Source: Auanema rhodensis
Taxonomy: Eukaryota; Animalia; Nematoda
DNA: 64,000 bases
Assembly (NCBI GenBank): GCA_964057225.1
Contig: OZ059899.1
Span: forward strand, 7,440,001-7,504,000
Direction of reading: 5' to 3'
Shown here: one piece after another, positions 1 through 64,000 of the stretch
How the letters are laid out: every line of letters starts with the position of its first letter
How positions within the stretch are numbered: the stretch's first letter is position 1
Made by a program: the position numbers and the translations under genes
Notes under the pieces: generated by a model
The model's database searches: none
The model's input: the letters and a program-made list of their open reading frames with translations, nothing else
What the model was told of the DNA's origin: nothing

Positions 1-3000
1 GATTCAGGTACAACTAGAAGATCATCTACTTTTTCTCTCATATGTGATACAACATTAGTCCATGTTTCTTCAACTTCTGGTGGGAAATATCCTTCACTAT
101 ATGTTTTATATAAAATTGAATTAAAATATTTTTGAAATCAGCTTACATTTTCATATCATTTAATAAACTTTTTAGTGTAAATGACATCATCCTTACGGTT
201 TGTCTTGTCTTAATCACAGGTATTACGCTAAAACCATCGTTGTTTTCTTTGAAATATAATCTTACAAAACTATTTATTATCTGTAAAATGTATAATATTA
301 TATTAAATTTTAAAAAAAATTAAACTATACACTAGTTAGTTTTTCAATTTCTCTTGTAACAGTTCTATAAGCTTCTTCACTATATAAATCTGGAGATATA
401 TGAGTTTCTTTTAACATAATATTAAAGAAATGTAAAACAGCCATACGAACACGATCATATGTTAACTAAATTATTATTTTATTTTTATTATAATCATTTT
501 AAAAAAACCTTTCTTTTTACTTGAGACTCTCTTAAAGTTATAATTGTAAGAGGTATGGCTCGTATTAATCGGAATGCACTACATGTTACTAATGAACCAA
601 TGAAAATATTGAAAACAATAGAACAAAAAACTAAAATATTACAAGAAAAAAAGATTTAAATAATTAAATATTTTCAAACTCACGATCTTGCTGTATATCA
701 TTATTTACACATTTTCCACCATCTATCATAAGAAAAACAGATATAAAAGCAATTGACATCAATATTGGAACAATTGAAGCAGGAACAATACCCTTTATAA
801 TAAACTAAAATATTTAAAATTTTAATTTTATATACCAAATAATAGCTTCCATATCTTTTATTCTTATATGATTGATGTACTATATATATCATTTCAACTA
901 ATGATGTAATCCATAATATCCAAAAATTAGCCAAATATATTGCTGCGGATGGAATTGGCTGAAATTTTAAAAACAATATGAAATTAATATAAACCTTAAT
1001 GATACTGTTATATAATAAGTCCATAGTATCATTACAGTAAATCCACATATGATAAATGTATGAAGAATCCACCATCTAACAATATATAAAATAAAATAAT
1101 TAAGATTCTATAGAAACATTTCTATTTTTCTATTTTTAATCCTTTCAATCGGTTTCATTTCACTGAATAATCGATGTTTTCCTATTGTACAAAATCTAAG
1201 AAATTCAGTACAAGAATATCGTTCAAGGCAACGCTGTGATATCATATAATAAAATATAAATTATGCTAATTGATAATCATACTTACATACAGTACTTCAA
1301 CAACTCCACTAATCCATTTTGTAAACAATGATGGTTCCATTATTGATAATTGATCTTAATTATAATAATAATATTAATTTTATAATGAATAATACCATAT
1401 ACCTTCAATATGGGATGGAATAATATCACCCTCATCGATTCCATGTTCAAGAACTGCTGTCAGTATATGCATAGTTTTACCGGACACAGCACCTTGTTGC
1501 CAATAGTCATATGCCTAAATCAAAATTTTTAAAGATTTAAATTGATAATTAAAATTACTCGAGCCAATAGCTTTCCATATAAAGCTGTTTTTGCATTCAT
1601 AGCATCAACTTGTTTCATCTGTATGGCATCAGCTACTACCGAATCCAACCATGAATTCGAATCTGAATCACGTTCATGCATCAACTATAAGATTCATAGA
1701 TTATATAAATAATATAATAAATCTTACATTCTTTTTTTCAATACGCTTAAAACAGTTGAGAATTTCTTTTTCAGCTACAACCCAATTGGTTCCAATGTGA
1801 TGAGCACAATTTTTTCTTTTCATATTGTGAAGTTTTTTAAAAAACTTCAAGAAAAATATAATATTATACATAATAATATAAATTACTTCTTTTTCTATAT
1901 GATTATTTATTCTTGAACATGTTTCCATTACATATCTTGAACGTTTTGTTGTTCCTTCTCTTGCTACTATAAGACGATAGGTAACTCCCTGAAAAATAAT
2001 TAAATTATTTTATTTATTAACGAAACTATAATAACTTGAAAAACCAAACATGTAACAGTTGTAGAACATGTCAATAAAAGTATTACTTTAGTATCATCCA
2101 AATCACCAACATCAACCTCAAAAACAATATATATATTATCTTAATTTCTTAATTTTTTATATTTATATTAATAATAACCTGAAAAAATATATATATATCA
2201 TAAAAATATAAATTACTTCTTTTGTTAACTCCATTGCTAGTAACAAGCCTAGAGCTCCTCGAAGGCCAGAGTAAGCTAAGAGAACAAAATCAGTTTTTGA
2301 TGGTCTATCATCTTTAAAACATGGGTATATCTAAATATTTATATTATTTATATTATAATATCCTGCTAATAATTAACTTTATAATATAAATATGTTGATA
2401 TAATACGTCCTAATAAAGGTATAGGTGATATAATAACTCCTTGAATAAGTGTATAAATATCATTACTGGCTATTTTCGCATATGATTTTGGCTGGGGATT
2501 ACCCTGAACATTGTTTTTTAAAAATAAAAAAATCTAAATTGTCATACGGATACGGTAAATATTTCCTTTCCAATTAAATAGCCGGCATATGAGAATATAA
2601 CATTATTCGCCCAATAGCCTAATGATTGCCACACCTCTATTGCTACTTGTGATGTTTCTGGAGACATAACTTCTCTATAATTCAAAATTTCATTATATGA
2701 TATACATAAATATTTAATACTTATTATAGTTTAATGTAACTCCAAAAAACATTATTCCCAAAGCTGGAGAACCATTGAGCTTATCACATGTTATAAACAT
2801 AATAAATACACATGACAATATTAATGCCTTCAAATGTATTTATATGATATACAATGAAATTATATATTTTAATAAAACTAACCTGTTTCTTTTTAGTTTC
2901 TACGATTTTACCGAGTATTCTGGTTAGAAGAGAAGCAGAAACAATTCCAAGTATTGGCGATAGCACGAAACAAGTAAGCATTGAAAATAATTGAGGCATA

Positions 3001-3925
3001 AGTTGTATGCTATGATTGACTGTCTCGAACTGTATTTAAACATGAACTTATAATTAATATATTATAATTATACTTTAAACATTTCTAATATTATTCTATA
3101 TAATGTTAAAGCTAAACCATCGTTCAATAAACTTTCACCCTCAATCATTAGCCGAAGTCTGTAGCATTTTTCATCAAATGATAACAATTAATTAACTTAT
3201 TACCTATGTGGAGCTCCATATTGCTCTAACATTGCAAGAACTGCTACAGGATCGGTTGCAACAATAATGCATACAAAGAGAAATACCTGAAAGTTATTTA
3301 TTCAAAAATAATAATGTTTACTTTTATTTTACAGCTGATATACACAGATTTTGAGTTGACATCAGTAGTGGTATCATAAGAGCTGATGATATCATTAATG
3401 TTCCAATATATATGAATACTGTTAATGATATCAACATTTTTAGTTTTGCATAAAATAGATGAGAATTGATTCGAAGAGCTGAATCAAAAATTAATGGAGG
3501 TAACATTAACTAAAAAAAATAATATTATATGTTATAGCTAATTAAATAATGAAATTACCAATAATACTGTTTGAGGATCTAATGTAATCCATGTGTATAT
3601 TTTATCTATTTTATTTGTGATATCAACTGCCAGAAATTTGTTTAACATAAAGCTTGAAATTAAATATAGTTAATAAAAAACAAATATAAAATAACCTGCA
3701 ACACATAGCAAAAACAAATTGAACAATACTATCAGGTAATCCAAGAAATTTTAAACGTTTATTAACCTATATAATTATATAAATATAATAATTTTAATAA
3801 AAATAAATTAATGTCATTCTTACCTCATCTAATATTAAGCCAATTATGAAAGCAGCACATGGAAATATAAACGTTTGTAGAAGCGTTTGATGATCATCAT
3901 GATTATCAATTGAATGATCCGTCAT
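1..3925 (-). CDS. SLC9C (sNHE/SOS1-type) Na+/H+ exchanger with VSD-like 4-TM module; multi-exon, 3' end beyond the left edge
   Basis: Spliced minus-strand exons give CPA1 motifs (MLPPLIFDSA, IVATDPVAVLAMLEQYGAPH, MIEGESLLNDG, AYSGLRGALGLLLA). These are followed by the SLC9C-type cytosolic helix (AYDYWQQGAVSGKTMHIL), four further TM helices ending in FRLIRAIP, then LTYDRVRM and VIKTRQTVRMM (cf. SLC9C1 SVKTRQAIRTIL). ATG at 3925. Confidence 0.85.
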
Positions 3926-4227
3926 AAAAACAAATTTCTACAATTATTTCTTTATAATTAGTCTTGTTTTTAATATATTTTTTTATTAATTTAAAGAAAA
4001 TATTCTTCATGTAATCAATATAAACATCACGTCTAACGTGATATAATATGCTAATTATCATTAATAATTTTGGATAAAAATGCAACGTAAACCCTATGTC
4101 TTCTATTCTGAAGAGCCCTCGTTTCTATTGAACTTTTTATCAGATTTAAGCAGTATTTCTTTAATTTTTGTTTCTTATTTCATATAATTTTATAAATATG
4201 CATGCATACATGCATATGTATACAGAC

Positions 4228-4285
4228 ATGCTATTCTTGACGTTCACATATAACATCAGAAATATATGAACATCAAGAATAGCAT
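4228..4285. repeat. 24-bp inverted repeat/hairpin in a divergent intergenic region
   Basis: atgctattcttgacgttcacatat, 10-nt loop, atatatgaacatcaagaatagcat; 22/24 complementary. Confidence 0.85.
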
Positions 4286-4587
4286 ATTATCTATTGGCTG
4301 TCATAGAATTTTATGAACATGTACATTTACTTGTGAAAATTTCGAAAAGCCTCGAAAGATGAATCTCATGAGCCAATGGCAATAGCCCGATAACCTGTGG
4401 ATATTCTCGTCCATCTCTAATCTAACATATATAATTATATAGGTTAGTTATATGATTAATTGGTAAGTTGGTTAACGTATAACATCCATATGACTTTTTA
4501 TTTTTTTCAAGTATTTGATATTAGTTCTATATATATATTTAATTTATTTGTTGTTAATTATATTATATTTCATATTCAGAAGTTGAC

Positions 4588-6805
4588 ATGAGCAAAAATG
4601 AGGATGAAAATCGTTTCAATCGAGTAGCTTCTGATTTCTATTCTAATGATTGGATAATGGCCGAAGTATTAAAAAATATAAAATCACATAAGGTTAAATA
4701 TTTTTCTTTTTAATTATTATTTAAATTTATTTGTAGGATAGATTGAATATTGAATTAAGTTCAAAACGATTGCTTTCTTTATCTCGAGATACACCATGCT
4801 ATGTCTCAAAAAGTTTGAGAATTTATCTAACATTTTATGAAGAACAAAATGGAAGAAACTGTAAAATAGTAGTAGAGAAAAAAAAAGGATTATATTATAA
4901 AGAAATTAAAGAACTTAAGTTCAAACGTAGTCGATCACAAATTGGTAAGTAAAAGAAAAGGATAACTATCATCTTAATTTTAAAACTTGTACAGGACAAA
5001 CATTAGGCATGATTGGACAACGTTATTATAATTTTATTACAAGAATTACTATTCATGAATCAATAGATGGTGAACTTCTTCGAATAATTAATAGATATTT
5101 CAAAAGAACTAAAGAACTATATTGTCATGGATTTACATCAGATGCAATAGAATTTTGTAAGTTAATATTATAATATAATTAAGATATTATATATGATTAC
5201 AGTACATTCAAATGATCATATGTTAGGCAAAAGAATAACAAAACTTGGTTTATACGATTTCAAGCTTCCTGCTAATGCTGGAAATGATGTTCTTGTACGT
5301 TTTTTTTATATATTATAGATATATTTTTACAACATTTAATAATATACAGATGCCATTTCGATCGTTAAATAAGATGAGCTGTAAGATCTATCAAGGATGG
5401 CCATTGAATTTATTATGTGATAACTTGGAAAAAATTCATAAACTTGATGTTATATCGATAAGGTATAGTTTTAAAAATTATGTCATATGTTAATTACAGA
5501 TATTTTAAGGCATTCTTGTTGCTTCCATAAGCGAGGAAAGAGCGAAGAATGTCCCGATTTCACAAAAGTTTCAGAGTATTGTAGAAGTTTGAAGTTTTCA
5601 GATCAGAATATATTATCACAAAATGTGCAAAAATATATTTTTCAAGTTCAAAATGTAATTTTTACATTAAAATGTACCATATATATCTATGGAATTCTCT
5701 TTCCAGTTAACTCATCTTGAAGTATGGTTATGGAGTCTATCAGAATCAGAAATTGTGTCATTTTTTTCAGGTATATAGGCATTTCAGCGTTATACAAAGA
5801 ATATTATATAATTTGTTTATATAAATTATTTTATTTTCAGCGCTACATATGGATCAGTTAGAGTCAGTCAGCTTGAATCGTTTATTCTTTAATGATAACA
5901 TATTATCAGCAATAAGATCATCTCATTCAAGAAATTCAAAATTATATGATTTAAAGATTGAGTATGTTTCTAAACTTGTTTTTATAATAGTTTAAATATA
6001 AATTTCAGTGGCTGGTATACATCTAATATAACTAAACAGTTGTTGTTAAGTATTTGTCCAAGTTCATTAAAGAAACTTTATATTAAACAATGTACTATCG
6101 AAACTGATGATCTATATTTACTTTATCAGGTTAGCATAATTATAATTATATTGAGTAAAATATCCATTGTCTTAAGAACTGCCCAAATTTAATCGATTTA
6201 CATTGTGATCCGGGTATTGAGTTCACATCAGCTAGATCTCAAAATCCACATGATTTTCGAGAGAGGTTTGCAGCTCGCGGAATAGATTTGAGCTCTGTAA
6301 GATAACATTATTCACTTGAATAATAAGATTTTGTATTTTAGGCTCTTCTTCGGTTGAAACAACTTCAGAACTTCAAAACAAAACTTCGCATGGAACCAGA
6401 ATTTCTTTCAATGCTATGTAATGAATTACCTGGAATTGTGAAAGCTCAATTTCCAATTCACAAAATTCGAAAGGATAAAGCTTTTGAATTAGTTAGTTAT
6501 ACTCAAATATTGTTATAATTTTTATTTTTCAGCTTAAAATGTTTTATAATAAAGTTAAAATTACCAAGAATCCGTACATTTTGGATTTTGAAGACAGCGA
6601 TATCGAACGAGAAATTGAAGAAAGGATGAACGCCTTGCCCAGATTTCCGTCTCATTTTCCATTCAGTAGTTGGGAATTATGTGAAACTTGGCATGTAGTT
6701 GTAGAAAACCCAGTACATCATCGTCCCACGAAACCAGTTGATTTCTCTTCCTCATTATTCTCCAGTCAATTTTGTTACTGTGATCGTATAAGCTCTTTAT
6801 TCTAA
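4588..6805 (+). CDS. F-box-like / leucine-rich-repeat protein (multi-exon)
   Basis: TTCAG acceptor precedes ATG 4588. The N-terminus DWIMAEVLKNIKSHKDRLNIELSSKRLLSLSR is F-box-like, and degenerate LRR-like segments follow (CPSSLKKLY, NCPNLIDLHC). Stop at 6805. Confidence 0.6.
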
Positions 6806-9800
6806 TCATTATATTACTTTACTTACTACAGCAATTTTCTTGTTAACCAACTGTATCATTCCATTTTTATATAATTCAGCATGGCTTGTAAGTATTTTAT
6901 TGAATAAATTAAATTTATTTCATTTAAAATAGAATCGAAATTTTGTCTCTTAAATAAGTACGAATTCAAATCGTAATTAACTGATATCTTCCTTCTTTCT
7001 CTTTCTCTCTCTGTCTCACTTTTTCCAAATTTTGGAAATAAAGAAGTGTATGTTGAAGGCAGGTGTTTAGGACAGTTTTGATTAAAAAAATCAATGCATC
7101 TTGATGAAATTCTAACATCTAGATCGGCTCATATCTTTTCATTCAATTACTCTTTCTCTCATTTATCTCTTGTCCTCTGCTCCATTCTTTCGATATTTTT
7201 CTACAAAATCTATCCATTTCTTCACAAAAAATGAGAGAAACCTATCAATGGGATGACTTGAGGTAGTTTCAAATTAATTGACTCTCGATCTACGGGGGCA
7301 GTCAGAGGACGATAAAACGTCTGGATAAATCCATTACAGCAAAAGTATTGCAAGAAGATGTAACTCAGTTTTCTCTTCTACAATATTTCTTTTCGTCTTT
7401 ATGACTCATTTTGCCCTCCGACACTTGTGAGAATAAATGGTTGACCACCAGAACTGATTTTTGCAAATTTTCGCAGAAAAGTGATTATGAGAGACATTTT
7501 GCGGTCTGATTAGACTTCTGTTTAACAAAAGTTTCAAATAAAAATTGAAATTATATTAAAATATTTGAAATAGGTAAGAATAGTGTTTTATAAAAATTAA
7601 AGTAAACAATTATATAAATTTAGATTGAATGCATAATCAATTCATGTTTGATGGCTGTTTTAATAAAAATTATTCAAAGAAGAATATTTTCTATCAGAAC
7701 GAACTGTCTGGAAAAACAGCAACAACAATCTATCGTTTTCAATGTAATTCTCATCTTCATTTCTTTCGATCTTTTCATCCAAATTTTTGCTGCTCTTTGT
7801 CTTTCGAATCTTCTTAGCAATTTCTTCTTCAAATTAGTTTCTCTGTTAGGCTTTATCTCTCTCTCTCTTTTTCTTTTTTTTATCCTCACAAGTCCTTTGC
7901 CGTCTTTTTTCGCCATTCGCCACAACGACTGCTGTTACTCTCTAACTTTTATTTTTATCTCTCTCTTTAACTCTCTCACTCCCTAGTCATTCTGATTTTT
8001 CCAAGTCCCGATGTAACAGTTGTCGGTCGTCGGCCATTCAGTCGGATAGTTCTACAACGTCGCCTTACTTCATTCATCTCCTTAACTTGGATGTTCATCC
8101 AGCAGATCCAGATGGCTAACCCAATCAGATCATATTTCAATACCCATCCGCCTGAGTATCTTACTAAATCAAAGAAAATGAATAACAAACCGCTTTTGTA
8201 TTTCTACAATTCAAGTCTTTTCGAAATGCATAGAAATTGAAAGGAGTATGTTATAAGTTAAATAATTAAGTTAGCTTATTACTATATTGTTTTCAATATT
8301 ATATAACATTCTTTGATACAATAGTCAGCTTTCAAATTCAATAAATATTATTTTTCTTCATATATTCATATCGTAAACTATCAACTAATTAATCTCACAT
8401 AACTTTTATTTTTACTTCATTTGACTGAATGATTTTCTATATAAAACAAATGTTTTTTTTCTTTGAAGATTTATCTAAAGTTTATCTTTCTTTCACAGTC
8501 ATTTTGACCTGACCATCCTCTTCTAGAGACCAAACCATATGTTTATCTTTTATGTATTTCAATCTTTTGTTCTTTTCTTCCATATGTTAAATATTTTTTA
8601 TTATTTCAACTATATCATATAAATTATTTGTTTATATAAATACTTTTTCAATGGCATATTTCAAAACTCTAATATTAACTTTGATCTTAAGAAGATTCTA
8701 GTCTAAAAGTCTTTACTAGTCAAAAAATTCTTTTCTAATCTATTGAACCATATATAGTATTATTTATTATAAATGTTCTCTAATTAAGATATTCTCTCAT
8801 CCAAAGATCTTTCCTCTTTCTTTATTCTTTACTTTCTTTATACTCTCTTTATTACTTATACTATTTACATTATGATTCAAGTCCTGGAGGTCAGCCAGTC
8901 CGACCATCATCATCAGCAGTACACTTATCCTCTTCTGTATAACTCCGCCTAATACCTAACTTGTCCATAATAATTATTGCATCATCTATAATATTGACTA
9001 TATTAATTATTATTTTTTCTTCTATTTTATATTAAATAAACTCAATATTCTGTAACAAAAAATTATTATGTTTCATTAAAATCTAAACTTTATTATTTTG
9101 ATATATTAACTTAAATAATATATAATATAACTATTTGAATAAATCAATAATTGATTAAGCAGTCTTGTAGTTTGTTCTTATTTAATGTTCATTCTTTCAA
9201 ATAAGAACTAAGAATTATTATACTATAATATATATATATATATAACTACTTATTTATATTCTTTTTAGTAATTCCTCATTCTTTTCCAATTAAATCTCTT
9301 ATAGTTTTCTGTCTTCTCATCTTATTCCTTGATTACTGTACTTGGGTAAATGCTTAAAATGGAAAAAAAGATAATGTAATGACTCATTATATCATTGAAA
9401 GCAAAAAAATTTTTTTCTTCGAACTATTTCAAACAGAAAATTCTATTATCCATCTGTCTATACTGTTAGCATATTCATCTTTATATAGTTCCTTAGTTTA
9501 TGTATGTTCTATGTCTTCGTAATGGCCTTTTCCGATTTTTTTGTTTTCTTTTTCGAATGTCTACCATCTTCAGTCATATGCAATGAATCAGAAAATTTCA
9601 ACTTTTTTTGTGTAAAAGGTTTTGGTCAGCAAAAATTTTCTTATTGATCTCTCAATAGTTACAAAGTATTATGATGTCATCATCATTTAAAACAGCAACA
9701 ATTTTACTATTGTTTTTGGATGTTTGCCAAATAGCATAGGTAATACTATTCTCAGGAAATTTGTTATAGCTAGATTATTCTTGTAAACTAAAGAGCAGAT

Positions 9801-11869
9801 CAATAACTGTTGGTGAACAAAATCATTCACAGTACGTGTATGGCATCTGTTGGCCCAGCAGCAACTCGACTCCAGACATGTCTACTTATTTCTTATCAAC
9901 TGTAGATACTAGAAGTAGGATATGTAATAGTTCACAAATTATTAATAAATAGACAATTATAGTTTATATTTTTGTGTTCAGTTTATTTTCTTACTTGATG
10001 AAGTAAGAAGAACTTTGTGAATCTACAGAATACGATTGTCTCAATCCAGCACCTGCGTCTTGAGAGAATAGGATAAACTTTTTTTCTTTTTTTTCTATGA
10101 ATATCTCCATTTTCTCTGCTTTTGATTCAATTTTCTGCCTCTTTTCTCTGTACAGCTGCCCATATGGTTTTTTAGAATTCATTCTTCTAAATTTTCTTTT
10201 CTCTCATTTATCTTATACTATTTCTTCTGCAGATGTCTTCACGTTAAACGACGTCGTGCTTTCTTTTCTCATCTACAGCTGCCACAGTCAAAAAGTTCTT
10301 TGGCGCTCTCATTAGTACTTTCTGGATATTCTCAACTCTCTTAAGTTGTCCTTATAACTGTAACTGTTCTCCCTCATTCTAGTGATCAAACTCGCTATAT
10401 ATTCATTACAATTCATGTATTTGATCGAATATTATCGCCTGAAATGATTTTGAATAAGTCGGTAATATACTTTAAGTTTTGCACATATTGTTTCTCATCA
10501 TGTTGACACAAATGATAACCCGTCATAAAATGCTTTGAGTAGAAGCAGTTCTTCTCGAGTCGGTATGTGGGGTCAACTACAGTTAGGACGAAAGCTTGAG
10601 TACGTGAACAACCTGTAATGTATGAATAGGCTACAAGACTCAGATAGAGAGTATGTATAATAGTGTTAAAGCTCAGGAGTGAGTTATGAGTTTCTTGTTT
10701 GATTTCTGTCTCTGTATTTTACTTACTATCTTTCTTTTCTCTCTCTTCTCTCTCACCTCTCTGTACGTTTTTAGAGCATTAGATGAGAATAGATTCGAAT
10801 AACTTATGTCTACACAAGCTCTTTTTCTCTTAGACTCTCTATATTTCTTCCATATCTCAACAGTTACTATGCCACCTTCTATCTATTGACATAACTCCAA
10901 CTGATGGTCAAGCCAATCTATTTGAGACGGATGGCACAAGGCCATTCGTCTATTACATGCACTTTCTGCTGACTTCATCATAAAAGTGTTCTAATTTATT
11001 TGAATTCTTTTCTCTAGATTTCTCTATACCTGTGATTTTTGCTAAATAAATTTTCGATTGAAATATTAAATTTGTTAAGAAATATATAGTATAATCTTAT
11101 TCACTTCCCCTATTCTATGCTACAACTTTCTTAGTTTTTTGTATATTTAAAAGAAAAGCTTTTCGTTAATGTAATTTATTATTTTATTTGTGAGATTTCA
11201 AAAACTTTTAATAATATTAATTGGTGAAAGTAAAATCTGTTCTTTTCATCTTTCTAAGAGATTATAACACATCATAATGTTGCCAATTGATATCTATCAG
11301 TGATGTGTTCATTTGCCGTTCATAATAAATGTCCAAGAATATAATATATCTATCTTGATTTCTATATATATATATATATATACAAAATAGAATGATAGAT
11401 ACCGGCTGACCCCTATTGATAACAACATTGCCCTCTTTCCTTTCCCTCTATCGCTCTTTTTCTTTTTTTCTCCTTTTTTTATCATTCATTTTTTGTTTCC
11501 CTCTCGAAACCAGCCAAAGGTGTTCTCATATCATTTGGCACTATTGATCTTATCATATACCAATATATCTTAGGCGTACAATTTTCTTTTTTTCACTGTT
11601 TTTTTTTGAAAGTTCCTAAGATTCACTATGATACATATTTCCTTTTTATCTTTTATTTTATATTTTTCATATAGTACTCATGTTCTTTCTCTTGATGTTT
11701 TTTTCTGTTACAAAATCTATGTCTGTTTATCAAGCACTTTTCTGAAGGCTATATCTTTTTTTATAATGAAAAAAATGATTTAACTGGCTTTTTTCAGTTA
11801 TTGATTGCTATAAAAAGTACAAAATCAAAAAAATGTCAAAGAAATAGTTGTATGATATGTATGTGAAAG

Positions 11870-11940
11870 AAAGAGAGAGAGAGAAATTAGAGAGAGAAAA
11901 GGAGGAGAGAGAGGAAGAATAGAGAGTAAGAGAGGGAGAA
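11870..11940. repeat. GA-rich purine tract
   Basis: Imperfect (GA)n run upstream of lam-2. Confidence 0.8.
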
Positions 11941-12396
11941 TGAAGAAGATAACATAAATTGCAACGATCTAATGGCATCTTTATCGAGCAAATGTTTACT
12001 TATCGTTCACTACACATGTCCAAAAGAGGGCTAAAGCATAAGATGAGCATAAAGCAAGAATAGAAATAAATAGAATATGGTGTCAATTAAAACGAAACCA
12101 TTTTTTATTTTATAATATATTAATGTTTATTTAATAATTTTTGTTCTAAAACTATGTATTATACCTTGTTTTCACGTTAAGTTGTTCTTCTTATACAGGC
12201 CCTAGTAGTTCATATCGGTATGAAAATCAAAATCATTTACCCTTTATCTTAAATTCTTCTGTAATTGACTATTTTTATTTCACTTAATTTTCAATTTTTT
12301 ATTTGATAGCTTTCTTTCTTTTATTTTATTTTATTTTATTTTTAATTAAATTTAGTTTTGTTTCAGTAAATTGGGCCACCGCGGGTAGCAAGTCCC

Positions 12397-15300
12397 ATGA
12401 AAACGTTGCTTTACCTGTTGGCCCTTGTGGCCTGGACATCCAGTCAGCCGGCTGAACTCTATCCCTCAATTGATCCTAATCATTACGGAGCAGGTGAATT
12501 TATTATATTTTTATTTATTTATTGAAAACTGTTTTAGATGGCAATCCGTGTTATGATAAAGAGACAAAGAAACCTCAAAGATGCGTCCCAGACTTTATTA
12601 ATGCTGCTTTCAACTTGGAAGTAGAGGTTACAAACACTTGTGGAGAACGTCAGCCCACTAAGTAAATTTTATTTTATTCTATGAAGATGTGAATGCAATT
12701 TCTTTAGATTTTGCGTTCAATCTGGTAGATCAGGAATGAGAAGTGTATGTGATAGCTGTGATTCCAGACATCATGTAAGCATAATATATAATTTTATAGA
12801 AATATTTATTTATATTTATAATAGGCATTTGCTCATCCTGCAAAATATTTAACTGATTTTAATAATGCCAATAATGAAACATGGTGGCAATCAGAAACTA
12901 TGAAGGAAAATATGCAATATCCAAATACAGTTAATTTAACACTTACATTAGGTAATTCATTGAAATTTTCTGAAATCTATTGAATTCCTCATTATTTTAG
13001 GAAAAACCTTTGATATTACATATGTTCGTCTCAAGTTCGTTTCACCCAGACCTGAATCTTTTGCTATTTACAAGAGAACCATACTAGATGATGAATGGGT
13101 TCCATGGCAATATTATTCGTAAGTTTGATTTTCATATCTTTATTTTAACCTTATTGTTATAAAATTTAGGGGTTCTTGCCGTTCAACTTATGGTTTACCC
13201 GAAAAAGCTCCTATTCTTCCTGGAAATGAAGCTGTAGCTCAATGTACCAAAGAGTTTTCTGATATTTCTCCAATTACCGGAGGAAATATTGCTTATTCTA
13301 CTTTGGAAAATCGCCCATCTGCTCATGCTTTCGAAGATAGTGAAGTATTACAGGTATTTCATACTTTTGATACAATTTTGATTCTTTTTTTTTTCTTTTT
13401 TTTTCTAAATGATTGTCTTTAGGAATGGGTTACTGCTTCCGCTATCAAGATTGTATTAACTCGTATGAATACTTTCGGAGATGAAGTTTTTGGAGATGAG
13501 CAAGTTTTGCGCAGTTATTTCTATGCTATTTCTGATTTTGCCGTCGGAGGTCGCTGCAAATGTAATGGCCATGCTTCTGAATGTGTTCGTTCAACTTCTG
13601 TTGACGGAGAATCTCAGCTTGTATGCCGTTGTGAACATAATACCATGGGTTAGTGTTTAATCTTCTACACTATCTTGCCTTTCTAATGAAAATAATGGAA
13701 AATTTGAAATTGATTTATTCTTTAGGACCCGATTGCAATGAATGCTTGCCATTCTACAACAGCCGTCCATGGATGCCTGGAACCTCAATGGAAGCCAATG
13801 AGTGTGTTGGTGAGCAATTTTTTCATCTTATTATAAATATTTAACTTTATTTTACTATACATTTGATTATTATTTATGCTATGTTCTGAAATAATTTTCT
13901 GTTTTATAGCTTGCAATTGCTCTCAATTATCCAATCGTTGTTATTTTGATCACGAACTTTATGAAAGAACTGGTGACGGAGGACATTGTTTCGATTGTCA
14001 AGGAAATACTATGGTTTATTATATATTTAATATAATATATAAATATATATTTAAAGGGTGTTCATTGTGAAACATGTGTTGTTAATCATTGGCGGCGTCC
14101 TGGTGATAACTACTGTGTTGCTTGTGGATGTAGTGAGGTAAATAGTTTGAGTTATACATTCAATACAAGTAAAATAATTTTTTGTGATTTATTATTCTAT
14201 TTTTAGATTGGATCTCTCTCTACTCAATGCGATGATCAAGGTCAGTGTACCTGTAAGCCTGGAGTTGGAGGAAAGCACTGTGATCAATGTCTTGACGGAT
14301 TTTATGATTTCGGACCAAATGGCTGCAAGTAACATCATTGTTTTTTAATTTTTTATTTATTTCAAATTTTTATAGAGATTGCGGCTGTGAAGTTGGAGGA
14401 TCATATAACAATCAACCGCTTTGCGATCCTAAAGGAGGAACTTGTTCTTGTAAGTCTAATGTAGAAGGCAGACAATGTAACAAATGTAAGCCAGGATATT
14501 TTGATTTATCTGTTGATAATCAGGTAATTATAATAATTAAATAATATATAATATCATATAATTCTCTTTTTAGTTTGGATGTACACCATGTTTCTGTTAT
14601 GGACATTCTTCAATCTGTACTACAGCTGATGGATATTATGCTATGAATATTTCAACACAATTTGAAACAGGTATGTTATTTTGATATTATAAAAAATTCT
14701 TTAAAATTTATGTTTAGATAAGCAAAAATGGTCCGCTATCAGCCAAATGGGTCCCCAAGATGCTCAGTGGACTGAGCTGGAACATGCTGTTGCTGTTTCT
14801 GATGTCAATGGAGCTCCAGTATATTTTAATGCTCCTGATCAATTTTTGGGCGATCAAAGAAGTTCATACAACCAAGATCTTTTATTTACACTTCGTGTTT
14901 CTCAACCAGGAGCTCGCCCAAGTGCTAAGTATTTCTTGTTTTATCATACATGATACATCATTAATGTTGTAGGGATATTATCATTGTTGGAGGTGGTGGA
15001 CAAGAACTTTCACTCACCATTTTTGCTCAAGAAAACCCCATTCCAAGTTCTAAAGCTCAGGTTTTTTTCAAATAATTGTCTTTCGTTGTTCATTTTTATT
15101 TTTTAGTTGTATCGCTTCCGTATTCATGCCGATCCAATGTTCCAATGGAATCCTCGTTTGAACGAATTAGATTTCATAGGTGTCTTATCTAATGTAACTG
15201 CCGTGAAAATTCGTGGAACTTACCAGCACAAAGATCTTGGATTCCTCTCGGATGTACATTTAGGAACAGCTGGATTAGCTCCTTCTGAAACAGATCCCCG

Positions 15301-18300
15301 CGAAGCAAAATGGGTAGAGAGTTGCGATTGTCTTCCTGGGTGAGCATATGCATATATTTTTACAAAGTTTCTAACTGTTCTTTCTAGATTTGTTGGTCAA
15401 TTCTGTGAGTCTTGTGCGCCTGGATTCCGCCGTGAATTGAAATATGGAGGACCATTCAACAGATGTATTCAATGTGATTGTCATGGTCACTCAACTAGTT
15501 GTGATGCTGAAAGCGGTAAAATGAAAATCTAATTAACTCAAACATATAATATTATATATTATAGGAGCTTGTATCTGTGAACACAATACTGCTGGAGATA
15601 CCTGCGAAAGATGTGCTCGAGGATTTTATGGAAATGCTCTTGCTGGAACTGAGGAAGATTGTGAAGAATGTCCTTGTCCTGATAATGGACCTTGTATCCT
15701 TCATACAGATGGAGATGTTATTTGCACAGAATGCCCAGCTGGATATACCGGCAGACGGTATTTCTTTAAGCCTCTATGCTCGAGAACTTACTAATGCTTG
15801 TTTAGTTGTGATGAATGTTCCGATGGATTCTTTGGTAATCCTAAGGAAGGAATTGATTGTCAGGAATGTGCTTGTAACGATAATACTGATCCTAACTCTA
15901 TTGGAAATTGTGATAAGTAAGAATAATTCAACCAAATTGAAATATAATTGAAATATTTTTAGAATTACTGGAGAATGTAAGAAGTGCATCTTCAATACAT
16001 TTGGATTCCATTGTGAAAAATGTATTGCCGGATATTGGGGAGATGCTCTTTCAGAGCCTAAGGGAGATTGTAAAGCTTGCTTGTGAGTCGAGAACTGTGT
16101 CATTCAACAAACTAATTGAAATTAAATTACAGATGTCATCCTCCTGGAACTCGTCGTCCTTCTAACGATTATGTTTTGCTTGAATGCTCACAAAGCGATG
16201 GTCAATGCGAATGTTTACCACATGTTGATGGGCAACGTTGTGATGAATGCGAAGTTGGATTCTTCAACATCACATCAGGAACTGGATGCGAAGCTTGTGA
16301 ATGTGATCCTTTAGGATCCGTAAATGCCACTTGTGATGTTCAAACTGGACGTTGTCAATGTAAACCTGGAGTTACAGGCAGAAGGTTTGGAATGCTAAAA
16401 TGATATTTTAAAAAATATGTTCAATTTAGATGTGATCAATGTGCTCCATATCATTTCGGTTTTGGTCCTGCTGGATGCCAACCATGTGACTGCGAACCAA
16501 TTGGATCGGAAAGTTCTCAATGTGACCCTGCTACTGGTATAGTTTTAATTATAACAAATAGTTATTAAAGTATTTATTCATAGGACAATGTCTTTGCCGT
16601 GATCACATTGAAGGACGTCGTTGTGATCAATGTATTGAAAATCGTTATGATATTCGTGCAGGCTGCTTACAATGTGATGATTGTTACACGTTGATTCAAT
16701 CTCGTGTTAATTCTTTCCGAGCCAGTGTCAAACAGCTTGATAATACACTGAAAGAAATAATCGAGAATCCAGCACCAGTTAATGACACTGCCTTTGATGA
16801 CAAGGTTAAGGAAGTTGGACAGGAAGTTCAAAAACTGGCTGCTACTGTTACTGAGAAACTTGGTTTGTGCTAGAACATAATGTTATATATAATATAAATA
16901 TATTTTCAGCTGCTGATGATTCTCAATTAGTTGGACAAGTTGCTCAATTGAAAAAGGATATCTCGGAAGCTTTAAGAAATGTAAAGACTGTTGATGAAAT
17001 GATTGCTGGAGCTAAAGGAAAGGTGGAGGAAACAGAAACTGGTTTACAGAGATGGAAAATCATTAATGGTAAATAGTTTTTAAAATTAAAATAATTTTTT
17101 TTCATTTTCAGAACAAGCTCGCAATGAACTTCAAAATGCTATGCATTATCTTGAAACCGAAGGGGCAACTCAGTGGGAACTTGCTAAAGAAGCTTCCAAA
17201 AAATACGGAGAACAAAGTCAGCAAATGTCTAAGCTCGCTCAGAAGACCCGCGAAGAAGCTGATAAACATGAAAAGCAAGCCAACGACATTGAAAAACTGG
17301 CCCAAGAAGCTAATGCTGCAGCTAAGCAAGCTCACAAAGAAGCTCAAGATGCCATTTATGGAGGTACTTTCTTTTTTAATAAAAAGAATTATAGAGTTGA
17401 TTTTAGGGGAACAAATTTCTAACCAAATTGCCGATATGAAGAGAAAGCAAGCGCAATTGAATGATACGTTAACAAGAACATTAGATTTAGCTGAAGAACA
17501 GAAAAAATCAGCATCTGCAGCTAATGAAGCTGCTGCTGAATCTTTAGCCAATGTCGATAGTTTGAGATTACCAAACGTCGATCCTAAAGCTGTGAGTTTA
17601 TTATTAATTTTGAACAATTAAGTAAACCTTTGTATTCTAGTTGAAAGCTGAAGCCGAATCCATTTCTGCCGAGTCTAAGATAGCTATTGAAAATACTAAC
17701 AAGATTGCTGCTGAAAATGAACCATTGCTCGAAGAAGCTCAACGGGTTATTGCCGAGTCCAGAAACGAACTTTCAAGCGCGGAAGAGCAGCAAAAGCTCT
17801 CTGATCAATTATTGGCTGATGCTGATGAAGCTCGTGATCGCGCTCAAGAAGCCTTGAAGGTTGCCGAAGATGTTTTGAAAGATGCTGAACAAACTTTGCA
17901 AACTTTGAATGGTTTGTTTCTTTATTTTTTGCGTTTGAAAAGGTTTATTTCCAGAATTCAATGAACGAGTTGAAAAGTCTAAAGTCGCTGCTGCTGAACA
18001 ACTAAAGCAATTGGATGATATTGAAGAAAACATTCGAAAGGCTGATGAGACTACTGCTAAAGCCGTGTCTGCCATTGGATCAGCTGCCGATGATGCAAGG
18101 AATGCCAAGGAACTGGCTACAAAAGCAGGAGATGATGCCAAGGCTGTGTCAGAAGCTGCTGATTCACTCCGTCAAAATGCAACGCAGTCTAAGGCATCTG
18201 CTGAAAACTTGAAATCAGAAGTTCAGTCCCTTATCGAAGATCTTCAAGAAACCAATAGCACACTCGAAACATACAAGACACAAGCTGAAACCGACAAGCA

Positions 18301-18829
18301 GCTCGCAACTGAGGTTTATTGGAAATTATAGATATTAAATCAATTGTATATTTCTAGGCTGTGCGTCGAGCCTCATTGGCTGAAAAGGCTGCTCGTGAAG
18401 CTAACAACACTATTGCTAACGAGGCTGATCAAATCAAGCAGGTCATTGATCGATTAAGTATGTTTTTGAAATTATCATATCTGTAAAGCATATATTCTCT
18501 TTTCAGATGCCTTAGAAGCTGTTAATGCTGCTGAATTAGATGAATTGGAAAATGAAATTGATTCTATTGAAAATATTCTTTCCAAGGCCGACTTAGAAAG
18601 TCAAGTTCCACAATTCAAAAGTTTTAAAACCGAGGAAGATAGAAGAATTACTCAAATTAAAAATGAAATTGATTTTCTTTCTAAAGAAGTAACATTTTCT
18701 ATTTAACTTAATTATCTAATATATAATTGGTTATAGGTCAGAAATCTTGAAGAAATTCGTGATGCTCTTCCAATGAAATGCTTTAATCAGGTTCGACTAG
18801 AACAAGAAGGACAGAAGAAGCGTAGATAA
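12397..18829 (+). CDS. lam-2: Laminin gamma chain
   Basis: Signal peptide [13 protein letters not shown]; LN domain ([39 protein letters not shown]); LE repeats; L4 domain; nidogen-binding loop [10 protein letters not shown]; coiled coil; C-terminus [22 protein letters not shown] trans-splice-like acceptor at 12361-12366. Confidence 0.97.
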
Positions 18830-19759
18830 TTAATTTAAATTTTCCAAACTATCTCCTGAAATGGGGCTTTTCACATCAGCATATTCTTTCGATTCATAAC
18901 TTGCCTTATTTACTCAAAATTTACTAATTCATTTGTTTTGAATTCATCATCATCTACGTTCATGTTAATTACTGTTAAGTTGTCAAGTATTACTAACTAT
19001 ATGATATCAAATATCGAAATAGTTATGAGAAGAACTAGAGAATATCTAATCTATTATGTGTTTCCCCTTTGACCCATCAACTCATTATTCTCATACACCT
19101 CGATGAAATTGCGAGCAAATTAAAAAACGTTTTTTTATAATTTAAATAGATATTGTTGTCGACATGCGGCTCTATATAAGAGCTTTAAATATGATAAATT
19201 TGTTCCAAATCTAATGATTTTCTTACATTTCTTCGTGAATGATATGAACTTAAAAACATTTATATGATTGATACTTCTTCAGCTTGTTGCTTTCTCAGCT
19301 TTTCTATATTACTTGTGCAACCATGTTATACCTTTTGATGATGCTCAGCCGCTTCAGACCTGTACTTGTCTTAATCTTTTATGTCGTAGAGTTATGATAA
19401 CTCTATTCCTTATTATCTTTTACGCATGTCTCTTCTCACAAAAAGTCCGGTTCTGAGGTGGTTCTGCCTAATTCAATTTTCCATTTCTTAATCACTAATC
19501 TCGAATATTCAAAGCTTTTACATTATTGGTTTATTTTGTGTTTAATTTATTTATTGTCGTCAATGACATTAATATGAATAAATAATGAAATTCTATTATA
19601 AGTATAATATATAATTTTGAATTTGTATTTCATAATCACATATAATAACAAATCTGCTTTTTCATGAACCCCGTTCTCAATTATATGAATTTAATTGTTT
19701 GTTCAATGAAAATTCTAAGATTTCATAATTAAATTAAATTAAAATTAACTGACACAATG

Positions 19760-20926
19760 TTATAACTTTAACCGTTTTGCTATGTGAGCCAAATTTTTAA
19801 ATTTGGTAATATCAACCGCGCGCCTTAAAAAAGTCAGCTTATCTTCAATCTCAACTTTTGTAGCGAGTAATCGTAAATCGTAGTTCCAAGTTAAGTTTCT
19901 GAAACAAATTCATTTCATGAGCAACTATGAAAACTTTGTAACCCTGGCTTGCATTTCTGAAGAGTAATGTCGCCAGCTATAGGGTTGAACCATTCTGATT
20001 TAGATTTTTCCATTATTCTAATAATGACATGATGTTAATTACTGATATATAATATAATAAAAATCTCACGATAAAGGCATTTGTTCTTTATTGATATCCC
20101 TCAATTGATTTGATTTCCATCCATGAATTATGAAGTCAAGATCTGGACTCCATTTACTATTAGTCAACCAATTATCTCGAGCCCACGCAGTTCCCTAATA
20201 TACTTATAATTATTTGTTTTTGTAGTATTTCTATTGCCCTACCTTTTCCAATATTTTGATTTTTCCAAACTTTTCAAGAGCACCAAGTATGGCTCTAATA
20301 CAAGCTTCATATGCAAACAAATCTTCATAACCCGCTGATATTTTATACATTTCCATACAAATATAATATTCATATGGACGTTCAGGTAATATTACTTCTG
20401 CCAAATAAGCCTCGAATAAAACAAAATCTTAATTACATGAAAAAATATTGAGCGTACATGTAAAGCTCCATTATCAGTTCCATGGAAACTTTTTGGTAAT
20501 TTATTCTCATAATTAGCAAAACCTATAATATTATAGTTCTAGAAAAAAACATATATCAAGTATTACCCATTAAGAAATTATATGTCCAATTAGAATTAGT
20601 GGCTATGTAAGATCCTGCCATAACTTCTTGATTATAGAATCGATCATAAAATATTATATCAGCATCATTACAAATGTAATCTTGGATTTTTCTAAAGTAA
20701 ATATGAATATTTAAAATTGTTTTGAAAGAAACTTTTAACTTTTTCGGATTAACAACACCCATGTCAGCATCTAAGAAAAGTGTATATTTAGCATTATTTA
20801 GAACTTGAGCAGTAACACAATGTCTTCGGAAAAATTTCTGTAATTAGTAGAATAATAATTTGTTTTGAATAATATATAAGTTGATCAGTTTATATTAAAA
20901 TCTTTTTATCTTATATTAGGATAATC

Positions 20927-21008
<82 letters not shown>

Positions 21009-21650
21009 CACTATGTATCATATCGCTAAAGATCTAAACAAATATAATGTGCATATATGTATGTAGAATAGACATATTTGGTTGGAAAGAATTTCTTCCA
21101 TTTCCTTGTTTTTTTTTTTATTTTGCGCTTAGATAATTCAAAAATTATCATAAGCGTAACAGAAATACGGAAGAATTTTCTTTCCAACCTAATACATACA
21201 TAGGTATGTACATCATTTTTTTCTAAAACAAAATCACAATTTAAAAAAAAAAGTTCAAAATCACATCTTTCTGCTGACACTCCTTCGAAAATGTACGGTC
21301 AAAAATAATATTTAGTTTATATCCATGAATAGCACAGTAACATTTCATTGAATCTTCAAAAATAATTTTTTTAAAAAGTAATTAACAACTAGCTAACTAA
21401 CCTAATGCATACTTATACACATTTTGATTTGTACTTTCTTCAATAATTATCACTATTTGAATATCAGATGATAGAACTAGAGCTTCATCATGTTTAACAT
21501 GCCGATATATCTTCAAAAATATGTTAAAATATATAAAAAGTTATAAAAATCTACCTGATTTGAAGAAAACTTCCGTTCACCTATATTCACAGCATAGATA
21601 AATAAGCTACTGAGAATTATAATGAAAATTAAAAATAATCTCCCTTGCAT
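19760..21650 (-). CDS. DUF273-family (nucleotide-diphospho-sugar transferase-like) type II membrane protein
   Basis: N-terminal TM helix, SMKCYCAIHGY, KDKFFRRHC, LFLDADMGVVNP, FYDRFYNQEVMAGSY, FHGTDNGALH, GTAWARDNWLTNSKW. In-frame ATGs also at 21668 and 21674. Confidence 0.92.
20930..21005. repeat. (TA)n microsatellite (~38 units), intronic
   Basis: Direct reading. Confidence 0.97.
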
Positions 21651-22419
21651 TTTATGAATAGCTTTCATAATCATGACATGTACATTTAAATAAAGTTAAT
21701 TTATTTTAATACAACTAAATTTTATAATAATTATCAATAATAGTAAAGCAAAGGCACAACACAATGTTTGTAATATTTTTAAATCATACCACAGTTTGTA
21801 CAGCTATGCTATATCTCGTAATAATATATCTAAAAATGATTCAGCTTTCAAATAAACGACACAATCGATTCATATTTGATAATTGATGCAAATGGATTAA
21901 TACAAATGTTAATTGTGCTATTCTTTATTTATCTTACAACAAGAGTACACAGAAACTGACTGATACTTGTAAAAGTTATTAAATTTATTTTTATTTGGAA
22001 GGAAGTTGACAAAAAAGTCAATAACGTTGGGGCTGAATACAGTTACCTTGGATACCATCCAAACGAAATATTCAAAATCTCGCAAAACATGTTCTTTTTG
22101 TATGTTAAATAACTAATATTGGTTTTTCTAGTATGTCTCAGAAAAACATTTATAAAAACTGATCAATATATGTATATATATACTTAGGTTTTTTTAATTT
22201 TAATATTCGTTGCTTTTAGTAAATTATCTATTTAGTTGCAGTAAAAGATTATATAAATCGTAATATATGTATATAATGTGTAAATTTTAATAAATTATTT
22301 AATAAATAAGAAATACACAAATTATTTTGTTTATTTTTCTAATATATATGTATAGTAGAATATACGAATGTAAGCAAATGTAAAAAAAATTTTAATCTTG
22401 AAGATATTAAATCCTCTTA

Positions 22420-22982
22420 TTATGCTGCAGGTGCTGGTGACATTATATGTTCAGATGTACTTGATCCTGAAATATGAATAATTATATATAATTAATTAAT
22501 AGAAATATTAATAGAAACGTAACCTGATGTAGTATTTTCGATGGAACTTGATTGTGATGCAATAGTTGAAGATGTAACACCAGGAACTGACGAAGAATGA
22601 CTCCCTTTATCCATTACTTCAATCGGAGCATTATTCTATACAGCGTAAAGTTTGTGTATTGGATTAAATTTAGAATATGTTCACCATTTTTCCTGTATCA
22701 GATTGGTTTGAAGAAGACGATTCAAGAGAAGATGCTACTGAGTTCTCTTTTTCGACTTCTTTGGCAGCTTCATAGGGAGTTTGAGTGGTTGAATCATCTT
22801 TTTGAGAAAAAATTCCATCAGTTATAGTCGGGTTTCTAGGTAATATTCTAAAATGAGTAAACGATAGGAAGAACCAACCTGATATAAAAGATGGTAATAA
22901 GAATGGCGACAACTACCAGAACAAATAGAGAAATAAGAGGTATTAGAATCTTTGGAGTAAGAAATTGCTTAACTTCTGGCAT
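22420..22982 (-). CDS. Small single-TM, Ser/Thr-rich protein (~140 aa, 4 exons), function unknown
   Basis: MPEVKQFLTPKILIPLISLFVLVVVAILITIFYIR, then an S/T-rich tail ending SPAPAA*. GT-AG introns keep the frame; the start may lie further upstream. Confidence 0.65.
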
Positions 22983-23771
22983 TGAAGTAGCCTGATGTCT
23001 CTCAAATGAATTTTAGTAACAGTAGAGGAGACTTAAAAGGGAAGGTTTGGATTTTAAATCCAATCCTACTTAAGCTATCCATTAGAATAATTATTTCTTA
23101 GCATCGACTCATACACAGATTTCTTTATTTCATCTCTAAAATCGGATAGTCTACGTAATAATCTGTTTGATCATCCTGTGTCGTAAGATATTATGAAAAT
23201 ATATTTTATTTATAGTTAGTAACCTAAGATAAACTTTATAATGTAGTCAACATCGAAAAAGATGAGATAACTCAAATGTATAATTAGATGAAATAAGTGA
23301 GATTTTTAAATCATTTTCTTCTGAAAACAAATAATTCACACGAAAAAATCGTGAATAAGCATTACCATAACTTCAAGTTATCATAATTAGTTTCATATTT
23401 GAGCTTTTAGTTTGTAAATAAAAGAATACTTTGTAGTCAATTCTAATCTATCAATACAACAATTTCTATCAATCTCTAACAGTCTATACTCTCCTTAACT
23501 TTCAAAGTCTGATCTTAAAGTGTCAATCAATGATTTTGTCTTGATAAGACAATGCAATTGTCCACTTAATTGTTTTTATATTTTTATTATGCTGTTTTTT
23601 ACGTAATTTTTTATTTAAAATATTATGAATAAATAAGTTTGTTTATCTTGTATATTTTGAACTTTTTTAAATGCTTTATATAAATGATTTTTACAAATTA
23701 TGTAGCCTTATTTTTTAACCGATGACCTTGAAAAGAAAGAAGAAAGTATTTGTCGACTATTTTCAGGTAGC

Positions 23772-25282
23772 ATGTCGCATTCAGCTCTGAGAGCTGCTCA
23801 TCTGGGTACTATGGCTTCTGCTCCGGCAGAATTGCCTTCTATTTTTGATATAGTTTCTCAAGAATCATTAATGACGTCGTTAAAGCCAGCAGTAGGACAT
23901 CTTTTAAAGGTGAGGCTTTAGCAACAACATAACTTTATTTTCTAAAAAAGATAGAATTTGATAGAAATCAGAATCTGACTGGTATAAACTTTATAATCAA
24001 AACAAAAGATCGTTAAGATAAAAATACGTACTTTTGCGTGTTTAATGTAACATGTTCAATACTATATTGTTCGATTGATAAGCTGGTGTTTTCATTACAG
24101 TTCTTAGCTTTGACGAAGCCTCAAAAATTTGCCACAGCGAATCGATACTACGACGAATTGTATTTACTTTTTGATTTGGTTCTTCAAAATCAGTATTTGG
24201 CTAAATACGGTATATATAATTAAATATTTTACTTTATGAAGTTCCTTTGTAGGTGGCACTTTTTCGGAGAATTTTTATTCTATCAAAAGAATGACTAGAG
24301 CCTCTAAACTTCCTCCGACTGAGCTTCGACAACGTATCAGAAACTTGTTAACCACAGTTATTTGGCCTTATATCAGGGATAAGCTTGAAAAATTATATCA
24401 GAGACTAAAAGAAAATATTCATTCATACCAAGCTAATGTATGTTTTAATGAACTTTATCGATTATAATGTGATATAACTTGCATATCCTGGTGTTTAGAA
24501 TGTTCAATCAATGTGCATCAGATGGTTTGTTTCCATATATCCATGGTTGAAACGCGTATTTGCATTCCTCCAACCAATTCTGACAATATTGTGAGTTTAA
24601 TTTTATATTAACAACTTTTATTCGTTTATTAAAAGATATATGACCAATCGAACTGATTTCCACTCCATATTACTGCTTCTTGCTGGAGTTACCTTGGAAA
24701 AACTCACCCCTGAAGATTTAGAAGCTTTTGAATCTATCCCTCTGCATTTACAAGGAACTGGGTATCTAACGTCGTTAAGAAAAAGATAAAAATACTTTTT
24801 TTTTGCAGATTATTGAATCGTCTATATCGTTTCATACTTGGTTTACCTGGGGTATTTTCTCGTCTTTTTGGATATGGTCTATTCTTTGTCCAATTTATTG
24901 ACACTTTGTATAATACTGGAAGTAGTTCAAAATACAGTGTCATGAATAACTCTCAAGCACCACCACCACCTCATGATGTATGATAAAGAAAATGCTAAAA
25001 ATATACAAAAAAATAATTTTATTTTAGGATTTACTGAATGAAAGTAGTGTTCAGGACTTAGAAACTAACAAGTGCCCCTTATGCCGAAAGATTCGTGAGA
25101 ATAGTACTGCTCTATCTGTTTCAGGATACGCATTTTGCTATGCATGCATTTATGATTATGTGAGAAAATATCAAAGGTATGCAATTCTCCTCTATTATTG
25201 TTAATTTTTATAATTTAGATGCCCTATCACACACAACCATGCTAATACTGACAACTTGATACGCTTGTATATACAAGAATGA
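23772..25282 (+). CDS. prx-12: Peroxin PEX12 (RING)
   Basis: [29 protein letters not shown]...[14 protein letters not shown], and the C-terminal [43 protein letters not shown]. Confidence 0.95.
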
Positions 25283-25994
25283 TGATTTTACTATGTGATT
25301 TTGCTCAAAGATTTATAATAAATGATTGAAATTTCCAGTTTGCATTTTAGTTTATTCACATCTATATATTTTTACTTTAAATGCCTGAAATTATCTTGCG
25401 TCAGAAGTAATAGAGTTCAATCTGCATTGTGAAATGTCTCGTGATTGTGCCAATTCACACGAGAATAAAAAGCTCTTGTTCCGCAAATCTTTGAATTATT
25501 CAAAAAATCAAATATTAAGTGTTAATTATTTATTTTAATCATTATATATAGCATATACAACATACAAATAACATACCAGAAATAGAACATATCGCAAATA
25601 ATGAATGACATATTGGAGTTTTCGTTAAGCATGATGAAGCCAGCACAAGACAAGAACACGACGGTATAATACTATACGGAAAAATAGTTGAAGCACAGAA
25701 GCAAAGAATAAAAGTTTTTTTTCAAAATATGATTTTAAAGGTATTATTCAATTAAAAAGGTTTATAGTTAGTAACTTAATTAATGTACATATTAAACTAC
25801 ACATTATTGATCATGAGTTGATCAAACTAATTGTTTTGGATAGAATAGTGTGTGGAAGCCACTATTTCGCATCTCACATGAGACTAACGATATTGGCTTC
25901 GAGATCAATTTAAGTGAATAATTCCACGACGACGTCTATGAAAGACGATTTGCTTGTTTTGTTCTTCTTTTTGAGGTTGTTGTATATGTCTGTT

Positions 25995-28900
25995 TTACTG
26001 CTTCTCTAAAGCTCGACGTTCGTCTTTGCAAGCTCGATGAATTTGAGCTGCTTTCAATGGTGTACAATTCTGAAAAAAATTACTAATTTGATTGTTTTTA
26101 TTGTTTTTGTTAAATTAAATTTAAATACTTTATATAACATTATTAATAAATTTAAAATATAGCCCTTATCATGAAGTATTATATATTTAAAAATAAAATA
26201 AAAAAGTATTGATTGTGGTTAGATATTCTAAATTTAAAAACATTTTAGAAACAGGATGGGTTTTTCGACAAATGACAAGGTAGTGACGTTTGTGCTCGTA
26301 ACACTGTTTGGCATCCATTGTCAAACTCTTTTTTCTTTATGTTCTGTCAGTTTTTTTTTGACAACAATATGTTATGTTGAATGATTAAAGAAAAACAGTG
26401 ATTGGATGAGCTAGATCTTTGTTTTGAATCAGCTGCGCTTTGTCTCCCTGAACTTTAGCCAATAAAACAATTTTTTTCTTCTTTAACGTTTTTTAAAACA
26501 AAGTTACTCTTTAATCGACTATTGAAAACTGTTCATGTACTCATGACAACATGGATATTGGAAATTTTTATGTCATCATTTCAATAGTGTGAGACCCTTC
26601 TTTCAATTGTTAGTGAAAATATTCCAAAAATATTTAATTTGTGTGCATTATGCTTGTGAAGACTTGCGCACACATCTTTTATCTTGCTGGTCATATGTTC
26701 ATTCTTCTTCAAACTCCGTATTTGTCGTTCTTGTCTTCCTTCTTTTCTTGCCGGTTGTGGTTTCTGAATCGTCATCGACACAGCGATCACAATGACGTCA
26801 ACCTTTTCATCGGAGAGCACACGGACTTTTTCGTCGATGAGGTGAGTTGATGGAATGAAATGACGATCTCCGAGGAACTACCAAACAGGATCAATGTTTG
26901 GCCGACAAGGAAGAAAAGGTTACAGAAGACATTGAACAACAAAGGAGAATATGATGAAAACGTTAAGTTGATGATTCGATTCCATTTTTGCCGACGATCC
27001 TCATTTTTTCATGTCCTCGATGATGTGATGATGAAAGTGGGGTGTTCTCGACAGTGATGTGAAAACGATTCTGTTTGTTATGCTGACTGACCAATGACGT
27101 CAAACTATTTCAGTAGTAGTGAAGTGACAGTGAAAGTTGAGAAAGACTTGATCAAGAAACGATCAAAAACTTCAAACTAAGAGTGTCACACAGACTTGTA
27201 CACTAAGTAGTTGAAGGATTTTTGAGACCAACATTCCATAACTAGTACATTGCACTTCACTTGTTTCAGCTATTTTAGTACTTTAAATCATCTACTCTTT
27301 ATGAAAAATCACAGCCAGTCTGCGCAATGGGCTGAACTCGTTGATTTTCTTATTAGAATAGGGTTATGAAATTCTCAAAATTCCAAAGAAAATCCGAAAA
27401 TAGAAAGACGTCAAATATTATCAACGGTGGTCCACAGTCTCTTATCGGCGTTTATACTCACGTCAATATACAAAAATGTTTGATATGAACATACCTGATT
27501 ACGTAAAAAGAAATCAGAAGCAGTCGAACGATTGTGAGTTGGTGGTGGAGAAACGAATCGCTGGCGACAATGAGTATTCTCTGGGACAGTGATGCCATTT
27601 TCATCAGTGATACGGATGATACAAGAGGTAGACATAGCTAATTGATGTCGGTTGTGGGAATAAGGAATGACTGAAATAGCAGAAACTACAAAATAAATAG
27701 TTAACATATAAAAGTACAGAAAAGATATTTGAATGAGTTTAACGGAAGGGAATATAAAATGAGGATGTGATCAGATCGCCGAGAAAATCGTCGATCAAAA
27801 AACAACTTCATCGTATTCTTGTCACAACAACTTTCTCAGGTGAAAAAAAAAAGTAAAATGAGAATATTGCAAGTAAAGCAGAGAAGCGGAAGAAAAGAAT
27901 ACAGCTAACATGAAATATGAGAAAAGATGGTGATGACGAGTTCAAGAGTGAAACTGATTGTGATTGCTTGTTATTCACATGTGCCAATGAAAAATGAAAT
28001 AAAGATATGAGAACAACATCTGGACGGGAAAAGAAGATATAGAAAGAATGTTTTGTTGTTATATTTTAATGTTAAGAGGTTCGAATGACGCAAATTGTTC
28101 GAAGGAAGTAGAACAATTTTCAGATTACGAATATCAAGGTTTGTTCGTGAAGTAATGATAGATGGTGCTTTGTGGCTTAAGAATTCTATCTAAAAAGCAT
28201 TCACGTCAGAGTGAGCAATAGGAACGAGTCAAATTGAGGAGAGATTAACATTCACTGTGAGTTGGCAAAAAGGGAAACTCCGAACAAAGGATGAAGCCAC
28301 ATGAAATAATTATTTTAAAAAAAGAATTAAGAACGAATACAGAAGAATAAATCACAAAAATCTCTTACACATTTGAAAGATGTTAAAGAACACACTATTA
28401 GAAAAGTAATGACATATAATTATAAATATCAGATAAAAAGATCAAGAATATGATAATAATATAGGTGTTTATTATGCGTAGTATGCGATGTATGATCAGC
28501 TTAAAATAGAAGAATAATAAATATTGTTAATATTTTGTCTCTCACAAAGACAAGCAAGATAGCACCATTCGCCATCTGGTCGTTTGTGACTTCTGAAGAG
28601 AATTTGGAGAGCACTAATGGGTGGAGTTCAGTGACGTCTTGCCCGTGAAGGGCAGAATAGGCGGTGCTTGAGGATGAAAGCTGTTACGACCACGCCAAGC
28701 AACAGGCTCCATCAGGACGAAGACAAATACATACGAGTCGGGTATACGTTTAAACGAAATTCCCGTTTGAACAGCGAGGCATTCCCCCAAAATGAGCTCC
28801 GCCCATTTTAATATTTTCTGTTGGTTTATTACCAGCTACCCCCGTTCGAATATTTGATACTATTTATATAATGATGAAAGGATTTCAATTATAATATGTA

Positions 28901-31435
28901 CAATAATAAAAAGGATTCTTAATGAAAATATAGAATATTATAAGAAATAACTTTGATTCATGAACAAATGAACAAAAGAGAAACGGAAGCAATACAAAAA
29001 ATGTGATCAGCAACTCAAAAAAAATCTATTTTCTTATCAACAAACTTGGAGAAAATAGATATCTAGGGATAGCTTAGAAAGAAACCAATTGAGTGGAAGA
29101 ACTATTTTTTAGAACCAAAAAACCCTTTTTTATTTTATTTTGGTTTTGGATGATCATTGATTATTTAAATACTACATGAAAAGAAAAATATAGGCATAAA
29201 TTGTTTTTTTAAGTATTAAATGTTAATTAAATGATTTAGTTATAGTATTTCGTATATATAATATATGTACATTTACATATATATATATATAACCTATAAT
29301 TATATTTTTTTTAAATAATGGCTAAACATCAAGAAGTAAAATAAATTTAATACAATTTATTTCAATCCAATATCCTTCTACTTCTTTATTATTATATTTC
29401 AATCTTTTTATTAATTACTCAATCATACTCTGGTACTTCATACAACACGCACAGATCAAAGATCTTGGAACAACTTAAGTGAAAGGAAGAACAGGTTAAA
29501 AACGAATTTAGAAAATCGAAGACAGTTAAAGTAGAATAACACGATTTATAATTTTGCTGATGTAATTTTAGATAATCAAAGTGTTCGTCAAGTTTTCATA
29601 TCTGGTATATTTGATTTTTAGACGACAAGGTTGAATTAAAATTAAATTAGTTGTTGAGCAGATAGTAGGACTAAAAAAAAAAGAATTTTATATGAGCTAT
29701 AACACTTAAGTTGCTCATTGACGTCAAAAGAGGTTGACATCGATGAAAGATTGAACAGGAATACCTTTCAAATAGCCACACAGATAGACATACACACACA
29801 CACACTTTTTTATGATAAAAATTCTTAAGAAGTAAACATTCTTTTATTCATTTTAATATTAAAAATGAAATTATTGAATATTATAAAGAAAAAAGAAAGA
29901 CTTTGAATGTACATATATTCATACATAGATATATGAACAAGTCTTTTATGAATCTATATTTGTAAAAGTTCTCATATCGTTCTCAAACAAACAAAAATGA
30001 ACAGAAAACTAGTCTCTTAAATATTTTAAATACTTTAAATAGTTATAATAACAGTATGAGCTCAAATTAAATATCTAGTCTCTACATACAATAACGATAC
30101 TACAAAACGTTTTGCAGACCAACTGGTTTGAAAAATCAAACAGCATATGGAAATAACGAAAAAAGATTGGAGATCTAGAAAAATCAGAAGAGAAAATAAC
30201 ACTGTTTTTCATATTAATTTTTAGTTTAAAACACGGAAGATTATTTATAAAACTAACATAACAATTTCAAATATTTCCTTTTACTTCTTTTCTTATATTC
30301 TTTCGATTTATGATTATATTGCGTCAAGGGAACACAACGCATGGAAACATGAGCATTTTCCACGTTAATCTGTTTCAATCATGCTCAGACTAAACAGTTG
30401 ATTGTTCGAAAATTCCATATCAATATTTCTGATCAGTTGCACAGGAAAAAATGAAAATTATGATTTGGCTGGGTAAGAAGCTGTTTATGGTGTGAGAGGA
30501 AAGTTTATCAGATTTCTAATGACGTACTTCTTTATATGGTGGTTGAATAATAAAATGTACATACAAGACAAGCTAATTTTCTCTATAAAAAGCGGATTCA
30601 TTAAAATCTTTTGCAAAATAAATGGAATATTATTAAGGTTTGTAGAAGAGAATTGAACAAAATAAATAAAAGGCTTGATATTTGTCCAGTTTATACAATT
30701 GATTTCACGTGCATTATGGCAAGCAGCTTGGGAGCTAAAAAAACTTGCTTGATGAATAATCACCTCAAGCGTATGGTTTCTCATTTCATGATTGCTCCTA
30801 CTACCTGTTTTGTTCGTTTGTTTTGTAAAGCTTTCCTACTCAACATCAAAAATTTTAATCTGATTTTACAATCTTCTGTTTTGGACAATTTTAGTTATTT
30901 AAAAGCTAAAAAAAATTGATAGAATATATTGTTTGGTAATATATTTATAAACAGTAAAAAATAAAAAATTTATAGATATTATACTAACCCAGAAATATTT
31001 ATAGTTCAATTTCACATTCTAATGGTGCAAGATAGAATTAAATAGTGGAAAAAAAAGATTTTTTTCGATTAGAGTACAGTTATTTTTTGCATGAAATGTT
31101 CACGTGAACAACAAAACTGAGAAAATTTGATAGCAAATATGAAAAACAGAACATTATCAAATTTGAAAGAATATACATGTAAAGTCTTACTTTCTGCCTC
31201 GAGTTCTCTAGTCTGAGGATTTGTTTGTTTCAAACAACCTAATTTCTAGATACTATATTTACTAAACAAGCGAACAATAACTAAAAAATAATAGAATAAG
31301 AAAAAGTATTTTCGATGATGCGAAGTATCCCAATATTCATATAAATATATGTAACTAAAATGATCAAGCACCAAAAGAAATATCAAACTCTAATTGATAT
31401 CAAAAAATAAATCGAAATAATCATATATACGAGAC

Positions 31436-31468
<33 letters not shown>

Positions 31469-32173
31469 GGGAGAGAGAGAGGGAGAAAGAGAAAGAAGAA
31501 ATAACTATAGACTATCCTGACATATAACAGTTATTTATTTGACAAGAAACTTCCCAATCTTTTCTTATGTTTTTACTCATTTTTTTGTTCTCACATTACT
31601 GGAAGTAAAACAAGAATATCTGTATTCAAATACAAAGTATGAATATTTTTTTTATAACTGAGTAAGGGATTTAGCTTAGTTTAGGTTTAGAAGTAAGTTT
31701 AAAAGCTTTGCAATTTGAACGTTGTGCATTTTCGGCTGAAAAATTGGCTTCATCTGCTTAAACGAAAGATTTTTTCGGAGCTGTGACGTCCGCCTAATAA
31801 AAGAAACAAGACATAGACAAGTAACAAGATAAATGAAGAAATAAGACCTTGAGTGAGAATATAAACGATAAGGAAGAAGTAGAATTTAGCGTCGGTGAGA
31901 GAAATCTGAATAAGGAAATCAGATATCCACATTAAAAGGTGAATATTCTATCAAGGAAATTGTTAAATCTTCATAATCTCATATGTGAGTTAAACTTTTT
32001 CTTTTCGAAATAAATTTGGCAATGATGTATGTATTTGAATTGAAAAAAAAAACGTCAGCGGAGTGAACGTCAATCATGACGCTCTCCACTTCTCTTCATC
32101 AAATTTTTTGCGACTTACGCCGCCGGACTATGACCAGAAATTCCGGAACACTCACGAATGGATCTTTTCGCAT
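25995..32173 (-). CDS. Unknown spliced gene (tentative; up to 228 aa, or a 139-aa main ORF from 27635 behind a multi-uORF leader)
   Basis: GC-richer islands bounded by splice signals: 32173-32119, 28817-28756, 28680-28566, 27670-27495, 26877-26674, 26069-25995. They can be joined in frame, but several sites are weak. Exon 27670-27495 and the 26069 acceptor are canonical. Confidence 0.4.
31431..31495. repeat. (GA)n microsatellite
   Basis: Direct reading. Confidence 0.92.
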
Positions 32174-32204
32174 TTGTTTTCCGGAAACGTCCAGCTGTTT
32201 TGTG

Positions 32205-32240
32205 ACGAAGCTGAAGAGAAAGAACATATTATATAAATAC
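32205..32240 (-). promoter_or_regulatory. Candidate TATA box plus Inr/trans-splice acceptor
   Basis: Minus-strand TATTTATATAA (32239-32229) lies about 27 nt before TTCAGCT (A at 32212), upstream of ATG 32173 and a GTAAGT donor at 32118. Confidence 0.4.
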
Positions 32241-34275
32241 CGAAGAAGTAAAAAAATTTTGCTTCACTAGTGATTGAAAATCTTTCGCCATTTATGAAAT
32301 TATTTATTTGATTAATGAATGTCGATTTAAAAATGTAAGTCTTAGATCATCAACCTATATTTCTATTTGTCATATTGACGCATATTATTGAATTACATGT
32401 TTCATACCTTCTAAACCATTTACAAACCACATTGAAAGAGCCAAGACATTTACGTCATCAAAAAGTAGTCTTTCACTTGGTTAAGGTTCTTGGTGTAAAA
32501 CTGAGTGGGTGGAAATAAAGAATATTTGGAATATTTGGAACTTTCGAAGAAGTGAATTATAAACGATGTGCTCAATTCTTCTTTTTCCAAAGTAAGCAAT
32601 TAGATCTGGATTTCGGAACGTAATTGAAATACGGAAGTACGAACATCTGGTTGAACCTTGCAAAATTTCATTTATTTTTAGCAACAAATTATATATGTAA
32701 TAATTAATCTTAAATAGAAATGTTATGTTCTTCCTTATTTATCAATTTATCAAATATGAGTTCGAAGCGAGTTGAATCAGTATTACTGAGTGAAAAAATA
32801 GACATTTTCTTTGCTTAAAAAATTCAGTTACATAAGAGCCTTAGTAGTATTTCAATGTTATAATATCTATATATAGAGTAATATATTAATTATTTTTTCA
32901 AATTGGGAATGCTATGAATTAGTAAGTATTCGATTCATTTAAGTAATATACATATGTATTTATTTGAATCTATATTTACACGTACTTTTATCAGAAGAAA
33001 ATGGAAATCAAATATGATTATTTCTAAAAAACATCAATTCACGTTGTAGAGAGCTGATGTCTTAGTCATAACGTATCGTTACGGCACTTAAACACCCACA
33101 CGTCCTGGCAAATATTTGACCAAAACTGTCAAGCTCAACTACTTTAAGCTAAATTTTAAAATATCATAACAAAAAAAAGCAGAAGAATTTATAAATATAT
33201 GGGATATGTCATAACCTATAGTTACAAGTATTATGATGAAAGTGCAACAATGAAATTCTTGCAGAAAAATTTTTTCGTAGAATATGAATGAGCAGAAAAT
33301 AGGCAAACGTGTTCATTATGTATACATATGAATGTATATGTATATGTTTATATACGTAAGTGCTCATTGACGTCATCAAATATTATTTTAATTCAGCATT
33401 ATATCTTGAGCAACTTTTTGATGCATTTTCTATATATGGAAACAACTTAAGTGAAACGCAATATATACATAGTTATAAGAAAAATAAAGATGATTAAGAC
33501 GTAGTTGTTATATTATTTTCAATTTATATAAATTTTAATTATTTTATTTCATTAAGTAGTGTATGAATGCACATATTTATAAAAAAAAACTTTTAAGTTA
33601 CTTTTGATAGCTAAGTTGACTACTTGCATTCATATATGTAATAGAATACAGTAAGTAATGGATTGATTACATTTACTTTGTTGTTCAACTTCGACTAACT
33701 AGCTTTCGGTGTCGTCTCTAAGCATTTCTCACCACTAAATTTCATTCATATTTCATTCTATTTTGTGATTTGTTTACCTTGTGGAAGCTTCTTGACGTCA
33801 TCTGATTTTTCTGTGAAATGACTCAACAAACGACTGGATATGCAAACAGTTGATAGATAATTCTTTTTTCTTTCATTATATGGTTATTTATTTTTCAATA
33901 ATTTTTATTTGTTCAAGCTGTGTTTCTATTTGTAAACTGTTTAATTCGACAATTACATCATAGCATGTCTTTGGAACATGCATTAGGCCAGATTATGGTT
34001 TTAAAAAATTAGTATTAGGATATAAGATATATATTTTGATTACTGACAGAACATATTGGCAAATTTTATTTAATAAACGGTTTGTTATCAATAAAATATT
34101 AAAACATTTATAAATAAAATAACTTCAATCAAAATATTTGTTTTGTGAACGAGAAAAATTCAATTAAGATGATGTTGCGAGCCAAGTAGCAACAATAAAG
34201 GTTGTAAATAATTCCCTAAGCTAGCTATAGCATGCCTAACAACGACGTCCAGTGAAGAAATACCAATGCGTATAT

Positions 34276-35473
34276 ATGCCACGAGTTGATAAAGGTGTGT
34301 TCTTTTTCATATTTGTTAAAATATAAAATAATTTGAAACATTTCAGGATTACGGACTAGCTACTTGTTGCGCCAAATAGTTGAAGGAGATTGTCCATACA
34401 CAGATAGTCGTGAATCAGAAACTGAGCTATCGCCTACGTTACAAAAAGCTAAATTTTACCGTGTGTATTACAACTAAAACAAAATCAAAAATTGATATAT
34501 TTTTAGCCATAAATCCATATCATCGTGAACGAATTAAAGATTATGGAACTTCTAGACGCAAGTTTACATCGCATGGTATGCGGTCATCATCTTCAGAACA
34601 TTTAAAATCTTCTCGACGTATAAGGTATCAATATTGTAATTTTGAAATGATAATGATATAAATCAAAAATCGTAGATGGAATCAGTCTGGAGATAGTATC
34701 AGAACATATTCTCCTGAATATCTCAGGCCTCATAGTGTTGACTATTTATCAAAAGGTGATAATTTAATTGTTTCCGTTAGCTTCAATTTTTATTTAAATC
34801 CTTAGAAAAAAGAATAAATAGTTCTAAAAAAAATATCGGAAAAAGGCCTGAAAGTTTAGTTAGGTAAGTATACATATACATATGTTATTGAAGCCGTCAT
34901 ATTAAAGAAAAAGCAGAAGTGAAGACAAAATGCGAAAAGAAGAAGAGGTTAGAACAAAACGTGAAATTAGTGCAGAGCGCAAAAAAACAGAGTTGATGAA
35001 ACTTCGCCAAGAAGAAAAACGACGTCGATCCCGGAACAATACCGCTAAACAACGAGATTCTCGAGAAAATAACAACTTCGCCGGTTTTTACAGGAAAACA
35101 GAAACGAGCAAAGCAACATCTAATAGAAAACTGATGAAGAGTTATAGTAATGGCAATCTGAATAACTCAAAAGATAACAATGTAAGTCAAAGTATAAACA
35201 AAAAAAATTGCAATAGTTTTAAATTATCAATTTTCATTTTCACTTAAGTTTCAGAACAAAATCAAAAGAAAGAGTCTCAATCGATCAAACTCTATCAGTG
35301 ACATCTATTTTCAGAAACCTAAACACTCAAATATAACCAAAGTACGTAATATTAAATGATAAAGATTAATGTCTTTTCAGGTTAAAAAGCCTGTATGGAA
35401 CTACGTCGGAGATCCAACTCGAAAAGCCTTTAATACTAAATCACACCACCTAAAATCTGATTTTTACTTTTAA
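34276..35473 (+). CDS. Unknown basic, Ser/Arg/Lys-rich protein with a short coiled coil (~290 aa, 8 exons)
   Basis: Frame-consistent GT-AG splicing from MPRVDKGLRTSYLLRQ, through MRKEEEVRTKREISAERKK, to VKKPVWNYVGDPTRKAFNTKSHHLKSDFYF*. Confidence 0.7.
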
Positions 35474-35655
35474 ATATGATGACTAACTTATTTTGAGAGT
35501 ATTTATCAGCTAGTCCAAGTTAAACATAACATTACGAAACAATGTTCTAATCAATATTTCGAATAAAGCAACACAATAAACCATTTATATTTATAATATA
35601 AGAGGAACAATGGTATATTAATACAGAAATGATTAGTTAATTGGCTAAATACAAT

Positions 35656-36009
35656 TTAGATGAACTGCTCGGCCCATTCATTCAAGCAATTAAAAGCATT
35701 GGTGGCATGCTGCTTGGTAACACCGGCATTATCCTTTAATAAAAAAAGTTGGAGAATTCAAAATATAACAAACCTTCAAAAACGATTTAAACGAATCCTC
35801 ATCTCTTCTTAAAAGAAGAAACTGTCCGAAGAGGACGTCAGCCTTAATAAATAGTTTGAAAAAGAACATCAATTTTTACGACAAACTTTGTCAAAACCCT
35901 TCTCACTAAGCTTTTCTCCATATGTTGGACCAATACCAGCAATGGATGTAACCTCCTTGTCACCCATTGGCTCAGATACAAATTCACGATGTTTTACAGA
36001 GGTAGACAT
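35656..36009 (-). CDS. baf-1: Barrier-to-autointegration factor, diverged paralogue (89 aa, 3 exons)
   Basis: [89 protein letters not shown]; ORF and splice sites intact. Confidence 0.9.
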
Positions 36010-36160
36010 TCTGAAACGATCAACGTGAATACAATCTTTAAAAAGGTAACTATATGAAACTTAAACAGAAAATGGAAGATTGATACTACTGACACCAGCA
36101 CGAGAAAATACGATAATGAGACGTGTTTTCAGGAGACGAATTTATTGCTAAGTTTCATAA

Positions 36161-36486
36161 TAATGGCAATCTGAATAACTCAAAAGATAACAATGTAAGT
36201 CAAAGTATAAACAAAAAAAATTGCAATAGTTTTAAATTATCAATTTTCATTTTCACTTAAGTTTCAGAACAAAATCAAAAGAAAGAGTCTCAATCGATCA
36301 AACTCTATCAGTGACATCTATTTTCAGAAACCTAAACACTCAAATATAACCAAAGTACGTAATATTAAATGATAAAGATTAATGTCTTTTCAGGTTAAAA
36401 AGCCTGTTTGGAACTACGTCGGAGATCCAACTCGAAAAGCCTTTAATACTAAATCACACCACCTAAAATCTGATTTTTACTTTTAA
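36161..36486 (+). pseudogene. Duplicated 3' exons of the 34276-35473 gene (orphan fragment or alternative last exons)
   Basis: Identical to 35148-35473 except one synonymous change (GTA/GTT); it has no 5' exons of its own. Confidence 0.75.
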
Positions 36487-36668
36487 ATATGATGACTAAC
36501 TTATTTTGAGAGTATTTATCAGCTAGTCCAAGTTAAACATAACATTACGAAACAATGTTCTAATCAATATTTCGAATAAAGCAACACAATAAACCATTTA
36601 TATTTATAATATAAGAGGAACAATGGTATATTAATACAGAAATGATTAGTTAATTGGCTAAATACAAT

Positions 36669-37022
36669 TTAGATGAACTGCTCGGCCCATTCATTCAAGC
36701 AATTAAAAGCATTGGTGGCATGCTGCTTGGTAACACCGGCATTATCCTTTAATAAAAAAAGTTGGAGAATTCAAAATATAACAAACCTTCAACCACGATA
36801 TAAACAAATCCTCATCTTTTCTTAAAAGAAGAAACTGTCCGAAGAGGACGTAAGCCTTAATAAATAGTTTGAAAAAGAACATCAATTTTTACGACAAACT
36901 TTGTCAAAACCCTTGTCACTAAGCTTTTCTCCATATGTTGGACCAATACCAGCAATGGATGTAACCTCCTTGTCACCCATTGGCTCAGATACAAATTCAC
37001 GATGTTTTACAGAGGTAGACAT
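36669..37022 (-). CDS. baf-1: Barrier-to-autointegration factor, canonical copy (89 aa, 3 exons)
   Basis: [89 protein letters not shown]; colinear with human and C. elegans BAF. Confidence 0.97.
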
Positions 37023-37331
37023 TCTGAAACGATCAACATGAATACAATCTTTAAAAAGGTAACTATATGAAATTTAAACAGAAAATGGAAGATTGATACT
37101 ACTGACACCAGCACAAGAAAATACGATAATGAGACGTCTTTTAAAGAGAAGATCTTTTCGCGCCTTTCTCTATGATTTCATGCGCTAACTGAAGGACTGA
37201 CGCAACATAGGTGCAAATGGCGCCTTTCAAATAAAATTTTGAATACTTGATTGTGAAGGTTCTGACTAAAGCTTCTTCTCTGTTTTCCAAATCCCGGATT
37301 TTTCAAATACCTACGTTTTTAATTTTTATTT
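37023..37331. promoter_or_regulatory. Bidirectional promoter with E2F-like and CHR-like motifs
   Basis: About 310 bp between divergent ATGs; TTTCGCGC at 37156-37163, GGCGCC, and TTTCAAA/TTTGAA motifs typical of DREAM-regulated promoters. Confidence 0.5.
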
Positions 37332-40300
37332 ATGGATCGTAGTCCTAGTGCTGAGAACAGGGTAAGCAACATTATCAGGAACTGCGTCTGAATGTTAACT
37401 TCAGGCTCCGTGTAGTTATGAATCTGCATATGGAAAGGAAACTTCCCCCATATTGGTAAAACAAGGAAATGGTATGTTTCCAAATTGATTCGGAGAATAA
37501 GTTTTGCATTATAAGGCGTCGAACGTAGATTCAGCTCTGGAACATCGAAAAGTGTTTTATACTCTCCTGAAGTATCATATAGGAAAGAGAAGGAAGCTAG
37601 ACGAAAGAAGTGGGACTCAAAATTTCAATAAAATTGTTTTTTAAATGTATTTAGCAATACCGTTTCACCATCTAAGCGTAATGCTGCCGAATTAGCTAAA
37701 TCCTCTGCAACATTGTAAGACTGATCGCAAGTAGTGTTTAAAATTAAATATTTTTAGAGAAAAAAAAAAGGTTGAAGATGCTATAACTCGTGAAAGACGC
37801 AAGTGTAAGACTTTTTTATTAATTATTTTTACAAATTTATTATTAAAGTGGAAGATATTCCTCGGCAACACCAAGAGGAATATGACTCTCTACTATTATC
37901 GGAAACCGTGAAAAGTCAATACCGTAAGAGCCCTTCAAAACATGAGTAGGCTACATAATATTGAATTTAATTATGATCTGAATTCAGTGTTTCTGACGTA
38001 ACTTACCTTGGTACACAGTCATTTGCTATACCGATAAGTGAAGACGCATTATGCCATGAATATAAATCCATATTGGCCAAATTGTAAGATATTACATTAA
38101 TCTGTTTGTTCATTACTTACGATTAAGGGAAAATGTGGCAAAAGAAAGAGAAAACTCAGTAGTGGCTTCTGGGGTGATTGAATCTGTTAGTTTTCGCATG
38201 TTGATTAAAAAATTTATGAAGGATTTAGGTTAACTTAAACATGAGTCACATTGAGAATGAAATCAAATTAACTGAACAGCGATTTAGAGAAAATAACACA
38301 GTACGTTGAACGAATTAATTCATAATAATTAGTGATATGTTAAGATGACAGTTCTTGACGATGCTGGTTATGCCGTTCCTCAAATTTTAGAAGATAAAGA
38401 TAAAAGTGCTATTCTTTCTGAAGAGTTCCGATCTCCCTTTGATTCTCCTAGCAGTTGGTTCTAGTTAGCAATATTAATATTATAATTATCTTAGAGCTTA
38501 ACGATTCTACTAACACACCAACGAATCGAATGTCAGCAGAGGAAATGTTTTTTACTCCAATGGTAGATAAAAAAAGGTTTGCAATTTTTTCTTTTTTTTG
38601 TGAATTTACAACATTTTAAGCAAAACAGTAGAAAGAAACTTAATCACTCACCAAGTAGAAAAGGCTTCTAATACATTGAAACGCATGACTAACGAAGATA
38701 AACATGATTTGTAAGATAAATTAACAAGTTTGAATAGGAGTTTATGTTTTAGGGAAAATGCGACTTGGCGTTCTCCGCAAAAAAAAATTCAAGGTGATCC
38801 TATTCCAGAATTTGAAGATTATCGTCAGTCTATGCCAATAAATAGCAATTTGCGTAAGATGTTCTGATGGGGTTCATAATTTACTTTTATTTTTTTCAGA
38901 TAATTGTAATGAAGCCCGTAGTTCGTTACCTGAAGTAGCGAGAAAATTGAATGAAAACTCTACTACTCCTTTAAAGAACTCTCTTCAAAGAACTTCCACT
39001 GAGCATGATGAAAAAGAATCTTTCGCCAATAAGTAATATCCTTATTCTGTTGATATTAAAGTTTTTTTTCTTCAGAGAGGATGCTTTAATAAGACCCCGG
39101 GCTTTGGGTGCACAGCTTTCTGCTCAAATAAACTATTCCGCTCAAATAAATAATATGGAAGAACATTTGGAAACTGCGAAAAAAATAAATGACGATTTTA
39201 ACGTAAAAGTATATTTATTTAAATTCTGCTTTCATGAGTACTATTATAGGCTAATAATTCAAATGATAAAACCGATCTTAATATGGCATGTTTCTATTAA
39301 TTTTACACATTCTTTTGTAATTATTGTTTTCTTTATTTTAGAGCAGTAAGCTAGGAAACCAAGATATCGACGAGCTGTTAGATGGTATAGAACTGTTCGA
39401 AAGTACTTTGATTGAGCCTGTTCTGGTTCCGAAAAAAAGAGTAAAAACTTCTCCCTTATCAAGGTACTTCTTAGCGCTTGAAATTTTATATATATCTTCA
39501 TTTAGCATTACAGAAGATGCTGCTGAAATTAAGCACACTTCACAAAACAAAGTTCACCACCAATCCGTTCCAGCAGAAGCTGCCAAAGTACGAAGATGTG
39601 CACGTATGATTCTGAATAACGTGCTCCATTATCTTTTTGTTTTAAGCTTATTTACAAAAGTCTATTGAAAAATATTGCAACGATGTTAGAACGCTCGAAA
39701 AACTTGAATTAAGGAAGCTGCAAGTATACAAAAAGGTGACACGAAGTTTTTTTTTCTTAATTGCTGTGTTTAGTTAGGATTATGTCAGTCGGAACTGAAA
39801 TCGATGGAATCTGATGTCAGAGTCATGAGCGACAGTATGATAGTCGATGCTAATATGTGGATTAAAATTGGAATAGGCAAGGTATTTTCTTGTATTTCTC
39901 TTCTGTTGATCTCATCATATGTTATTATTCGTTTATAGGATATTCTTGATCAACGATGCAAACAGCTAGCTAAAATGTATAGCAAGGTCTCGGTAGAGAT
40001 AAAACTTTTGGCGTCGTTATTGTCCCAGAAGTTTGAAGTTGGGACTCAGTCCCCAAAGCCTGTTAGGTTTTTTTTTGAGAATAGTTGCTTTTTTGCTTAT
40101 TTTTGTGTTTAGTACCGCTACAATGATTAATCATATAGAAGATACTGTAAAAGAAGAAAAACAATTGAGGTTCATCCAATACTTGAAATTGTTCAATTAT
40201 TATAAACATACAGAGATATTGCTGTCGGTAGTGATTCTATCCTTCATATGGAGCCGGATATTAAATGCGAAGATTTGATGTCTTCCCGCGATATTAAACA

Positions 40301-42579
40301 GGAGTTAGTGATGAAACATAAGCGGAAAAAAATATTGTTTAAGAACTTCTGAGGAGTCAGATCAAGATGAGGGGTTAGAAGAACCTATTCTAGAAGAGCA
40401 AACTGAATATTTGCCTATTTTTTCAAGTGAAGAATTCAATATGAATAATTTAGATGGACAATCAGAGTTTGTAAAATTTGATTTTATGTAATGTAGTATA
40501 TTTCGTATCAGGGCTCCCGAAATTTCTTCTACTCCAATTGTACCTCCTTTAAATTTGTCAAGTCTTTTGGATGAAGAAACCCCCGAATACTCTTCACAAA
40601 GGAAGGAAACAGAGAAGTTTACTTGCTCAATAACAATAAAAATAATATTTTGAACAATGTAGGGCTAATACGTCGTTGAGTAAGGACTCTTTCTTGTTGA
40701 ATGATTCAGACAGTAAGTTAGTTAACTCTTTCTCCTTGATCATTTTCTTTCAGTGAATAATAGTCGATTAAATACAAGCGAACGCAGTGAAGGCAAGAAA
40801 AATATGGCTGAGTATGTTTCTATTATTCTGCAGCAATTACTATATTCATTTACAGACGATTCATGGCTGTTTCACCTAAGACGTCACCCCAAATTCCATC
40901 AAGACAGTTTCCAACATATAGCTTAGGTACTCTATTTTCACTGTTTGTGTTCAATATAAATTTTCTTTTAGATTTTACTTTTAACGACTCAAGAATATTT
41001 AACGATATTCTCTCTCCTACTAAATTTAATAATTCAGTCGATTTGAAATGCAGAGAAGGTGAATTTCTACCCATAATAAACATAATATTATGATTTGCTA
41101 TCTAGATGATGATATTACTCCTAAGAAACAAGGTACTACGAGCCCTAATAGAATGCCTGAATTCAATAGTGCGAAACCTATTTCTTTGTTACCTGGTTAG
41201 TTTTGTTAATATAAAATAACTCTAACAATCTTTAATAGATTTCATGTTAAACGAGTCAGAGGAAGATTTAGAGGACTTTCTCGGAGTTTGTACCTCGAAA
41301 ACTAAGAAAGACGACACTGTTATACTTTCAAAGGATACAGGAAGTGATACTATTCTGAGTGCCGCTGTTCATTATCCTGTTATTGAAAAAAATGTCACTG
41401 AGATATTCAACGGTCAGGATAAGTCCTTAATACCCAATTAGAGACAACTTTTTCAGGTGTTGATAAAACTTTTGATCTCGAAGAAAGCATGAAATCCATC
41501 AGATCCGAAGAATGGATTACAAAAACTGTATGAATTTTCAAAATAAGTTCATGTATCATAGTATTATTTTAGATAGTCGAGCTGAGTAATATTGTTTGGA
41601 ATAAAAGAAATGAACCAGGCTTTGATGGATTTGCAGAGATCGATGTTTTTGATTCCTTTAATGAGTAAGTTTGTGTATACTGTTTTCTAATAATGCCTGT
41701 GTAAAGTTTGAAAGCAGACGTTCCATTCAAGCATTTTACATCGGATGATCGTCTGCAAGCAATGCATGATGAAATGAGGTGAAAAAATACCAAATAAGTT
41801 TTATTAAAAGATGCTCATTATTGAAGGATACTGTACTACGCTTCAGTTTTGAACGTTGCTGCGGATTTATGGCCTAAACAAAATGAATCTGGTTTGTTCG
41901 GCTTGCCAAAGGTAAGATAATTTGCTTAAATAATTAAATAATTAATTATACAGCCTTCCTTATACGTCACAGACAAGCGACCTGAATCTGTAACATATCA
42001 AGAATTTACTCAAGCATGTCTCAAAAAAATAATTAAGTCTAAAGGTATCACGCGTTTTATTTTTATTTATAATTTAAGTTATAAGACATGTATTACTTAA
42101 CGGGAAGAATATTCAAAAACGATAGTGATCCCGAAAAAATGGCTTTTCAACTATTGTATTGCGATCGAGGATTTTTGGTCTGGATTGAATTTAGTGTTTA
42201 CCTTTAATTCAATTATAGGATGAAAGTATCACCAGAAGGGTTAGAGAACTAGAAGGACAAGTGGTGGACAATATCACTGATGCCGTTGAAGCTGAAATTG
42301 TTGATTCACTGTATGTATGCCATATTAAACATAATAATTTCAATGCTTTTCAGATTCAGGGATGACAAAACGGATGAGCATTCTAACAGCATGTTTGGTT
42401 CTTTCAGCAACTCTTCTTTCTTTTCACAGGGTCTCATCGAAGGTAGATTTTCTATTGGAAGAAGGTCTAGCATTACTAGGGAATCTCTTTCTAAGAGGTA
42501 ATGTTATAAAATTGTTTATTTCTAAGGAATTTTATTCAGAACCCCCAGCCCACTCGTTTTAGCCAAAATTGAAGAGTAA
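37332..42579 (+). CDS. Large multi-exon Ser-rich coiled-coil protein, tentatively CEP350/CAP350-like
   Basis: A series of short exons runs from MDRSPSAENR to TPSPLVLAKIEE* (not every junction checked). The gene itself is well supported; the family call rests on three motif resemblances (see findings). Confidence 0.55.
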
Positions 42580-42846
42580 TTTGTTTATAATCCCTACTTA
42601 TGTTTTACTTGAATTTAACATATACTTCCTATACTGTTGTTCTCGTACCCGATACTCATTAATAATCCTTGATACTCGGTAAATCTTTCTACTGTCTTGT
42701 ATTGCAAATAAATGTTTCATCATTATTTCTAATATATCCTTCATTGTTCTAACTATCTGATACCGATATGTCTTATATGTTTTGCTTATAGTCCATTCAT
42801 TAATAGATTTTGATATTGGTGGTATGAGGTTCGCATTTTATTAAAT

Positions 42847-45584
42847 ATGGATGAAAGGGGTAACGATTCATCATACGCGAGTGTAACTAAAGGCAAATCT
42901 TCTGATCTCCCTATTATGGAGAAAGAAACCGTAATAGTTGTGAGTAAATTAATCTCCTCAATTTTATAATGAATCACAATTTAGTCCCCTTCTAATCCCG
43001 AGCCACAGACCAGATCATGGGCATCTTTATTTGTTGGACGTGATGAAGACTCCACCAATCAACCTTTAGAAGAATCTGTTAAACGGTATATGGATAGCAA
43101 TGGAACTATAGCAAACGTTGGTATGCCACCTGAGAATTCGAACATTAGTAATGATGCAAAACCAAATCAGGTAAACATAGCGTTTTCCTGTGATTCATTT
43201 TAAAGTTAATCATCAATATTGAACTGCCGTTTAGGTTGATCAAAATTGGAAATACACAGGAAATTATGTGCCTAATCCATATATGATACAAGCTAGCAAT
43301 GCTTTTGGGGTATATGAAGAATATCTTTTATTTCTATCGAAAACGAACTTTTTAGTATACCAGTGAGACCCAATTTTCGCCCTACAGTTCTCTACCTGTA
43401 TACCATTACCAACCAGCGCTATTTTCAGTCCCTCCACCTACAATGCAGTATACTTCAGGAGCGGTATTTAAAATTTATATATTTTGCTATTCACTCCCAT
43501 AATTTATATAGGGTCCAGCAATGAAACCTGTACCACAAGCATATGTTCAGCAAACTTCTACTGCTTATCAGTATTATCCTCAAACTGGAAATATGTATTG
43601 TAACAATCCCTATATGACTCAGTCATACTCAAATTATTCTCCTATGCAATATGGATATTCACAGAATTACACCAACGGTTATGTTCATTCATCTTCTCAA
43701 AATCATATGCCAATGGTTATACAATTCGAGTTTCTTTTCTATCTGCGAATTCTAGACCACCGCTCCTGAAAAAAAAGTACCTAAGAAAGAAATGGATTCT
43801 TGGAATAATGCTGTAGCTGTAATGGAGCGAGAGCGTATAATAAAAGAAAAAATTGGGCTTTTAATAAATAACAGGTATTGCTTTATTTAAATAAATAATA
43901 GCACCATTCGGATTATAAGATATCGAATTGTTCAAAAAATAAATGTCGGGAGTTACGGCGCCATTTACACTGCTTTGGTCATTTCTGATCCAGCGCACAG
44001 TTTGGTTGCCGTTAAGTTCGAAACTGGTACGATTGAAGCTGTGCTATCAAAGGTTCAAATTTGTTTTTAGCATCTGTTGAAGATTCTCATCTACGGTACG
44101 AGCACGACGTTTATAAGGTAAGTTTTGCTTAAATATATTACAATAATATACTTATCAGGTTTGTCATGATGGTCCACGTTCTAAAAAGAATAAAAGCACC
44201 GAGGGCTTTGCCAAAGTTCTTTGGATTGGCGAAGAATATCAGTATAAGTAAATTTTGTTACTTTTAATTCCATAAGTTTATATATTCATAGAATTATGGT
44301 GATGGAGCTCTTGGGGCCCTCACTTGAAAATCTTTTTACATATTGCTCATATCGTTTCAGAAAAGAGGTGATATATGATCAGTAAATAGTTTCATAGAAG
44401 GCATAATATTTAGACAGTGTATGAGCTGGGAATGCAAATGTTAGAACGTGTAGAACATCTGCATAGCAGAGGCTTTATTCATCGAGACTTAAAACCTGAA
44501 AATTTTTTGATGGGACTGGGCTATCGGGAAACTGTGTGTTATCTCATAGATTTTGGTTTGGCTCGTCGTTATAGGTACATAATCGTTATCGAATAATCGA
44601 AATTTACTTCTTGTTTTACAGATTTAGAGATGGAGCAGATCTTTCTCATGTGCCCTTTCGAAAAGGAAAAAATTTAGTAGGAACCGCCAAATATGCCAGT
44701 TTAAATAGCCATTACGTAATTTTTGATATATAGAGAATTTAAATGTAGTAACTGAAATTACAGGGTTTAGAATTATCTCGGAGAGATGATCTTGAATCTT
44801 TGGGATATATTCTCCTAGAATTTATGGTTGGCGAGTTGCCATGGAAGGTTTGATAGTTCAATTTGTAATTTGTTACCATTTAATGTGCTTGAAGGAGACG
44901 CGCAATCGAGCTCGGTATCGCACTAAGCAACAGAGTTACAATCGTATCAAAACGGGAAAAGAACAGTTGGACTGGGACGCAACATGTCCAGCTTTGGCAG
45001 AATGGATTAGGTATGCCCGAGGAATGGAATTCACAGAAAAGGTTTATTAAACGAATAATTAAATTTCTAATATTCTTATATTCTTATATAGCCTGACTAT
45101 GATCGATTTCGAGAATATTTGCGCCAATATATTATTCAATCGGATGACGTATCCATTCCGAATATTGAGTTATCAAATATGTCTCTCAGAGATAGAGAGT
45201 AATTTATTTTAGTAAGCTTAACAGTAATCATAGCCAATTTAGGGAGCTTAAATTTGGTGCTGATTCTTCAGTTGATCTTCGGAAAAATATCGCATTATTT
45301 AATACTACAGAGAAAAACGCTTCCAGAGCGATTGATGTTTTGCCAGAATTGGTAGCTAATAAAACTGAAAATCTTCGATTTGAATGGTTAGAACGTAGAG
45401 AAAGCTCTGCGTCCGAGAAGTATACTTATGATTGTCTATATAGGTATGTAATGATTATTTCTTGCCCTTATATGATAAATTTATCAGGTGGACATTACCT
45501 TATGGTGAAGCTCCAACTTTACCTCCCGATTATCAGTCGTCAATGAGCTTCGGATACGGTATAGGAGAAGGTGGATTTGCATAA
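42847..45584 (+). CDS. Casein kinase 1-family Ser/Thr kinase with a long low-complexity N-terminal extension
   Basis: [77 protein letters not shown]; ends GEGGFA*. Confidence 0.93.
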
Positions 45585-46276
45585 TAACCTGCTCGAAATT
45601 GTTGAAATAACCAGTATTTGTTTGTTTGTTTTTAAATCTGTTGTGAAATATTTTTAAGAGATTGTTGATTTTATCCTTTTGTAATACTTTAGGTTTTAGT
45701 GGTCTACATGTTTTAATTTCCTTTATATGTCACCATATTATAGTCTTATCAGATTTTGTTTAGTTAACCACGGGTTGATAAGTTTATACGGTTATGTTCT
45801 CATGATTGTTTCGCTGAAGGCTTTGAATTATTTGTAGGTTGAGACAACATTAGAAATCTTAATATTTTATTTGTTTATAAGTAATTCCACAGTTTAATGC
45901 AAAAAAGTATTTTTTATCTAATTTCCATTATACTAGATGTTTATATGTATATTTGTATTAAATATATTTCTTGGAATTCTATCACATGTATCTTCAAATA
46001 AAGTAATATTTAAAATAGTTCATAATTTTTAATAATTGAGAGTTTAATATAGCTTAACTTGAACCAATGCTATTTAGATAAAACAATTTTGACTATCAAT
46101 CTTTAATCTAATAGTATTTTAGAATGAAAAACTTTAATTTGTAGTTTCATTAATAATCTAAAACACTATCAAAGGCTTTGTGTTATTCTATGTTGTTTCT
46201 AATATTACCACAAGATATAATAACAAATTCAAAGTTTTATTGAAAAGTGAGCAATCATCATTCCAAAAGTCATTTT

Positions 46277-47598
46277 TCAAATTTTTTGCAGCTTGAGCAT
46301 CTTCCGAAGCATTTTTTTTCTCATTCTTCTTTCAAACTTCGCAAAATCATGAAGTTTCTCATGGGCGTTATAAACATCTGATGGCTGAGGGAATTGATTG
46401 AAGTTAAAGCTTGGTGCATCAGTTGGTAGAACATTTGTCGTAGTTATGTAGGCCGACTCTGTGGTTGCATCTGTTTGAGCAGGTGAGATATATGCGGATT
46501 GAGAAGAGGTTTGAGTAGGTTGAGGAGGTGCTGGAGCGAACATATCACTAAGAATGCTTTGAACACCACAGTCAGAAGGACAATAGCTAGAAGGCATTCC
46601 TGGATCTCCTGGAGGTCCGAAGCTTCCTTCCTGGCCTGCATGTCCAGCTTTTCCAGTTTGCCCAATTGGTCCCGTTGGCCCAGTAGGACCTGGATTTCCG
46701 GGAGCATTGGAGTTTTTGCCTGCTGGTCCCGGTCTTCCTTTCATTCCTTGAGGTCCTGGGGGTCCGATAGGTCCTTTGATACCAATTCCAGCAATAACGG
46801 TATCTCCTTCTGGCCCCTTCGCACCGACTGGACCCTGTACTCCTGGTTCACCGGGGAAACCGTTGTGTCCATGTGGTCCATCCATTCCCATGCTTCCGTC
46901 AGGTCCTCCATGTCCTGGCATACCAGGATATCCTTGCATTCCTCTTTCTCCTTGAGATCCTCTAGGACCGGGTGGTCCAGCTGGACAGATAACACATGGA
47001 AGCTCCTGCTCTGCCTCGAGTTGAATATCGTATCCATCATCACCAGCCTGAATTGAAATTTATTCTAAACGACCATTCGGGATTGAATATACCATTCCTG
47101 GTCGACCTGGTTCTCCTGGAATACCATCAGTACCAGGTAAACCTTGAGGGCCTGGCATTCCCATAGGACAAGCCAATTGAAAGCATCCTTTACAGAAACC
47201 ATATTCTAATGGGTTGTCACGTTTTCTGCGAGAAAACATTAAAATATCTGAAGCTGGAACATTTTCTCTGCTTGACATTATTTGTCTCCAGAGAAAATTA
47301 GAAGATACCTAAAAGAAACATTGTTATATGACGGATTAAGTAGTTCTGAGATGCATTCTCTATGAAACATCATGTCATCGTCGTAAGGGAGAGCCCCAAA
47401 CAACAGATTTAGCTATTAATAAAATGGAAAAAAACAATGATATACCTTGTAATTAACTGAAAGAAGTTCAACATCTCGTTGGTGTAAGTTAATACGATCA
47501 TAGAGAGTAGGAATCGTAAATAATAACCCAATGAGTGTTATGGATGAAACAGTTAATGAAAAATTGGCTAATTTATAATAAAACACATTAGTGTCCAT
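46277..47598 (-). CDS. Cuticle collagen (DPY-2-like cysteine pattern), 3 exons
   Basis: N-terminal TM/Col_cuticle_N domain, furin site RRKR, CKGCFQLACP, ELPCVICPAGPPG, Gly-X-Y blocks, YCPSDCGV, and a long S/T-rich then basic tail. Confidence 0.95.
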
Positions 47599-48184
47599 TT
47601 CTGAAAAACAAAATATATCCAATAGATTAGAATAAAATATGAATAAAGAATAAAAATAATATTATATGCCTCAAATATATATTTATAAAATTAAGAAAAA
47701 AAAACTATTCGAAAAATCTGAAATTTATAAGAAAGAAAAAGTGACAATATTAGGATGTCTTCAACATTTATATCCCAACTTTTTTCAAGTAGGACAGCAC
47801 GGTTGGATAAAAACATGTTCTAAATTTCTAACGTTATTATCTCATCGTGGTAACGGTGCTTTCAAAATCCATTAGGTACATCTCCCAAATTGCGACAACG
47901 TTTCATTAGATGATTTCTGATTCAGGTCAAGGCGCTTTTTGTAACAGAACCTAACTGAGATAAAAAGTCAGCCATAGCTATTTGAAATGAATATTAGGAC
48001 ACATTTAGAAGAATGAACTATTAATGAACCATGTAAAAAACTGTAATACCGTCGAAGGAAGAAATAAAATGTTCCAATTAGGATAAAGTCATCGGATTTC
48101 ATTTGAGGAAATATCGTTGACACTACACTTCATGCCATCTAATGATAGCTAATAGTAGATATCTTTAATTAATTAAAAAATAAC

Positions 48185-48188
<4 letters not shown>

Positions 48189-48222
<34 letters not shown>
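48189..48222. repeat. (TA)n microsatellite
   Basis: Direct reading. Confidence 0.92.
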
Positions 48223-48227
<5 letters not shown>

Positions 48228-49009
48228 ATTTTTAACATAGAAAACAGTTTGTTATTATTATTATATGAATTTTGTACCTTTTATATACGGATACTAAGCA
48301 AAAACAATGCTCCTTTATATGTTATATGTTTAAATATTTTAATAAAAACAATTTAATTGAATGTTAGATTAATATTATTCTATGATTTATACTTTATATT
48401 AATCAATATAAATATAATTAGAATTATATCATTAGAAGCTGATATGATATCTGAATATGTTTATATTCGTAGAAGAAATGAGCTTTTAAAGAAGAACATA
48501 TTGATTTTGAAAAGCTGTATATTTTCATTTTTCCCTTAAAATTATAATAATTTGTATGCTATATCTTTCATATTTTTATGTTAACATTTATTCATTTTAT
48601 GAAAGAATATTGAAAAAATGTGAAAATCAATTTCTTTATATAAGTTCATAATATTTCAATTTAACTCGTCATATCAAAAAACTTAATAAGCATTATTTAT
48701 AGAGAAAAATATTCTATAAATTCTATAATAATTTTATTTAATAATAAATTTTAAATATATTATAATTTTAAAAATAATTTAATATATAATAAACTATATA
48801 CATGTATATAATTATAATTAAGGAAAATGAATCACACACATTGATCAGGGTTATACAGACATAATAATTACAAACAATAAAATAAATCTTAATATATTAA
48901 CGAATATTAACAAATATATTTTAAAATAATATTTGCATATATCTTTATTAAATTCAATAGAATTTTTAATATAATATTGTTTAATTTCAATAGTGAAATG
49001 TACATCAAT

Positions 49010-49661
49010 TTATTGATCTTCTAACCATTTTTTTACATCATTTGCTTTTTCTTCATTAGCAACAGTATATAATGAATTCTAAATAAAGAAAGATTCAATT
49101 GTATATTTCAAAGACATAGTTAAAATATGAATTAGGTATAATATGTTATTTTATAAATTTACCTTATAGTTAGAATCTGATAATATGTCATAATCAGATT
49201 TAGTAACCATCATGCTATCCATATCTGATTCCATACTATAAATGATTTTAATTATGAAACTATATTTATATTTTAATAATACCTTGGCATTTTTAAGACA
49301 TTATCTTCTTGAAATGTTCGTATTAATCGTTTATCTGTTGTTTTAAATTCAACACATGATCTTAAATATTAGATTATACAAGAATTTAACAAAGAAAATA
49401 GATAACTGACTTTGTTTTACCAATTTGGGAAAGCTTAAAATGATGCTTAACTATTGGTTCTTCTCCAATTGAATCAAAACAAGCTTAAAAGAAAAGAGAG
49501 ACATATACATATGAAAGATGTAACATACGAGGATCCTGAACCGATTGAGTAGATGATTGAGATTTAGGTGATCCAGTATTTTGACTATCTGTTCGTTTTA
49601 ATAAACTGCATAGTTTTAATCGTTTTCTCAGATCATATTCACTTGTTGATTTCGGTGGCAT
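49010..49661 (-). CDS. Unknown small protein (~140 aa, 5 exons)
   Basis: TTTTCAG acceptor, then MPPKSTSEYDLRKRLKLC...PCFDSIGEEPI...SCVEFKTTDKRLIRTF...NSLYTVANEEKANDVKKWLEDQ*, with frame-consistent GT-AG introns. Confidence 0.7.
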
Positions 49662-50637
49662 TCCTGAAAATTTAATATAAATGTATAATTTAAATAAAAT
49701 TAACAACAAATAATTATATAATAATTAATATAAGTATATTAATTAGTTTTTCAAATATTATTTAGATTGTAGGTGAACAAAGCTCAAAGTATATTGATAA
49801 GAAAAAGTTATGGAAGCCTTAAATTATATTTATATTCTTCACTTATAATGACGTCGTTCAGGCTCTACCCACCCACGTAGGTGATTCTTCTACTTTCATC
49901 AGTTCTAAAAGTGATGAATGAAAGTTGAAGTAAGGAAGGTAGATTCTTTCATTGACGTTAAGCTTTGAATTCTGTTCAAGTATGACAGTATATCTTAAAA
50001 ACAAATACAGTTATAGAATTTTAATAATTTGTAATAAAAAATATTCTTATACATACATATATTATAAAATAAATTATTATTTTTTTAACATTTACGAGAG
50101 TAAACTCAAGCATATTGCTAAAACAATACGCTGTATAAAGCTACGGAAACCTTATAAAAGCTCAGATCGTTTAAAAGGGATAAATTCAAGTTTATTAGTA
50201 TTATTTTAATATATTATATATCAATATATTTAAAACAAAATAGAATATATACTATATTAAACTACAAAAATCACAAAAAAACACATCATGATTTATGTAT
50301 GTTTATTGGAATATTTTGAACTTCGTAAGAATGAAATTAAATTAACAAAAAAAGTTTTATTCAATTTATATTAATTTTTGAAATAACTAAGATTGAAAAG
50401 TAAAACATTATATATACTTTATTATAAATAATTATAATAATTGTATTATTATTATTATTATTATATAAATAAAAAAATATAAGACAACAATTGTCTTTAA
50501 TATATTAAAATATTAAAAAAAATATAAAGAGGAGTTAATGATGAATGAGAGTAAATTGTCACCATAACAACGATTAACAGATATCTCTCTTGAGTTGTTA
50601 CTGAGCTCATAAGAGAGGAAAGTGACGGAAATTTATT

Positions 50638-50871
50638 TCATCCCAATGGGAAGTATTTAGCTTTATACATATACATATGTTTATATATAATTTTTATTAT
50701 TAAAGTTATGTTAAATTTACTAAATAATTATATTTCATATTATAATTATAATTATTAAAAATTAAATAAATATATAATCTTACTGTGAGGACCATCCTGT
50801 CCGAGTAACACTTCTCTAGCTTTATTACTGAATCCTCTATGTGGAGCAATAATTGCGCTATCATCAGCCAT
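50638..50871 (-). CDS. Candidate 36-aa micropeptide (2 exons)
   Basis: CTTTACAG|C ATG; exon 50871-50784; GTAAG donor; exon 50660-50638. Product MADDSAIIAPHRGFSNKAREVLLGQDGPHTKYFPLG*. Confidence 0.5.
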
Positions 50872-53800
50872 GCTGTAAAGACGAAAGATTTTCCGATAAG
50901 AAAGACAAAAATAAAAAAAAACAGGAAGATAAAGTTTGATAAATAAAAATATTATAAATAGAATATATTATAATAAATCTTTTTGATATATTTAGTATTA
51001 AGAAGAAGAATGATGACGTTATTTATCTAAAAATAACATATATTAGTATATTAACTATAAGAAAAGAAAACCAGAAATATCAAATGATAATCTGCTTTTC
51101 ATTCTTAGGATTAATCCGAAGTTTTATCAATAGAGCAAGAGGATAATGGTTGATGATGATGACGATGAAGTTCATTTGGTTACATTTATGTTTGAAGGAA
51201 AAGTAGAAAGTAGAAAATAGAAACCTAATAATCTATATAATATATGAATGATGATTCTATATTTTCACATAGTTATATATAATATAGTAATAGAAACCGA
51301 AAAAAAAATTATGAAAAAGGAATAGTATACTATGTGTATTCATATATATGAATCTCTAATAAATACTAACTTATATTTATTTTTTTTTCACTAAAAAAAA
51401 GTTTATAAAATTTTGATTAATATACAAATATTATAAATATAATCAATATTCATAATAAAAGATAGAATACATGAAATGTACTAAAATTCTTCAGTGCAAA
51501 ATGATTTAATGATAGTCAAAATTTCTAAGTTTTAATTATACGTTTCTGATACAACAATGCTATTCAATATTTCATTTATAAAACAAAGTTTCCTTATATA
51601 ATCTACTTTTCAAATATATTCTAAACAAGATATTATAATAATTTATTTTATTATTTGTATAAAGAATACATAAATAATTATAAAAAAAGTATTTGAAATG
51701 AGCATCGATATTAACTAAAAAAAAAAAAAGAAAGAAAAAGTTATAGATAGATAGATATGGTGATAGCCTGAAGATAGAGAAATTCAAAAAAAAAAGAAAG
51801 AAAAGATAAAAACAGTGATTAGAGACGTAGAGGTTATATAGACTAATTTTATTTATTATATAAATAAATAAATAAATTTATTTATTAATTTATATAATAT
51901 AATTATTATTAATATACATACAATACAAATATATATATTATGAATTAAAAATGAAATATATATTCTATATACTTATGAATATAAATAAGAAAAAATATAA
52001 AAATAAATGACATTTAATGTTGTATATCCTATTATTTAACTTTCATATATACATATGTTTCATAATCATAAAACAATCAAGAATACGGTGTTATATAATA
52101 GATTAACAAATCTGTAAGAAATATCAGAAACTTAACGTGAATACAAATTTTTTTTGGATACAGATTTATGAAATTTACTGCTAATTTTATGTTATTTATA
52201 TAGAATAATGTTCATTTTAGATTCTTTATATTATTAGAAATCTTGATGAATATGACAATCTCTTCATCAGTAGTGTTACGACACTTAACGTTTTGATTAG
52301 TTATGAATAGATATCAATTACGCTCAAAGTCCAAATAAATCCAGAATCCAACTAAACTTCAAATTTCTAAAACATTTACTTATATTTAAATATATAAATA
52401 TATACATTGAAAAGGACAAAGCTTTTCATTGTATTTTTATAAAGAAGAAAAATATTCGATTATTTCAAAAAGATTAAATATTAACATTGGAATTGAGTTC
52501 TATTTTATGTTATTTTATACGAATGATATAGTATTTCTCGTTGATTATACTATTCATATGCGAGATTATTGATATCTTCCCTGTTCATTTATTACATTAC
52601 AGAACAAAATAAAATATTTATCATATATAAATGAATATAAATCCATTTATGTATTTGAAAAGTTTCAATATTTTTAGATATTTGATGAATATTTGAAAAT
52701 TATCAAAAGGAAATGGTTGATAAACTGAATAATATAGATTATAAATATCTTAAATGTATATCATAGTTATTGAAAACTGAGTTATTTGTGAAGAGGAAAA
52801 TCTTAAAATAGAAGAAGATCTGACATAATTTAAAAAGCAAAATTATGAAAATGATTTGATAAACATAGTTTATGTAAAATATCTTTTCTTGGAGCTTCTT
52901 CAACTATCGAAATTTGCATATACATTCTTTTCCAATTTTAGCTGAGAAGGTTTGAACTGATAATTAAAAAAGTCGGTTTGTATTTCAAAGATTCTAAACG
53001 ACTTAAATCAGAATTTATTTTCAAAGCTTTGATAACAATGCTGAGAAATCCATATATTTCTATAGTTCACTTCAATCTTCATGTTTTATACTTCCTCACC
53101 TCAGTCGCATGAGCTTCATCGTATTTTTACATGTTTCTAAGGATTTCGATATTCACAAAACATTTGTTGATTTCATACAATTTTTTGTATATTATTTGAT
53201 ATATTAGGTCTCAAACTTAATTCTGCCCCCCCCCCCCTAGAGTACCATGAAAAAAAATAAGTAAAAGTATGAATTTTGAAAAAAAATTTATATTATACTA
53301 TATTTCCCTTCAAACTTCTCCCACTCTTTTTCAGCTGTCGGATTCCCTTCATGAAAAATATTTGACTTTTAGATGAAAAAATATTTTACAAAACATTGAA
53401 CTAATCTTCATCTTCGGTAATCTGTTGGAGCTAGATGAGTAGAATAAGGGGGTGGGGTGTTCAAAACTGTCCAGCCCAGCCCCTGAAGCGTCTGCTGGCT
53501 CTAAAACGAGAATACCATCTAATGCTTTAAACTGGAGACAAATATCCATATACAGCCTTCATATTTCGGAAGGCTGCTTTCGCAAACAAGAGACAAACAA
53601 AAAAAGTTGGTCAATTGTAATTAATTTTTGAAAAAAAAAAGAATTTCTTTTTTGAAAGTTTTTTTTAATAGTTTTTTATATGCAAATTCCGTTAGTTTAC
53701 ATATGCTCCACATACAGTCCTGAGGAATCTCTGAAAGTAGGATAGAGCAAGTTTTTGAAAAAATAGAAAACTTTACTAGAAATAAGAGTGACCTATTCTT

Positions 53801-55815
53801 TTCATATGTATATTCTGAAGGACGATGAAGCCTGAATGCGACAACTGAAATGTGGTGAAGTCAGATGAACGGTAAAGTGATATAATCCAAAAAAAATAAT
53901 AATACCGTTGTAACTTTTCATAAAAATAAAATAAAATGAGAATACATGATTCATATGTTGTATACGATATATGAAGAATCTAAAATAACATATTGAAGTT
54001 GCTACTGTAATATAACTTAACAATAATATCAGAAAAAAATCTAAAAATAAGAAATGTATATGTATAACCCAAGTTCTTTTATACGTCATCGGTTAGAAAA
54101 CATTTCATTTTTCAATTTTTAAGTATACAAATCCATTTGAGTTTTTTTTTCATCCACCTTGTAGACGTCAGAATTTGGGTGACTCATATAAAACCTGAAG
54201 ACAAAAATGGACGAAGCAATAGGCAACACCCTGACAAATAGTTTTCTTTCAAATATACTTATAGGGGCGGTGGCTTTCAAAGAGTATAAAAATAAAATAT
54301 TATAATAACTTGTAATAGTTTAAACATATATGTATAGATAGTGTTACTGTAATATTAAATTTATTCCAAACAGTCTTAAAAAGAGAAGATCTTACTTCTC
54401 TTTTTTTTTATTTTGGTATTGATAGTAGTTTCAATGATGATCTAGTTTGGAAGTTAATCCTTATATGCACTATTAAAAATATTTTTTTTCATATTAACCA
54501 TTTGATGGCTTATCTCACAAAATTCAGTTCAAACTTGTTAAAAATCTCTTTATAATATTCTCTCACTTCTCATCATTTTCCTCTCTCTTTGTGTCCCTCT
54601 TTCACTATCTAACTATTTTGGAATCTTTTTACTTTATCTCTATAAATTGTTCCTTTCAGTTACATTACAGACTATTGACTGTCATGTTCTCTCATTCTAT
54701 TTCGTTTTCATCTGTATTGAATACCATGTTTGAATATATCCGATAATTACACCAACTAGCTACCTCTAGCCGATCATCATGAATTTCCAGCAATTCACGC
54801 AATCGACTTTTATACAAAATGACTATTATATATTTATATTTATATATATATAGTTATTTTTAATATTCTCTACATAATTAGCTTTTTTTTTCAACAAAAA
54901 GAGGAAGAACATACTATTGCTTTGATGATTGTTCTCTTATCTCTCATATTTTATCGCATATTTCTTTTTGTCTAAAGACAATTCTAACAAAAAAATGTTT
55001 CTCACATCTATCCGAAATTCACTGAACATTTTTCTTCAACAACTTCTAAAATCATTATTTTCAAACCAATAATGTTTCATTTTTTCTGAATCTTGTATAA
55101 TGATTTATACATATTCAGACTAAATTTTGTTTGAAATCTAGATATGAGCTGATAAGCAAGATATAATCATAACGTAAATAACTAAAAGCAGTGTTTCTAA
55201 TTTTATTAAATTAAATTACTATATATCATATAATATTATAGTTACTGTTATTTAATATCACAAAGAAAATATTAGTTTAATTGAAATAAATAATATTTTA
55301 TTTCATTGTTTCATCATTAGTATACGGAATATTCCATACCCAATCCGGTTTCAACCATTATAAACGGACGATAATTGTGGATCATTACGAAAAGTTTTAT
55401 TTCTAATAATTTCTTCTGAGAAAAACTTCTATAACTATAATATAAAGAATTAATTCTTTTCTTATATCAAAACGTTTATTATTTTCTTTGAAATCTTTGA
55501 AATAGATATATAAAAATGAAATTCATATAGAGAAACTTTAAATGCTTAGTATGAACCACACCACTTTTATTATATTTTTATATACAGTATATGTACTTCA
55601 AAAGATATATTGTTATAGAAAGTTTGATTGAGATAAAAGATATATTCAACTTTGATTCTTTTACATTATCATCATCAATTTTTAATTATTTTATTTATTT
55701 TTTTGTCTATTTTGTTTATTTAAATTAGAATATTTCCATTCATAACAATTATTTTCAGATCTAAACGTTTTCCTCCTAACGGTGGAAAGATTAATCAGAC
55801 AAACTGCCGACTACA

Positions 55816-57970
55816 ATGGAAATAACAAGAGAAAGTTAGTTTCTGTATTTCTTTTCCAAGTTAAAAGACGAAAATACTTTTGTATATCATTAGTTATTTT
55901 AAATCTCTTAATAGTAAAGATGAATAGTAAATAATATATGAATGTAAAAACCCTAAAATGTTCTCACATTTGAAAAAAAAAACTTGCAATAAGCGATTGA
56001 ACTGAATGTTTGTTTAAGAATTTTATGTAATTACTTTGAATACACCGTATGTAAACATAAAGTATTAACACTGTAACTTGAAATATATAAATGTATGTAT
56101 ATGTGTGAAATACGTGATTTCGAACTTTCATTCTGATGTGACCGGTTGAATCAAAAAACAATTAATATATATTATATATTATAATTTACATATTTTTATT
56201 ACGATCATATCTAATTTGTTTTTTATTTCTACGAAAAAAATGTTTGTAGGCCTAAAACTTTACCGGTTATGCTGTTCAATAGCCTATGGTCATGTTTGCG
56301 CTTTAAGAGAATCAATACCAGTTTCAGAAAAGAGAGGAAGAGAGAAAGAGAGAGATAGAGAGAGAGAAAGTTCGGACTGAAGACTTGAAGATTGAAGAGG
56401 TGAAGGTATGAGAAACGAAACAGACTAAAACGCCCTGACACAATACCTGAACAAGATCGCTAACATTGAACCTCCTACGTTCTCCTCACTTCCTTCTCAC
56501 ACTCTTTATAGTATCTTGCAAGAATTTTGAAACGCAAGTGTTCTCTCTCTCCCTCATTTCTGCTTCTCGCTTACATTACTTTTTTTCTTTCTGTTTAACT
56601 TTAATCTATCTTTCATCAACTTTTTTTTACATTTTTCATTTTCAAAAAAAAAGTTCTAGGTACCGCCTCAAATAGGTGTGTTTGATTTTCATCATCTTTT
56701 CAATTGAAGAGTGCGAACTTTTCTATTCATTCATGTGCCATAATCGTTTGTGTTCAGTTGTCATCTCAGATGTCTCTTAAGCACGTCGTCTTCCCAATTG
56801 TTCCATTCACACTAACATTGTCTGCTGATAATTTGACTTTTATGGGTAAATAGGCAGTTCGATACGACAGTTGTATGTCTGGGATCGTTCAGACGATTTC
56901 GTACATGGATTTGAAGGTCTTACCCGAAATCGAATTCAATTGTCAAAATCATTTTTATACTTGATCATGCTATTCTATTCTCATCTGAATTTTAACAAAT
57001 ACAGTATCCATCACATCATTCTTAGCATTTTCCTATTATGGTTACAGTTTACTTCTAATACACATTATTATAAATTAATATTAGAAAAATCTTTCTCAGT
57101 TTATTCATTTGTACGATTTATTTGATCAATTTTTCATCAGTCAACTCAATAAAAAGTTCTTCCACTTCAAAAGCTATGTAAGTGAGCTTACATGATTTTC
57201 TCTCTCAAAAGTCAAAACGTAAATTTTGATCGCTGCATATTCAGAAATGGTTCGCTATTTCATTTAAATATTTCATCTTTTCTTAGATCTCGATGACCAT
57301 TTTAACATTTATTTCTTAAATTTAGGATAAGTTAAATAATTAGTTATTTTATTTTTTTATGTATAATGAAAAATTTACGAGTTTACATGAACATTTAGAA
57401 ACAAAATGTTTTAAAACACAAACATTTGAGATTTCTTCCTAAAATTTCTTCTTATGTTGAGAAAAACCAGATGTTTTAGAGCAGAGATACTATCATCTAT
57501 TAACTTGCTCATGTCTCTTACCTCTCATTTTCTTTTTAAGATGATGACGATTTCTCATAATTCTAATCCTAAAGACCTCTTTGCTCTGCTGTTTGGTTCA
57601 TCAACATTCGATGCCCTTACTATCTCATTTTTCTATGAATTCTATTCTTTCTTTCTTCATATTCTTCACTATTTCAATGCCCAAATCTTCTAATCACTTA
57701 CGTCAACATGACTGAATGGGCGGATCCTATACGAGGACGAGGCTGTTGTAGGCATCAAAAGCAGCTTCAGTATGCAAAGATTGGCGTCTCTTTAACGCAT
57801 ATTTGTGTCACTTCAATTCACCTTTCTACTTTTTGCATTAAACAACAATATATTTTTATTTATGATTAAAGTTATTCACAATATAATATTTCAGCGATGT
57901 CATACAGTACGTCGTCCCCTGCTGCCAGAGCTCCTCTGGCTGGTCGTGCCGCAAGCACAGTCTGTATGTT

Positions 57971-58010
<40 letters not shown>

Positions 58011-61000
58011 TCTAATTTATACTTATATTTGTTTTTAGCTCATGATCGTACATTGAAGATTGTTACTGAAATGCGTAGTGGCGCTGGATCTGGAATGTCA
58101 CCTTTTGGCCAAAATGCTGCTAGCACCATTCGTGACTCTCGTGAGCGTGAAAAGAAGGAAATGTCAGACTTGAACGATCGCTTGGCTAACTATATTGAGA
58201 AAGTGAGAAATATATCAGTTGATAATATTTATTGTAAATGTTATTTCGTAAGGTACGCTTCTTGGAAGCCCAAAACCGTAAGCTGGCTACTGATCTTGAT
58301 ATGCTTCGTGGAAAATGGGGAAAAGATACTCACAACATCCGTAATATGTACGAAGGAGAATTATCTGTATGTTTAAATAACTTAACATTTCCTAAGTTTT
58401 AAAAAATGAATGAAAGGGATGAAAATCGTTTTAAAGAAAGACGTAAAATAATATTTTCCTTTTATATTTTTGTATTTTACTTGTAACCGCTCAAACAAAC
58501 AAAATCTGTGAAACGGCTTGTATGGCAAGATTATATACTTCAATTTGATGACAGTATAAGAAGAGAATAAAAAAGAAAATAAATACGAATAAATAGTTTG
58601 AAATGAGTCAGAATTTCTAGTAGACGATAAACGATAGATGATGATTCATCATTTAGAATTTTTGTATTAGCTGTATGACTGTATCTATATTTTTTCTGTG
58701 GAAGAATCTAGAAATGGGAGAATACATACATATAAATAGTTCAAATATTGATTTATCTTTTCTTTATAATAAAAGAATTGTGTTTTAAAACATGAAATAT
58801 AAATATTTTATTGCAGGATGCCCAAAAACTGATTGACGAAACGAATAAGCAGCGTAAAGATGTGGAGAGCCAAATTAAGAAAATGCAAGATGAGCTTGCT
58901 GATATTCGTAGAAAGTACGTTTATATCTTGTTATGAAAATCAAAAGACATACATTTGGAAAACAAATATATTATATAATTTGATTTTCATGCATAGCTTT
59001 GTACTATGCTAGCTGTTGAAGCATCAAATTACCGTAATCAGGTTGCGGTGTGAAAAGAAAAAGACGAAAGGATGGTATGATGATTGGCTGTTCTGCAAAC
59101 AATCGTCCTCATCCTAGTTTTCTTACCTTCTCCTTCTTTTACTTCTTGTTCTATTCGTGTAGAGAAAACATAAAGAAACAGTGAATAAGACGAAAGCGGA
59201 GGAGTTAAAGCTGATGATGAGGACGAGTCCAAATGAGACCAAAAACCTCGAAAGCATTTTTCTTGCTTCTTTCTATTTGTTTCAAGAATTATGTTTCGAA
59301 AACGAGCACATCTACGCGAAACACTAAGCCGATTGCTTCGAAATGGCTACAAAGAACTAGATTGAAGTTAATTTAATACTAAAACAGATTTAATTTTAAA
59401 TAAATATAGATATTCACATAACAACCAATCAATTCAAATTAATTTAAGATACGAAGAAGCTGTTCGTGGTCGTGAACAAGATGGCGCAAAAATTGATGAT
59501 CTTCTTGTTAAGCTTAGTCATTTTGAGGTAAAGATTGAATAAACTAAACAAACTATGTAAATCTATTAAAGGCAGAAATCAGTCTTCTCAAGAGACGTAT
59601 TTCTCAACTTGAGGATGAAGTCAAGCGTATCAAGCAAGAGAATCATCGATTGATGAGCGAACTTCAACGCGCAAGAACTGTAAGTATTATAAGAATTTGG
59701 AATGGTTTAGTAAAAAATGGATATATTTACTTCAGGATTTGGATCAAGAAACTTTGAACAGAATTGATTACCAAAACCAGGTTCAAACTCTTTTGGAGGA
59801 AATTGATTTTCTTCGTCGTGTTCATGATTCAGAAATCAAGGATCTTCAAGTGAGGATGATTTAACTATATGTTTTACACTTATTTACTTCTAGACATTGG
59901 CTTCTCGTGATACTACTCCTGAAAATCGGGAATTCTTCAAGAATGAGCTTTCATCTGCTATTCGTGATATTCGTGAGGAATATGATCAAGTCTGAAATAA
60001 TATTTTTTTTCTTTTATTGTTTTGTAATTTTAGGTTAGCAACGTTCATCGTAATGATATGGAATCTTGGTACCGCCTTAAGGTTCAAGAAATCCAAACTC
60101 AAAGTGCTCGTCAGGTGAATATTTGTTTATATTTTGATATTTTCTATTTTATTTAGACAATGGAGCATGGCTATGCCAAAGAAGAAGTCAAGCGTCTTCG
60201 TACCCAACTCAGTGATTTGCGAGGAAAGCTTGCCGATCTTGAAAGCCGCGTAAGCTCTTTGTATGAAGCTGATAGTAGTACTCTTGATTACAGAACTCAA
60301 TGTTGGAGAAGCAAATTCAAGAACTTAACTATCAACTTGAGGATGACCAAAGGTAGCTTATATCCAAAATATCTGTATATTTTCTTTTGGTTTTAGATCA
60401 TATGAGGCTGCTCTTAATGATCGTGATTCCCAAATTCGCAAGATGCGAGAAGAATGCCAAGCTCTTATGGTCGAGTTGCAAATGCTTCTTGACACTAAGC
60501 AGACTTTGGATGCTGAAATCGCCATTTATCGCAAAATGCTCGAGGGTGAAGAAAACCGTGCTGGACTCAAACAACTTGTTGAGCAGGTTGTTAAGACTCA
60601 TGCCATCACCCAAGAAACTGACACTGGTATAAATATATTCATCATCATTTTATTCTAAATAATAATTTAAGAAACGATGAGAGTAGTTAAAGGAGAAACA
60701 GCTTCTCGTCAATCATTCCAACGTTCGGCTAAGGGTAATGTCTCCATACATGTATGTATTTTTCTTCTAGTTCTATTTTTATATACCATTATAGGAAGCT
60801 TCCCCTGATGGTAAGTACATAGTTCTTCAAAACACTCATCGTGCCAAAGACGAGGTATGTCAGTTACGATATCTCCAAATGAGAGTTCTGAATATTTCAG
60901 CACGTTGGTGAATGGAAGTTGAAACGCCGTATTGATGGTAAGCGTGAGATTGTCTACACTCTTCCAAAAGACTTTGTTCTTCGTGCTGGAAAGACCGTCA

Positions 61001-61248
61001 AGGTTTGACACAGTATCATATATGATGTTTATTCATTATTTTTCTAGATCTTTGCTCGTAATCAGGGAGTAGCTTCTCCACCTGATCAACTCGTTTTCGA
61101 TGCCGAAGACTCTTTCGGATCTGGAAACTCTGTCCAAACTATACTCTTTAACAAAGACGGAGAAGTAACACATACGTCGAAAAGTTTTAACTTAACTCAT
61201 TTTTTTCAGGAACGTGCCACCCACATCCAACGTCAAAGCACGGCTTAA
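55816..61248 (+). CDS. ifa-1: Cytoplasmic intermediate filament protein IFA-1
   Basis: Micro first coding exon 55816-55834 (MEITRE) splices in phase to 57895. Rod motifs [26 protein letters not shown] and [16 protein letters not shown]; lamin-tail domain; ends HIQRQSTA*. Confidence 0.95.
57975..58008. repeat. (TA)n microsatellite in an ifa-1 intron
   Basis: Direct reading. Confidence 0.92.
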
Positions 61249-62560
61249 GCAGTAGATAATAACCGTGCAATAATTCTTCGTACCGTATCAAGTTCCTATG
61301 AGCTGTTTAATCTGCCACTGACTTCCCAATAATTACACACAAATTATTTTAAACTTGGCGTAATCGGAACTGATTATAATGATAATGAATCAATAATGAT
61401 TAAAGCCTGTTGACAATTACAATTGTGTGTTCAAAATTGGAATTTATTGAGATTTTAGTAGTAGTTGAGTTGCTCACTAGTTATAGCATTTCTATCCTTT
61501 TTCATAGTTTGCTCAACTCTTTTTCTATTTTAAAATTTTAGTTTAAGTTTGTTTACAGAATATATAGCATACTATAGATTTTATGATCAAATTCCGCATT
61601 TTCTTTACGTTTTTCATTTAATTGAGTGATATATGATACGTTAAAATACCAAACTATAATAGGTTAGCGATTAAGAAACAATAATGTTAAAGACAAGTTT
61701 TATATGATATTATTATTCAATAATCAATCTTTTAATGTTTATTATCACAAGATTAGTAATGATTTAGCATCAATTCTATGCTAAAGAAACATATCGTCCT
61801 CATACAGAGGACGAGCTCTTTGACCTGATACTCATTACTTTTTTTCAACATCATTGATACAAAACAAAAAGTTCTGATTAAATTTATTATTATTTGATTG
61901 CACATTTTTTTATCTTAAAATTATTATTTGAATAGTAAATTAGCCGAGAGCACTTATAGTTAAGAGATTTAAGCTATCTGCAGAGAGTTAGTTGTATAAT
62001 CCTTCAATACATAGAAGTTGAATGAAAATGGTAATAAACAAAAAAAATAATGTAAAGATGAAGATGAATTGGATAGCTAACTGATGTTTTACATCATAGT
62101 ATTTAAAAGAAATACAAAACTTAATAAGAAAGTTTTATAATAATATATAATATAAGAATAATAATTATGTACCAAAGTGGAGAAGAAATTGTCTGTGTAA
62201 ATATTTTAATTTAATATACTTTAATGGCTTAATTAAAATATTAAAAAAATTGAAAATATAATGTGTTAAAGATATGAGTGAAATTATATAATTTAACAAT
62301 GTAATCAAAACATATAAATTAAAAAACATACGATTGTTCAATGAAAATATGTCATTTCTCTTCAAACTGAAGATAAACATATTGTAGTAAAGCTTATTGA
62401 TTACTTTTTACTTGTAAAAAGATTAATTAAGAATATCGATTTTTTTAAAATATTGTTAAAATCAAAGTATAATTGTTGAAAACATTGCACAACAATATTT
62501 CTCAAATAGAGGTATTCGTCGAATCCATCTTGAATTAAATCTTCTGCTATATAATGATTC

Positions 62561-64000
62561 TTACGGTTTTAATTTTGGATCTTTTTCCTGAAACAATAAA
62601 TACAAATAAAGAAATATTATGTTTTAATATTTTTATAGAGAATGTACCGACTGCCTTCCTAAAACTTTTTGAACCAACTCTTCTTGACTATTTTTATTAT
62701 GGAAATCTGAGACAATCACGTTGTGATCCGCCGGAATACCGAAATCCATATTACCATCTATAATAATGATAATATATATATACATGTATTAACTTATTTA
62801 TAAACTAACTGTTAATATTTACTCCAATTACTTGATCAAACAGTGTCATATTCAATTTGGGTTTATGGGTCTCTTCAGAATCCCTTAATTATAAAATAAG
62901 TAAATTATTGAAGAACATTCCGATATACCCTCCATAAAACAAAATCAAACAAGTATTCTTTATTCCATCCATAAAAGTAGTTTCGTTCAAATCTTCAATA
63001 AGGCTGAAACAAAAAAATTAAATGTTTTTAGTAATGATGTAAGAAAAATCAGCTTGAATATTAAATTTGAAAAAAAACCAAAACTTACTCTTCTGGATCA
63101 CTCTCAAAGGAAAAACCAGAATGATATAAGTTATCTAAGTCATAATTAAAAACATTCTGAGGATATGTTTCTATGTATTGAGTGGAAAACAACACGACAT
63201 TTCCAAATGCTTGTGGATAGGCTTTGAAGATTACATCTTGGCTCTTGTATAGTTCATCTGTAACATTCTTCACAAATTGTAGTTCATCCTGAAAATCATA
63301 AATATAGTTAAAAAACTTTGTTTTTTACATTTTACATTATACATATTAGAATTAGGATAAGAATAGTCTAATACTATTAAACAATTTTTTTCTGATGGAG
63401 CAGCAGCAGTAGTAGCAGTGACTGTAGTAGAATCAGATGCTGGTGTTACAGTAGTTGGAGCTTCAGTAGTTGACATTGGTTGTTCACTAGTTGTTGGAGC
63501 TTCAGTAGTGGACGTTGGCTGTTCACTAGTTGTTGGAGCTTCAGTAGTGGACGTTGGCTGTTCACTAGTGGTTGGAGCTTCAGTAGTTGACATTGCTTGT
63601 TCGCTAGTTGTTGGAGCTTCAGTAGTGGACCTTGGCTGTTCGGGCTGCTTAAGTTTTAATTTTGGATCTTTTTCCTGAAACAATAAATACAAATAAAGAA
63701 ATATTATGTTTTAATATTTTTATAGAGAATGTACCGACTGCCTTCCTAAAACTTTTTGAACCAACTCTTCTTGACTATTTTTATTATGGAAATCTGAGAC
63801 AATCACGTTGTGATCCGCCGGAATACCGAAATCCATATTACCATCTATAATAATGATAATATATATATACATGTATTAACTTATTTATAAACTAACTGTT
63901 AATATTTACTCCAATTACTTGATCAAACAGTGTCATATTCAATTTGGGTTTATGGGTCTCTTCAGAATCCCTTAATTATAAAATAAGTAAATTATTGAAG
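62561..64000 (-). CDS. 3' part of a gene with repeated degenerate VWA-like domains joined by a Thr-rich mucin linker; 5' end beyond the right edge
   Basis: Exons encode CLIVLDYS...DELQFVKNVTDELY...NTCLILFYGG...FDQVIGVNIN...EELVQKVL, preceded by TTEAPTTSEQP repeats; stop at 62561 (EKDPKLKP*). Confidence 0.7.
62566..64000. repeat. Intragenic direct repeat: 62566-62913 = 63653-64000 (offset 1087 bp)
   Basis: The 348 bp appear identical, introns included; the second copy is cut by the window edge. Confidence 0.95.
63451..63641 (-). repeat. Coding minisatellite, 5 x 39 nt (EQPxSTTEAPTTS)
   Basis: Direct reading of five near-identical 39-nt units. Confidence 0.95.

What the first reader, a model, noticed from the sequence alone, without database searches (positions are those of the whole stretch)
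1..3925. SLC9C (sperm-type, voltage/cAMP-gated) exchanger homologue in a nematode, with a degenerate voltage sensor
Seen: after the CPA1 domain come four TM helices: WWILHTFIICGFTVMILWTYYIT, AIYLANFWILWITSLVEMIYIV, FIIKGIVPASIVPILMSIAFISVFLMI and IVFNIFIGSLVTCSAFRLIRAIP. LTYD and KTRQ motifs follow in the SLC9C order. S2 keeps N...E, but S3 lacks the usual Asp and S4 has only two Arg. Known: SLC9C1 controls flagellar pH together with sAC and CatSper; C. elegans nhx genes are not of this type, and nematode sperm are amoeboid. Inference: a retained SLC9C with lost or retuned voltage gating, possibly co-opted for pH control of MSP-based motility or sperm activation.
Basis: partly seen in the sequence, partly recalled or inferred. 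Interest (0 to 1): 0.75.

Follow-up and report, generated by a model that had tools for sequence, protein, structure and literature searches.

The report
Sensor-degenerate SLC9C exchanger gene in nematodes
The window holds most of an intact, single-copy nematode gene for a sperm-type (SLC9C-class) sodium/proton exchanger whose transport core is conserved but whose voltage sensor and cyclic-nucleotide site are degenerate, and relatives occur in many nematodes although reviews say the phylum lacks this class.

Summary
On the minus strand, window 3925 to 1 and about 1.45 kb further left encode a 32-exon, all GT-AG, stop-free model of 1225 aa.

- **Layout:** a CPA1 Na+/H+ exchanger core, a helical region, four TM helices, a helical linker with KTRQ, a CNBD-like fold and a beta-rich tail.
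- **Family:** it is single copy. It belongs to a family found in more than 25 nematode species, including Haemonchus, Necator, Brugia, Ascaris, Toxocara, Steinernema, Pristionchus and C. auriculariae. No C. elegans protein was listed.
- **Link to SLC9C:** a profile of seven family members matches solved sea-urchin SLC9C1 best (191.7 bits), ahead of SOS1 (166), NHE3 (98) and NHE1 (81). The KTRQ linker matches only metazoan SLC9C. Predicted structures of two homologues match SpSLC9C1 best, also without the transporter half.
- **Degenerate sensors:** S4 keeps 2 of about 6 gating charges. This protein also lacks the S3 acid and the S2 aromatic. The phosphate-binding Arg of the CNBD is replaced and the cassette has a ~10-aa insertion. 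Pfam sees only PF00999.
- **Not tested:** a role in sperm.

The scan had already noted this same stretch in an overlapping window. The joined model went to no search or folding tool.

The parts
1..3925 (-). Exons 1-25 of a 32-exon gene. The ATG is at 3925-3923. Exon 25 crosses the left window edge. Exons 26-32 lie at G000:C7:7438553-7439886 (L003:8553-9886), outside the window.
   Evidence: Manual splice model checked by script: all introns are GT-AG, there are no stops, and the product is 1225 aa. Nematode homologues align collinearly by tblastn along the whole locus. Only this locus in the genome matches the Haemonchus orthologue.
1887..3925 (-). CPA1 (NhaA-fold) Na+/H+ exchanger core, exons 1-13, about residues 1-472.
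   Evidence: Pfam PF00999 hits on single exons and at the locus. phmmer gives 906 bits to Haemonchus P0021. hhalign to metazoan SLC9C gives probability 100.
3204..3286 (-). Exon 5, holding the TM5 Asp (D160) of the ATDP motif.
   Evidence: The column is D in 56 of 57 aligned sequences. It corresponds to Asp209 of SpSLC9C1 as described in PMC10620092.
3074..3158 (-). Exon 6, holding E184 and the ND motif (N188, D189) of the ion-binding site.
   Evidence: The columns are E, N and D in 56 of 57 sequences. The ND motif marks electroneutral NHEs (PMC10620092).
1118..1844 (-). Cytosolic helical region between the core and S1, exons 14-18.
   Evidence: hhalign of model 440-644 against metazoan SLC9C gives E 0.003, at the collinear position 386-509. 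Against bacterial NhaP-CNBD proteins it gives E 9e-5. W and D columns are invariant.
1006..1075 (-). Exon 19: S1-like TM helix.
   Evidence: The E-x-W-W lead-in is conserved in the nematode family.
836..958 (-). Exon 20: S2-like TM helix with the conserved Glu (E697, codon 895-893). The aromatic residue 3 positions before it is Ser here.
   Evidence: The S2 Glu column is E in 53 of 57 nematode and metazoan sequences. In the collinear alignment, hhalign confidence over S2 is 6-9.
684..804 (-). Exon 21: S3-like TM helix without an acidic residue, followed by a loop with two Cys.
   Evidence: Most other nematode members have a Glu in S3. The Cys pair in the S3-S4 loop is conserved in the family.
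521..630 (-). Exon 22: S4-like helix with only two basic residues (R777 at 571-569, R780 at 562-560), followed by Pro.
   Evidence: The metazoan SLC9C sequences with a Pfam ion-transport match mostly have 6-7 basic residues at every third position (two mollusc paralogues have about 3). Nematodes have K/R-x-x-R, and Haemonchus has none. One S4 Arg column is R in 52 of 57 sequences.
1..465 (-). Exons 23-25: post-S4 cytosolic helices, equivalent to ICH5-ICH7 of SpSLC9C1. KTRQ is at 211-200.
   Evidence: hhalign of model 793-915 against metazoan SLC9C gives probability 90.7 and E 1.3e-6. Against bacterial NhaP-CNBD proteins it gives E 0.075. A nematode profile aligns here to SpSLC9C1 867-1035. Among the 129 proteins then fetched, KTRQ occurs only in nematode and metazoan SLC9C proteins.
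805..835 (-). A 31-nt intron between exons 20 and 21, much shorter than most of the others (42-57 nt; three are 100-174 nt).
   Evidence: The alternative donor at 880 would delete a loop that is conserved in homologues.

Best explanation
This is a functional, single-copy gene for a divergent SLC9C-class Na+/H+ exchanger. It belongs to a nematode-wide clade that descends from the metazoan sperm-type exchanger.

**Shown:**
- The gene is an intact 32-exon reading frame.
- Every residue that defines the electroneutral ion-binding site is conserved: the TM5 Asp, the Glu and ND of TM6, and both core Arg.
- The domain order is that of SLC9C: core, helical region, four TM helices, a long S4 continuation, helices carrying KTRQ-x-x-R, a CNBD fold and a beta-rich tail.

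**Inferred:**
- The protein still exchanges Na+ for H+. Its cytosolic module probably still autoinhibits the core, because the basic residue aligned with Lys939 of the autoinhibitory helix ICH7 is kept as Arg.
- It is probably no longer a true voltage sensor. S4 keeps 2 of about 6 charges, the S3 counter-charge is absent and the S2 aromatic is absent.
- It is probably no longer a canonical cAMP receptor. The phosphate-binding Arg is replaced and the cassette carries an insertion of about 10 residues.
- Release of inhibition would then depend on another signal, such as pH, phosphorylation or a partner protein, much as in SOS1.

The tissue of action is unknown. Sperm or the germline is a guess based on ancestry alone.
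For: **Gene model:**
- All introns are GT-AG and there are no stops.
- Homologues align collinearly along the locus by tblastn.
- Only this locus matches the Haemonchus orthologue, so the gene is single copy.

**Family:**
- A search with exon 4 found only nematode proteins at the top.
- A profile search listed 33 family entries from more than 25 nematode species.
- The window protein scores 906 bits against Haemonchus and sits inside a fully supported nematode clade (100 SH-aLRT).

**Link to SLC9C:**
- PDB hits, in order, are SLC9C1, SOS1, NHE3 and NHE1.
- A second stretch of the profile aligns to SLC9C1 867-1035.
- hhalign gives a collinear alignment of 988 columns.
- The linker matches only metazoan SLC9C, at E 1.3e-6.
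- KTRQ occurs only in nematode and metazoan SLC9C proteins.
- Nematodes, a tardigrade and metazoan SLC9C group at 94 SH-aLRT, apart from protist and bacterial NhaP-CNBD proteins.

**Structure:**
- AlphaFold2 of Steinernema P0009 shows four long helices, with S4 running on for 60 residues. Foldseek's best match is SpSLC9C1 at E 1e-26, and HCN1 also appears at E 3.5e-5.
- The regulatory half alone (A. ceylanicum P0163) matches SpSLC9C1 best. Foldseek gives E 1.4e-3 and probability 0.99. VIA-align gives Z 12.3 over 285 residues, aligned to chain 611-955. VSD-containing channels follow.

**Degeneracy:**

**Reference anatomy of SpSLC9C1:** PMC10620092.
Against: - The 4-TM block on its own has no significant profile match to metazoan VSDs (probability 0.1). 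No nematode member hits Pfam PF00520, and PF00027 hits are below threshold.
- Structural scores for the regulatory half are modest. Z values of 9-12 also occur for unrelated helical bundles, such as cytochrome oxidase subunits at Z about 9.
- The nematode stem branch is very long (3.36), and the tree tool warns of long-branch joins.
- The tree held no SLC9A or SOS1 sequences.
- All folding was done on homologues that are 28-40% identical, not on the window protein itself.
- Loss of sensing is read from sequence alone. Two S4 charges could still give weak voltage dependence.
Confidence: 0.75

Rival explanations
1. The protein is still regulated by voltage and/or cyclic nucleotide, with a retuned rather than a dead sensor. 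The two S4 arginines and the S2 Glu would form a minimal sensor, and the enlarged phosphate-binding cassette would bind cAMP, cGMP or another ligand.
For: One S4 Arg column (R in 52 of 57 sequences) and the S2 Glu column (E in 53 of 57) are conserved between nematodes and metazoans. The G-x-F/V-I-G-E start of the binding cassette is kept. The genome has many cyclase and cNMP-binding genes. Mollusc SLC9C paralogues also have only about 3 S4 charges.
Against: In this protein the S3 acid and the S2 aromatic of the charge-transfer centre are missing. Haemonchus has lost both S4 charges and the S2 Glu yet keeps the gene. The Arg that binds the cyclic phosphate is not conserved, and about 10 residues are inserted. 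Pfam PF00027 is below threshold in all members tested.
Confidence: 0.13
2. It does not descend from SLC9C. It would be an SOS1-like or NhaP-CNBD-type exchanger that acquired four extra TM helices on its own, so the likeness to SLC9C is convergent.
For: The CPA core, helical region and CNBD also match bacterial NhaP-CNBD proteins, at E 9e-5 and 2.4e-7. SOS1 scores close to SLC9C1 (166 against 191.7 bits, and VIA Z 42 against 41). The 4-TM block alone has no sequence match to VSDs. Single-sequence phmmer of the window protein does not separate metazoan from bacterial hits.
Against: The post-S4 linker with KTRQ-x-x-R matches only metazoan SLC9C. The four helices sit exactly where the VSD sits, between two collinear homologous segments. 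The S2 Glu and one S4 Arg align with conserved metazoan columns. The regulatory half alone matches SpSLC9C1 611-955 best. The tree groups the family with metazoan SLC9C.
Confidence: 0.09
3. The locus is a decaying or unexpressed relic (pseudogene).
For: Sensor motifs are degenerate, one intron is an odd 31 nt, and the terminal branch is long (0.97).
Against: Thirty-two exons keep frame with canonical splice sites and no stop. All ion-site residues are conserved. The protein is 42% identical to Necator's over 781 columns. The gene is kept across clades III, IV and V.
Confidence: 0.03

Closest known systems
SLC9C1 (sNHE / NHE10), e.g. sea-urchin SpSLC9C1 (PDB 8OTX, 8PCZ, 8XQ8)
   Same: - The domain order is the same: CPA1 core with ND motif, helical region, S1-S4, a long S4 extension, helices with KTRQ-x-x-R, a CNBD and a C-terminal beta domain.
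- It is the best sequence and structure match.
- The S2 Glu, one S4 Arg and the basic residue aligned with the ICH7 Lys are conserved.
   Different: - S4 has 2 basic residues, against 6 gating charges in SpSLC9C1.
- This protein has no S3 acid and no S2 aromatic.
- The phosphate-binding Arg is replaced and the cassette has an insertion of about 10 residues.
- Neither PF00520 nor PF00027 is detected.
- The host lineage has amoeboid sperm and, according to PMC12867704, no sAC.
Plant SOS1 / NHX7 (PDB 7Y3E, 8IWO)
   Same: It is a long CPA1 exchanger with a helical domain, a CNBD-like domain that is not known to need a cyclic nucleotide, and an autoinhibitory C-terminus. It is the second-best match. 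Several nematode entries are even named 'Sodium/hydrogen exchanger 7'.
   Different: From my own knowledge of the SOS1 structures, not checked here, SOS1 has no transmembrane segments between the core and the CNBD-like domain. No SOS1 sequence was available for the KTRQ motif count.
Bacterial and protist NhaP-CNBD exchangers (PF00999 + PF00027, about 820 aa)
   Same: The CPA core, the following helical region and the CNBD are homologous.
   Different: They have no 4-TM block and no KTRQ linker. They form separate groups in the tree.
SLC9A-type NHEs (C. elegans nhx genes, NHE1-9)
   Same: They share the NhaA-fold core and the ND motif.
   Different: Their scores are much lower (NHE3 98, NHE1 81, NHE6 and NHE9 about 70-75 bits). 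They have short cytosolic tails and no S1-S4 or CNBD. The genome has about six other PF00999 loci that score better against Pfam and are the likely nhx genes.

Membership tests
SLC9C (sperm-type Na+/H+ exchanger) | CPA1 NhaA-fold core with an electroneutral ion site: the TM5 Asp, the TM6 Glu and ND, and two core Arg. | tested here: met
   In the window protein D160, E184, N188-D189, R364 and R397 fall in columns that are D, E, N, D and R in 56-57 of 57 sequences, and R or K in the last column. PF00999 is found at the locus.
SLC9C (sperm-type Na+/H+ exchanger) | Closer to SLC9C than to SLC9A, SLC9B, SOS1 or NhaP. | tested here: met
   The family profile scores SLC9C1 191.7, SOS1 166, NHE3 98 and NHE1 81 bits, and NHA2 is not hit. 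The tree gives 94 SH-aLRT with metazoan SLC9C. This was tested at family level. No SLC9A or SOS1 rows were in the tree.
SLC9C (sperm-type Na+/H+ exchanger) | Four TM helices (S1-S4) between the cytosolic helical region and the CNBD. | tested here: met
   Four hydrophobic exons lie at 1075-521, flanked by collinear homologous segments. AlphaFold2 models of two homologues show four long helices there.
SLC9C (sperm-type Na+/H+ exchanger) | S1-S4 is a voltage-sensor domain: an S4 with basic residues at every third position, a charge-transfer centre (S2 aromatic and Glu, S3 Asp), and recognition as an ion-transport or VSD fold. | tested here: inconclusive
   - **For:** the S2 Glu and one S4 Arg columns are conserved. 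The regulatory-half model matches SpSLC9C1 611-955 best (Z 12.3), followed by VSD-type bundles of TRPML, Nav1.7 VSD4 and HCN1.
- **Against:** there are only 2 S4 charges, no S3 acid and no S2 aromatic. There is no PF00520 hit. The block alone gives no profile match.
SLC9C (sperm-type Na+/H+ exchanger) | A long cytosolic S4 continuation and ICH5-ICH7 helices carrying the K-T-R-Q-A-I-R motif. | tested here: met
   KTRQ lies at 211-200. hhalign gives E 1.3e-6 to metazoan SLC9C only. The motif is restricted to nematode and metazoan SLC9C proteins. In the model the S4 helix spans 747-807.
SLC9C (sperm-type Na+/H+ exchanger) | A C-terminal cyclic-nucleotide-binding domain. | tested here: inconclusive
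   - **Fold homology is supported:** hhalign gives E 2.4e-6, a nematode profile hits the CAP/CRP CNBD at E 0.007, and the model shows a beta-roll.
- **Canonical binding is not supported:** Pfam PF00027 scores only 14-19 bits against a cut-off of 27.5. The phosphate-binding Arg is not conserved and about 10 residues are inserted.

The domain lies left of the window (L003:9886-9289).
SLC9C (sperm-type Na+/H+ exchanger) | Male germline or sperm expression and functional coupling to sAC and CatSper. | not testable with these tools
   No expression data are available here. A Pfam scan for CatSper-delta found nothing, but its control shows that the result is uninformative. sAC is reported absent from nematodes (PMC12867704).
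SOS1 / NhaP-CNBD type exchangers | The CNBD-like domain follows the cytosolic helical region with no membrane segments in between. | tested here: not met
   Four TM helices and an SLC9C-specific linker lie between them.
SLC9A / nhx | Highest similarity to NHE1-9 and a short regulatory tail. | tested here: not met
   NHE1, NHE3, NHE6 and NHE9 score 70-98 bits, against 191.7 for SLC9C1. About 750 residues follow the core.

The most novel reading that the evidence does not exclude
Nematodes kept the sperm-type exchanger after losing flagella, sAC and CatSper, and turned it into a voltage- and cAMP-insensitive, autoinhibited Na+/H+ exchanger. In this reading it drives the intracellular alkalinisation that accompanies spermatid activation and MSP-based crawling. 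The C. elegans group would have lost it later and replaced it with other pathways.
Probability: 0.22. Interest if true: 0.75.

Novelty: new variant of a known kind. Interest (0 to 1): 0.58.

Why it matters
Reviews and comparative surveys treat SLC9C, sAC and CatSper as a co-inherited sperm-flagellum module. They list nematodes as lacking SLC9C (PMC11120249) and sAC (PMC12867704).

This gene and its relatives in more than 25 nematode species show that an SLC9C descendant persists without that module, with a conserved transport core and degraded sensors. That makes it a natural experiment on three questions:
- What the VSD and CNBD scaffold does when it no longer senses.
- Why Pfam-architecture surveys miss it, since only PF00999 is detected.
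- Whether pH control in amoeboid sperm uses it.

Relatives occur in major parasites (Haemonchus, hookworms, filariae, Ascaris) and in the genetically tractable Steinernema hermaphroditum and Pristionchus pacificus, so the questions can be tested.

Tried and rejected
- **Exon-by-exon Pfam scans** of the CNBD, S4 and C-terminal exons gave nothing useful (one search failed on my wrong coordinates).
- **PDB phmmer with single exons** was not significant. The S2-containing open frame gave only chance cyclin hits. Exon 4 gave SLC9C1 only at E 3-6.
- **The whole-genome PF00027 scan** did not list this locus.
- **A word-index search with the C-terminal half of P0009** found only Steinernema proteins.
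- **An ESM Atlas search with the 4-TM part** gave no usable hit.
- **hhalign of the 4-TM block alone and of the C-terminal beta domain alone** found no match.
- **VIA-align on the full-length model** was dominated by the transporter core and could not separate SLC9C1 from SOS1.
- **The CatSper-delta Pfam scan** was empty and its control shows it is uninformative.
- **A literature search for Bm10817** returned only unrelated papers. No held paper links SLC9C with Ascaris, Brugia, Haemonchus, Pristionchus or Steinernema.
I rebuilt the model from coordinates only.
- **Rejected splice choices:** a 12-nt micro-exon between exons 30 and 31, the donor at 880 that would remove the S2-S3 loop, and a 37-nt intron after exon 27. 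Homologue alignments favour the model given.
- **sAC was not searched in this genome**, because no specific family model or referenced query was available.
Full report
**Where the gene is**

The window is G000:C7:7440001-7504000 of a 181-Mb, very AT-rich genome (about 24-28% G+C at this locus). The finding lies on the minus strand. I read the DNA and fetched the 20 kb left of the window. From this I built a splice model by coordinates.

The model has 32 exons, running from the ATG at window 3925 to a stop at L003:8553 (G000:C7:7438553). Every intron is GT-AG and there is no internal stop. The product is 1225 aa. Most introns are 42-57 nt. One is only 31 nt (window 835-805), but homologues support keeping the loop that it preserves.

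Tools received exons by reference. The joined sequence was used only inside local scripts, to check the frame and to align it with proteins the tools had returned.

**The observation**

So are KTRQ (211-200) and LTYD (start of exon 465-331). S4 has two Arg (R777, R780), and S3 has no acidic residue inside the helix. S2 has N686 and E697.

Upstream exons carry the hallmarks of a CPA1 exchanger. Single exons and the locus give weak Pfam PF00999 hits.

**Relatives**

Exon-wise searches of Pfam and of PDB sequences were too weak to decide anything. A full HMMER scan with the longest exon (59 aa) returned 14 proteins. The eight I looked up were five named nematode proteins, one UniRef entry from Steinernema glaseri and two unnamed MetaClust sequences. 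The named ones came from:
- Heligmosomoides
- Angiostrongylus
- Dictyocaulus
- Toxocara
- Caenorhabditis auriculariae

A profile of seven of these then recovered 33 family entries from more than 25 nematode species. They include Haemonchus, Ancylostoma, Necator, Pristionchus, Ascaris, Parascaris, Anisakis, Brugia, Wuchereria, Onchocerca and Dirofilaria. No C. elegans protein was among them. Only the best 120 of 3094 hits were listed, but an orthologue would be expected to score with the nematode group.

These proteins align collinearly with the whole locus by tblastn. The window protein scores 906 bits against Haemonchus. In a maximum-likelihood tree it sits in a fully supported nematode clade (100 SH-aLRT), nearest to the strongylids and C. 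auriculariae. The Haemonchus protein matches only this locus in the genome, so the gene is single copy. About six other PF00999 loci are the likely ordinary nhx genes.

**Is the family SLC9C?**

Several independent results point the same way.

| Test | Result |
|---|---|
| PDB, single nematode proteins | Best hit sea-urchin SLC9C1 (E 1e-33 and 3e-28) |
| PDB, family profile | SLC9C1 191.7 bits, SOS1 166, NHE3 98, NHE1 81, NHE6/9 about 70-75 |
| Profile, second stretch | Aligns to SLC9C1 867-1035, starting at K-T-R-Q-A-I-R and running into the CNBD |
| Profile against CAP/CRP | Hits the cAMP-binding domain at E about 0.007 |
| hhalign, nematodes against metazoan SLC9C | One collinear alignment of 988 columns (model 82-1187) |

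I then tested each domain separately against metazoan SLC9C and against bacterial NhaP-CNBD proteins.

| Region (model residues) | Metazoan SLC9C | Bacterial NhaP-CNBD |
|---|---|---|
| Helical region (440-644) | E 0.003 | E 9e-5 |
| 4-TM block (645-792) | no match | no match |
| Post-S4 linker with KTRQ (793-915) | E 1.3e-6 | E 0.075 |
| CNBD (916-1070) | E 2.4e-6 | E 2.4e-7 |
| C-terminal beta domain (1071-1190) | no match | no match |

So the linker is specific to SLC9C, while the CNBD and helical region are shared more widely. Among the 129 proteins then fetched, KTRQ occurs only in nematode and metazoan SLC9C proteins.

In the tree, nematodes, a tardigrade protein and metazoan SLC9C group at 94 SH-aLRT, apart from protist and bacterial relatives. 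The nematode stem is very long (3.36), and the tool warns about long branches.

**Structure**

AlphaFold2 of the Steinernema orthologue reached a mean pLDDT of 75.7. It shows the core and then four long helices at 610-634, 640-682, 690-722 and 747-807. The last helix runs on for 60 residues. That fits the unusually long S4 of SpSLC9C1 described in PMC10620092. A beta-roll CNBD and a beta-rich tail follow.

Foldseek's best matches are SpSLC9C1 entries (E 1e-26, about 1220 columns). SOS1 follows at E 1e-20, and HCN1, which has no exchanger domain, appears at E 3.5e-5.

A mis-split public gene model from Ancylostoma ceylanicum (P0163, 571 aa) covers only the regulatory half, model 615-1146. This allowed a test without the transporter core. 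Its model has a mean pLDDT of 68.
- Foldseek again matches SpSLC9C1 best (E 1.4e-3, probability 0.99). SthK, CNG, HCN and plant Shaker-type channels follow, as does the Nav1.7 VSD4 chimera.
- VIA-align gives Z 12.3 over 285 residues, with model 1-368 aligned to SpSLC9C1 611-955. S1-S4 bundles of TRPML and Nav1.7 follow at Z 9-10.
- Unrelated four-helix bundles also appear at Z about 9.

These scores are modest, but the ranking and the collinearity fit a VSD-derived bundle.

**What is conserved and what is lost**

Conserved, from alignment columns across 57 nematode and metazoan sequences:
- The TM5 Asp, the TM6 Glu and the ND motif, which is the signature of electroneutral exchange according to PMC10620092.
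- Both core arginines.
- The S2 Glu, which is E in 53 of 57 sequences.
- One S4 Arg, which is R in 52 of 57.
- K-T-R-Q-x-x-R.
- A basic residue in the column that, by my offset calculation, corresponds to the autoinhibitory Lys939 of ICH7. It is K in metazoans and R in nematodes.

Lost or degraded:
- The metazoan SLC9C sequences with a Pfam ion-transport match mostly have 6-7 regularly spaced basic residues in S4; two mollusc paralogues have about 3. Nematodes have only K/R-x-x-R followed by Pro, and Haemonchus has none.
- Most nematode members keep an acidic residue in S3 and an aromatic 2-3 residues before the S2 Glu. The window protein has neither.
- In the CNBD the G-x-F-I-G-E start of the phosphate-binding cassette is kept. 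About 10 residues are inserted, and the position of the phosphate-binding Arg is not conserved.
- Pfam detects only PF00999 in eight members. PF00027 scores 14-19 bits against a cut-off of 27.5, and there is no PF00520 hit.

The last point probably explains why surveys based on domain architecture missed the family.

**Mechanism**

The following is inferred, not shown. The protein is most likely an active electroneutral Na+/H+ exchanger. Its SLC9C regulatory scaffold is kept as an autoinhibitory and dimerising module. That scaffold comprises the S1-S4 bundle, the rigid S4 extension clamped by ICH helices, an ICH7-like helix and the CNBD fold. It probably no longer responds to hyperpolarisation or to cAMP in the canonical way.

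**Context**

Reviews state that SLC9C is not conserved in nematodes (PMC11120249) and that sAC is absent from the phylum (PMC12867704). No held paper links SLC9C to the nematode genera found here.

The genome has MSP-domain genes. C. elegans spermatid activation by triethanolamine or monensin is accompanied by a rise in intracellular pH (PMC10136096). A role in sperm pH is therefore conceivable but untested. The apparent absence of the gene from C. elegans argues that it is not generally required for MSP motility.

**Verdict**

The gene is a new variant of a known kind, not a new kind.

Noticed in passing
window 805-835 (minus strand): The intron between the S2 and S3 exons is only 31 nt, while most other introns of the gene are 42-57 nt (three are 100-174 nt). 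Homologues support the loop it preserves, but such a short intron deserves a check against RNA-seq.
   Followed up: partly
L003:200-3500 (G000:C7:7430200-7433500), minus strand: A multi-exon SMC-type ATPase gene lies left of the exchanger gene. It has a Walker A exon and long coiled-coil exons and looks like SMC4.
   Followed up: no
public proteins P0037 + P0163 (Ancylostoma ceylanicum Y032_0007g3514 and g3513); P0031, P0033, P0028: Public gene models of this family are often split or truncated. The A. ceylanicum gene is annotated as two genes. The Necator and A. duodenale models stop before the CNBD. This, together with a Pfam architecture of PF00999 only, may explain why the family was never called SLC9C.
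   Followed up: partly
P0021 (Haemonchus contortus), aligned to window 630-521 and 958-836: The Haemonchus orthologue has lost both S4 basic residues, and the S2 Glu is Gln, yet the gene is intact with several isoforms. This argues that the 4-TM bundle is kept for a role other than voltage sensing.
   Followed up: partly
window 720-640 (S3-S4 loop) and homologues: Two cysteines in the extracellular S3-S4 loop are conserved across the nematode family. Metazoan SLC9C lacks that loop, which suggests a lineage-specific disulfide-stabilised loop.
   Followed up: no
P0082 (Paramacrobiotus metropolitanus, tardigrade): A 1174-aa tardigrade protein with only PF00999 in Pfam falls in an unresolved group with nematode and other metazoan SLC9C proteins. 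Its S4 keeps R-x-x-R-x-x-R-x-x-K. This would be an intermediate state of decay within Ecdysozoa.
   Followed up: partly
G000:C5:9718001-9718059 (L002): A 59-nt stretch 83% identical to window 271-327, which spans an intron and the start of an exon. It is AT-rich and probably a chance or low-complexity match.
   Followed up: no

Follow-up and report, generated by a model that had tools for sequence, protein, structure and literature searches.

Two complete BAF genes lie in tandem on the minus strand of the 64,000-nt stretch of nematode DNA analysed here (hereafter the window), and the left one (copy 1) may be a young paralogue that is diverging non-neutrally in helices alpha3-alpha4, with its DNA binding kept and its LEM groove predicted to be weakened. 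This reading, drawn from sequence comparison, is put forward tentatively, and early decay of a redundant copy is an almost equally probable explanation. The essential protein BAF, small and highly conserved, holds the chromosomes together in one nucleus and recruits LEM-domain membrane proteins; to our knowledge, only engineered mutants, L58R among them, have separated its functions to date. A naturally occurring paralogue altering L58 and W62 while sparing the DNA- and lamin-binding surfaces would be an evolutionary experiment on the BAF-LEM link, and would show how an essential single-copy gene begins its sub- or neo-functionalisation.

Self-comparison of the window returned a single gapless direct repeat of 993 nt (35144-36136 versus 36157-37149, offset 1013) with 15 mismatches, 4 of them crowded into the terminal few bases. 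The clean repeat unit comprises 977 nt with 11 differences between its two occurrences (Table 1), and in this respect the figures of the preliminary description were reproduced exactly. The duplicated stretch starts partway through an exon of a convergent + strand gene, whose last exons (35148 onward) fall within it, and extends to a point some 115-127 nt upstream of the BAF ATG. The left unit holds the 3' exons of this + strand gene, intergenic DNA, the derived BAF gene and approximately 115 nt of BAF 5' flank, and the right unit runs on into the native upstream region. The left BAF copy keeps only those 115-127 nt of native 5' flank, beyond which come the junction and then the dead fragment of the neighbouring gene. 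Four of the differences are non-coding with respect to BAF: three in the 5' flank (36025, 36060 and 36102), and one in the 3' flank (35395/36408), some 260 nt 3' of the BAF stop codon and synonymous in the tail of the convergent gene. The preliminary description had seen no difference in the 3' flank, and was wrong on this point.

Several other features of the region may be recorded. An AATAAA motif is found on the minus strand of the junction spacer (36147-36142), and a promoterless 3' fragment of the Lys/Arg/Ser-rich neighbour gene sits between both BAF genes (36161-36486). A low-depth RNA contig covers 34907-35134, in the convergent neighbour gene itself. Farther along, a cuticle collagen exon (Pfam PF01391) occupies 46277-46939 on the minus strand, with best matches about 50% identical (Heterorhabditis, Ancylostoma, Haemonchus) and none closer than 54%, in keeping with a clade-V-like rhabditid that lacks near relatives in the protein database, and the G+C content reaches its minimum for the window, just 20%, at 48001-52000.

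Table 1. Position of the BAF genes, the repeat units that carry them and the associated features (numbering of the window).
Feature	Position	Strand	Description
Convergent neighbour gene	34930-35473	+	Lys/Arg/Ser-rich product without Pfam match
Left repeat unit	35148-36124		977 nt, gapless versus right unit, 11 differences
Derived BAF copy (copy 1, left)	35656-36009	-	Complete 3-exon gene, 89 aa
Copy 1 exons	1: 35887-36009; 2: 35774-35842; 3 + stop: 35656-35733	-	
Derived-copy exon 2	35774-35842	-	6 of the 11 differences; 5 within 26 nt (35780-35805)
Junction/spacer	36125-36160		36 nt, poorly matching filler between both units
Right repeat unit	36161-37137		977 nt; ancestral-type BAF, with a dead 3' remnant of the + strand gene
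Ancestral-type BAF copy (copy 2, right)	36669-37022	-	Complete 3-exon gene, 89 aa
Copy 2 exons	1: 36900-37022; 2: 36787-36855; 3 + stop: 36669-36746	-	
RNA contig of run X10	36060-37025	-	882 nt, mean depth 416, spliced copy-2 CDS

The two BAF genes share the same architecture, with three exons (123 nt, 69 nt, and 75 nt followed by the stop codon), introns of 44 and 40 nt bounded by GT..AG, a TTTCAG acceptor placed one base ahead of the ATG, and an intact open reading frame and splice sites. A single gene with repeated or mutually exclusive exons was considered and rejected, as a start codon, a stop codon and an acceptor are all present in each copy. Of the 11 differences, seven fall in the coding sequence, six of them in exon 2, and all seven are replacement changes, with none synonymous and none in the introns, which confirms the pattern first reported for this locus. 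From copy 2 to copy 1, these changes are GAC>GAG (D36E), TAC>GAC (Y43D), AAA>AGA (K54R), TTG>TCG (L58S), ATA>AAA (I60K) and TGG>TTT (W62F, an adjacent GG>TT), so that copy 1 carries E36, D43, R54, S58, K60 and F62. The sites concerned are located at 35780-35805/36793-36818, 35839/36852 and 35902/36915. The proteins are identical at every other position (93% identity overall). Both can be numbered as human BAF, as had been assumed, since the alignment to the human protein (1CI4) is gapless over residues 1-89; the human residues at the six positions are E36, Y43, K54, L58, R60 and W62. Exon 2 of the derived copy encodes helix alpha3, the loop after it and the first part of alpha4.

Expression data come from one run, X10. 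That this run is RNA follows from its 882-nt contig, which skips 36746-36785 and 36855-36898 exactly, and since each skipped segment begins with CT and finishes with AC on the + strand, the RNA is minus-strand. The contig has the copy-2 letters at every variant site, and the right (canonical) copy is abundantly expressed, with both introns removed at the predicted sites. Exon 2 of copy 1 was absent from the contigs of this single run, from which minor variants drop out; the variant is at most a minor RNA species in the X10 sample, which does not prove its absence. The same contig extends about 610 nt past the stop codon of copy 2, through the dead gene fragment and the junction, and ends at 36060, that is 51 nt upstream of the ATG of the left copy. 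This tail suggests either a long 3' UTR or an operon-like read-through towards the left copy.

The polarity of the changes was read from an alignment with 14 outgroup BAFs (other nematodes, plus two other animals). These outgroups generally have Y43, K54, L58 and W62, which places these four changes on the branch of the left copy, while positions 36 and 60 vary among the outgroups, so that D36E and I60K are not polarisable. By this comparison, the right copy is the ancestral one, and the left copy the derived one. Natural variation at the same positions was then estimated from 208 BAF-family domains, found among 1.84 billion representative proteins: tryptophan occupies position 62 in 93% of these domains, tyrosine position 43 in 66%, and leucine position 58 in 46%, many others having K, M, R or A at this last position. 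D36E, K54R and I60K affect naturally variable positions, and E36, R54 and K60 are common in the BAF family. Each of the derived residues of copy 1 can be found somewhere among natural members of the family: for example, F62 is the normal residue in the BAF of Steinernema hermaphroditum, and a BAF-family protein present in Logan has the motif DEDSFKKW, corresponding to S58 with K60, as in copy 1. Copy 1 would thus lie within functional sequence space. The combination of D43, S58 and F62 occurs in none of the 208 domains.

Both products belong to the family, matching Pfam PF02961 (SAM_BAF) over profile positions 1-88 of 88, with 125.1 bits for copy 1 and 132.4 bits for copy 2 (cut-off 25). AlphaFold2 modelling, which the preliminary description had proposed, predicts that copy 1 keeps the five-helix BAF fold, with a TM of 0.95 and an rmsd of 0.9-1.0 A to human BAF (1CI4 and 6GHD); the model has a pLDDT of 95.6, a confidence that is insensitive to point changes and is not counted here as evidence of stability. 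In this model, E36 maps to the end of alpha2, D43 to the start of alpha3, R54 to the alpha3-alpha4 loop, and S58, K60 and F62 to alpha4. The GIG motif (25-27) and K6, which supply the helix-hairpin-helix DNA-binding residues (K6, G25 and G27), and S4, with the N-terminal Ser/Thr phosphosites, are untouched, in agreement with what had been noticed at first, MSTSVKH and GIG being the same in both copies and invariant across the outgroup alignment. G47 is also kept in both copies, and the lamin-contact positions 11, 12, 14, 83 and 86-88 are unchanged in copy 1. No BAF closer than 76% was returned by a search of 5.8 billion proteins, neither 89-aa product had an exact match on record in public assemblies, and a literature search found no described nematode baf-1 duplicate.

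In the crystal structure of the lamin-BAF-emerin complex, the LEM domain contacts R37, F39, Q48, V51, L52, L58, E61 and W62 of BAF (Samson 2018, PMC6212729; PMC6459885). Copy 2 matches the nematode orthologues at those of these positions that the orthologues have in common, and copy 1 differs at two of the eight, 58 and 62. The preliminary description had the changes concentrated on the LEM-binding surface: L58 and W62 are indeed documented contacts (PMC6212729), but a concentration there is less clear, with two of the six changes (L58S and W62F) falling on the eight contact residues (hypergeometric p=0.09). Four of the six belong to the contact set or adjoin it when positions 36 and 60 are included (p=0.018), a grouping made post hoc. 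The first of these residues is the one altered in L58R, correctly described as the standard LEM-binding-null mutant, which abolishes LEM binding and spares DNA binding and dimerisation in human cells; C. elegans baf-1(L58R) worms are viable, with less BAF at the envelope (PMC5638020, PMC10668030). As for Y43, replaced by D in copy 1, it lies on helix alpha3 one helical turn before G47, the centre of the BAF dimer interface (PMC6212729). Its suggested proximity to this interface is read from this position on the helix; no source naming Y43 as an interface residue was found.

Do the changes of the left copy reflect selection or chance? Neutral divergence between the units is about 0.5% (4 differences at 765 sites, of which 710 are non-coding and 55 silent), and the duplicate is young, as had been proposed. 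The coding sequence offers 212 replacement and 55 silent sites, and a ratio of seven replacement to zero silent changes has by itself a p value of 0.20. Compared with the neutral sites, the replacement sites are more often changed (7/212, or 3.3%, versus 4/765; OR 6.5), with p=0.003 if the changes are independent and p=0.009 if the GG>TT pair is taken as a single event; if the five changes in 26 nt result from one complex mutation, three events are left and p rises to 0.18. The differences are also clustered: the chance of finding six of the 11 in an exon of 69 nt is 4e-5 under a binomial, and by a scan statistic computed across the unit, five differences in 27 nt have p=0.004 and six in 69 nt p=0.018. 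No change is seen at the 14 synonymous sites of exon 2, nor in the 84 nt of introns; from arithmetic on the coordinates, the probability that the seven changes skip the 44-nt intron inside their 123-nt span is about 0.05, and that all are replacements about 0.2. Since the locus was picked from a very large scan, nominal p values of about 0.003-0.01 are weak. The positive selection initially claimed retains the excess of replacements under independence and loses it when the patch is counted as one event or the 7:0 ratio is taken alone, and the case for selection on the left copy is suggestive only. RIP-, APOBEC- or deamination-type mutation was considered as a source of the changes and rejected, the mutation spectrum being mixed.

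A pattern of this kind could also arise if two alleles of one gene had been wrongly set in tandem, or if exon 2 contained sequencing errors, near-identical tandem copies being a common assembly error and similar internally repeated BAF gene models being present in other nematode assemblies. The duplication was checked in the Logan contigs of three DNA runs (X1, X2 and X5), from three studies; one of these runs may be the source of the assembly itself, but the three studies nonetheless agree, and every run seems to come from a single species, perhaps from a single strain. Flank contigs stop at 35177 and resume at 37085, and the repeat is represented by one collapsed contig of 954 nt (in two pieces in X5), at depths of 109 versus 60 for the flanks in X1, 93-110 versus 65-68 in X5, and 38 versus 13-16 in X2, corresponding to ratios of about 1.8, 1.4-1.7 and 2.4-3, respectively. 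Each of the three runs also contains, at single-copy depth, a 119-nt contig spanning the junction (36072-36190). This layout is that of the de Bruijn graph expected of a two-copy tandem repeat, and the junction is also crossed by the RNA contig. The collapsed contigs are mosaics of the letters of both copies, with no indels reported; the variant exon-2 patch was recovered in X1 and X5, and the canonical letters in X2 and X10. With a junction contig at 1x and a collapsed repeat at 1.4-3x in three studies, the duplication is real, and the variant letters are not the errors of one assembly; an artefact, which the preliminary description had itself kept in mind, is thus highly improbable. The ratio of X2, higher than those of X1 and X5 (2.4-3 versus about 1.4-1.8), may reflect a different copy number or noise in contig depth. 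Gene models with two to five internally repeated BAF exon blocks are found in Ancylostoma caninum (RCN38680.1), Gongylonema pulchrum and one more nematode, and local duplication (or mis-assembly or mis-annotation) of BAF loci seems to recur in this group. Among genuine duplicates, a tight cluster of differences in a near-identical pair is the usual footprint of short-tract gene conversion, and the exon-2 patch could have been copied from a third, more diverged BAF paralogue located elsewhere in the genome. This origin is improbable too, if slightly less so than an artefact: tblastn detected no third BAF-like sequence within the window, no donor of the patch was found there (the longest match being a chance 12-mer), and a donor diverged enough to bring five residue differences into nine codons would be expected to bring silent differences as well, of which there are none.

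Early decay is a much more serious contender, and may quite possibly be the correct explanation. The left copy would then be redundant, poorly expressed or silent, and free of constraint, accumulating neutral or damaging hits, with the patch arising from one or two multi-nucleotide mutations. The RNA contig with its exclusively canonical letters, and the truncation of the native 5' flank of the left copy, both fit such a fate, as does the nature of Y43D, L58S and W62F, which strike conserved hydrophobic residues (see the frequencies of W62 and Y43 above). The adjacent GG>TT pair and the five changes in 26 nt are typical of clustered mutation, and it is precisely when the patch is taken as one event that significance is lost, the 7:0 ratio being likewise non-significant on its own. 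Against decay, all seven changes avoid synonymous sites and skip the 44-nt intron lying between them, the mutation spectrum is mixed, without a single signature, and every derived residue occurs in natural BAFs. The open reading frame and splice sites are also intact, though this would be expected anyway at such an age. Should the left copy indeed be decaying, the locus is no more than a commonplace illustration of what becomes of tandem duplicates early on.

The tentatively preferred reading, a paralogue diverging non-neutrally, would involve the following steps. In a rhabditid-like nematode, some 1 kb was recently duplicated in tandem, which copied a whole baf-1-type gene together with approximately 115-127 bp of its 5' flank. 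The right copy, with its native upstream region and ancestral protein, presumably carries the essential BAF function, and the left copy took five or six derived replacements in residues 36-62, from the end of alpha2 through alpha3 and the loop to alpha4, and would be a diverging paralogue and not plain junk. Because all residues outside the six changed sites are identical, the left copy should still fold as BAF, and bind DNA and lamin. Its LEM groove would be altered by L58S and W62F, by the neighbouring positions 36 and 60, and by Y43D at the start of the dimerisation helix. BAF acts as a dimer, and its LEM site straddles the interface between the two subunits; variant homodimers would accordingly cross-bridge DNA with a weaker LEM tethering, and heterodimers of variant and canonical BAF would have one impaired LEM half-site. 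A stronger form of this proposal, in which the left copy is an expressed and adaptively evolving BAF that still cross-bridges DNA, has lost most of its LEM binding, and tunes chromatin-membrane tethering, by itself or in heterodimers with canonical BAF, in a particular tissue or sex (the germline, for instance), is unlikely.

Compared with canonical BAF/BANF1 (C. elegans BAF-1; human 1CI4, 2BZF and 6GHD), the left copy has the same length of 89 aa, aligns without gaps, and shares the PF02961 domain and the five-helix fold, but it has D43, S58 and F62, where Y, L (or M/I) and W are found in nearly all BAFs, and adjoins an unaltered sister gene. As in ordinary young tandem duplicates, one copy keeps the ancestral sequence and regulation and the other has a truncated flank and a faster protein change; here, however, a replacement/neutral ratio of about 6 and the clustering in one exon exceed what would be expected of plain relaxed constraint.

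The engineered BAF-L58R, which keeps DNA cross-bridging and loses LEM binding and nuclear-envelope enrichment (PMC5638020, PMC10668030), resembles the left copy in that the same hydrophobic residue of the LEM groove is changed, and the DNA-binding and dimer-centre residues are intact. It differs in that the change seen here is a natural L58S, to a small polar and not a charged residue, accompanied by W62F, Y43D, K54R, I60K and D36E, L58S and W62F being milder changes. The uncoupling from the nuclear envelope proposed in the preliminary description is for this reason less certain, all the more as F62 is normal in S. hermaphroditum BAF, and the roles suggested there (anti-foreign-DNA factor, germline or sperm chromatin compactor, dominant modulator of canonical BAF) are speculative. 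The vertebrate paralogue BAF-L (BANF2) is approximately 40% identical to BAF. Enriched in the testis, it is a proposed BAF regulator, and normal spermiogenesis requires it (PMC8877947; bioRxiv 10.1101/2024.05.16.594580); it does not bind DNA (PMC8877947). The likeness is one of analogy only, a second BAF-family gene in the genome with a diverged interaction surface: BANF2 is old, whereas the left copy is very recent and independent, is 93% identical to its sister, keeps the DNA-contact residues, and is not an orthologue. Were the stronger proposal true, the variant would be a nematode equivalent of vertebrate BAF-L that evolved independently, and BAF would have a separation-of-function allele that arose in nature.
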